The notes under the pieces are model-generated. The model saw nothing but the letters and a program-made list of their open reading frames with translations, had not been told where the DNA came from and did no database searches. DNA of 61,120 nucleotides, the filler included, from Dugesia japonica (Eukaryota): assembly GCA_001938525.1 (NCBI GenBank). It is 5 parts of 5 records of this genome, joined end to end, with 100 filler letters (N's around TTAATTAATTAA, not from the genome) between each part and the next. Parts side by side here need not be neighbours in the genome. Positions count along the whole stretch, not along the records: positions 49,852 to 61,120 come from MQRL01625466.1; 4 more parts are not named here. One strand, written 5' to 3'. Made by a program: the position numbers and the translations under genes. Every line of letters starts with the position of its first letter. Positions within the stretch are counted from its first letter, which is position 1. Below are positions 1 through 61,120 of the stretch, piece by piece.

Positions 1-850
1 AAGGAATTTCTCTTTAAAGTTCATGTTGTTTCATCATCGTAGCTCCAGTCAAAACATATTCATGAAAATCAGAATCTAACATGTCAATAGGTCAAATTAT
101 GAGGAATAACATGTGGTATTTTAGTCTAATTTCTTTGTTAAACTTTGCAGATATAGAGATTTCATAGAAAGTCTGCAGAAAATCGACGCAAAATATAATT
201 CCAGATGTACAATTAAATGTAGCAAACATTTTTCTTAATGTCTTATCTTTGGCCCACCAACGTGTTTCTTCAATAGTAGAAATAAAGTTAAATTTACTAA
301 ATTNNNNNNNNNNNNNNNNNNNNNNNNNNNNNNNNNNNNNNNNNNNNNNNTCATGTATTTAAGATACCAAATAGTGAGATGGCTTCTTTTGTTTTTTGTG
401 TGATATCCGTAATAACTAAATTTAATAAATGTGTGCATAACACCAAGTATGAACTTGGTTTGGTGGAACTTGATTTAACGATGCATTAAAACCTTTATAT
501 TAAGTTATAGATATTTTCTCCAGTTGTTGAAGTACAATTAACAACGGCTATTAATCGTTCATAAAAACGATCCTCTTTAGTGTATCTTATAACAAACCTG
601 AACATTGATCTTCTAAGTGTTGATCTTGAATACTGCATATTTCGGCTTTATTTCATTTGAGAGAATTTCTTTCATTAGAAAATTAATAGCATTAATAACA
701 GAATTTGCTGTAGATTTAGATAATAGTGTTACGAGATTACCCATTATTACCTTTGTTGGTGCCAATTTTGTGATTTTTACTCTTTTTAACACATTCTTCT
801 ATGTGCATATTTTAAATCAGCAATGAGCAAAGAATCTGGACATTCCGATC
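1..850 (-). mobile_element. Degenerate hAT-superfamily transposase fragment
   Basis: Minus-strand translation across frameshifts gives 'GNLVTLLSKSTANSVINAI', 'FYERLIAVVNCTSTTGENIYNLI', 'HTWCYAHxLNLVITD' and 'TRWWAKDKTL'. These match the hAT CxAHxLNL and TRW motifs. Confidence 0.75.
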
Positions 851-1127
851 CAATACCTATACATATACGTATACATTTACCTATAAAAGAACCAGATCAA
901 AATTCTGTTGATCACTGAATACTGAAAGGTTAATACAGTTCGTTCGGATAATTAGATAAAGATAATTGCTGTGTTTATGTTTAAAGGTTCTAATCTAAAT
1001 CGTAATGATTTGAAATTTTAATGATTGAAATATTACCAAGGAGTGGAATATAAACGGAAATAAAATTACATTCCCCCNNNNNNNNNNNNNNNNNNNNNNN
1101 NNNNNNNNNNNNNNNNNNNNNNNNNNN

Positions 1128-1200
1128 CATATACCTATACATATACCTATACATATACCTATACATATACCTATACATATACCTATACATATACCTATAC
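1128..1200. repeat. 12-bp minisatellite (CATATACCTATA)n
   Basis: About six exact tandem units next to a gap; degenerate units also at ~853-885. Confidence 0.9.
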
Positions 1201-4200
1201 AAGAACGAGATCAAAATTCTGTTGATCACTGAATACTGAAAGGTTAATACAGTTCGTTCTGATAATTAGATAAAGAGAATTGCTGTGTTTATGTTTAAAG
1301 GTTCTAATCTAAATCGCAATGATTTGAAATTTTAATGATTGAAATATTACCAAGGAGTGGAATATAAACGGAAATAAAATTACATTCCCCCCCCATTTTT
1401 TTCAACTTCAAATATAGCTCACTTTTCTCCACCGCAATCACAAACCTTGATGCTCCAGAGTGGATGTTAAAATATCATCAAAAATAAATCAATAAATATA
1501 ATTAAAACAATTTTGAATATAAGTTCTCATAAGGAAGAGTGAGATGGCCGAAACCCTATTTAGATTTCGTGGGAAGACTCATTGATTCTTAGGCGTTAAA
1601 TGCACGTGGCCCTCGATTTACGTGAAATTGAACAACTCGACTCATTTACGCGGTCAGATATAAAGTATATTCAGTTTACTGTAATAATCAACATTTTCCT
1701 TTATAATTCAAAAATTGTTGCGGCAAGTATCTACTTACTTAGATATTTAGAGTAGTATGTAAATGTATTAACAGATATATCCCACAAATTAGTCGATGTA
1801 AGAAAGTCGTTCAGTATTCAGGAACAACTATTAAATAAAGTCATCATTAAGTTTAAATTAAATAATAATAATAGCTGAGTTAATATAATCTAATTTTTAT
1901 TTTAATAAACTCCATAAATATTTTTACAAACAAACATTGTTTGAATTTTATTGTTGAATAAAACCTTTTTTTTGGTATTTGATTTACGCGATTTTAGTTC
2001 GCGTAAATTAAATCCAATTAATACTTGAGCGTGTAGGCCGGCGGCCGTAACAAGTAAAAAAACGAATATGTACAAACCTTAAAAATAGTTAAATAGCACC
2101 TAATCAGATTATAAAATACGTTTTCTTAGCCTGATTACTCAGAAGGGTTCAAGGGTAAACGATTTAAAATAATATGTTTCCACTCTACCGTTGAAACTTG
2201 AATGAGCTGTGATACCATAACTGCCATGTAACCAGCGCTGCCACATAATACGAAAACACATACACACGCCATTTTCGGGGTCAATGGAGAATTTTTTGAG
2301 TGAGACTTATGTATTATGTGGTGCTGCGACGAACGACAGAACTTCTCATTTACGATTCAACGCTTCTACATACGTCATCTGCATGTTTATTTTGTTGCCT
2401 CGTTAATCAACCATTGAGTTAAATAGAAATAGAAAGAAGAAACAATTGTAAAAATTTCATTTCATTTCATTAAAAAAAATAAAAAACTTGACTATAATTG
2501 TGGGCCAGTAGCCCCACGGGGATATTAAGCCGGTAGGCCCACCGGGACATTCCCGGTGTTGATTTTATAAATTGCTGAATGTCAATACCGTATTATCTAA
2601 CAGATATAATTATTCTAAGTATAAATATAGTGATATTCGTGTACATTCCTTATATAAATAAATAATTAATACCTTTTCAATAAAATTAATTTTTGGGTAT
2701 ATAAAAATATACACGTGAACTTAAAAACCTTATAAGCTAATATTGGATCAAACTGGAGCTGTTTCCCAGAAAGGTCAGAGTTCAGATGACAAAAGTTAAC
2801 TGAGAAATCTACCGAACTAGATCAGTATTTACACTGATTTTGATCAGTAGATTTTAACACACAACAACACACAAGAATTATATTAACAATAAAATAAATA
2901 TCACCTGTATTTATTTTTTAGAAATTTCAATAAAAATTAATCCATTGGATATTAGAATGAATAATAATTTCATAAAATCAATAAGTCAAAAAAATTTTAC
3001 ATATAATTTTTTTAAAAGAGAATTTTATACTCAAATTTAATAAAAAATAAAGTCATTAACGCAAAATACAATAACATAAAATTGTAGTCTAATAGAATCA
3101 AATAACGTTTGATGACCAACGGGTTTGGATCTGTAGGATATTGGTTTTATTCTGCTTTGTATATCGAATATATATGTTTATTTATTTACATGCTATGTAT
3201 ATGTTTATTGCTTTGTGATCTGAACACTTCTGATGTCAAATCGATATCTAAAACATTGGGCATTTTATAAAATTTTGGACATTTTATTTATATATGTATT
3301 CAAGAGAATTCCGTTAACATTCAAGAAAGAGATTCACTATTATTGTTCTAAAAATCGTCGTTTTGTAATTCATTCTTATTCTTTTCTAATTTTCTTCATA
3401 TTATTTCTTTGATCATCGATTTTTGTGATTGACTCGATTTACCTTTTTCTTTAATCTATGGGTGTTATAGTCGAATATAGTGTTATTCAGAATAATCCAA
3501 TAATGAAAAATTCCGATAAAAGATCATTAAAAATTTTTTTTATCGAAATAATAAAAATATGTGAGTATGTTTCAGATATTTGATTTTATTTATATTGCGG
3601 TAAAACTACCGCAACGCAATGTATATTAATTTTTTTCAAAAATAAAATCGGAAAAAATTGTGTTTAAAATAAATCTTTACAAGGGCCTTAAACGCGAAAA
3701 TAAAAATAATACTCAAATTTTGATTAGTTATAATTATTTTCTATAAATTTCTATTTATAAAAGAAAATTGAAATTTATAATCAAACAGACTATTAATTAA
3801 TTTTTTTGGGTTTTTCGTTGAGATATAATTAAAATTAAATGTTTATGGCTCTTATCATCAGGAGTTTTCTGAATATGTAGTGTTTTGTGGTGTATGCTTA
3901 TATCCATATTTTTTTTATTTGATTTTATATGTTTATGCACATTGTATTATTTTGTATTATATTTTATGATTTATCAGATTCCAACATATACTACTAACAT
4001 AATATTTGAACACCAAGCTTTATAATTTTCGTTGGTGTGATATTTTAGGAGCACTCTTCAAGGTTTATCCTAGGTTTTTCTGGACAAGTATCACAAAAAT
4101 ATACAGTTTCACGTCTTTCGTTTTCTTTGTTCAGTCAGTCACACTAGACAATCTTCTTTTAACTCTGAATATTATCAATTGACCTAAACATCGCGAAATT

Positions 4201-6224
4201 AAACTCATCTTTGCTACTGCAAATTTCTTTCTTTGATTCGAATTTTCATAATTCATTATAAGCGGACTAAAGTTGAAATAATGCAGTATTATAAGTTCAC
4301 AATACACGTACAATCATTTTTAATAACTAAAAAATTATTTCAAAAAGGTATAATCCAGAAAATAAGTAATTCTTATCAATGTTTTATCTTTACATAGCAT
4401 CAAAAAATTTTGTTAGGATATTATTAGAAATGCTGTACTGTTAAGGCTGACGAATCTAAGCGTCTACCACCCGATATACACCGAACCAACTCGGTAAATG
4501 TATGAAAAACCAGCTCATTGCACACAGGGGACCACCCCCAAATATTTACTTGCCCCCCAAATAAAGGGAAATCTATATTTCCGACTCCCCCCTTAATCCT
4601 ATCAACACAAACAATGGAAGTATAATTGGAATTTGTTTCAGGATTTTTTTACAAATTACTTGAACGATTTTCTTCTATTTCATGTGGTTACTCCATCAAC
4701 TTTAACAGAATTACATCTTTTATCAACGATAAATTATAAATAAAGAAAATATATTTTAAAATATATATTACTTACCTATTAATTTTTTCCACATTTGGTT
4801 CCATTTAGTTATAAATTTATTTTTAAGAAGAATTTTGCGATAGAAATTATATTTCTTTTATATCGCTTTTATATACTACAACGTAGTATATTTCATCATT
4901 AATTTTGTTTCTATTTAGAAATTTTATAATACTACAACTTAGTATATTTATGACGAATTAAAATTAAAATTAAAAATACATTAGAAACAAAACACAAAGA
5001 AACTTATTTTGTTTTCTAATATAATTAGAAAATTTATTTATTTAAAATTAATTTATTTATTTATTTAATTTTAAATTTATTTATTTAATAAAATTAATTT
5101 ATTTAAAAACTTTATTTAATATATTTATATAAATAATCACCTTCATATCAAATGAAAAATTATAAAAATAAAAAAAAATTTTTAGTAAAGTTTCCAAAAA
5201 AAATATTTATTTTGTTGTTTTGCTATATATAAAGCATTTTACTATTTTAAAATTTAATTTATTTATATTACTTTACTTTATAATTGTAATGATATATTTA
5301 TAAAGCCAAAAAATGCATGCTTTACTATAAAATTGAATACCAAGGAACAAATAATTTTAAAAATTTTTAAAAGTGGTTTTTCGTATCATTTCACTATTAA
5401 ATTGTATAAAATTTCAAGGAAGTAGATAGTGACGCACTAAGCCACTTGAACCGTGGTGCTAAATAACACTGTTATAGTAAGAAACTTGGACGAGGAATTT
5501 TATGAAGGACATAGCTAGCTCATTTAAATTTCAATTTTAAAACAATATAAACAGTTTACAGCCGCAAATTTGAGGTTTTGGTGTAAAAACTTATATCATA
5601 ATATGAACAATTAACAAGTATCTATACATTAGCTTAAAGACTACTATATTTGCTTTATTTTTGTACAATATCAAAAATAAAAAGCAAAGAATTTTTTAGA
5701 AAAAATATTTAAAATATATTTGTTACAGTACTAAATNNNNNNNNNNNNNNNNNNNNNNNNNNNNNNNNNNNNNNNNNNNNNNNNNNNNNNNNNNNNNNNN
5801 NNNNNNNNNNNNNNNNNNNNNNNNNNNNNNNNNNNNNNNNNNNNNNNNNNNNNNNCCAAATAGAATTCATGATCAAAAAAGAATAATAGCTCTTCGATAT
5901 CAATGTATTTTGTTCTTAAAAAATAGCTCCACTAAGTGTCTTGTCCAAATAGTTGTTATTTTCTTTCCTATTTTGGAAACATTTCATTTACTATCTTTCT
6001 CTTTACTATCTTAAAAAAANAATTAAAAAAAACTTACAAAANTTTTTTTTTTAAAAAATTCATAAATTAAAAAAATTTTAAATTAATAATTCAAAACAAA
6101 AAAAATATTTAGTCTGCCCGGAGATTAATAATAATAAGTCTGCACGGATGATAATCGACATTGACCTATAAATAGTTGTCATGGAAATGACCTTGACTTA
6201 CTTTCATTAGACCTTAAAACATTC

Positions 6225-6345
6225 CATCAATCAGAACTGAATATACTACATCAATTTAACCTTGAAAATTCGAACTTGAATTATTTCAACTAATCAGAAT
6301 CGAGTATACTAAATCACCTTGACCTCGAAAATTCAAAATTCATTT
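6225..6345 (+). repeat. Tandem ~60-bp CCAATCAGAATCGAGTATACTAGATCA..ACCTTGAAAATTC units (dispersed family)
   Basis: Two units here; the same unit recurs three to four times at 9475-9621. Confidence 0.75.
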
Positions 6346-6520
6346 AAAATAAAAGCTTCGATCAAAATTTTTTTTTTTTGGTTTTCGAAAATAATTCTAT
6401 ATTTCGTCTATATTTCATTCAAGATTTAATTTTACAATAGTAATTTACTTTGAATTTATTTATTTTTATTAAATTTTATTTTGATTAATAATTATTTTGA
6501 TCGAAGCTTATTCTTTATTT

Positions 6521-7430
6521 TGTTGGGGCAAAACACCCCAAGGGATGAGAAGCTAAGTCAAAGGGGGCCAGGAATAAACCAATATTAAAATAGAGATTAC
6601 CGGAAGAAAAATCCAGACATTGATATTAAATGGAAACTCAGAAGACCAAATCAGTTACGATTAATTATAATAATTACAAAATTAATAAAATTATTAAAGA
6701 AAATGGACAACAAAAGAAGGAAGGAATATGAAAAAAATAATAATTAATTCAACAAAAAAAATTAATTAAAATTAAGACAAAATCTGTTTTATCCGAATAA
6801 CTTCGCACAAGGAAATCGGAAAGAACCCGGAGAAGAAAATATGGAAAGAGAACAACAAGATGTATTTAAATTGCTAAGAAGGAAAAACTTACCCTCATCC
6901 AGAAAGCTGCTGCAGGGTCCACAAGATTGAACCAATGGGAGGCCTAAAAATAAAAATAACACAAAGAACGAACCATCACATGGCCCTCTAAAAATACTTA
7001 CCAATCAGAGCTCTAAAACTCTGAAAATTCTGGAATTGTGGCGCTAGCGCCAATGAGATACCAGTATTTTGAAACATAAATACCCCCCAATAAGAATGAT
7101 GCCGAGTTGCATCGGAAAACCCTATAAAAGGAACTTTAGTTTTAGCAGAAAAAAAAACACAAAAATTAAAACTACCAACTAAGCACTGACTGTTGCATAT
7201 TCATAAGAAGAAAATTCTGAAAAAATCTCTGTGTAAACCGTACAACTCAATTGGAACTCCGAAGAATTATAGTAAATTAAATTTCTAATCGCATTGTGAG
7301 TAAAATTCTTTCGTTCAAGGAACCAAATATAATAAATCCCAAATGTCAGTCTCAGGTCCGGAATCGCCAACTCGCTATTAACTATTCAAAGGAAAGAAAC
7401 CCGTGGCAGAAAACCTTTAAATTGATTAAA
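6521..7430 (-). mobile_element. Solo-LTR-like repeat ending ...GCCCCAACA
   Basis: Plus-strand TGTTGGGG at 6521 is the reverse complement of the CCCCAACA terminus seen at 9102, 38862 and 52755. Contains minus-strand GTAAGT donors (7001, 6892) and an acceptor (6944). Far boundary uncertain. Confidence 0.4.
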
Positions 7431-8522
7431 AAAGTAGAATATTATTTTATGATAAATGTTAATCTATGAAAACTTGAATATAATCTATTTAATAAATTTA
7501 GATAGCGAATAAAAATTTATATCTTAACTATTATTTTATTTCTGAAAATAATTATCGCAGTTGATGACCAGTGAACATTTAGTATAAAATTGGTTTTTAT
7601 ATGATAATCTTATACCCGATTTAAAATTAAGGACATTTGTCCTTTTTACTTCCTCGTTGCATTAAATAAACTATCTACTGGAAAATAGTGTGATCCAGCC
7701 CAATTCCCTTTGAGTAATATATGACGATTCCTATTTAAAACGAAAGCTAGATCAGTTTGTTTTCCTTGGTTTGTGATCATCCAGTTAGAAAATATATCAA
7801 TCAAAACAATGATAAGAATTAAAAAGAAAGCCACTGTAACTCCAAATATTTATTTCCGTCCAAAATTGATAAATTACCTGTCATAATTCAGCTTGTAAGT
7901 AAATCCGGGAATGTCCGTGAAAAAAGAGACTCCTGTTGTTGTTGGTTAAAATCTACTAATAACAATTTGATATTCCTACCCAAGGTAGAATTAGTTATCA
8001 TAATTTCCCCAGACAATAAAACGATCAGGATAGAACCAGGAATTGTAGTTAGCAAGTAGGCGCAATAATTAGTGTCACTAATAGTTGTATCATCATATCG
8101 ATTTTATGCTTACATTTCCAACTAAACATGCCTACGACTAAATGATCTGGCACACGCATAATTTAATCGTCATAGTGAGATACATACAGGCCGGTTCCTA
8201 AGTAACCACAAGGCGCAGAAATTAAAACCCATAAAACCCGAGAGTATTTAATTTTATTATAAGTAAAACGATTATTATTTTGAATAATTTAAATATTATC
8301 CCTACTGGTGTTATTAAATTTTCCGATGTTATTTTTAGGAGTATCCATCTTGGGGTTACGGGAAAATAATCGGTAACGGGGATTAATAACAGCTTAAATA
8401 TCAGTAAAACCCGAAATAAATCGATCGTCCACTTCTATTGTTATCATTACCAGTTATTGTATGTAGCGACATTGTTGGAAAAATGACTTGTAATATCACA
8501 GCAATTACTATTAACATGATAG

Positions 8523-9102
8523 TGACTCGAATTGTGTTTCCTACTAGTTTGAGAAGATGCCACCGCATACTACGCCGTCTACTATTAGAGCGACACTTAA
8601 AACGCAAAGCGGAGCATGCTCTTCTTAAACCGTAAGCAAAATGATTTGGCGGTTCAAACCAAAGCCCTAGAAGCCGAGAACAGGAAATTACTGTTAAGAA
8701 AAATAGATTTTCTCAAACAATACATCTCTGACCTTTCCAGACAGATTGGGAATCCAGCCTGGATTCATTGAATCGATGACGACGATGTCGCCGCCTTCGA
8801 TTTTACAATAGACGACCCAGATCAATGGCTAGATCCTAGCGTATTAAACGATCTATAAATGTCATATTAATAAATGTTCTAAGAAGTATTTGGTTTAAAC
8901 TTTTGAGCAAGTTAAGGGAAAGCTATTGAACCCAAATCCAAAGGTTTGTGGGTGTGCACCTTCCATCAAGGGTGAGGTCAACCACCATAAACTGAATACT
9001 TACCCTAGGGGCGGTAGGTTAAATTCTTGAACGGGTACCCCTGAGGGCTGTTTTTTCCCAGCCACACTTTTATCACCGTCCAACTCAAGTGGAACCCCAA
9101 CA
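8523..9102 (+). mobile_element. Four-ORF element, copy 1 (partial: ORF-C plus 3' terminus)
   Basis: AG|TG ACT at 8521-8525 starts 'xTRIVFPTSLRRCHRILRRLLLERHLKRK...RKIDFLKQYISDLSRQIGNPAWIH*IDDDDVAAFDF..DPDQWLDP'. Stop at 8858, AATAAA at 8869, terminus GGAACCCCAACA at 9102. Homologous to copies 2-4. Confidence 0.85.
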
Positions 9103-9470
9103 ATTTTAATGAAACCATAAATTTTAATCAATTTCATTTCTTCATTTGAAGATAGTCTCTCAGCTCGAATTCTTTCACCTTTAATTATACCAATTTTCTG
9201 ACTGATGGCCGTATTACTACTGCAAGGTAATATATGCCCACTGTGAAACGGTTTCATATATAATTGGGTAGATAATATTTCACCAGGTTTTTTTTGGATT
9301 AAAGTGTGCAGAAAAGGAATCTGAAAGTTAATTGATTTCTCTAAAGTAAATTTAATGTTATCATTAATACTGTTGGCTAATTCTTAAATGTTCTCTAGAG
9401 GAGAATTAGTTACAAAGAAAATATCATCTATGTATCTGAACCATAGATGAATTTTCATGTTAGATTTAAG
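9103..9470 (-). mobile_element. Penelope-like element RT fragment
   Basis: 'WFRYIDDIFF', 'IPFLHTLI', 'LYMKPFHSGHILP', 'KIGIIKGERIRAERLSS'. Close paralog of 48100-48430. Confidence 0.85.
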
Positions 9471-9474
9471 AATT

Positions 9475-9621
9475 CAACCTTGAAAATTTACACCAATCAG
9501 AATCGAGTATACTAGATCACTGACCTTGAAAATTCTACCTTGAATTATTTCAGTTTATCAGAATAAAGTATACTAGATCATGGACCAATCAGAATCGAGT
9601 ATACTAGATTACTGACCTTGA
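9475..9621 (+). repeat. Tandem CCAATCAGAATCGAGTATACTAGATCACTGACCTTG array
   Basis: Three to four visible units, same family as 6225-6345. Confidence 0.8.
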
Positions 9622-12600
9622 TGGGGAGGTTCTGTCCAGTGCGATAAATGGATTATTGTATTATTGGATAAATATCCTTGTCAAAATAAACAAGTGTTTC
9701 TTTTGACGTTCAGAATAGTGAAGAAGTTTAAAATTGAATGGATTGTTTAAATAATTTCAAAGATTTTGGCAGTGATTAAATCTGATCTATTAGTTTGGTT
9801 AACAATATCACAAGTTTCCATAAATATTTATTTAATCACAAATTGTTTTGATATTTTTGTTGAAAATTAAAAAGATGAATATTCGCATTATTCAAACAAA
9901 TTAATTTCCATTAATTTTTTAATGAAGGAAATTTTTTAAATAATTTATGTCAGTGAAACTTAAAAATGTTTATAAGTTAATTTTACATAAAATTCACCTT
10001 AATATATCCATTTCAAAATTTTCAAAATTTAAATATAGAAATTTGAAATAATTTTACAGAAATTTTCTTTTAAATTTAAAATTTAGATCTTGCTACATTT
10101 GATTAAATTTTCACCTAAAAACATACTGAAAATTTTAAGTATAATTTTAATATGCTATAATAATTTTTATTCACTATAAAGTTTAAATATTTCACATGGC
10201 ACAAACTAATACTTAGTTGATCGATTTTTTTCAGAAGTCTTTCGTCACATATTAAGTTATACAGTATTAAAATATTTATATCTACAAAATTAATTAATTT
10301 ATCAGAAGAAACCATTCATTGTATCTATAGTAATCGTGATAACAATAGTGATGGTGGGAAAGAAAATGATGTTTCTTCAGTTAAAGATGTTCATATTTTT
10401 TTAGTATTTTTAGATACCAAAAAATATTTATTTACTTTAATAATACTCATTTTTCATTCCTAACATTGAATGTTAAATAGCTTTGGCGAAAGAGAAAGGT
10501 ATTTTCGAACATGTGCGAATTTGGAAATCCAGTTATAAAGAGGGGCGGTTAACCGCATCCTTACCCCGTGGATTCGTCATTTTTCTAATCTCTATTTATC
10601 AATTATGAAATTACCAAGTTTAAGATAAGTTTTATCGATTTTGAAGAATAACGTTTTGTTTGTATTTGTGTGTTGATAAAATATTATATAGTTGATACGA
10701 CTACTGCAAAAGTTTTATAGGTATAGTAATATATATGTAATCCCTTATATAAACTGTTGGGTATTCTAACTCAACAAAAGATTTTATGGTTCATTATTAA
10801 CAAATGTTTTATCAAATTTTGGATATTAATATTTTATGATGTGTGTACTACAATATTAAATAACTGTAATATTTAAAACAAAATATAAATAGTGTGATAT
10901 ATCTAGTTTCCTATATAAATAAATAAGCCACACCTTTTTAACAATAATAGTTTTGATGTATAATAAATATTTTTACAGTATCTCTATCGTCAGACTTAAC
11001 TCGCAATATTTTAATTAAATGAACTACTGCCACCATTAGAGGTTGGAGTGTTCAATAATTGAAGTCTGATTTACACTAAAAACGAATCAGTATTTATACT
11101 TATTTCACACCAGTGGGTTTCATACACCTACACCATAGTTTTCAAAAATAAATTCATATTGTTAATAAAATTTTTACACATTAAAACAACTCAATCACAA
11201 TTTTTTATAAAAATAATTGTTCAAATCAATAATATACAATTAAAATTTTTACAATTAAAATTAATCAAATAAAATAAACATAAAATAAACAATGTCATAA
11301 ATAAATCAAATGAAATATTGAAATCAATTATCAATAAAATAACCAATGTCATAAAAATTCAAATTAAATATTAAAATACAAAATCAAATAAAATATTGAA
11401 GTCAATTATGAATGTTGGATCTATTTGATATTGGTTGATTGGATCTGCTCGAGGACTTGAACTTTATGATCGAGGACTTGAACTTGATGATCTGATTAGG
11501 GATTAGATTGATGTTGTGATGTTATGTTTGTATGTTGTGCATGCTATGTTTTATGCTTGCGTGTTATGCATGCAGTGTACAACTGTACCTCAACAAAACA
11601 AATAAATAATACTTTTTTTAACAATCCTTTTATTAGTGTGTATATCAATAATACAGCACTTTTTAACTATAACCAAGTTTTAGTTTTTCATGCTGCTTCT
11701 GCTGAAATCTCAACAAATTTATATACTGACAAACTGATAAAAATGATAAGTATTTATACTAATTTTGCATGCAATTACTGAATGTATTTACACGAAACTT
11801 TCAAAAATATTACATCGTATTTATTAAAATTTTAAATTGTCCGTTATATTTTTTAAAAAAATTTTACATATAAATAATTCCATAAAGTTTTACTATATAA
11901 AAAAGTAAAAATTTTCAGATGTCTAATAAAATAAGCAGTTAATTTAATCATTTAATGTATATACACTCAATTCGGGTTTGATGCGATAAATATGTTCCTC
12001 AGANNNNNNNNNNNNNNNNNNNNNNNNNNNNNNNNNNNNNNNNNNNNNNNNNNNNNATAAGTTTCATAATTTTTGAAAACCGCATAAAACTAAATAAATA
12101 ACCAAAAAATCACATAAAAATGACGATGTTACCCTTCTTGGAGAGGATTATAGTGGGTACCTAAAGGTGTTTGAAGATAGGAGTGTTATAGATGTAAAAC
12201 AAATTGAAATTACGAGTCCCAAATTAGTTTTTATTTCACTTTTCTTAGAAATTAAATGATAATTACACCTATTCATTATCTTCACTTGTTGACAATGCCC
12301 GTGACCGTTTGTAAACTGGTACGAAATCATCTGCGTTGAAAATTTGATCGCGACAATAACCACTGTTAGATACGTACTCATTGAATCATTATTATCAAAC
12401 CTCGATTCCATAGAAAGTTTATTCACAAACAAAACTATAACCATCATTATTTATTTTTTCAAACAATTTAAAACTCTATGCTCTAATTGGATATTATTTT
12501 TAAATAAATTTAAAATTTTAGATTTCATTCGAAATAATTCGAAAATTTCAATTTTAATAACAAATTTAAAATTTTAGATCAAACTTCCATTTAAAATAAT

Positions 12601-12989
12601 TCGAAAATTCAAAAAAAATTATGTCATCAAAATCTCATTTAAAATTCTCGCAAAATTTGAAAACAAATAATTATTTGTTATTAACATATCCTTTAAAATT
12701 TTCACAAAATTGCAAAACAAAATGGTCATCTGCTATTAATATATCATTCAAAACTCTTGTGAAATTTTAAAATAAAATGGTCATTTCTAAAAATCCACAA
12801 TAAATTATGTATAAAAATATTTAAATTAATCTTTAAACTATTCCTTATTTTTATACAAAAAATTTAATTTATTTTAATTTCTTAATTAATTTGTGACTTT
12901 ATTTTTTTAAAAAAGATTAAAAAAAATTAATTTCTAACCAAAGCACAAAAATTTCAACTCGCTTTTCAAAACATACAACCACTATCCTC

Positions 12990-13260
12990 AATAATTTTTG
13001 CCAACTGTTCAGGATAATGCCTCGCTCGCCGGCAATCTTCAAGTTATGAAAAGCATTTCTTTTTAGAAAACCGTTAAACCATCCTGTACTTGCTGAAAAT
13101 GCTGTACCAGAATGAGCGGTAGAGGTAAATGGCTCTAATTGCTTCAAATGCTCGTAAAAGCGTAGAGCCTTATTTTTAATTAACGGACCAACGAAGGAAT
13201 TCTTATTTTTGTTAGATCGTCAATCCCAATTGTTAGTTGGGTTTTGAAAACTCATCGAAT
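12990..13260 (-). mobile_element. pogo/Tigger transposase fragment (CENP-B-type HTH)
   Basis: 'FSASTGWFNGFLKRNAFHNLKIAGE' matches the Tigger F.AS.GW...F..R......I.GE motif. Confidence 0.8.
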
Positions 13261-13980
13261 CATTAACATCAGAATTCAAATTCATTACAACGATTTATTA
13301 ATATAAAAAACTATAACAACACTAATGAAGTTTTTAAACAAATTAAATTCATATTTTAAATTGGTGATCGTTTCTTAATATTTTTTAAAATATATTTAAA
13401 GTCATTTGATTTTTTTAAAGATTTTTAAAATAAATTTTCAATTTATTTATTAAAAATTTAAATTTCAAAATTTAAAACAATTACTAATTTTCGTTCGTTT
13501 GTTATTCTTTATTCCATCGGATAAAATCAATTTAGAAATTCCTAGAAATCAATTTCATTTTAATTTAAAACATTCTAACAATAAATTTCCAAATAAAAAA
13601 ATTTAATTTTATTTAAATTTGTAAAAATTTAATTGTAAAGTTTTTTACCTTTTCCTAATAAAAACAAAACAACTCACATTAAAATTACACCAAGAAACAG
13701 TTTACCAAAAACTTCACTGATATCGACTTAAAATCTTAGTAGACACAATAATAATGAGCACAGTTTTGATAACTAGCTGTTAAAATTGGCAATCTCTGCG
13801 ATGGTTCTTTCTATTTATTTTAAATTTGGACTACCTTCTAATAATAAATTAAATATATTGCCATAGAATTATTTTCAAATTTTATGTAATCACTGATAAT
13901 TATAATAGTACCTGAAATCGTCTAATTCAAATTCATATTTAAAATTTAATGTATTAAATTTCGAATTTTTTTCTTTTATG

Positions 13981-15445
13981 CAGCGCCAGCTTAACAGTTG
14001 TGGCGTCCTGTTGCCATTGAAATTTTGCCGCCCCCATATAATTTTTTTAACTTTTTAATAAGAAAAATACTATAAAAATTTTAGAATTTTAATCATTATT
14101 TTTATTTAATTATTAACAGTTCATTTAATCCATTAACAATAGATTCATTTCAAACCTGATTTCAATTCATTAACAATAAAATCGGTATTTAAGAAAATAA
14201 AAATTTAGTAATCTAATATTCAATAAATTTCAAAGTCATAACATATATTTATTTATGCCAGTATATTGAATTGAAAACTAATCTTTCGAGCCTTTACAGT
14301 TGCAAATCTATCAATTAATTCTACATTTAAATCTTAAGCAATTTAATGTTCACTTGATAAAGTGGCCAGAACATCTAACCGGCCATGTCTCATTGTAGAT
14401 CGTGTGTAGGTTTTAATTAATATAAACTTCGAAAAACTTCTTTCAGCGCTAGCTACTGATGTCGACAAAGTTAAAAAAATTCTTAGAGCTACAAAATCAT
14501 TGCCCAAGGACGCTGCCAAATTATTTGAGCATATATATTCCAATATATTTAAAGGAGTACAGTGGGATTCTTCCATATGATTTCTTAAAAACCTAATTCG
14601 TCGTATAAATCGAAACCGAATATATCTTTTCGGTCACCATCTGCAAGCAATATATCTAATTCCATATATTTTTTTCGCAGTTCTTCGTCACTTATTTCTG
14701 CATTTAAATTATAAATGAAGTTAAATTTATATTGTGCTCCTGAAATAACATAAACCTATCATTTGATAACATAATTGCTTGATCAAGGATATTATTAAAA
14801 AAATATTCTTAAAATTTGTGCTGCAGGGTTGATTATTTTATTTGGGTGCTCATAATCGAATGGTCTTCTCCTGGGACGATTTCTTATTTGTTCAAACTCT
14901 GGCTCAATGTCTATTTCTAATGCAATTTTTTTGGCCTCTTCAATAACTTCATTAAACTTAGAAAGATTGTTAAATTACCTTTTTTCTTTTTCATGAAGAA
15001 CTCCTTTTGAACTTTGTTGCTTTCGATATTCAGCACCAGATAGTTTTTACTCCTATCCATAATTAAATAATTTTTTTACTTTTTCTACATTAAATTTAAT
15101 TAAAAAACTGAAAATGTAATGATAGTTAAATTAAATATAAATTTATACGTACTTAACGCAAGTGTCGATTGAAATTAATTAAGTAAGATATTAAATTTAT
15201 CGCGATTAAAAATTGCTCGAAAAATCACAATAAAGCAAATTCATATTAAATTTAGTTCACATTATTAATATAAATTACAACATCTTATAAGCAAGTTCAT
15301 ATTAAATACTTAAAATAAAATTTGCACAAAATATTTTAAATATAATTTTTTAAAACGTGAAAGTAAATTGCTGTCAATTTGCTACTCGTTAATTATTGCG
15401 CCCTCTGCATGCGCCATATTTGCATCGCTCCTAATCCTAAGCACT
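13981..15445 (-). mobile_element. Internally deleted hAT element
   Basis: hAT dimerization domain 'ALRIFLTLSTSVASAERSFSK..LIKTY.RSTM...RL..LA.LS.E' (14343-14576). N-terminal 'SGAEYRK' near 15030-15060. GC-rich CAGCGCC terminus at 13981. Confidence 0.8.
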
Positions 15446-15545
15446 AAATATAATTACACAAGTTTTTTCATTGAATTTACTAATTTCAACACTAGTCCAT
15501 AAAATGTTAAATAATTTAATTATTGATCGCTAGAANNNNNNNNNN

Positions 15546-15740
15546 GTTGCAGCCTCATCCTAAAATCAAAGACTGAAAATCAAGGTTGAATTTTTACCAT
15601 CCAACATCACCTCATTAATTCAACTTATGGATCTAGGTGTCATCAACATTTTTAATTAAATTTATCGACAACAAATTTGTAAACGTCTGATGGATGCTCT
15701 TGATGACAACCTCATTAATGCTAATTCATCAGTATCAGAT
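15546..15740 (+). mobile_element. pogo/Tigger DDE domain fragment
   Basis: 'KIKVEFLPSNITSLIQLMDLGVI' resembles the conserved FLPPNTTSLIQPMDQGVI motif. Confidence 0.8.
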
Positions 15741-15784
15741 NNNNNNNNNNNNNNNNNNNNNNNNNNNNNNNNNNNNNNNNNNNN

Positions 15785-15796
15785 TTAATTAATTAA
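15785..15796. other. Artificial contig-join linker TTAATTAATTAA inside N-run (also 29794-29805, 41007-41018, 49796-49807)
   Basis: Identical palindromic 12-mer with stops in all six frames, flanked by N on both sides, four times. Confidence 0.9.
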
Positions 15797-16618
15797 NNNN
15801 NNNNNNNNNNNNNNNNNNNNNNNNNNNNNNNNNNNNNNNNTTTTATAATTGGCCTTATATATCCCAATAATATTTTATTTTAATCAAATCCTAAAAAAAT
15901 AAAAATCAATATCGTAAAAAATTTATAAAGGAACAATTTAGAGGTTGTGCAGATAAATATTTAAAAAATTAATAAAACTTTACTCTCCTCAACTGAATCC
16001 TATAGAGGAGTATTTCAGCCATTACAAGTCAGTCTTGGAATCGTTCCACCTGTCACGAGAGAATAAAAATAAACTTAAATGTAGAATCAATGAAGAGTTA
16101 AGGAATGAGGACATAAGTTTCAACGGTTGGTTCTTGCATATGAGAAGCTACGTAGACTAAGCTCTTGCAAAACAAGAATTTATTTAAATAAATGTACATG
16201 AATATTGGAATATTTTATTTTCTATATTTTGAAGATTTTACAAGATTATTATTTAAAATATATTTTGAAACTTTTTAAATATTTTTCTGCAAAAAACTGT
16301 AAATTGCATCTTATATTTGTTGATTATTACACTTATCATGGATCCCATTTTTAAAAGATATAAAAAATATTCTTATATCAGAATTTCTTTGGGATAATAT
16401 GTACCTTCAGGAATGAAATGGTTTAATATTCAATAAATATCAACAAATCCGACTAATATGGACAAATTGCCATATTAATTAGAACAAGATTTCCCAAACA
16501 AAAGCAATACGTGCAAACATTCCAATTATATTTATAAATTTATTTAAAACGATGAAATAATTAATATGGGTGTTACATTCTTTATTTCTGAATCTTAGTT
16601 ATTCTGAGTTATTGCTAT

Positions 16619-17460
16619 ATGAAAGAAAGAAGACAATTAACTGATTTTGAGAGGCAAATTATAATTCCGTTTAAGAATGAGAATCCTACATGGGTACTAT
16701 CGAAGTGTTCAAAGGTGTTACCTAACTTTTTTGGAAACACTACGAAACATTAATTTGACAATCTTGTTGCACGTTTTAAAAGAGTTTCATTTACAAAAAC
16801 CCATAGAAAAGAATCAGCGAGAAAAGTTAAAATGTAAAGGCTTTTAGCTTTATTACACGTTCGTGTAAGAGATATTGAGAAGGAGCATTAAGTTAACGAG
16901 AAATCTCTAGGGAAATGGAAATATTGAAAATATCCTTATGCAATATAAAATTGAAGTGCTATCAAAGAATATTGTAATTTGCTCACTTCGCAACATCAAA
17001 TAATGCCTATGAATAAGTCAATTGTACTAGCTAATCGTTTTGGACAAATAGATGCTGGAAAGAAAGTATAGCAAAATTTTCATTACGGAATCCTTTTAAT
17101 TCTCAAAATGACAGAATTTACCACGAAGTAACTGTGAAAACTGACATATCTAACGAGGATCTACTGGTTAAAAATGACAATTTGAATATAACAACCCTCT
17201 GTAATTTGTATTGCTGCATTTGCACTTTTGTGGAAAAAGAATTTAGATTTATTGAATGCTTTGTTGTGGATCAAGAGCATCTTCCTTGGTACAGAAAGAA
17301 AAAGAAAACTGTAAATCAAAATGTTAACTTTGAGGAAATATGTTTCCAAATGTTTCATGATATAGAGAAGGTTATGGAAGGTAAAGCATGGACATGATAA
17401 CAAGATGATGCAAGACCCCACGCTGTCAGAGCAACTGCTGACTTCCTTCAAAATGCTATA
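16619..17460 (+). mobile_element. Degenerate Tc1/mariner-superfamily transposase (maT/DD37D-like)
   Basis: 'MKERRQLTDFERQIII' N-terminus, 'AKFSLRNPFNSQNDRIY', and 'WT**QDDARPH' corresponding to the QQDxAxxH second catalytic Asp motif. Many stops. Confidence 0.75.
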
Positions 17461-17864
17461 ATAGGAAGAAAGAGAGAAAGCGGAAGGCACTGATATTGAG
17501 CAAAATAAGATCTCTCGAGCAAGTCCTGAGCAAGCGAACGAATAAGACAAAAAAGGCGGGTGATTGTTGGTAACCTTTTGAGCAAACCCCATTTGGATGC
17601 CACATCTACACTAAGAATGTATATGTTTTTTTATCTTTTCTTTTATATAATGATGCATAAAAAATTTAATTCAAAAAAAAGTCTGGAAATGTTATTTTTC
17701 CATGGGCATTCTTTGATAACAGGAAGGTTTGCCGCTCATAAAATACATAGTGCCAAAAGATTTGTTTATTTCAATAATGAAAAGCAAATTGAAATAAAAT
17801 AATGTTTAATAATTTTATTTAATTGTTAACTTAATAGTCCAAAGTATAACCAATGACTGATCAA

Positions 17865-19353
17865 CATGCGTGGGGCGATGGGAGTGATCGTCCTCCCAAT
17901 AATATATTTTAGATTTTAGTATCTAAAAATTGAAATAAATATGATAAAAGTATTGAAATTATTTTCCAGTATTATTTGATGAAACAATGGATGTTTTATA
18001 ATTTCACAACTTTCTTAGTGTTCACGTTTGTTTTTAATAAAAAAAAGATATGAAGATTTCTAAGAATTGAAATTTGATTCATGAATCAATTTTTGTAAAG
18101 TAAAAAGTAATGCAGGAACCAAAAGTGAGTGGAAAACTTCTCGGGAAATTAGTTGCAACAAAACTGGAAGAATTTGGCTTGAATCTTGATTTTTGTATTA
18201 CTATTGTAATTGATGGATGCTCAGTGATGACATCTGAAAAGAAGGCGCCGTGAATGAAATTTAAAAAAAGCTAAAAATGCACTGTCTTTGTTAAAACCAT
18301 AGTTTAAATTTTTCGATTCTGATATCATCAAATGTCACAAGTATTCGAAATTCTATTGGGGTAAAATAGAAAACAATTTCATTTTAAACGTTTTCTTTCC
18401 TCCTGAAGTAATAATGAAGTCTCTTTTTGTGAGAAAATTAAAAAAGATTTGAGAAATGAGATGGATAGAACAGATCGAGTCACTTGCCAAATTTTCAACA
18501 GGTTTTGAGAACATAATAGACGTTTTAGATGAAATCTCGGAATGGACTGATATTAGTCAGTCTAATAAGCTGAAACTTTGACAAATAGTTTAACTACATT
18601 TGATTTTCTTATTTCATTCTATTTTTTACTTATTTTTACCTTTGAGAAAAATGTTGCCAAAGACTACCATAGATTTATTACACGCTAGAAATTTAATCAA
18701 TAATTAACTTGAAACTTGGGTAAAGATAAGTGAATTTAAGTNATCAACTAAATGGGAAAATTTTATTATTGATGCAATCCATTCAATTGGAAACTTCTCA
18801 ACTCTCCTCAACTTTAGAATAAACGCTTGTTTATCTTGAGGAGGATATTTTTCCAATAACATTGTCATCGTTATCCATCAATTTTATATTACCTGTTAGT
18901 TTAGCTTCAGCGGAAAGAAATTTCTCATATTTGAAAAGTTGTAAGACTTACTTAAGAAATAAAATCGGCCAAAATAGATTGTTAAGTCTAGCGATATTAA
19001 ATATTCATAGGGATAAAGATGTTAAAATTGATGATGTAATACATTTATTTGCCAATGGTGGAAAAAGAAGGTTAGATTTTGTAATAAAATAAAAATTAAG
19101 TACATTTATCTTTGGTTTTNATTACAATTGTATCTAAGTAGTTTTATTGTTATATTATGTATATTATGCGTGTAAAATTTTTGTTGAATGTTGTATGCTA
19201 ATAATATGTAACTATTATTATGGATAAGTGTAATATTAATTAAGAATGTAAAATGTATTTTTTTTAACTAAACATTTTCAATGTAATAATTAAATTTTCT
19301 ACTACTAACTTTTTATATCGCCCGCATGAAAAAATTCCTGAATTCGTCGCTGT
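17865..19353 (+). mobile_element. Degenerate hAT element
   Basis: 'DGCSVMTS', 'MRWIE', and dimerization domain 'LPVSLASAERNFSYLKSCKTYLRNKIGQNRLLSLAILNIHRD...RRLDF'. GC-rich ends at ~17865 and ~19353. Confidence 0.85.
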
Positions 19354-19739
19354 GCCTAAGGCCAACAAACAATTAGGGGCCTACGAATTTAAATTAAATT
19401 AAATTTCTGGTACCATTTTGGTCATTGAGTGATTAAAAATAAATTACAAAAAAGTCAAATTCAAAATTCTAAAACATTTAAACCTGGTGGCGTTCATAAA
19501 TATTATGCTCAAACCAAAAGGTGGTTCAAAACAAGTTCGTAGAAAATCCTGAAAATGTACGTGTTTTTTTTAATTTTCATATATTATTAGTGCAGAATTT
19601 AAATTTTAACCGATTTGAGGCTTACTAGTAGTATGTTACTACAAATGTAGGTATTCAAAAGTGTCTAGGGTCTACGAAGATCTTAAAACAGCCCTGAGTA
19701 CAACTAATTATTTTCCAATCAAAAACATGAATCTTTACA

Positions 19740-20052
19740 ATTTACATGCTCACAAATTGTGAATCTCAACAAAGTTAAGTTTTATCCAGACTATTAAGAA
19801 CTTTAGAAATAGTAAACAATTAATAGGAATGTGCGCTATAATTATCAATTTTATTTAATTAATTAAAATTATATGCTCAAATAAATTCTATTCATATCCA
19901 ACATTAAATCAACCTGCATCTGATAATTAAAATCATTTTATCTTCACAAGTTGTGAATCACAACAAAGTTAAATTTTATCCCACTATTACAATCTTTAGT
20001 GATGAAATAGTAAACAATTAATAGCAATGTGCGCTATAATTATCAATTTTAA
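19740..20052 (+). repeat. Local direct duplication (~110 bp; 19750-19852 vs 19944-20050)
   Basis: Shared TCACAA.TTGTGAATC.CAACAAAGTTAA...GAAATAGTAAACAATTAATAG.AATGTGCGCTATAATTATCAATTTTA. Confidence 0.8.
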
Positions 20053-21084
20053 ATTCAAAAAGACTGAAATAACTTTATTGGACTTTCGATTGATTTAATA
20101 ATGAAATAGATTTAAGTACAACTTTTAGTCAATTGATATTAGAAATTATAGAAGTGATTTCTGTATTGAGAAATTATAAATAATTTAATGCAAATAATTT
20201 TGACCATGTTCATGCATTTAAATAAACCACCATAATATAATTGTTTCACTTCGTTAATGCCAATCTAAATTGTACACTGTTTAATTATTATCAATGTTCA
20301 TAAAATTTGAAAATATTCAATTTATTTTTTTATTATCATTACATAAGAAAAAAAATTGTGAAGCGTACACGCTAACAATCTCAAAACGTATAGCTATCTC
20401 CCATGACAATTACTTATCAAAAAAGCTATAATTTATTGATTTTATTAAGTATTCAGGCTAGTATTCAATTATTACTCAAAACATACAAAACCATGTACAT
20501 GAAAGTGTAAGCCTATGCTCGATAAGGTTAGCTCAATGATATTATCAACTTCACTAAATTCTGATAAGATAATGCTGTTGAAATTTCAATCAAATCTATT
20601 TGCCTCTATACCGATAATAAATAAAGCAACACCAATCAAATGCTAGATAGATGCCGCATGTATGTATTACACACATGTGGTTTAATTTTTATAATTGCTC
20701 TTTGATTTTTCGCTTATTCACTATTAGTTCACATGTTATGAATTTGAGATTATTTCTAATCTAATCCGAATTTCAATATCGTACAAAGGTAAGTGTCGTC
20801 ATCACAAGTGGCTTTAATATTATCATTTAAAATTCTAATCATTATCATTGATTGCTTTCCTCATTCAAATTTTAACTGATTGTTATCAAAATCATTTGAT
20901 AACTTCAAATCTAATTGACACTCATGTAAATATCCCATTCAAATTTGTATTCTTTTTCGTAAGATCAATGATGTTAGAGAGATCAATATCATCAGTTTTA
21001 GACATGCGCCATGCTATAAAGAATAAATTTATTAAATTCATAATTTTTTAAATAAATCTTATTTCAGGAAGAAAATTCTATATA

Positions 21085-23364
21085 ATGGACATAGTTTCAC
21101 CAAAATCCAATACAAGTACTCTTAATACGTTGATCACGTATTCAAATTGTCCAAATATTGATATACAATCTAATGATATATCAGTTAATTTGACCAATTC
21201 TCAAAACTTTCATGAGTTAGACCATAAAAACAACTATGGCTACAAAGTTTCAAGTAATGATAACAAGTTAAATCATCTACCATATCTAGCTCAAACAAAT
21301 TTGACAGAATGTATGGGTGACATAACAAATGATATTAAGAATCAAAATTCACATCTTAACTATGGAAACGGAATATCATTCACTGAATTTTCTAAAATGT
21401 CTGAAAGTAATATTCCTGGTTATTCCCCGTATTGTTTTTCAACTAAATTATTTCCTATTCCAAATCTACAAGAAAAACCACTAATAAATGACAACTATGC
21501 TGTAAAATCTACGGGAGCTTTTATTGCAGAATCTAATGAGCATCAAAACACTGTAAATACCGGTACTTCTTATAATTCAAATTTAACCTCATACAGAACC
21601 GTTATACCAGCTCATTTTCATCTATTTAATCAGAATTCACCCGAATCAACGTCATTTTATAATACCTCTTGGAATAATTATCCATTCCAAATATCCCCAA
21701 CTTATCCTATACAAAATTTACCAGATTCTACAATAAACTGGACGCAAAACAGTCAAATTACTAACAACAATTTGGTTTTTAATCCCTGGAGCTGCAAATC
21801 CAATCTTAACCTTCCTCCTATTAATGAATTTGGTTCAAGTAAGTAATTTATATTTGTTATATATTTAATAATTAAAAATAAATTAAAATAAATTTGTTCT
21901 CATAATAAAGATAAATAATTTCTTTATACATTGGTGATATTATTCAGACAAGCTAATTGTTTGAATGATTATTAACCGATAAGATAAGCACTGGCAGAAT
22001 AAACGCGTTGACTATTCTAACTGATTTATCTTGCAGTTGATAAAGTTTCCACTATCTATAATCGCGTCTATATTTGCTTATGATAAATTATGTAAATAAT
22101 CAAGGATATCTGAAATATAAAATTAATTACTTTCAAATCATAAAATTTTAAAATCCAGATTGCGATGTCAGCAGAGAGTGTGTTAATTGTGGAGCTAGTA
22201 ATACTCAGTTGTGGTCTCGAGACAATACTGGTTATTATTTATGCGACGAATGCGATAGGTTCTCCCAAAATAATAGTAGAAACATTGAAAAAATACCCGC
22301 AAATCAAGTTACATCAAGTACCGAAAATGAATTCATGAAAAAGTCTAATGCAGTGATTATTTTTTTTTCAAAATTTCCTGTTTAAATAATTTTCATTGAT
22401 AGAGTTTTCAGCAATATGGAAAACGATCAGATCTCGAATGCAGTAACTGTAAAATTACTAAAACATCTTTATGGAGAAGAAATAATGAAGGAGAACCAGT
22501 TTGTAACGCTTGCGGCTTATATTACAAATTACATAAGGTTTCCAAAATATTTTATCTCAAAATTAATAATAATTAATTTTAGTCTCTGAGACCTCTTTCA
22601 ATGAGAAAAGAAGGAATCCAAACTAGAAAAAGGAAACGGAAAACACAATTGAAACCGGTCTCAGGTCATATTGCTAATAATCAGAAAGTCCCTTCTTCAG
22701 AATCATCATCAGAACAAAATCAGGTTTTTTAATGATAAATTTAATAAGAATTTTGAGATATACACACTATTTTTAACGACACGTGCTTAGGTTTTGATAA
22801 TTATTATAGTTATTATGCATAGATACAGACTTATCTATTAACTATTATTTTAAAATTAATATCTCTTTCCTGTTTAAAAATGAATTAAATAAATTACTGA
22901 TAAGCAAAACTAAATCATTAATAATAATTGATATTATAATTGTAATTTATTTTAGTTTATCAATGCTGTAAAATCTTCCGAAAATTGTTATAACATGATT
23001 TCTGAAAATTCTCCAACATATATGCCAAATATATCAATCCAACCTTACAATCGAATTTTAAATTCAAATCAATATCAATTTCAATCAAGTGAAAATCCAA
23101 TAAATCCAGTATATTTTGTATTAAATTATAAAATTATAAACATTTTTCTTTATATAGTCGTATTTAAATTCTTCACTCAAGAATAACAATCCTTTCTATG
23201 ATTCTGAAAGTATACTTTATTCGTACAACTCTTCAAATAAAATTAAAGACGAACCCTTATCCATGGATAATGAGCAAAAGCCATATTCAACTATTCCCGA
23301 TAAAATCGATGTTAATTCTATAGTGAGAATTAATGAAATCTCAAACAATTCGAATTCGAGTTAA
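21085..23364 (+). CDS. gata4/5/6: GATA4/5/6-class transcription factor; coding exons 21085-21838, 22159-22352, 22403-22537, 22583-22723, 22956-23108, 23158-23364
   Basis: GT-AG introns keep frame throughout. N-finger [25 protein letters not shown]; C-finger [33 protein letters not shown] followed by [22 protein letters not shown] and TRKRK are GATA4/5/6 signatures. Probable non-coding exon with donor at 20789 spliced to the acceptor at 21067. Confidence 0.93.
21909..22086. promoter_or_regulatory. Cluster of GATA-binding sites in the GATA gene intron (candidate autoregulatory enhancer)
   Basis: WGATAR at 21909, 21982, 22026(-), 22038, 22052(-) and 22081, plus CGATAA at 21977. Confidence 0.45.
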
Positions 23365-23581
23365 TTATTCTGATCTACTTTTTAATTCTATTAAAAAAAC
23401 ACTTCTAAATATAATTTTAATGATAAAATTTTATATCTAAAAAATGTAATTTTTAAGTGCGAATTATTAAAGTATGCATTTAAATAGTGCAATTATTGTG
23501 GTAGTTATTTTTATTATTTAATAAATGTTGTTTGTAAATTTCAATTGTACAAAATAAAATAAATCAATAAAAAAAGAAAAT

Positions 23582-24334
23582 TCATTTATTTTCACTAAAT
23601 TTTTTCAATGCATCAATGTGATCTTTATTTCCCCAGACTGTTTTGAAAATATTTCGTTCAATTTTTAAGCCATTTACTCCGTTAAAATTTGATATTTCAC
23701 TCACTAAATTTTTGATAGCAAACAATACATTTTTTGATATTTCATCCGTAATACATTTCAAATCGTTAATAGTTTCTTCGAGTCTTTCATTTGGAGTATT
23801 TGAATTAAGAATTTTATCGACAAGACCGATTTCTAAGGCTTTCTGTGCATTGATAACTTCGGTATTCAAGAGCAACTTCAGAGTTGCCTAAATGAAATTG
23901 ACGTTTAAATAAATTACGAAAGATTTATTTCTGATAAAAATATTTATTTAGCAATCATTAAACGAGAAAAGATTTAATCTCACTTTCTAATCAAATATAA
24001 ATAAAATTATGGCGCCAAATGAAAATTGTCAAAAATTTAGTACAAATAATAATTTTGAGGTGTGTTGATTGATTGAGCATACAAATAGTTAATAAATAAA
24101 ATTAATTATTCAATAACAAAATATTACTTGTTTGCCAATTAACTGAATGAGTTTATGACAACCACCCCAACCTGTAGTGACACCTAAATTTCTTTGTTTA
24201 AAAGACAACTTTCCATTTTGAGCAATATATCTAAAATCACAACATAAAATCAGCTCAGCACCACCACCGTAAGCTACGCTTTCTATCAAAGCCACACTCA
24301 GTGAAGGCAGTTTCTCAATTTTTCTTGTAAGTGA
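23582..24334 (-). CDS. ECHDC1: Crotonase-fold protein, ethylmalonyl-CoA decarboxylase (ECHDC1)-like; last two exons 24334-24128 and 23887-23582
   Basis: 'LPSLSVALIESVAYGGGAELILCCDFR...LGVTTGWGG..LIQLIG|ATLKLLL...AQKALEIGLVD...ERNIFKTVWGNKDHIDAL'. Phase-0 GT-AG intron. 5' exons not located. Confidence 0.85.
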
Positions 24335-25509
24335 CTAAAGAAAAATATATTTTCTTAATTTTGCAAAATAAGAAATTCATAGTCAAAACAACAAGTAATA
24401 ATTGAGTGTTTTCGGTTTAAGGAAATTATAAATAATTTATTAAACGTTTTACAATTACAATTATTGCGATAATAATTGTCAGACTTAACCACTTTTTAAA
24501 GACAATTGTCGAAAATTTGAATTACTAACAACAAAAAAAAACATTTTGATCGAAGCTTTTTAATTTATTGCAAATTTATCACAATACTAATGGCGTGTTT
24601 CAAAATGAGTGTTAGGTAACCGTTTTATGTTAGTGACACCCAACTTTTTTTTGATGTTTTAAGACTTAATTTTAATAAGTTAAAACATTTAAAAGAATGA
24701 AAATATGTATTAAATCGGTTCATTTGAAGAATTCCCCNCCCCCCAAAGTGACAAACTTAAATTACAAGTTCTTTCCAAGTTATTTATTAATCTAAATTTA
24801 ACACAGTCAATAGGTAAGCAATGAATATTACCGAATGTTTTTAATGTGGGGGCCATAGTTTACATATCATTTATAAAATATAGTTTACTTATATAAATAA
24901 AATGAAAATATTGCAAATTAATTATAATGAAAATAGAAATAATAATTATGATTTGTGTTTTTGTAAATATATTTACATTATACAATTCGCATAAATAAAA
25001 TAAGCAGTAATTAATAATAATGTCAACAAAATGAACCGAATAAAATTTACATTACCAATGATTGGGGGGAAATTCTACAAAAGAGCCATTAAATCTTATC
25101 TAAAAAAATTCCTTGCTAAAAGATTTGTTTAGTTTGATTTTTTAATTATTTTCGTGGCATCAAAATGTGTCACGGCATCCCAGTTGTCCAACACTGCTTT
25201 AGACGATACTAAGCGTTTTCCTATCAAATGTGTTTTGTTAATTTTTATAAATAAAAAGAGAATAATTTAAATTCAAAGCTATCAAAAAGTGACATTTTTA
25301 AAAAATAACAACAAAAATTAAATTAAATCTGCTTTTATTAAATCGTACAAAAAAGATCTTTAATGTATAAGATAATATTAAGCTTGGAATTATGATACCG
25401 AGACAAAAAGTATAAAAATATTATATATAAAAATAATATCCATTGCTCAAATTAAAAATTAATTAAAATTTGAAATGAAAAAATTTAAAATCCAAAACTT
25501 TAAACCCCT

Positions 25510-26850
25510 AATGAAAAATGATAACTGAAACAACAGCATAAGACTGAACTATACGTATAAAGGCAACTCTATGCTGAACAATCGACTTTACCAATTATCT
25601 CTATAACTCAAAAGGTCGGGATGGTTCATCAATATTTTGGTTATGCATTAATATCTGGTGGTAGAATTACTACTAATAGTGATATTAATACACAGATTAT
25701 AATATTAAAACGAACCGAACACTCACATCTCATCAAAATGTCGCTAATATCAACAATTTACGAAGAATTAAAGAAAGTTGATAATTGATCGTGCTTCACT
25801 TGAGAGATGCATAAATAAAGCTCAAATTTCCAATAGGCCTCAGATACCTCATCAAGCAGAGGATTATATTATTAGCTCACCATACTCCTTCTAGGCTTGC
25901 ATATNNNNNNNNNNNNNNNNNNNAATGATCTTGACAGAAATAGTCTTTCAAGTTATGTCAAGCTGAAATATTTCTATAATAGCAAACATGTCTACGTCAG
26001 TGGAACTTTTGATACAGTTCCTTCGATTTTCTATCAACTTTATAAAATTCATACAAAAGTATATAATCACATTTTTCCTTGTGTATATTTACTTTGCAAA
26101 AGAAAAAAAATGAAATATAATAAAATTTATTCGCATTTAAAATCAAGATCCGCGAGTATTGGACAATGATTCTGATATGATAATGATGGATTTAGAAATA
26201 CAGTATAAAAGACTTCTAATTTTCACATCTAGTCCTCATATCAAGAGTTTTCTTTTTCCCTTTTATCACTTCAGAGAAAGATACAAGAACTTAATATATA
26301 ATTAAAATATAGAGATCCTAATAGTACTGGCATGAAATAATGGATTTTAAAGCTTATGCTTCTTCCCTTCATTCCATAATTTGATGTCACTGCAGTTTTT
26401 ATCTTACTTTTACATATTTTTCCTACAATTCTAAGAGATAGATGAATACATAAAAATCAATTATATTGGTCATTCGGATGTATTGAGGATTGATGATGTA
26501 AGTACAATATTTAACATAAAGATTTAGAATTATTATTTTTCAGTTTTGCCAGGTAAAGAAATAACGAATAATAATGTGGAAGTATGGCATTCTAAACTTC
26601 CAAGAATTACTTATACTAAATATCCATCAATTTGGAAGTTCTTAGAATATATTCAAAGGGATGATAACGATAATGACAATTTAATAAATTAGTTATCTAG
26701 TGGTCATCGTACGATAAAGTATCCAAGAAAAAGTATCCAATTTGTGATAAAAGAGTTGAAACAATAGTTGAAATGGATAATGAGTATAAAACTAATAACG
26801 AGATTAAAAGATATTCGTTAAACATTGGTAGGCTGTTGAATTATAATTTT
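25510..26850 (+). mobile_element. Degenerate Mutator-like (MULE) transposase
   Basis: 'VYVSGTFDTVPSIFYQLYKIH...FPCVYLLCKRK' (MULE DGTF..P..FYQLY.IH motif), downstream 'NYNVEVWHSKL', and an upstream FLYWCH-like 'FWLC...EHSH'. Confidence 0.8.
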
Positions 26851-26956
26851 TCATTTAATCAATAAAGTTGTACTTTTAATTAATTTTGTGCATTTTTCTT
26901 GTTTTTTTACCAAATATTTTATACCTTTTGTTTGTGGGTTGGAATATTATGATACC

Positions 26957-27240
26957 CAGGCCCGGTCCTAGAGCCATGGCTCGGGGCACACGGTAAATTG
27001 GGGCGCCAAATATATACAAAAAAATTTAATCAATCCTTCACAAGATATTATGGCACCATGAGACTTAAACCTTTTTATAGTAAATTAAAGTATTTTTGGA
27101 CGGTGCATAAACATTGTAAGATAGTAAGAGGTTTAAGGATCTAAAATATGGTATGTACATAAAAAAACTGCTCGTTAAAGTGGATGGGGCGCGATTTAAA
27201 ACCTTGGCCTAGGGCGCCTCAAATGCTCAGGGCAGGCCTG
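26957..27240. mobile_element. Non-autonomous hAT-type MITE with 8-bp TSD
   Basis: Ends CAGGCCCGGTCC / GGGCAGGCCTG. Flanks ATGATACC (26949-26956) and ATGTTACC (27241-27248). Confidence 0.85.
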
Positions 27241-28059
27241 ATGTTACCTAAACGTTTCTTATAAAATTTCTTTCGCCTAAAAGTTTTTTTGTACAAAAAA
27301 TTATTCGTATATATAGTTTTTTTGTAAAAAAGTTTTTTCGTTTTTGTTATAATACATTTATGAAAATATTTACGCACACGTTTACAATTTCGCCGATATT
27401 ACATAATCTTGATAAAATGTAAAATTTATACGATTATGAAATAATTTTAATATTTTTGAATGCTAATGAAAATTTTTTATTAACCCTCTTAATACCTTAG
27501 AGCCATTACGTCAGCTTTTTATTTTCAAAACTATTATAACCTATGTAAAGTTAATGAAAAACTTCAATTTATTGGAATTGTTAAAGTAAAATACAAAAAA
27601 CATGAAGATGTCTTTATTTTTAAGAAAAATATTATAATTTTAAAAAAATATTCAAATTGCATATTCTCTAAGGTATTTTTGGACGGTACATAAACATTGT
27701 AAGACAGTAAGAGGTTTAAGGATCTACAATAATTAATTAATTTTCTTGCTAAAGCATTGCTTAAATTGTACTTATTGACTTCATGACACGACTGCACATA
27801 TTATTAACTTTTAGTTAAAATATAAAAATTTTCTAATGAAACCTTTTTTATTCAGTACTTTAATTTTGAAACATTTGAAAATCGGATATTATTAATTAGA
27901 AATGAAAGAAAATTTATTTTACTGAATGGCTTAATTTTTGCAAGATCTAAAAAACTATTTTTATAGTTAGAAAATGAGTTTTAGAAACAATTATTATAAC
28001 TAACATTTATGAGGTTTTTTGAAAAAATGAACTAAAAAAGTCAGCATTAGTGAACCGTA

Positions 28060-28355
28060 TCTGTAACGGTCAACCACGTGTCACCAAATAAGTGCTTCAA
28101 AAATTACAGGAGCTGAATTATGAAACTTTAATTCACCCATCTTACTCTCCACATATATCTCTTACAGCTTATCAACTTTTCTTATCTCTTGACAATATCC
28201 TACGAAATAAAAGGTTCAACAATCAAGATAATGTCCAAAAAGCATTTGCCTATTATATCGAACCCCATGACTCTGACTTCTTTAAAGCCAGTATAAATAA
28301 ACTTTTAGAAACGTTGGCAAAGTGTAATCGATGCAAATAGTGATTATTTTGATTA
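28060..28355 (+). mobile_element. mariner transposase C-terminal fragment
   Basis: 'LQELNYETLIHPSYSPHISLTAYQLFLSLDN.L..K.F' matches the HPPYSPDLAPSDYHLF motif; ends in 'YFD*'. Confidence 0.85.
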
Positions 28356-29109
28356 GTAAAAGTTGTAAATTATGATTTACCGCCTTTTGATTTGTGAGAT
28401 AAACCTCAACTAGATATTAAGCAGGCATGAGAGTATTGTGTTAGTTTTTCAACAATTACTAACATAAAAAAAACCAAAATATAGAAAATCATTAATACTG
28501 GATATGATACGAGTACTTGATAAAGGATATGAGTTCAAACAGTATTTTTAATGCTATAAAAATGATTGATGATTCATTGAAAATAGTTTCTCCTTAAACA
28601 ATACAAAATAGTTTCCTTATCGGTAAATTGGGGAGGTAAATCTTATTTTTGTAAATAAGCAACTATTTTCATATTTAAATACCACTTCAAATAAGAATAA
28701 TAAAGTAGAAAAGTATTTTTAAATAAATTTATTATAAAGAAACACAATAGAAAACTATTAAAATTTAATTCAGTGAGATATTTGCTCATTAAATCAAATA
28801 TCAATTAATACAAAAACTAGTTTTTAGGGAGGCCACGCAAAAAACTCACGAAGGCCGCAGGTCCCTATCTCTGATATATTGCATTCCTCAGAGTTCAAAA
28901 TAAAATTAACAATTATCAGCTTTGACAAATTTTGTCTAAAATATTTAATAAATGATAATTCCATTTGTTTTTTAAAAAAAAATATTGAAAAATTTATAAA
29001 TTTTAACTAGATTGTAATTCAACAAGTTTAACAAATCATTAAATCACTTTCCAAGTAATCAATGTAATTTAACAAGGTAAAAAACGTCTAATTGATTATT
29101 TTAAGTAAT

Positions 29110-29640
29110 TTACAATTACAATTATTGCGAGAATAATTGTTGGACTTAACCCTTGATCGCATTTGAAATTTCATTGAAATAATAGCTTCGATCAAATAAA
29201 ATTGTTGTTTTATAGATATTCGAATTTTTTACTATCGGTTTCTTCTAGAATATAACGTTTTGATAAATTAAAACGATATTAGAAAATTTTAACATGATTG
29301 TTTGTATTTTATTAAAATTTTATTGGATCATTTTCATTAAAATTAAAGCTTCGATAAAAATCAAAAAAAAATTTGATTTTAATGAATTCTGAAAAACGAT
29401 TTATAGTTACGTACAACAGTTATTCTCGCAATAATTGCAATTGGATCACTTTTATCAAATTTCTATTAAATTGAAAATTTTAAATGTTATATTAAATTGT
29501 ATTATTTAAAAAAATTTTCAATTTATAAGTGTTTTTACAATTGCAATTATTGAGAATAATTGTTGGACGTAACAATTGATCGTTTATCAGAATTCATTTA
29601 AAATAAAAGCTTCGATCAACATTTGTTTTTTTTTGGTTTT
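29110..29640. repeat. Cluster of a MITE-like family (ACAATTATTGCGAGAATAATTGT hairpin plus AAGCTTCGATCAA motif)
   Basis: Several copies in both orientations here; others at ~6340-6520, 24450-24560, 46910-46990 and 60990-61090. Confidence 0.7.
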
Positions 29641-29641
29641 T

Positions 29642-29749
29642 GATAACAATTCTATATTTCGACTTTGTCTTCGTCAGGAATTGACTTTTTAGTCAAATTT
29701 AAAAAGTCAATTCCTGACGAAGACAAAGTCGAAATATAGAATTGTTATC
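29642..29749. repeat. Perfect fold-back (49-bp arms, 10-nt spacer) at contig end
   Basis: 29642-29690 is the exact reverse complement of 29701-29749. Confidence 0.9.
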
Positions 29750-29848
29750 NNNNNNNNNNNNNNNNNNNNNNNNNNNNNNNNNNNNNNNNNNNNTTAATTA
29801 ATTAANNNNNNNNNNNNNNNNNNNNNNNNNNNNNNNNNNNNNNNNNNN

Positions 29849-32573
29849 NGGGTCAGGTATTCAGCGTATGGTGGTTGACCTCTCTCTTAATGGAAGGTAC
29901 GCGCCCATACACCTTTTTATTCGGGTTCACCATTTTCCCTTAACTTACACAAAGATTTAAGACAATGATACTCATAACATTTATTAAAAGGACATTTATA
30001 ATTCGTCTAGCAAGCCAGGGTCTAGCCACTGGTCTGGGTCAGGCAATAAAAAATGGAAGGCGGCGACATCGTCACTGTCGTCCCATTGCACCCAAGCGGG
30101 GTTACCAATCTGGCGGGAAAGGTCGGAGATATATTGTTTTAAAAAATCTATCTTTCTCAACAGCAGTTGTTTGGTTTCTGCTTCCAAGGGCCTTAGTTTG
30201 GTTCGCCAACTCATTCTGTTTTCTGACTATCAAGTCCAGTTTTTTATTAGTTGATCCCGCTGGGCCAAATGTCTAAGAAAGGCTCAGTCTGCTTTACACT
30301 TTAGATAGCGTTCCAACAACAGACGGCACATGATCCGATGGCAGAGATGAAGACTGTTAGGGAAATTGATACGAGGCACTAAAAAAGATTATAATTAATA
30401 TAGGGTAACTTGACACAAGAATTTAAATAAAACATTAAGATAGATTTGTAACAAAATCTTCGATACAAATTTATTTATAATGGAAATCTAAGGCAATTTA
30501 GTTCCAGGGGTCTGGATGCTCTTCTCGATCATTAGGGGCTCGAGAGGTATTTGCGTTCGGAGACGTAAAATATCATCAACCAGTTTATTTTCACGGTCAT
30601 GGCCGGACCGGATAACTTCAGTAAAAGATTCAACCTGTCTTTTCCAGGTTCGTTCCTGCAGGTGGGAGGCCTCGGCTTCCTTTCTGAAGGCGATACATTT
30701 TTTCTTATACCTTGTCACCTTACTTTTAGCAGTAGCGATTTCCGACTCCCATTGACGTTTTGCAAGTCGATATAGGTCCCAAGTGAGCTCGAGGTCCTTT
30801 CTCGGACTTTCTTAGTAGAAGCTGTGGGACAGTTTAACGAGGAATGCACTAAACAAATATTAATAAAAAAAATTTTAAAACTAACAACATAGGTAACTCT
30901 ACCTACGACCTGAAAATGAACAAAAGGTCGGTATAGTAATATTAAAGAAATCTCAATTAACAAGATTAACAACAGGTGAAAGTAGATTAAAATTAGTTAA
31001 GACACATATCTATTAATCAGTATCAGTAACAACAACATAACTTTAAGAGTCAGGAGTTGGATTTTCAGCAGGAGCGTTATTCTCGGCATCTTCTGACCCG
31101 GTGGGTTCCCTAGCTCCCAGAGCATGTTGTTGATAAATGCCTGTACCTCTGGTGGGGGGCGCTGGTGGTTGATAACGGAACAAGGTAGCAAAGTTACGTC
31201 CCGGCCCGGTACATTGGCGAAAGTTCAGTCGTTCCCCAAAGCTCTGAATCCGGGCTACCGCGGCTTTGACGGGGGGTAAATTCGACTTATCAGACAGAAC
31301 TCCCGCGTCTCGATGATAGGGATTGCGATGTCGTCTGAAAACCACGCGACGAGTCCGTCGATCTATTATACGCTCCCATATCGATTCCATTCTATATAAA
31401 TATACCGCAATTTATTCAAATTATCATATATAAATTAATGAAAATAGTATGAGTGACAAATATAATTATTCAACTCGCGAGTTTATTTTAAATGAGTAAC
31501 AGCGATTGACAGATTGCTGTCTTGCTTAAAAAGGCGTACTCTTCGTATCAATATCTACTGGAGTCACTGATGGGAACATCTCCGCGAAGCAAGCTAAATC
31601 GGTCTCGTCTGGGTGTTCTATTTTACTCTTTGTCAACAGATAAGCCACTAACTGCCTTAATCTGACGGTCTTGCGTTGTTTCCGAATTATTCTGAGCATA
31701 TTCCCCAGTTCCGTGGGCATAATCTAAATATGACAAATGACCAATGATTATATTGAAATTCGGGACCCCCTTGGACTAGCCCCTGTTACGTGATATGGAT
31801 TTTACTGTCCTCAGTGTTGCTAGTCCCAACGCTCAATATTATATTTGTGGGATTTTACTCATGATGAAATTACTGTCACCCAATAGCACCCCTGTCCTAT
31901 TGGGAGAATAATGTCTATCGGGACACTAGTATTCAAGGCTTTATCCTCATCATAACTGGAATAAGACAATAATCATACTTATTTCCATAATAAAATTAAT
32001 AGATCCACTAATAAATAATCGTAACATTAACTCACTGAAGGTTTTGACATTTAGAGATCATAGTTGAATCAGTTATGAAGATCAAAACCCTAATACTATT
32101 GTCAACAACACTAATAAAAATAATACTGATAATGATGACGATAATAATTATAATCATAATAATAGTGATAGTAATAATTATAATAATGATGATCGTCAAA
32201 TAACTTCCATAATAATGGTTCGATTGACCATACTAATAATACCAAGATTATCAATTTTAATGATGATAATAATAATCATACTAATGATAACTTTACTCCA
32301 GATAATAATTATAAGAGTAATTTTATAGTAATAATATTTATAATAAGATTAATTATTATGATAATGATAATATTTATAAAAGGAATATTTTCGGTGGAAA
32401 CATTAGGGAATTCTACCGGTTTATTCATGTCCATAGGATATTTGATAAAATTTCAGCGATAAGCCCAATTCTGGAATTTGAAAAATTCCGCTGAAAAGGG
32501 TTGCCTAGCAGTAGTAAACAATTTAAGATGCTATAATAATACACACTGAAAAAGAGATGTGTGTGTATTAACA
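29849..32573 (-). mobile_element. Four-ORF element, copy 2: ORF-0 31720-31526, ORF-A 31390-~31000, ORF-B 30848-30488, ORF-C 30378-29996
   Basis: All four ORFs align with copy 3, with frameshifts and stops. Acceptor AG precedes each (31724, 31392, 30849, 30379). TGCTAGGCAACC at ~32500 is shared with 50047. 3' end cut by a gap; 5' boundary uncertain. Confidence 0.85.
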
Positions 32574-32739
32574 TTTTCTTAACTGAGTAATAGCTTTAAG
32601 TGATTAGACTATAACTTTCCTATCGCTATTACCGGGAATACGATAGTGTATATTTAGTAAAATATGCGTGGTTTGGACACGAGAAAAAAACTGTTGCATA
32701 CATGAAACGGAGTGATATTCGCAAATTTTTTGATTGTGG

Positions 32740-34472
32740 CGATACGTTTTATTAAAAATTGGATGGCTAATGAGATTTTTTTAATTTNAAATTGCATCAC
32801 TAATATGTTTTTATAGAAAATTACCTAGTTAATGTTTTCTTATGAAAAGGGTCTGTTTTTATCATCTATTAAAGAAAGGTTTTAATTTGAATATTGTATC
32901 ATGCAAATATCACATTAAAAATCAATTTCCTGGGAATTTTGTTTGATATTTTAAATAAATGCAATAAATATGCAGCTCAGATGCAACTCAGATGCAACAC
33001 ACATACCCTGAAAATCACTTGCCTCAATTTGAGACTGTATCATACCTTGCAAAATATCAAGTCTGTTCCATTCCATGCGAATATAGAGGCTCCCTTTCAA
33101 AATATCAAGACTACCCATACCATGCACAAATATATAGACTGCCCATACCATATAAAATACCAAAACTTTCCGATATCTTGTAATAATATCCTCAAACATA
33201 TCAAGACTGCTCATACCATGCATAAATTTCTTGTAAAAATATCTTAAAAATATCAAGACTGCCCGATATCTTTTAATAATATCTTAAAAAACATCAAGAC
33301 TGCCCATTTTATGCAAATTATAGAGACTCTACATGCAAAATATCAAGACTACCTCATCTGTTACAAAAATAAATTAATTTAACTAAATTTAATTAAATTT
33401 AATTTAATTAAATTAAATTTAATTATATTAAAAAGATTTCCCCTCATTTTAATGAAAAATTTCCAACCAAAATATTTTTTTTTGAATTTCTCGCCAAAAA
33501 TATATTTTTTTTGAATTTTCCGCAAAAAAATTTTTTTAAATTTCCTGCCAAAAAAGTTTTTAAAAATATCAAGACTCCCCTCTTCCCCGTTCGAAAAAAT
33601 TAAAAAACAACCCTTCCTTGTTCAAAAATACCGAAAAAATAATCAAAAATACATCAAATACTCAAAAATACCATTACTTTCATTAAATTCATCAATTTAA
33701 GCAAAAGACAACATTTTAAACTAAAATAAAGATTTCAAAAAATTATGACGTCATAACCACCCAACAGAAAAATTTCAAATAAATCTTATAAACTCTGATA
33801 ATTAATTTTCTTTCCACACATACCAACCTCCACCTCATGAAAATTTTTTTAACACACTTATACTACTTACAAAATAAATCAATTAAATTCAAGCCCTGAA
33901 ATTAAAAAATCAAAGCACATTTGATAACCACCATCTTTCCCATCACATTACCTTTCCAACAACCCATTAACCAACAAATTCCATCAACCACATACAAACC
34001 TACAGCCTCCCTAAAAACAACCCACGATAACTCATTCGACTGTGCCCATGTGCCACTACCCTTGTAGCAAAAACCATACATCCAAACTCATAAGTCCTTT
34101 AGACAATATATAGACCAAATTTTTGTCCAACCACAGCCAAATCTTTAAAACTACAAAAAATTATTTCCAAGATCTCCAGCTCCTCCTCCTCTATTTTTCC
34201 ACTCTAACACACACAACCACACACACAAACTCAACTTGGCCTACTTTTTAAAACCACCTTAGTAACCCAAACACACACAAAGTTTAAAATATAAAAATAC
34301 ACACACTTTCAGGATAAAAAAAACTGATCCAATCAAAAAAAATTTGATCCGAAAAATCTTAGGAAAAAAACGAGCAAAAAAATCATGTAAAAAAAACGCA
34401 GCTCAGGGCGATAACTCATTAAAATAATTGTGCCCAAATTAAATTGTGCCCATGTGCCACTATCTACCTACT
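32740..34472 (-). repeat. Composite tandem-array repeat, possibly a Polinton/Maverick-type terminal inverted repeat
   Basis: Arrays of AATATCAAGACT.CCCATACCATG (33050-33350) and AATTTTCCGCCAAAA (33460-33555). Minus strand begins AGTAGGTAGATAGTGGCACATGGGCAC at 34472. Inverted homolog at 44380-45240. Confidence 0.5.
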
Positions 34473-34529
34473 TCTAGATAATATGATATGATGATTGCAA
34501 ATCATATGCTACAAAATGATAATTTTAAT

Positions 34530-36418
34530 ATACAGATAAATATTAACACGACAGGTAATCCAGTAGCACAGAAATCTCGAAGATTATTTGGAGAAAAATT
34601 TGATGCAGTAAAAAGAGAATTCGATCGTCTTCTGAGAGCTGGAATAATTTGCCTTAATAACAGCGAATAAGCCCCATCACTTGTTGTCGCTAAAAAACTA
34701 GATGGCTCATGGTGACATCAGATAATTAAATGAGCTAACCATACCAGACAAATACTCTTTACCTAGAATCCAAGATCTATTGAATAAACTTGGGGACTTT
34801 ACCATTTTCAGCAAATTAGACCTTAAAAAAGCATTTCATCAAATACCGATAGCAGAAAAGGACATTCACAAAANNNNNNNNNNNNNNNNNNNNNNNNNNN
34901 NNNNNNNNNNNNNNNNNNNNNNNTCATCAAATACCGATAGCAGAAAAGGACATTCACAAAACTGCGGTTATCACACAATTTGGTTTATATGAATACTGTA
35001 AAATGCCGTTCGGGTTGAAGAATTGCTTAGCTATTTTTCAAAGATTCATGGATAAAATTCTAAGAGAGCATAAAGACTTCGCGATATCATATGTCGATGA
35101 TATTCTTATATTTTTTAAAAGATGAAGCAGACCATGAAGATTATATACAAAAAGTAACCAACACCATTTATTCTATAGAATTAGAGATCAATGCGGATAA
35201 GTGTATTTTTCGATCACATCAAGTAGAATTTTTAGGATTCAAAATATGGAATCCTTCCTAAAACTGAAACAATCGAAAGCTTAAGAGAAATGAGCCTTCC
35301 AACGAACTTAAAGAGCTTGCAAAGATTTACAAGCTGCGTTGCCTTTTATGATTGGCTCATTCCAAATTTATCTGAAAAGATTGCACCACTTCACAAGCTA
35401 ATTATCAAAAAGAAAAAACCAAAAGGAAGTATACTTGAATGGACCAGTGATCAAGTAAATGCGTTCAACACCATTAGAGATGCATTACTGAATTTACAGC
35501 AATTGAATTACCCAAAACAATTTGTGTTAAAAACTGATGCATCATTAGAAAAAGTTGGAGTTGTATTGGAACAAGTGGAATCAGAAAGAAGACATATTCC
35601 AATTGCATTTTTTCAAGAAAATTGTCTTCTACAGAGAGAAATTACGCAACCTTCGTCAGAGAACTGCTAGCAGTAGTACTTGCAGTTAAGAATTTCAAGC
35701 ACTATTTGGATTCTACACCATTTGCCATACAGACTGGCCACCAGCCTTTATTAAAGATTGCAACTATGAAAGATCCGAATCCCAAACAATGGTGATGGCT
35801 TGAATTCCTCACTCAATTTTCCTTCAAATAAGAATATTTAAAAGGATCGGAGAACACAGTAGCTGATTTTCTTTCAAGAATAAACGCACTAAGCAAAGAA
35901 GTTGAACACATAACAGTGGATGAAATAATCAAACAGCAAGCAATCGAGAATCTACAAGTATTATTAAAACATCTTCCTTGAAATTAAGTGTCTCTGAGGA
36001 AGAAATAGTTATGGACATATCACAACCCAAACCGCGAATAATTCTACCAAAATCACTTTTATTAAGAAAATTCAAAAGTATTCACGATGGCTGTCACACT
36101 GGAGTAAAACCAACAACAACAATGATAGCTGAGAGGTATGTTTGGCCAAGAATGCGATCAAATATTCGTGAATGGTGCAGAATATGGGAGAATCGCCAAC
36201 GTTCAAAAACTTTGAGGCACACTAAATCTCCAATAACGATATTTCCTGATGCTTGTAGATTTAAATATCTACATTTTGACACAGTAGGACCNCTACAAGC
36301 AATAAACAACAAGCAAAATCTATTGACGATGATTAACAGAAAGGATTCATGGGTTGAAGCAGTGCCATGTCTACAAATAACATTCAATTACGTGATTAAC
36401 ATATTATTAAATACGTAG
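34530..36418 (+). mobile_element. Ty3/Gypsy pol remnant (RT, RNase H, integrase start)
   Basis: 'FSKLDLKKAFHQIPI', 'MPFGLKN', 'YVDDIL', 'LKTDAS...GVVLEQ', HHCC-like 'HDGCHTG...WPRMRSNI.EWC', 'HFDTVG'. Confidence 0.92.
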
Positions 36419-39400
36419 ATCAAAGTTGATTGCTTGTTAGATACTGGAGCAAGAGTTAATGTGATGAGTTTGAGAATATTGAAAAGATGGAGAAAAGTCA
36501 ATATATTAAAAGGTGAAGTCAATTTAAGATGTGCCAATAATAATCCGCTTGAAATCATCGGTACGATAAAGTTAGAAATAAAATTCGAGAAAAACGAAAC
36601 ATTTCAATTTATTGCGGTGAAACAGATACACCCAGATCTAATTAAAGGAATAGAATTACAGAAACAGTTTAGATTCCAACGGCTGAGAGAGACTAAATGC
36701 AATATAATGAAACGTATCTTTGTAATATAGAAGCAATGTATGGAGGTAATACAACGGATGAAGAAAGAGTACAGAGGGCAATAAAAATATTGATTAACAA
36801 GCCAAATGAGAATTTGGAGAAAGTTTTAACGAATTAAAAAGGAGTTTTCATAGTAGACAACGGGGATATCGGCAGAACAATAGTGGCAGAACATCCAATA
36901 ATCACAAGTGGAGAACCAATATATCCGAAACCACGGAGACAACCAATGCATTTAGAGAATAAAATAGATGAAGCTATCAAGAATTTGTTTGACAAGGGCA
37001 TTATTAGGAAGTGTAATTTGCAATGGATCACTCCATTAATATGTGTTTGAAAAAAAGAAAGAAAAAACGTTAGATTATGTCTAGATTTTAGAAAACTCAA
37101 TGCAATCGCAGAAAGATAGGCATTTCTGATGCCCAATATAGAAGAAATACTAGACAATTTGAGTGGTGCAAGATATTTTAGTACTATCNNNNNNNNNNNN
37201 NNNNNNNNNNNNNNNNNNNNNNNNNNNNNNNNNNNNNNNNNNNNNNNNNNNNNNNNNNNNNNNNNNNNNNNNNNNNNNNNNNNNNNNNNNNNNNNNNNNN
37301 NNNNNNNNNNNNNNNNNNNNNNNNNNNNNNNNNNNNNNNNNNNNNNNNNNNNNNNNNNNNNNNNNNNNNNNNNNNNNNNNNNNNNNNNNNNNNNNNNNNN
37401 NNNNNNNNNNNNNNNNNNNNNNNNNNNNNNNNNNNNNNTATATGAAATAAAAAAAATTGAAATTATTTACAAAATAATAACAGAATTTGTAAATTTAATA
37501 AATGAGTAAATTACAACGTTTGTAAAGAATACTGGAATTATGTAATTTTTATTTAAATAAAATAAATGAGAAATGATAGTAAAAGGAATGAATGGATTAA
37601 CGGTGAAATTGTACAGATGTATATAATCTAATGATTATTAAAGTATTAACAACGAGCTAGAATTTTAAGGAAAATATTTATAATACTCATTAAAATAAAT
37701 TAACAATAATAATAATAAGAGAAAATAAAATTAAAATAATACCTAAAAAATCGTAGAGCGTGGCGCCCGCCAAAGTGAATAATGAAAATGAACAACTATT
37801 TATACCCTTTGGAAATCGGCTATCGATAAATTAAGTCGACGTGAGTAAACAAAAAAAATCGTTTTCAAATAAGGAATATGGAAGAAAATAGGAAATTAAT
37901 CAATTTAGATGTACTTAGTAAACACCAAAGTTCTCAGCGTGTTTACATGAGCAAACAATTACGAAAAATACCTAAATAAAATAAAGATTTATATTATTGA
38001 AAAGTTGTAATTAAGAAAAATAGTAATTAAAAATATTATAATGATGTTCATAAAGCAATTTGAGTCATGATATCAATTGTAGTTTTAATAGAGATTATGC
38101 CTAAAAATGCAAATAAAAATATAAAATAATAAAAGCAAATTAGTAGTAGTTAATTATTTAATGCTCAAACGAATAATAAACATATCAATAGATTTATTAT
38201 ATTGTACAAAATAATGTAGATACAATCATCTTAAAAACTATCAAGCGTGAATAAAAATTGATATCATGACACAGTAAGAGCAAATACAAACGGAGATCAA
38301 AGTACAATAAAGATGAAAAATTAACAAAGTGAAAACTTAGGTTAATTACATTAAAATAACATAAAGTTGGGAAATTGATGAGAAGACATTTTATATTAAA
38401 TTTTTGAGTAAAACATTATTAACCAAATTTGAACAACTAAAGTTAAGAAAATAATAAAATAACATACTTAATCAAATTGAGAGAGGTTATAGACTAATAT
38501 TAACGATAATTTGGATTATTATAAAATTTGGGAGGGTTCTTGAATATGTAATTTTAATCTTGCTGACTTTTTATTAAAAAAATATTTTTATTGGTTCTTT
38601 TGTCAAGTATAGATTGTGAATGTGTGTTAAACTGATATATAAACAACTGTAAATGTTCATAAAATTTGGCAAAAGTGATTATATACTCTAGTCCTATTTA
38701 GAGAAAATAAATATTTTTTTGGAAGATCTTAGTGAAATTATTGATTTGATAGCTAATATTAAGGAACCTCAGGACGAACCTTTATCTGAGATTGAAGTCA
38801 GATTTCTTATCAAGTGAGTAAATTTTAGGAGTAAACGAGCTTAATTGTTGAAAACCCCAACAGTATACATGGATGATATATTGATAATTTCAGAAAATCT
38901 AGACCAGCACTATAAAATTTTAGACCAAGTTTTTAAAAGAATTCAAGAATCAGAATTGAGAATTAATCCGGAAAAATCTCATTTATTGTGAGCAGAAGTC
39001 AAATTTTTAGGACATGTCATAGACAAGAATTGAGTTCGAACCGATCCAACAAAAATTGAAGCGATAAAAGTTTCAGAAGACCTAAATTTGTAAAGAACTT
39101 GAGAAGCTTTTTGGGAATATGTAATTACTATAGAGGGTTTATCAATAATTACTCAAAGAAAGCTAGAAGCTTGGAAGAGCTATGGGAAGGTAATAATACA
39201 AAACTTGTGTGGTCGGAAAGTAGTGATAAAGCTCTTAATGAGATGAAAGAGGCATTAACAAAAGCACCAATATTGAATTTCCAGATATCAAAAAGATGTT
39301 TGTACTAGATGCAGATGTGAGTTTTGATGCAATCGGAGCAGTTTTATCGCAAATAGATGAAAGAGGTGTAGAACAAGTCATTGCATATGGGTCACATGTA

Positions 39401-39547
39401 ATGTCAGCTCATGAAAAGGGATATTGTATAACAAAAAACGAATTATTGACCATTTACTATTTTTGTAACGATTTTAAACATTTGTTTGGGAAAAGAGTTT
39501 TGGTGAGAACAGATCACAAAGCGATATCATTTATTAATTATTCTTAA
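36419..39547 (+). mobile_element. Second Ty3/Gypsy pol remnant (protease and RT 36419-37188; RT and RNase H 38863-39547), interrupted by a gap and an insertion
   Basis: 'LLDTGA' protease, 'RLCLDFRKLN', 'MPNIEEILDNLSGARYFSTI'; resumes at 'VYMDDILI', 'LRSFLGICNYY', 'FVLDAD.SFDAIGAVLSQ', 'RTDHKA'. Confidence 0.9.
37439..38862 (+). mobile_element. LTR-like insertion ending AAAACCCCAACA, inserted directly before the VYMDD codons of the Gypsy RT
   Basis: Sharp junction CCCCAACA|GTATACATGGATGAT at 38862/38863; 5' end lost in the gap. Confidence 0.55.
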
Positions 39548-39689
39548 AATCGTTAATGTATTTGGGTTATGTGACACGTAAAATCTGAACTATTAACTAA
39601 ATAAACAGTAAAATTTATTTAAATATGGGATAATAAAAAGCAACNNNNNNNNNNNNNNNNNNNNNNNNNNNNNNNNNNNNNNNNNNNNG

Positions 39690-39910
39690 CTAGTGTTTCT
39701 CAAACTTTTTTGCACCACGGACCCCTTGTTGACCGCACTAAAACCTCTTTCCACTAGATACGATGAAGGAAATGAGATTAAAAGATTTTTGACTATTCTC
39801 CATAATTCGAGATAGGTCTTTGAAATGTTTTCTTGTAACCAGAATTGTTGATATCCATTTTTGAATTTAAATTTCAACTCGTAATCCAACATTATCTTGT
39901 TTTGACCCAA
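39690..39910 (-). mobile_element. hAT Buster/Charlie-type element end
   Basis: 'FW...Y.ELW...LLISFPSSYLVERGFSAV' next to a TAGTGTTTCTCAAAC TIR-like end. Confidence 0.8.
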
Positions 39911-49851: not shown

Positions 49852-52755
49852 TGTTCAGGATAGCATGCACACACTCTCAATATATCATGCCGATGAATAG
49901 CTGTCAGTATGACACACCTTTAAATGACACATCTCAGAACGATAATAGGTGTCACCCGATAGGAGTAAAGATTTTGTTTGGTGTTTTTTGTGTGCATACA
50001 TTACACATGGTAGCCTGACATTTTTCAGAGTAATTGAGTATAGGGTTGCTAGGCAACCACATAATGCATTTATTTTATGTTTTCAGATTTTCCATCACCT
50101 GGAAACTATTTAAATAATGTAGATTTGAATATACGAGTAAGGTGCGATAGAAGGAAAAATCCATATCATCTATTTTCGTAATTTTCACAAGATATGGTAG
50201 AGTTTGAGGTTGTCAATTTAAATTTTAATATTAACTCCGTCTCTAATTCTGTCTTTATTATCCCCTTTATTAGTCCATTTATTAATATTATTTCGAGTTA
50301 ACAGTATTAATATTATTATTTTAGGCACGACCGTATAGTTTGTCTACCAGGATTAGCCTGATTTTTACCGGGTTGTTATCAGCGTCTATTTAATATCGGA
50401 AAATGTCATTATCAGTTCTAATATCTCCATTACAGCCTGTCTGAGAAGTTGAGTGTGTTGTTATATTGATATTATGGTTACGCGATTATTATTATGATTA
50501 ATATTAGCCGTATCCTTTTGGATTTCAGTATTATTGACATTACCACGTTATTATTGTTACTACCTTACTCATTAAAATCGAAGGGCAATATTGGGAAATA
50601 ATTCTCGGAATCCTCACTAACTTTAGCGATGATAACCTAAATATAAGTAATATTCGTTGAATAAGAATTCGACAAGCAGAATTTTCAACTCATTACCCTA
50701 CCCTGATTTATGACTCTTATTACTATTTAAAATTACTTNNNNNNACCACCGTAAACAAGGAACCAGGGCCGTTATTTGTGATAATCAACTTGGTCTAGGA
50801 AACTCACTAGAGATTTATCAACCATAAATAACTATCTAATTTTTAGCCAATGCCAGCTGAATTATTTCATTCATTAAAATGGATAAGGCGACAACGCCAA
50901 GCGTCCTAACTGAAACAATTAATTGCTCACCTCTTAACCAAAGAGAGGGTTGAGCACCCAGATGAGACTGATCTACGTTNNNNNNNNNNNNNNTTTCCTT
51001 TAGAAGAAGGAGTAGATGTAGTTGACGATTTATCATTGTGTTAACATGAAATAAATTTGATATGAAACCTTTTCTGACGTTTTCTATTTTTAATGCTTAT
51101 ATATTTATTTTATATCTTGACCCTTTACTTAGAAATGGAATCTATTTGGGAACAAGTGATATATAGAAGGATCCGCAGGGTAATTTTCCGTCGCCATTAT
51201 AACCCGCATAAAAGAGATGCCGTTATCTTGGTAGATAGGACAAATTTACCCCCAATAGAGGCAACAGTGGCTCGGATTCAGAACTTCGCGGAGAGGGTAC
51301 GATTTCAACAGTGGAATGGCCCTCTACGTAACTATGCTACGGCCTTCCACTATCAACCTTCAGCCCCACCCCCGGTCATGCAGGCTTTTATATCTAACTT
51401 GCTCTGGGGCGTAAGGGAGCCAACCGGGGTGAACGATGTTGAAAACACGGTTCATGTCATTGATAATAACATTACTCCACCATAAAATCTATCTTACTTT
51501 GAAATTAAAATAAATAAGTGTCTCGTTCGTTATAATCTGTTTTTAGATTTGCATGCATTTGTTAATGAAAATTCTGATACATTTATTAAAATCAAGGAAT
51601 ATATTGTATGTCTGTGTAGTCATAATACTAATAATCCAGTGCATTCCTCTTTGAACAAATCACAGGCCCCGAACAAAAAACTGCGAGAAACTATTGAGGA
51701 TCTTGATCTCACTTGGGACTTGTGTCGACTGGCAAAATGTCGATGGGAGGCCGAAATAGCCGTCGCCAAAAGTAAGGTGTCTCGCTATTAGAAGAAATTT
51801 GTCGCTTTCAAAAAGGAAGCCGAGGCTTCCTACCTACAGGAGCGAACCTGGAAGAGACAAGTTGAATCTTTTTCAGAGATTATCCGGTCCTGCCATGACC
51901 GAGAAAATAAACTGGTTAACGATGTTTTACTCCTCCGGGCAAAAATACCGCTCAGTCCTTTGATGATCGAGAAGGGTACCCAAACCCATCGGACCTAGCT
52001 CGTCTAAAATTTGTATTTTGTAAATAAATGTATTGCACGATCTCGCTTACGAATTTAATTATTCATCCTAATTTTACTTAAATCCTGCCGTCATGTTACC
52101 TATGTACTAATTTAATTTCTTTTAGTGCCTCGCATCACTTTTCCCACTGGTCTCCACAGATGTCACCGTATAATGCGCCGCCTGTTGATCGAGCGCCATT
52201 TAAAAAGGAAAACAGATAAAGTCTTCCTCCAACATTTGGATCAACGAGATATTCTCATAAAAAACTTGATAACATAGTAAAGAAACAAAGTGATTTAGCA
52301 TCCCAAACCAAGGCCCTGGAATCCGAAACTAAACAATTATTGCAAAGGAAAATAGATTTCCTAAAGCAATACTTAGCTGACCTTTCCCGCCAGATTTGCA
52401 ACCCAACTTGGGTCCAATGGGACGACAATGACGATGACGCCACCTTTAATTTTACGGTAACGGATCCCAATCAGTGGTTAGATCCAGGAGCTTTGGATCT
52501 GCTGTAGATGTTTTATAAAATAAAATTTGCATGGTTAACGTCGTATTCTTTTCATAACTTATTAATAATAGGGAAATTAATGAACCCGGATACAAAGGTT
52601 GTGGGCGTGCACCTCCTCTTAAGCAAGAGGTCAACCACCATCAACTGAATACCTACCCTAGGGGCGGTAGGTTAAATTCTTGAACGGGTTTCCCTGAGGG
52701 CTGTTTCCCCTCAGTCATGTTTTTCCTACCATCCAACTCAGGTGGAACCCCAACA
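49852..52755 (+). mobile_element. Four-ORF element, copy 3 (most complete): ORF-0 50850-51044, ORF-A 51135-51485, ORF-B 51640-52007, ORF-C 52126-52507
   Basis: Begins TGTT right after a gap and ends GGAACCCCAACA. Acceptor AG ends at 50846, 51132, 51639 and 52125, most with a CTAAT branch-point-like motif. AATAAA after each ORF (~51050, 51509, 52023, 52519). Confidence 0.88.
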
Positions 52756-53478
52756 GATTTGTTACATCTAATGAACCAAATTAATATTAAAGAACATAAG
52801 TTGATTTATTGGAACAGATAAATTATTGCAATGGTTTTCAATCCAGAAATTTATTTACGCAACAAGGAGAAATGGATGAGATATGTGGGCCCCATGAATA
52901 AAATATGATTTCAAATTATGAGTTTGTGTGTATTGGGTAGATATATATCGTGTAGGTGTGTCCATGAATTGGAAAGAAAATTAGACTGCGCTAGTGTGAA
53001 ATTAGTGATAAATAGATTAATCAATTCAGATTATTAAGGTGGTTTTAAGTGCACTATGTGCTTGCTCCAGATTGACATGCCGCTCACGTTAGTTGGATTA
53101 ATTTACCTAAATTGTGAGTTATTCTGTAATCAATAAATTTTGGTAATGATTAATATTATAATTTTCATTAAATGAATTTTCTTTATTTAATAATAATGAT
53201 TCTAACTATTAATAATTTTATTATTTTGATTAAATATTCAAATAATGTTAATTTGCTAAGGATATTAAATAATAGTCAAAATAATTGATAAAATAATTCT
53301 ATTAATATTGATTAATAATGTTTTATATAAATGATAGGAAAATCAATCAAGGGATAACGATGATAATAATAAAACAATAAAAGTAAAGCCTTTTTTGAAA
53401 ATTAATTAAAGATCGATAATCATGCATAATAACTTTCGATTTCGTTACAGAAAATTATTATAATAATAGTAATGATAG

Positions 53479-55230
53479 TAGTGGGGTTCCATCTGAGTTG
53501 ATGTTAGAAAAATTATGGCTGGGGGAAAATAGCAGCCCTCAGTATAGTCGTTGACTCTCAACCCATAATTGGAGTACAGACTCGCACCTCTTTGGTTCGG
53601 ATTCACAATTTTAATTGATTTTATGACAACTAAGACAAAGAATTACTATATATTAGAAAAATTTATTTATATTAAAGTTTTCGGGTTCATCCCATTAGTC
53701 GGGCATGTCGCTCTTAAAATAGAACGCGGCCTCGTCATCGTCACTATTCCAATTCGTCCATGTTTCAAGTTCATATCGTGCGGTCAAATCCGCGATATAT
53801 TGGGTTGGGAAGTTGACATTATTAAAATGTCGGCTTTCCATGTTGTTGGCTAGAATAACTAGTTTGTTGAACATCATTAATTTTTTTCGAAAAAATATAA
53901 CTAGAAAATTAGTTCAGTAAAAATACAACACATCATGCAGGACTTTTATTGTATGACAAAGTTATATCCATATGCACCACTATACACGAGGGGTCTGTGT
54001 CGATTTATCTATAAGCAGTGAGTCCGATGGCAGTTGCTCATGCAACTTTAAGATATCATTCACGAGTTGTGTTTCATGTTGATATAAGCACTGAATGATA
54101 TCTGTAAAGGCCGTTAGTCTGGATTTCCACTGGCACTCTTGCATATGAGAGGACTCCATCTCAGACTTATACTCCTTACACCGTGTCCGCGCCCGTTTGG
54201 TATTGGCCTTTTCGGCTGCAACCTCAGCGTCTCATTTACGTTTCGTTAACTTGTACAAGTCCCAGGTCATCTCAATATTCTCGCTATCCACTCGCAGTTT
54301 CTTATTCGAAACTATGGATCGAGAGCTGGATGAGTTCATTAAAATGAGTTTATGATAAATACAAGCTATTTACAAATTAAACATCGACAACATTGCTAAG
54401 TCATAAAAATTAATAAGTGAAAAGACTTAAGTAAACTTAACTTAACAAGAATTTATTAGATTAAACAACTAAAATTAGGCTATTAATAATGTCCTAAGTA
54501 ATCCTCCCAATCTGCCTCTGGTGAGGCGTATGGAGATGGGTCTTGACCAACAATCTGATCTTGGTCGGGCCAGTGTTGGTATAGCTAGCGTTCCGCCGCA
54601 TCAATAAGTAGCTGGAAATCGGCTTCGGTCGGTGGAAGGTTGTATACCTACTTCTCGCCGTTACGGGTTATGCAAGCGTCGGAATACTATTCGGTTGGTA
54701 CGTTTGTCCCGAACTAATTGCCATCTAAAGTCTGTTACTAGAATAAAATAACCAAAACAATTATATAAGAGGTTGTGTTGACGAATAATAAATTCGGAAC
54801 CCGAAGATTCTAAACAGAACTGTGACTTTAATTATAATAGGAACATCGAAGGAATTAGTTTTAAAGAGAAAGACAAATAACACAAGGAACATCATTTACT
54901 TGTTGATAGAATCAATTCATAACAAAAAGTTTCAATGTCATAGGCTCAGGGATTCCAAAGCGCAAATTTTGGCAAAGCATACCAGATCCGTCTAATCTAT
55001 GTGCTCAATTCTCTCCGGGAATAAGAAATGACCAATTAGTTGTCACTGGCGAGCTGCCTTCCTCTCTCTGCCATTAATCGCAAGGTATTGTATAGCACAT
55101 CAGGCATAGTTCTAGAAAAATGATATGTAATAAATTGTTGGATAATGAGATGATAATGAGAAAATAACGGAGCCCCTGAAATAATGATAAAGCTACTGTT
55201 AACACAAATCATCGAGCCTATCATCAAAGT
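53479..55230 (-). mobile_element. Four-ORF element, copy 4 (divergent subfamily): ORF-0 55107-~54940, ORF-A 54737-54483, ORF-B 54339-53980, ORF-C 53900-~53650
   Basis: 'MPDVLYNTLRLM...IEHID*TDLVCFA'; 'WQLVRDKRTNRIVFRRLHNP'; 'NKKLR...MTWDLYKL.KR...LLIDKSTQTP'; 'QYIADL...W..W..DDDEAAFYF'. Terminus CAACTCAGATGGAACCCC. 5' boundary unknown. Confidence 0.82.
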
Positions 55231-57120
55231 GTCGCTCTGAAATCATTAACAAACATAACAAAAATAATCGTGATCTCTGTGAACATTGGTTATAAGCTCA
55301 CTAACTCTACACATAAACATGTATTTTCAAATTACACCTTCCTTCATATTCCTTCATCTGATGTTCTTATCTCTGTGGTATTCACAGTAAAATATTCGAG
55401 AGAATATTATCATTTGCTAACAGAGTAGAATAACATGATCAACTGATTTGTGTAAAAATATCACAAATTAAATCTGTATTGTTGAACTAAATCTTTTATC
55501 TTTGCCATGTCATACAAGTGTTTATATAAAGCCAAATCCAGATTATTTATATTGCCTTTTTTAATAACAATGAATCTATCATTTTTATAGATATATCAAC
55601 TCAAAACGATATCCAACGCAGAATGAAATGTTAAAAACACAAAGTTTAGAGAAGACGTCCTCCAAAAAAAATGCGAGATCTGCAAAAGAAGAATCAAAGA
55701 TTAAAATATAAGTTAACATCCATTCGTAAAAGGCATCGTATAAGTGAGAAGCGGAAGGTTATTATCTGAGGTTATGTAAAACGCAAGTACACTATACCTA
55801 CGAGTGTAAAGACTTCGTAGAGAATATATTCCAAGAAGGTGAACTGAAAGAAAAACTTATTGATTATCTAAGAAAATATTTTTCGATAATAAAAATTATA
55901 GTCTCAATTGTGTCTTCCGATATATAAACAGGAGCCAAGAAAATATCAATTATGATATTCAAGACGAGTTACCATGAAAACGGGCTGAATTTTTGGTTGT
56001 TGGAGAATATCGCTAAATGTAGTTCGGGGATATTTACCCCACGAAGAGAACATATAAAGGAAAAATCGAATTAAAGGGGTTACAAAATTAAAATCTACTA
56101 AAATTCAAGGGCAACTAAGACTTTTCCAAAGATTTATTGCCAAAAGAATGTTTATATAATATAAGTGAGGGATCATTAATTATGAATTAACTCTTGGTTG
56201 GTCATAATTCCTCTCCCCAAAATAAAACAACAACGGAATTTAGCAATAAGTTTATCTTAAAAAGCTATAAAACCCAACAATTTCACTGTACATTGAAAAA
56301 TGTAAAACTCACTTTATTAGTGCAATAATCTATTTATAAAACTATATCGGATTCATTCATTCAATAAATAACAAACATTCAAGTTTATCAGAGAATCAAA
56401 TTCTTATATATTGGGTTAAGAACTTAAAATATTTCTTAAATTTGTAAGTTAAATTCAAAATTGTTAATAAAACGATCATAAACGAATTTTAATTGAAGAA
56501 TTTTCATTTTTAATTTTTACTTATATTATATAGAAAAAACTGAATATTTTTAAAAATAATTAAATAAAAATATTTACGATATCATATTATTTCATATAGA
56601 GTACTTTTTTGAAAGTGTACTTCTTTAATAATTCAGTATTATTTGATTAAATTTTTATCAGATTGTTAATGAATCCAGGAACATTTTCGAATTACCGAGA
56701 CTTGACTATGAAATCTGCAATAAACTGATTTTTATCGATCTCATAACATATAAGAGGTCGTTCAACATCCGAGTTTTTTCTCCAAGTTCCTTCCTTTTAA
56801 AATTGTGTACATTAAATTCCGTGTATATTGGAGTAATGTATTTCAAAAATAAAAGTTTAAATTTATAAAATTTAAAGTAGTTATTTCTTTAGATTTGATT
56901 GCAATTTAAAAGAAAATTTTATTGATAAATTTTTTTAACCATATGGAAAAAATATTAAAACTAGCCATTATACTAACATTTTACAATATCAATTTTTTAC
57001 GAACTTAGAAATATTCCGAATTTAGTATTTGTTTTAACGGACCTTTTGTTTGTTCATAAATAGTCAGATTTTTGTTTGATTAATATATCTCTTGGAACTA
57101 TTAAATATTTTTCACTTGCA

Positions 57121-60009
<2,889 letters not shown>

Positions 60010-61120
60010 TATGGATGATATTCAAATGTTGATGATATATTATTTCAATAAACTGTTATTGTCTCGCTGATTATAAATTTGTGATAGGTCTGGTGTTGAG
60101 GTTCTTTTACCGCGATCCTGTGTTTTGTATGTTGACTGCGTTCATTGGCATATCCGTAATCGTTTGTGTGTACTTTGTATAAGTTTGTGTACACCTATTG
60201 GTCAGCTGTTCTCCTGTATGATTATCACAATCATCATTTTGCAGTGTTCTGTGTAGGCCAACATCATAAGCTGACTTATTCGTTGTTAATTGTGTTTTTT
60301 GCTGACTATGATTTTTATTGTGGTGATATGATATGACCATAATAGTGTTATTAATTTTGCAATAATCAATCGAGACCTTTATTGTCGACTTTTTAACTGA
60401 AACTCGTACCTTTTTATTAAAATTTAACTATGATTATCATTATTTCCAAAAATAAATCCATACAACAATTTAATTTTAATTATTAATTGTAATAATCAAT
60501 AGCAATTCCTTATTACTTTACTATGCATCATTTGAACTTCGGACATTTTATATGATTGGAATGATTTTTGAAGAGGTTGTGATCACATGAAATTATCTTG
60601 AAAAATTGCGAATTTAATTTTAAGATGGTTGAGAGAATTGTTTATCAATTGTGATTATCATTAATTTTGAATAGATTCATGTAGCAACAAACCTCCAATT
60701 CTAGATTGAGATTATCGAATTTTTCTCTTTGGATTCGTTTTAAATGATTAATAAGTAAAGATAAAACAGACAACTGTTGATAATTGCCAAGTAATCGAAT
60801 TTCTTTCTATCTCTAATAAATTATTTTTAACGTAATTTAAATATGAAAAATTAGTGTGGTTGAATATTTTGAACTGATTCCAAATGTAATTTGCTGAAAA
60901 TGTGATTGTAAATATCATTTTCATGGCTTCCTCAAATCAATCTTTAACATATTTCCAACGAAAATAAATTAAATAAGAATACCAATAAAAATATTTTACA
61001 ATTATTACTAGAATAATTGTTAGACGTAACCATTTATCGTTTTTCAAAATTCATTAAAATAAAAGCTGTCTTCATCCGGAATTGACTTTTTTGATTTCTT
61101 CAATATTTATTTTTATAAAA

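Follow-up and report, generated by a model that had tools for sequence, protein, structure and literature searches.

Organization of the cassette copies and their surroundings

The window, that is, the whole 61,120-nucleotide stretch of Dugesia japonica DNA that was analysed, has the composition of AT-rich animal sequence. It contains four related copies of a cassette of short ORFs, located at 8.5–9.1 kb (+), 29.85–32.5 kb (−), 50.0–52.76 kb (+) and 53.48–55.1 kb (−) and referred to below as copies 1 to 4. Copies 1–3 are approximately 71–75% identical across the aligned parts, and copy 4 represents a diverged subfamily. The ORFs are ordered X-A-B-C and are followed by a terminal segment, E, of approximately 155 bp. 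All four copies are decayed, with stops or frameshifts in each.

Copy 3 is described here first. ORF-X (50850..51045, +) has its own ATG 3 nt after the AG of a putative splice acceptor and is interrupted by a stop at codon 20 and by an N gap, and ORF-A (51135..51485, +), with its own ATG 2 nt after the AG, is intact and encodes 116 aa. ORF-B (51640..51998, +) starts AG/TG, where the slash marks the putative junction, and comprises about 118 codons with a premature stop at codon 50; its product is predicted to be helical or coiled-coil. ORF-C (52126..52507, +) also starts AG/TG, has a frameshift near 52250 and an in-frame ATG at codon 16, and would encode a protein with a basic N-terminus, a heptad-like middle and an acidic, Trp-rich end. 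There is no detectable homology between ORF-B and ORF-C. Segment E (52600..52755, +), which reads TGT...ACA and contains conserved hairpins, forms the common 3' end of the copies.

Copy 2 (29850..32520, −) comprises a further region Y, X (31720), A (31390), B (AG/TG, 30848) and C (AG/TG, 30378); it carries several frameshifts, and its E is interrupted by an assembly gap. A 108-bp near-perfect palindrome at 29642–29749, for which the matches to miRNA families were all sub-threshold, adjoins an assembly gap as well. In copy 1 (8523..9102, +) only E and an ORF-C with AG/TG, an internal deletion and stops are present, X, A and B being undetected. Copy 4 (53480..55111, −) consists of X (ATG 55107), A (AG/TA, 54737), B (ATG 54339), C (AG/TT, 53900) and a shorter E; its ORF-C has an ATG of its own at codon 8, and its ORF-A has no in-frame Met ahead of the first stop.

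Region Y, located upstream of X at 50088..50800 (+) in copy 3 and 31750–32470 (−) in copy 2, is decayed, Ile-rich and ORF-like, with an Asn/Asp-rich opposite strand. The copy 3 region is weakly alignable to that of copy 2 and CAG acceptor-like sites occur at matching places in both, and Y is possibly a fifth ORF of the cassette. A palindrome that we take to be an X-box (RFX)-like motif is found upstream in three copies, at 50045..50057 (+), 32512 (−) and 8194 (+), and may be either promoter or coding sequence.

Among the neighbours of the cassettes is a GATA-type zinc-finger gene at approximately 21.0–23.2 kb (21052–23190, +), with a degenerate first finger and short introns, which lies tail to tail with an enoyl-CoA hydratase-like gene (23585–24320, −). 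Fragments of Ty3/Gypsy-like pol, recognized from motifs read by eye, are present on both strands at 34700–36750, 39060–39550 and 42040–43760 and are not linked to the cassette. A decayed Penelope-type (PLE) remnant with RT and GIY-YIG occupies 47.5–49.1 kb (47500–49110, −) and shows 69% identity to P0001 (with PF00078 and PF26215) across the searched portion of the RT. A short dispersed repeat bearing the first codons of a P0001-type ORF recurs at 29080–29200, 29534–29619, 24448–24490, 60996–61067 and 6332–6366 and is probably the pseudo-LTR of the P0001-type PLE family.

Acceptor-like sites and reading phase

Every ORF start that has an AG (12/12) shows it as YAG, and the preceding 20 nt or more are free of further AGs. 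The acceptor region of ORF-B in copy 3 (51600..51639, +) has a branch-like TACTAAT at −12 and ends in CAG, and that of ORF-C (52085..52125, +) has branch-like motifs at −19 and −14, a T-rich tract and TAG, with no second AG within 60 nt. AATAAA is found in 12 of the 14 slots between ORFs or after C, against a window background of 0.31 per 130 nt; because the slots are homologous between copies, they amount to about 4 independent cases rather than 14. A poly(A)-like signal is placed 49–130 nt ahead of the next acceptor. The regularity of the 12 sites is difficult to reconcile with AGs that are never used and a pattern that is merely relic or coincidence in dead repeats. Such an account could appeal to the decay of all copies and to the RNA reads, among which none is at least 99% alike to copy 3 and none lies over an acceptor, but coding constraint begins at the acceptor and relatives of the cassette are present in oligo-dT RNA (see below), and we consider it very improbable.

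The first-pass annotation of this DNA had noted that ORF-B and ORF-C begin AG/TG in one and the same phase. This was confirmed at 8523 (+), 30378 (−), 30848 (−), 51640 (+) and 52126 (+), with the conserved frame beginning at AG+2 in 5/5. All five instances are real, but since B and C are not homologous and each is seen in several copies, they represent two evolutionary origins and not five. TG follows 43 of the 600 acceptor-like YAG sites in the window, a background from which we calculate a chance of about 0.005 for TG at two independent ORFs. The G of the TG is kept at all five sites and in copy-4 B when the four window copies are compared, whereas copy-4 A (TA) and C (TT) lack the TG. The statement that no ATG lies nearby holds for ORF-B, where the first in-frame Met is codon 83 (copy 2) or 108 (copy 3), but not for ORF-C, whose codon 16 is an in-frame ATG in copies 2 and 3, though not in copy 1.

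The starts with their own ATG were likewise found as described: AG/A-ATG at 31391 (−), AG/AA-ATG at 51133, AG/ATT-ATG at 31723 (−), AG/CCA-ATG at 50847 and AG/AACT-ATG at 55111 (−). For comparison, 155 of the 2008 ATGs in the window have a YAG 1–4 nt upstream. From the variable spacing it had been concluded that phase is free, which is true only of ORF-X (ATG 3, 3 and 4 nt after the AG). Eight of the nine intact A/B/C acceptors place the frame at AG+2, the exception being A of the frameshifted copy 2, so that phase at these ORFs is not free; copy-4 A (AG/TA, 54737) and C (AG/TT, 53900) are indeed in the same phase as the AG/TG sites. The literal ATG of copy-4 B at 54339 (−) is present at the equivalent codon, but its A aligns with the G of the acceptor in copies 2 and 3, and from this alignment the ATG could be a genuine start preceded by an acceptor 27 nt upstream, or the product of a decayed acceptor.

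Phase also bears on a possible resemblance to an operon resolved by flatworm-type SL trans-splicing, with a leader ending in AUG, in which B and C would be in frame only if the cut were made after the TG. Acceptors ending in TG are rare, which counts against such a cut. The cassette shares with flatworm SL operons the short gaps between genes and a poly(A)-like signal placed close ahead of the following acceptor, and in copies 2 and 3 an SL-derived AUG would be in frame with X. As set out in part of PMC12582326, the SLs of flatworms have AUG as their final bases and resolve polycistronic transcripts; joined at the AG, however, such an AUG does not match the frame of A, B or C. Its frame runs into a stop after 5 codons in B and immediately in copy-1 C, and B lacks an AUG of its own. 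We therefore attach very little probability to this arrangement.

Coding constraint and the identity of the junction codon

Comparison of copies 2 and 3 over the initial 15 codons of ORF-C gives 9 synonymous and 4 non-synonymous codons, with the differences distributed 2/3/11 over codon positions 1/2/3, and the other two frames yield zero synonymous codons. The corresponding synonymous and non-synonymous counts are 7 vs 5 for copies 1 and 2 and 6 vs 4 for copies 1 and 3. In the first 16 codons of ORF-B the differences by codon position are 5/3/10. The codons immediately behind the TG are thus under constraint at the protein level, which indicates that translation enters ORF-B and ORF-C at the junction and that the N/TG codon is read. 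ORF-B behaves as expected of a splice-generated start, in that its frame is conserved to the acceptor and it has no usable ATG of its own; in ORF-C the frame is conserved to the acceptor as well, with 15 constrained codons ahead of the internal Met.

If the junction codon were Val (G/TG) or Leu (C/TG), its G would occupy a fourfold site and be free to drift. Fourfold third positions in ORF-B are identical at 17 of 28 sites between copies 2 and 3 and at 0 of 8 and 1 of 9 in comparisons with copy 4, and the ORF-C pairs give 12/22, 6/18 and 7/19 (two blocks summed). At these rates the chance that a free site would show an unvarying G is, by our arithmetic and leaving copy 4 aside, about 0.12, or about 1 in 8. 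The fixed G is therefore a better fit to a Met codon than to a Val or Leu codon, as judged from the aligned copies.

These results have to be weighed against a more conventional gene structure, in which a short coding exon with the AUG would precede B, C and copy-4 A, these being normal second exons spliced to it in phase 1, with Val or Leu as the junction codon and X expressed by a separate route. The common phase of eight of the nine A/B/C acceptors is what such a structure predicts, the TA and TT of copy-4 A and C would both give Val if preceded by G, and a final G is the norm for donors. A candidate 7-nt exon (CAG...G/GTAGAG), which would convert phase 0 to phase 1, is present at 30903–30909 (−), 54 nt upstream of the copy-2 B acceptor, but copy 3 has no GT at the matching place. 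Among the top-scoring GTs listed, none inside X or A is a phase-1 donor common to copies 2 and 3. The structure further requires TG to have arisen by chance at two ORFs (43/600 each) with no drift at a fourfold site, and in copies 2 and 3 the exon of ORF-A opens with an ATG of its own. We regard it as unlikely, if the least so of the alternatives considered here. In 3/3 copies a phase-1 coding leader would not be in register with the ATG of ORF-X, and taken together with the fixed G and the TG at two ORFs this makes a start codon the simplest reading of the junction, as A/UG or, less likely, as G/UG.

Search for the putative leader exon and its donor

The missing A had been tentatively assigned to a candidate donor CGA/GTAAGG at 50136/50137. 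This sequence is present, within a candidate donor region (50137..50147, +) that contains A/GTAAGG and an overlapping G/GTGCGA (50142), but a donor role for it was not supported. The A at −1 is not conserved, the aligned site in copy 2 being CCG/GTAGAA with G at −1, and the G-ending donor at 50142 in copy 3, 5 nt downstream of 50137, scores higher. Open phase-0 ATGs are found upstream of the 50137-aligned site in both copies (50077 in copy 3, 32434 and 32428 in copy 2), an arrangement that would suit X rather than B or C, and the phase-1 ATGs upstream of 50137 in copy 3 are closed by stops. The 50137 site may be the start of region Y.

The regions upstream of copies 2 and 3 align barely better than expected by chance, with a score of 106.5, which was reached by none of 200 shuffles (best 104.5); no significant alignment with them was obtained for the sequence upstream of copy 1 or copy 4. 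No conserved donor that could supply the missing A was found in the window copies, and within E there is no A-ending GT common to the copies. The GTRAG sites found ahead of X in each of copies 2, 3 and 4 have A as the preceding base (3/3), yet this carries little weight because the sites are at non-homologous places and A precedes 45 of the 107 GTRAG sites in the window. An 11-mer common to the regions upstream of copy-2 B and copy-3 C was discarded as not significant (17/200 shuffles). The leader exon most likely lies upstream of the sequence kept in the window, beyond the contig end at 49852, and not at 50137. Donors ending in A are workable in this genome, as the phase-1 donor TAA/GTAATT at 21843 is the one of two donors tested that keeps the host GATA gene in frame.

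A leader ending in G, whether supplied in cis or by the SL of a phylum in which this leader has a final G, would give GUG and a low-level, near-cognate start of B and C. The fixed TG is accounted for equally well in this way, the aligned donor of copy 2 and the 50142 site of copy 3 both end in G, and the distance from the poly(A)-like signals to the next acceptors resembles operon spacing. However, eukaryotes seldom initiate at GUG and do so weakly, copy-4 B has an ATG, and the base at +4 after the junction start is C or A, a poor initiation context. On balance we think a GUG start doubtful, and somewhat more so than the phase-1 coding exon.

Terminal segment E and its association with Penelope-type sequences

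In copies 1 and 3 segment E resembles an LTR in beginning with TGT and ending with ACA, with a short purine tract upstream; the end of copy 4 differs. A second LTR was not found, as a search of the window located E only at the four cassette ends, and neither a linked gag-pol or env nor a PBS accompanies the cassette, whose ORFs gave no Pfam match above the cut-off. Because the 5' parts of the cassettes are missing at a gap or have given way to other repeats, the absence of LTR features is provisional. Assignment to Helitrons was rejected: Helitrons end in a 3' hairpin followed by CTRR, and here the ends read ...CCCCAACA or ...CCCCACTA.

E gave no match to Rfam at E-values up to 1 and no hammerhead ribozyme was detected in it; a by-eye reading as a pistol-, HDV- or hammerhead-like ribozyme did not fit. 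Its predicted folding is not better than that of shuffled sequences (z −1.16 to 0.57), and two-sided changes were seen in 2 of 33 pairs of the three-copy alignment, which are too few to judge the structure of E.

In two of the three intact ends, E adjoins an antisense fragment of Penelope-type RT in the same relative orientation, at two different positions of the RT. The fragment next to copy 1 (9120..9473, −) corresponds to P0001 aa 534–648 with 86% identity, and the one next to copy 3 (52755..52842, −) is approximately 90 bp long with a score of 60, compared with a shuffle maximum of 38. The PLE remnant at 47.5–49.1 kb (−) is separated from copy 3 by an assembly gap. A single unit formed by the PLE at 47.5–49.7 kb and copy 3 was not supported: the N-terminal part of P0001 does not map into 49.1–50.8 kb.

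RNA reads and homology searches

Four raw RNA runs of the source species were mapped to 49860–52900 at 80% likeness, which placed 9, 74, 17 and 87 reads per run. The reads fall mainly on ORF-B (51876–51916) and E and come mostly from two runs of one study; matches near 50300 are of low complexity. No read crosses either the ORF-B or the ORF-C acceptor of copy 3 and no joints were listed in the four runs. Diverged relatives of the cassette are thus transcribed and present in oligo-dT RNA.

No homologue of ORF-A or ORF-B was found among 5.8 billion proteins, and an ORF-B profile gave 0 matches among 1.84 billion representatives. Searches of viral contigs with the cassette proteins, and of metagenome contigs by DNA pattern and by ORF-C alignment, also yielded no homologue, and the Pfam matches of the cassette ORFs were all below the cut-off. 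The predicted fold of ORF-A has a mean pLDDT of 40.7. A literature search, conducted mostly on search entries, found no published description of this element or of an A/UG start in it.

Discussion

The proposal that a leader ending in A completes AUG is retained as the leading model: entry of translation at the junction is supported, but the donor originally suggested, and the argument from free phase outside X, are not. On the evidence of the aligned copies, we lean towards the view that the start codons of ORF-B and ORF-C are completed by splicing, as A/UG. In this model (Y?)-X-A-B-C would constitute one transcription unit with alternative terminal exons, in which a single non-coding leader exon ending in A is spliced to one acceptor out of several, giving mRNAs with one ORF apiece, and every ORF has its own AATAAA behind it. 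X, and A in copies 2 and 3, would use their own ATG behind the acceptor, and B and C would obtain theirs from the junction alone. As the start of B and C would exist only at the junction, neither protein could be produced from RNA that was unspliced or spliced incorrectly. The acceptor-like sites, their phase, the coding constraint, the poly(A)-like signals and the decay of all four copies are direct observations, from which we infer acceptor use, a shared leader and its last base.

A common leader with alternative acceptors and poly(A) sites is familiar from the adenovirus late unit and from the accessory genes of complex retroviruses. The row of cassette ORFs, each with an acceptor and AATAAA, is similar, but in those systems the AUG is normally not divided between exons, and the searches found no viral homologue of the cassette. 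The closest precedent for the start codon is gypsy env, where, as reported in part of PMC2585583, splicing of AT to G builds the codon; a split env start codon holds for errantiviruses of the springer subclade, according to part of bioRxiv 10.1101/2023.08.03.551782. In both cases the AUG of a retroelement ORF would exist only after splicing, but gypsy and springer have AU/G, one ORF and mapped junctions, whereas the cassette would have A/UG, at least two ORFs and several acceptors, as read from the DNA, and has no linked env, gag or pol. The mechanism would thus work like that of gypsy env, and membership of the cassette element in the errantiviruses is not supported so far.

PLEs retain introns and can move intron-containing genes in trans, and antisense templates have been proposed for them, as covered in parts of PMC3846280 and PMC8557442. 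The retained introns of the cassette, its fixed 3' end, variable 5' extent and lack of a poly(A) tail fit what these sources describe for EN+ PLEs, as does the position of E next to PLE RT fragments in two of three intact ends. Unlike EN+ PLEs, the cassette has no RT or GIY-YIG, and its E has no Rfam match; the PLE family of the window also differs in having its own short repeat, unlike E, which carries its first codons. The accessory ORFs described for Burro and Terminon in the sections of PMC6431247 consulted include none resembling the cassette, and non-coding PLE derivatives are the subject of bioRxiv 10.64898/2026.07.22.740005. It is a speculative and rather unlikely suggestion that the cassette belongs to an undescribed intron-retaining element, probably moved by PLE RT, comprising an adenovirus-like unit of 4–5 orphan genes with one leader, two of them gated by A/UG.

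The split start codon AU/G of gypsy env is already known, and reuse of A/UG across alternative terminal exons would be new if true. Gene finders miss ORFs that start at splice junctions. With its orphan proteins, its transcribed relatives and its unexplained link to Penelope fragments, the cassette looks like an unclassified element family. If the model is correct, a single base of the leader would jointly license the translation of several alternative exons, and a mobile element would have a compact means of keeping accessory proteins off the unspliced RNA that is copied. The precedent of gypsy env would then be widened from AU/G on one gene to A/UG on several.

Follow-up and report, generated by a model that had tools for sequence, protein, structure and literature searches.

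The sag gene of MMTV and the nef gene of HIV are encoded in the LTR, each as a single ORF in U3 that is reached by splicing. The motif of Bim and of lyssavirus P that is relevant here reads DKSTQT. Both proteins are binders of the dynein light chain LC8 (DYNLL), for which a natural pattern, [D/S]KX[TVI]Q[TV], and a phage-selected sequence, V-S-R-G-T-Q-T-E, have been described; LC8 motifs flank coiled coils, and proline is inhibitory at positions -4 to 0 (PMC3078936). LC8 is regarded as a homodimerisation hub, in which a client fills both grooves (PMC7919418, PMC3078936). Among retroelement proteins, foamy virus Gag recruits LC8 through a coiled-coil segment of a structural protein (PMC3705263), and CERV, an accessory protein from a spliced mRNA, acts on nucleic acid of its own element, Cer1 of C. 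elegans (PMC10309623). Burro/GYPSM1, a planarian giant gypsy-like element, has a mononegavirus-like fusion protein and a BIR domain in the ORF1 polyprotein (PMC6431247). LC8 recruitment by viruses and genes borne on LTRs are both already known kinds.

I analysed a 61,120-nucleotide stretch of Dugesia japonica DNA, filler included (assembly GCA_001938525.1; hereafter the window), in which a small ORF named ORF-B occurs in three copies (Table 1). ORF-B resembles LC8 clients in its sequence [D/E]-K-[S/G]-T-Q-T, in I/V at -5, in a proline-free core and in a predicted unstructured tail adjoining a long helix. It differs from them in having P, H or S at +2; it is a predicted binder only, and it is an accessory ORF of a retroelement without a sequence homologue. 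As in sag and nef, the coding sequence lies in an LTR and would be reached by splicing, but the ORF-B LTR has four ORFs, each with its own acceptor, apparently downstream of the promoter region. ORF-B may also be compared with CERV and Rev-type proteins as an accessory protein of an LTR element with a spliced mRNA, as judged from its splice signals (for CERV, PMC10309623); it differs in its LTR location and its LC8 motif, and a role in RNA export is a guess. Foamy virus Gag and, by prediction, ORF-B are both retroelement proteins that recruit LC8, whereas ORF-B is small and non-structural and carries a canonical TQT (for Gag, PMC3705263).

An earlier note on this DNA had proposed that the ORF-B copies of the window end in a conserved LC8-binding TQT motif. 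All three C-terminal motifs were found where the note had placed them, each in frame and downstream of the TWDL block; TQT is present in copies 3 and 4, but copy 2 reads KSIQT. Copies 2, 3 and 4 are all broken and cannot make the ORF-B protein: codon 36 of copy 4 is an in-frame stop (54232-54234), copy 3 has one at 51789-51791, and copy 2 has a frameshift between 30848 and 30790, close to the 5′ end. No PBS was found behind the window copies and no 5′ end was found for them, so they are probably solo-LTR remnants.

Table 1. Features of the ORF-B LTR copies in the window, and copies of the last internal ORF of the element on other contigs
Feature	Position	Strand	Remarks
K-S-T-Q-T, copy 4	53992-54006	-	I at -5, D at -4, P at +2
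K-S-I-Q-T, copy 2	30509-30523	-	Departs from TQT
K-G-T-Q-T, copy 3	51972-51986	+	
ORF-B exon, copy 4	53980..54338	-	Divergent subfamily; splice acceptor lost; natural stop 53980-53982
ORF-B exon, copy 3	51640..51998	+	Start at acceptor AG/TG
ORF-B exon, copy 2	30488..30848	-	Start at acceptor AG/TG
AATAAA 3′ of copy 4 ORF-B	53945..53950	-	
LTR remnant, copy 4	53479..55153	-	ORF-O ~55107-54938, ORF-A ~54737-54483, ORF-B, shortened ORF-C (matched 53817-53683); LTR 3′ end at 53479; every ORF broken
LTR remnant, copy 3	50685..52755	+	ORF-O from 50850, ORF-A 51135-51485, ORF-B, ORF-C 52126-52507; LTR 3′ end at 52755
LTR remnant, copy 2	29850..32724	-	ORF-O 31720-31529, ORF-A 31390-31043, ORF-B, ORF-C from 30378; 3′ end lost in N gap
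LTR remnant, copy 1	8516..9102	+	Partial ORF-C and LTR 3′ end; without ORF-B
Last internal ORF	L291:1667-2431		
Last internal ORF	L294:5622-6242		
Last internal ORF	L297:476-1618		
Last internal ORF	L298:16-1311		
Last internal ORF	L300		
Last internal ORF	L301		
Last internal ORF	L302		

In the fetched loci, ORF-B is one of four small ORFs that lie in a fixed row, O-A-B-C, inside an LTR of 2.7-5.8 kb (mostly 3.6-4.6 kb). Searches of the D. japonica genome with ORF-B gave 11,219, 10,754 and 10,645 first-look candidates, totals that are not copy numbers, and 150 candidates were scored each time. Counted from the TWDL anchor, similarity breaks off sharply about 1,050 nt downstream and 2.7-3.6 kb upstream, and the LTR has the ends TGTTGGG..CCCCAACA. 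An exact 4-bp target duplication was found in 10 of 13 two-ended copies (6/9 in one set and 4/4 in another). A PBS-like sequence of tRNA-Pro-like type adjoins the LTR 3′ end; 256 exact sites of the end plus this sequence were found, with 0 control matches, and 19 of 41 such loci fetched match the ORF-B LTR, while others belong to a related family. At one locus (L077), the 3′ LTR adjoins two ORFs, one RING and one helical, and the 3′ internal region of this locus recurs on other contigs with 66-90% identity, extending into env and pol domains. On one of these contigs a fusion-glycoprotein domain (L290:3-953; PF24664, E 1.7e-56) is in the same frame as protease, RT, RNase H and integrase, separated only by stops, although the protease match is below the cut-off. 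Further ORFs lie 3′ of pol, including a separate 399-residue BIR-RING ORF (PF00653, E 4.7e-14).

With TG..CA ends, a target duplication, a PBS-like site and the order PR-RT-RH-IN, the element has the features of Ty3/gypsy, and the guess of the earlier note that ORF-B is of viral character fits an Env-bearing retroelement. By its sequence features the host element of ORF-B may be called a Burro-like, Env-bearing gypsy retroelement; "Burro-like" is based on an Env in frame ahead of the protease and on the BIR domain, whose placement differs. In their described features, Burro/GYPSM1 and the ORF-B element have in common accessory ORFs, a BIR domain, long LTRs, thousands of copies and a fusion protein encoded in frame before PR-RT-RH-IN; the contigs of the ORF-B element stop short of gag and of its full length. 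The BIR domain of the ORF-B element is in a separate BIR-RING ORF 3′ of pol, and the sequence seen covers ORF1 without its 5′ part. The available part of the Burro description has no LTR-internal ORFs (PMC6431247), as against four in the ORF-B element.

ORF-B lacks a conserved ATG. The sequence AG/TG (the slash marks the acceptor boundary) stands 65 nt ahead of the TWDL anchor in 133 of 177 copies, and AG/TG also precedes ORF-C in 96 of 138. The earlier note had started the copy 4 ORF at an ATG (54337-54339), which overlies the lost acceptor at this very place and is, by this comparison, probably not the real ORF-B start. AATAAA or ATTAAA occurs within 60 nt after ORF-B in 152 of 177 copies, compared with 1443 of 4825 background windows. 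Upstream there is a conserved CCGTTGCAG, followed 13-29 nt on by a donor-like GT. This mini-exon was found in 31 rows, 24 of them with a donor, and an A precedes the donor in 24/24; its length and phase vary. It was not found in the window copies or in some long copies. Since joining the A at the donor to the TG at the acceptor yields A/TG, ORF-B is likely to be a spliced exon whose start codon is formed at the junction. RNA reads from three runs were placed on one complete main-subfamily LTR (135, 16 and 9 reads per run); all were partial fits, and no splice joint was found among them. With the patterns used, only 2-3 of 16 long copies showed a fixed TATA box, which leaves the promoter position uncertain; judging by TATA-like sites in these few copies, the promoter region seems to precede the four LTR ORFs. 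Flatworms have a trans-spliced leader ending in AUG. Trans-splicing of the leader AUG directly onto exon B was considered and rejected, since it would put ORF-B out of frame.

Is the K-x-T-Q-T motif maintained by selection? Main-subfamily copies were picked with a query that ends before the motif; 120 were taken, and 13 were dropped for N, indels or <55% identity over codons 80-96 (two divergent drops still have KxTQT). In the 107 copies left, the modal frequencies at K/T/Q/T are 0.97/0.92/0.92/0.93, those at -2, +2, +3 and +4 are 0.51-0.57, and all four Thr codons are in use at the motif. Calculated over 103 copies, the motif has a pN/pS of 0.06 (0.01 when restricted to variants common to three or more copies), against 0.54 at the neighbours -2, +2, +3 and +4 (shared variants, 0.45) and 0.20 in the helix (shared variants, 0.15). 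In the same copies pS at the motif is 0.78: silent sites vary freely. The motif is thus under purifying selection, and the constraint acts on the protein rather than on the DNA. The earlier note had asked for the motif to be compared with its flanks, and the comparison came out clearly in favour of the motif, by pN/pS in the 103 copies (0.06 vs 0.54) and by invariance in a pool of 164 copies.

These 164 copies pool three subfamilies (107, 39 and 18 copies) that are 44-65% identical. All four motif residues are common to the three, and KxTQT is intact in 79/107, 32/39 and 12/18 copies, respectively. The copy-4-like group consists of 18 in-register copies picked from 30 loci that had been found by a query containing the motif, duplicate, truncated, frameshifted and intermediate copies being left out. 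In the 164 copies, K-x-T-Q-T is more invariant than every one of 85 windows of its shape; 0.125% of random 4-codon sets are as invariant, a value that is not a probability of independent events because the copies are related. Tight conservation is not confined to the motif: shared pN is <0.01 in 35 of the 118 codons of ORF-B, and ENKL is intact in 99/107 copies compared with 79/107 for KxTQT. Of the 103 main-subfamily copies, 53 have an open ORF-B. It was in replicating elements that selection took effect, and the window copies are dead remnants.

The residues around the motif are I/V at -5 (105/107), E/D at -4 (E 81 and D 17 of 107; D in 15/25 of the copy-4-like set), K at -3 and G/S at -2, followed by T-Q-T; this series agrees with the natural LC8 pattern and with the phage-selected V-S-R-G-T-Q-T-E (PMC3078936). 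Pro is absent from -7 to -2 and occurs at -1 in 3/107 only. The residue at +2 is P in 59, H in 22 and S in 17 of 107, and the D/E preference of the loose consensus is not seen. P at +2 is present in Bim and in the dynein intermediate chain, so D/E at this position is a preference. The ORF-B motif forms a conservation island relative to its flanks. Such islands have been published as a filter by which true LC8 sites are told apart (PMC5746249).

AlphaFold2, given 51 natural open copies, predicted a single helix at residues 12-101, a tail with pLDDT 63-67 and a pTM of 0.44, and the best hydrophobic period over residues 21-101 is 3.55. The coiled-coil protein foreseen in the earlier note thus agrees with a predicted helix of 90 residues with heptad periodicity and with a motif in the low-confidence tail. 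Residues 22-60 are basic (10.7 K+R vs 5.1 D+E). The host genome has two canonical LC8 proteins, one of which is 78/89 identical (88%) to PDB 1pwj, a solved dynein light chain 2, and identical to it over residues 57-82. It also has 56 Dynein_light matches, an expanded light-chain family. A complex prediction with two ORF-B tails (residues 70-118) and two host LC8 chains scored 0.64, and the control in which LC8 was replaced also scored 0.64. By its sequence, the ORF-B tail is predicted to bind host LC8. As for LC8 recruitment for dimerisation or transport, the motif fits from -5 to +1 and the host LC8 is canonical, but nothing favours transport over dimerisation. Apart from this, some light-chain paralogues (among L061-L072) may be the true partner of ORF-B.

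I consider it moderately probable that ORF-B is a spliced LTR accessory gene and that its predicted coiled-coil protein is clamped by host LC8 into a parallel dimer. An LTR transcript would have a short non-coding exon ending in A spliced onto exon B, which starts with TG, to give AUG, and it would end at the poly(A) signal of ORF-B itself. The product of about 119 residues would consist of the helix 12-101 with its heptads and a disordered tail. Each tail would add a beta-strand to a groove of one LC8 dimer, and the LC8 dimer bound to two tails would clamp ORF-B into a parallel coiled-coil dimer. The basic first half of the clamped dimer might then act on RNA or DNA of the element itself, in a Rev-like or CERV-like manner; this is the least certain step, a doubtful one taken from the charge of residues 22-60 alone. 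A wider idea is a long shot: each LTR would be a self-contained four-gene unit with splice-made start codons, and thousands of solo LTRs would keep yielding a protein that binds LC8 and reshapes the LC8 complexes of the host, for example to counter PIWI-guided silencing in planarian stem cells.

The motif was picked after the fact, the copies share ancestry, and a poly(A) signal is close downstream, so that chance, a by-product of a DNA or RNA signal, or recent common descent might be invoked. This is very unlikely and is largely refuted by the pN/pS and cross-subfamily data: silent sites at the motif are free to vary, and the motif is kept between subfamilies that are 44-45% identical. By chance, [KR]xTQT occurs about once per 27,000-60,000 six-frame residues (4 in 122,236 residues of the window, of which two are copies 3 and 4, and 8 in 219,772 residues of 15 other loci), which amounts to about 0.2-0.4% for a 119-residue ORF. 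A protein constraint might also have a cause other than LC8. T-Q is an ATM/ATR site, and the conserved residues might be a docking site for a kinase or another protein, or might pack on ORF-B or ORF-C; the upstream P-L-x-x-L-M/L-I stretch is also conserved, and ORF-C is helical too, by weak Pfam coiled-coil matches. This is unlikely, however, since K at -3 and T at +1 are constrained as much as T-Q, Ser replaces Thr at -1 in 0/107 copies, -2 alternates between G and S as suits the LC8 pattern, and the AlphaFold2 model gives the tail no fold.

If the partner is LC8, ORF-B could be made in bulk as a sink for LC8 or a flatworm-specific paralogue, weakening host complexes in transposon silencing or apoptosis. 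Such a sink is distinctly improbable: LC8 is abundant, the Drosophila LC8 silencing complex is not known in flatworms, very few RNA reads were found, and one motif per chain together with a long conserved helix exceeds the needs of a sponge. It would nevertheless suit the roughly 11,000 first-look candidate copies, the share of open ORF-Bs given above, the BIR-RING gene on the same element and the many Dynein_light matches, and Piwi-guided silencing in Drosophila needs LC8 (PMC7919418). Alternatively, LC8 bound to the tail might couple the particle or the RNA of the element to dynein, which would then transport it. Such a role has been proposed for foamy virus Gag, whose interaction with LC8 has been connected with the movement of capsids to the centrosome (PMC3705263). 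The same evidence of selection on the motif applies to this explanation, and the element has a fusion protein, but it is quite unlikely, for nothing connects ORF-B to a capsid. Since LC8 is described as a homodimerisation hub (PMC7919418, PMC3078936) and ORF-B has a single motif beside a long helix, it is most likely that LC8 clamps an ORF-B dimer rather than linking ORF-B to dynein.

No homologue outside the D. japonica genome was found among the near lengths covered by word-index searches, either with one copy (2 candidates) or with the 51-copy alignment (555 candidates). ORF-B gave 0 hits against 1.84 billion representatives and 0 matches in a Foldseek search of a viral library, and Pfam returned only coiled-coil families below the cut-off. 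The ESM Atlas gave 0.90-0.93 to unnamed clusters, which with their low recognition are a weak lead only. Apart from Repbase and from Grohme et al. 2018, whose text and supplements might already treat LTR ORFs, the literature available gave no description of Burro LTR-internal ORFs and none of a retrotransposon protein with a TQT motif, and nothing useful emerged from it on start codons formed by splicing in errantivirus env.

Most accessory genes of invertebrate LTR elements have no function to their name. For ORF-B, selection on five residues allows a host partner to be proposed. If ORF-B binds LC8, an element of the transposon class exploits the LC8 hub in the manner of rabies virus and other viruses, and Burro-like elements come closer in appearance to complex retroviruses, with the regulatory genes placed unusually within the LTR and kept by solo LTRs. 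The role of LC8 in fly Piwi silencing would offer a testable tie to host-transposon conflict in a regeneration model.

Several further observations concern the element and its surroundings. ORF-C (window copies in Table 1; L243:3439-3828) has an AG/TG start, a helical look and an acidic W/D-rich tail, and may be a partner of ORF-B. An ATG of its own is present in ORF-O, together with the conserved motif E-H-x-D-E-T-D-x-x-C-F-x-E-M-F-P. The 399-residue BIR and RING (IAP-like) ORF of the 3′ internal region (L293:4376-5572) has 834 first-look genome candidates. The last internal ORF ahead of the 3′ LTR is helical-looking, with about 400 residues, and its L298 copy is without a Pfam hit; most copies seen have Q-T-Q-T-L-T near the start, possibly a second LC8-type motif. 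The related LTR family (L203, L208, L210, L179) has the same terminal motif, PBS-like site and U5 motif, no ORF cassette in the last 0.8-1 kb, and a TATA-like box that stands roughly 0.6-0.75 kb before the end, which suggests that the ORF cassette was inserted downstream of the promoter. In the window, decayed pieces of RNase H and integrase zinc finger from other gypsy elements lie at 35290-39547, and a 253-codon ORF without an above-cut-off Pfam match (21085-21846, + strand) is probably a host exon. Copies 3 and 4, which belong to different subfamilies, lie tail to tail on one contig, 0.7 kb apart (52755 and 53479). A young LTR copy (L245, L246) adjoins ORFs that resemble, by eye, a Polinton-type DNA polymerase and its neighbours.
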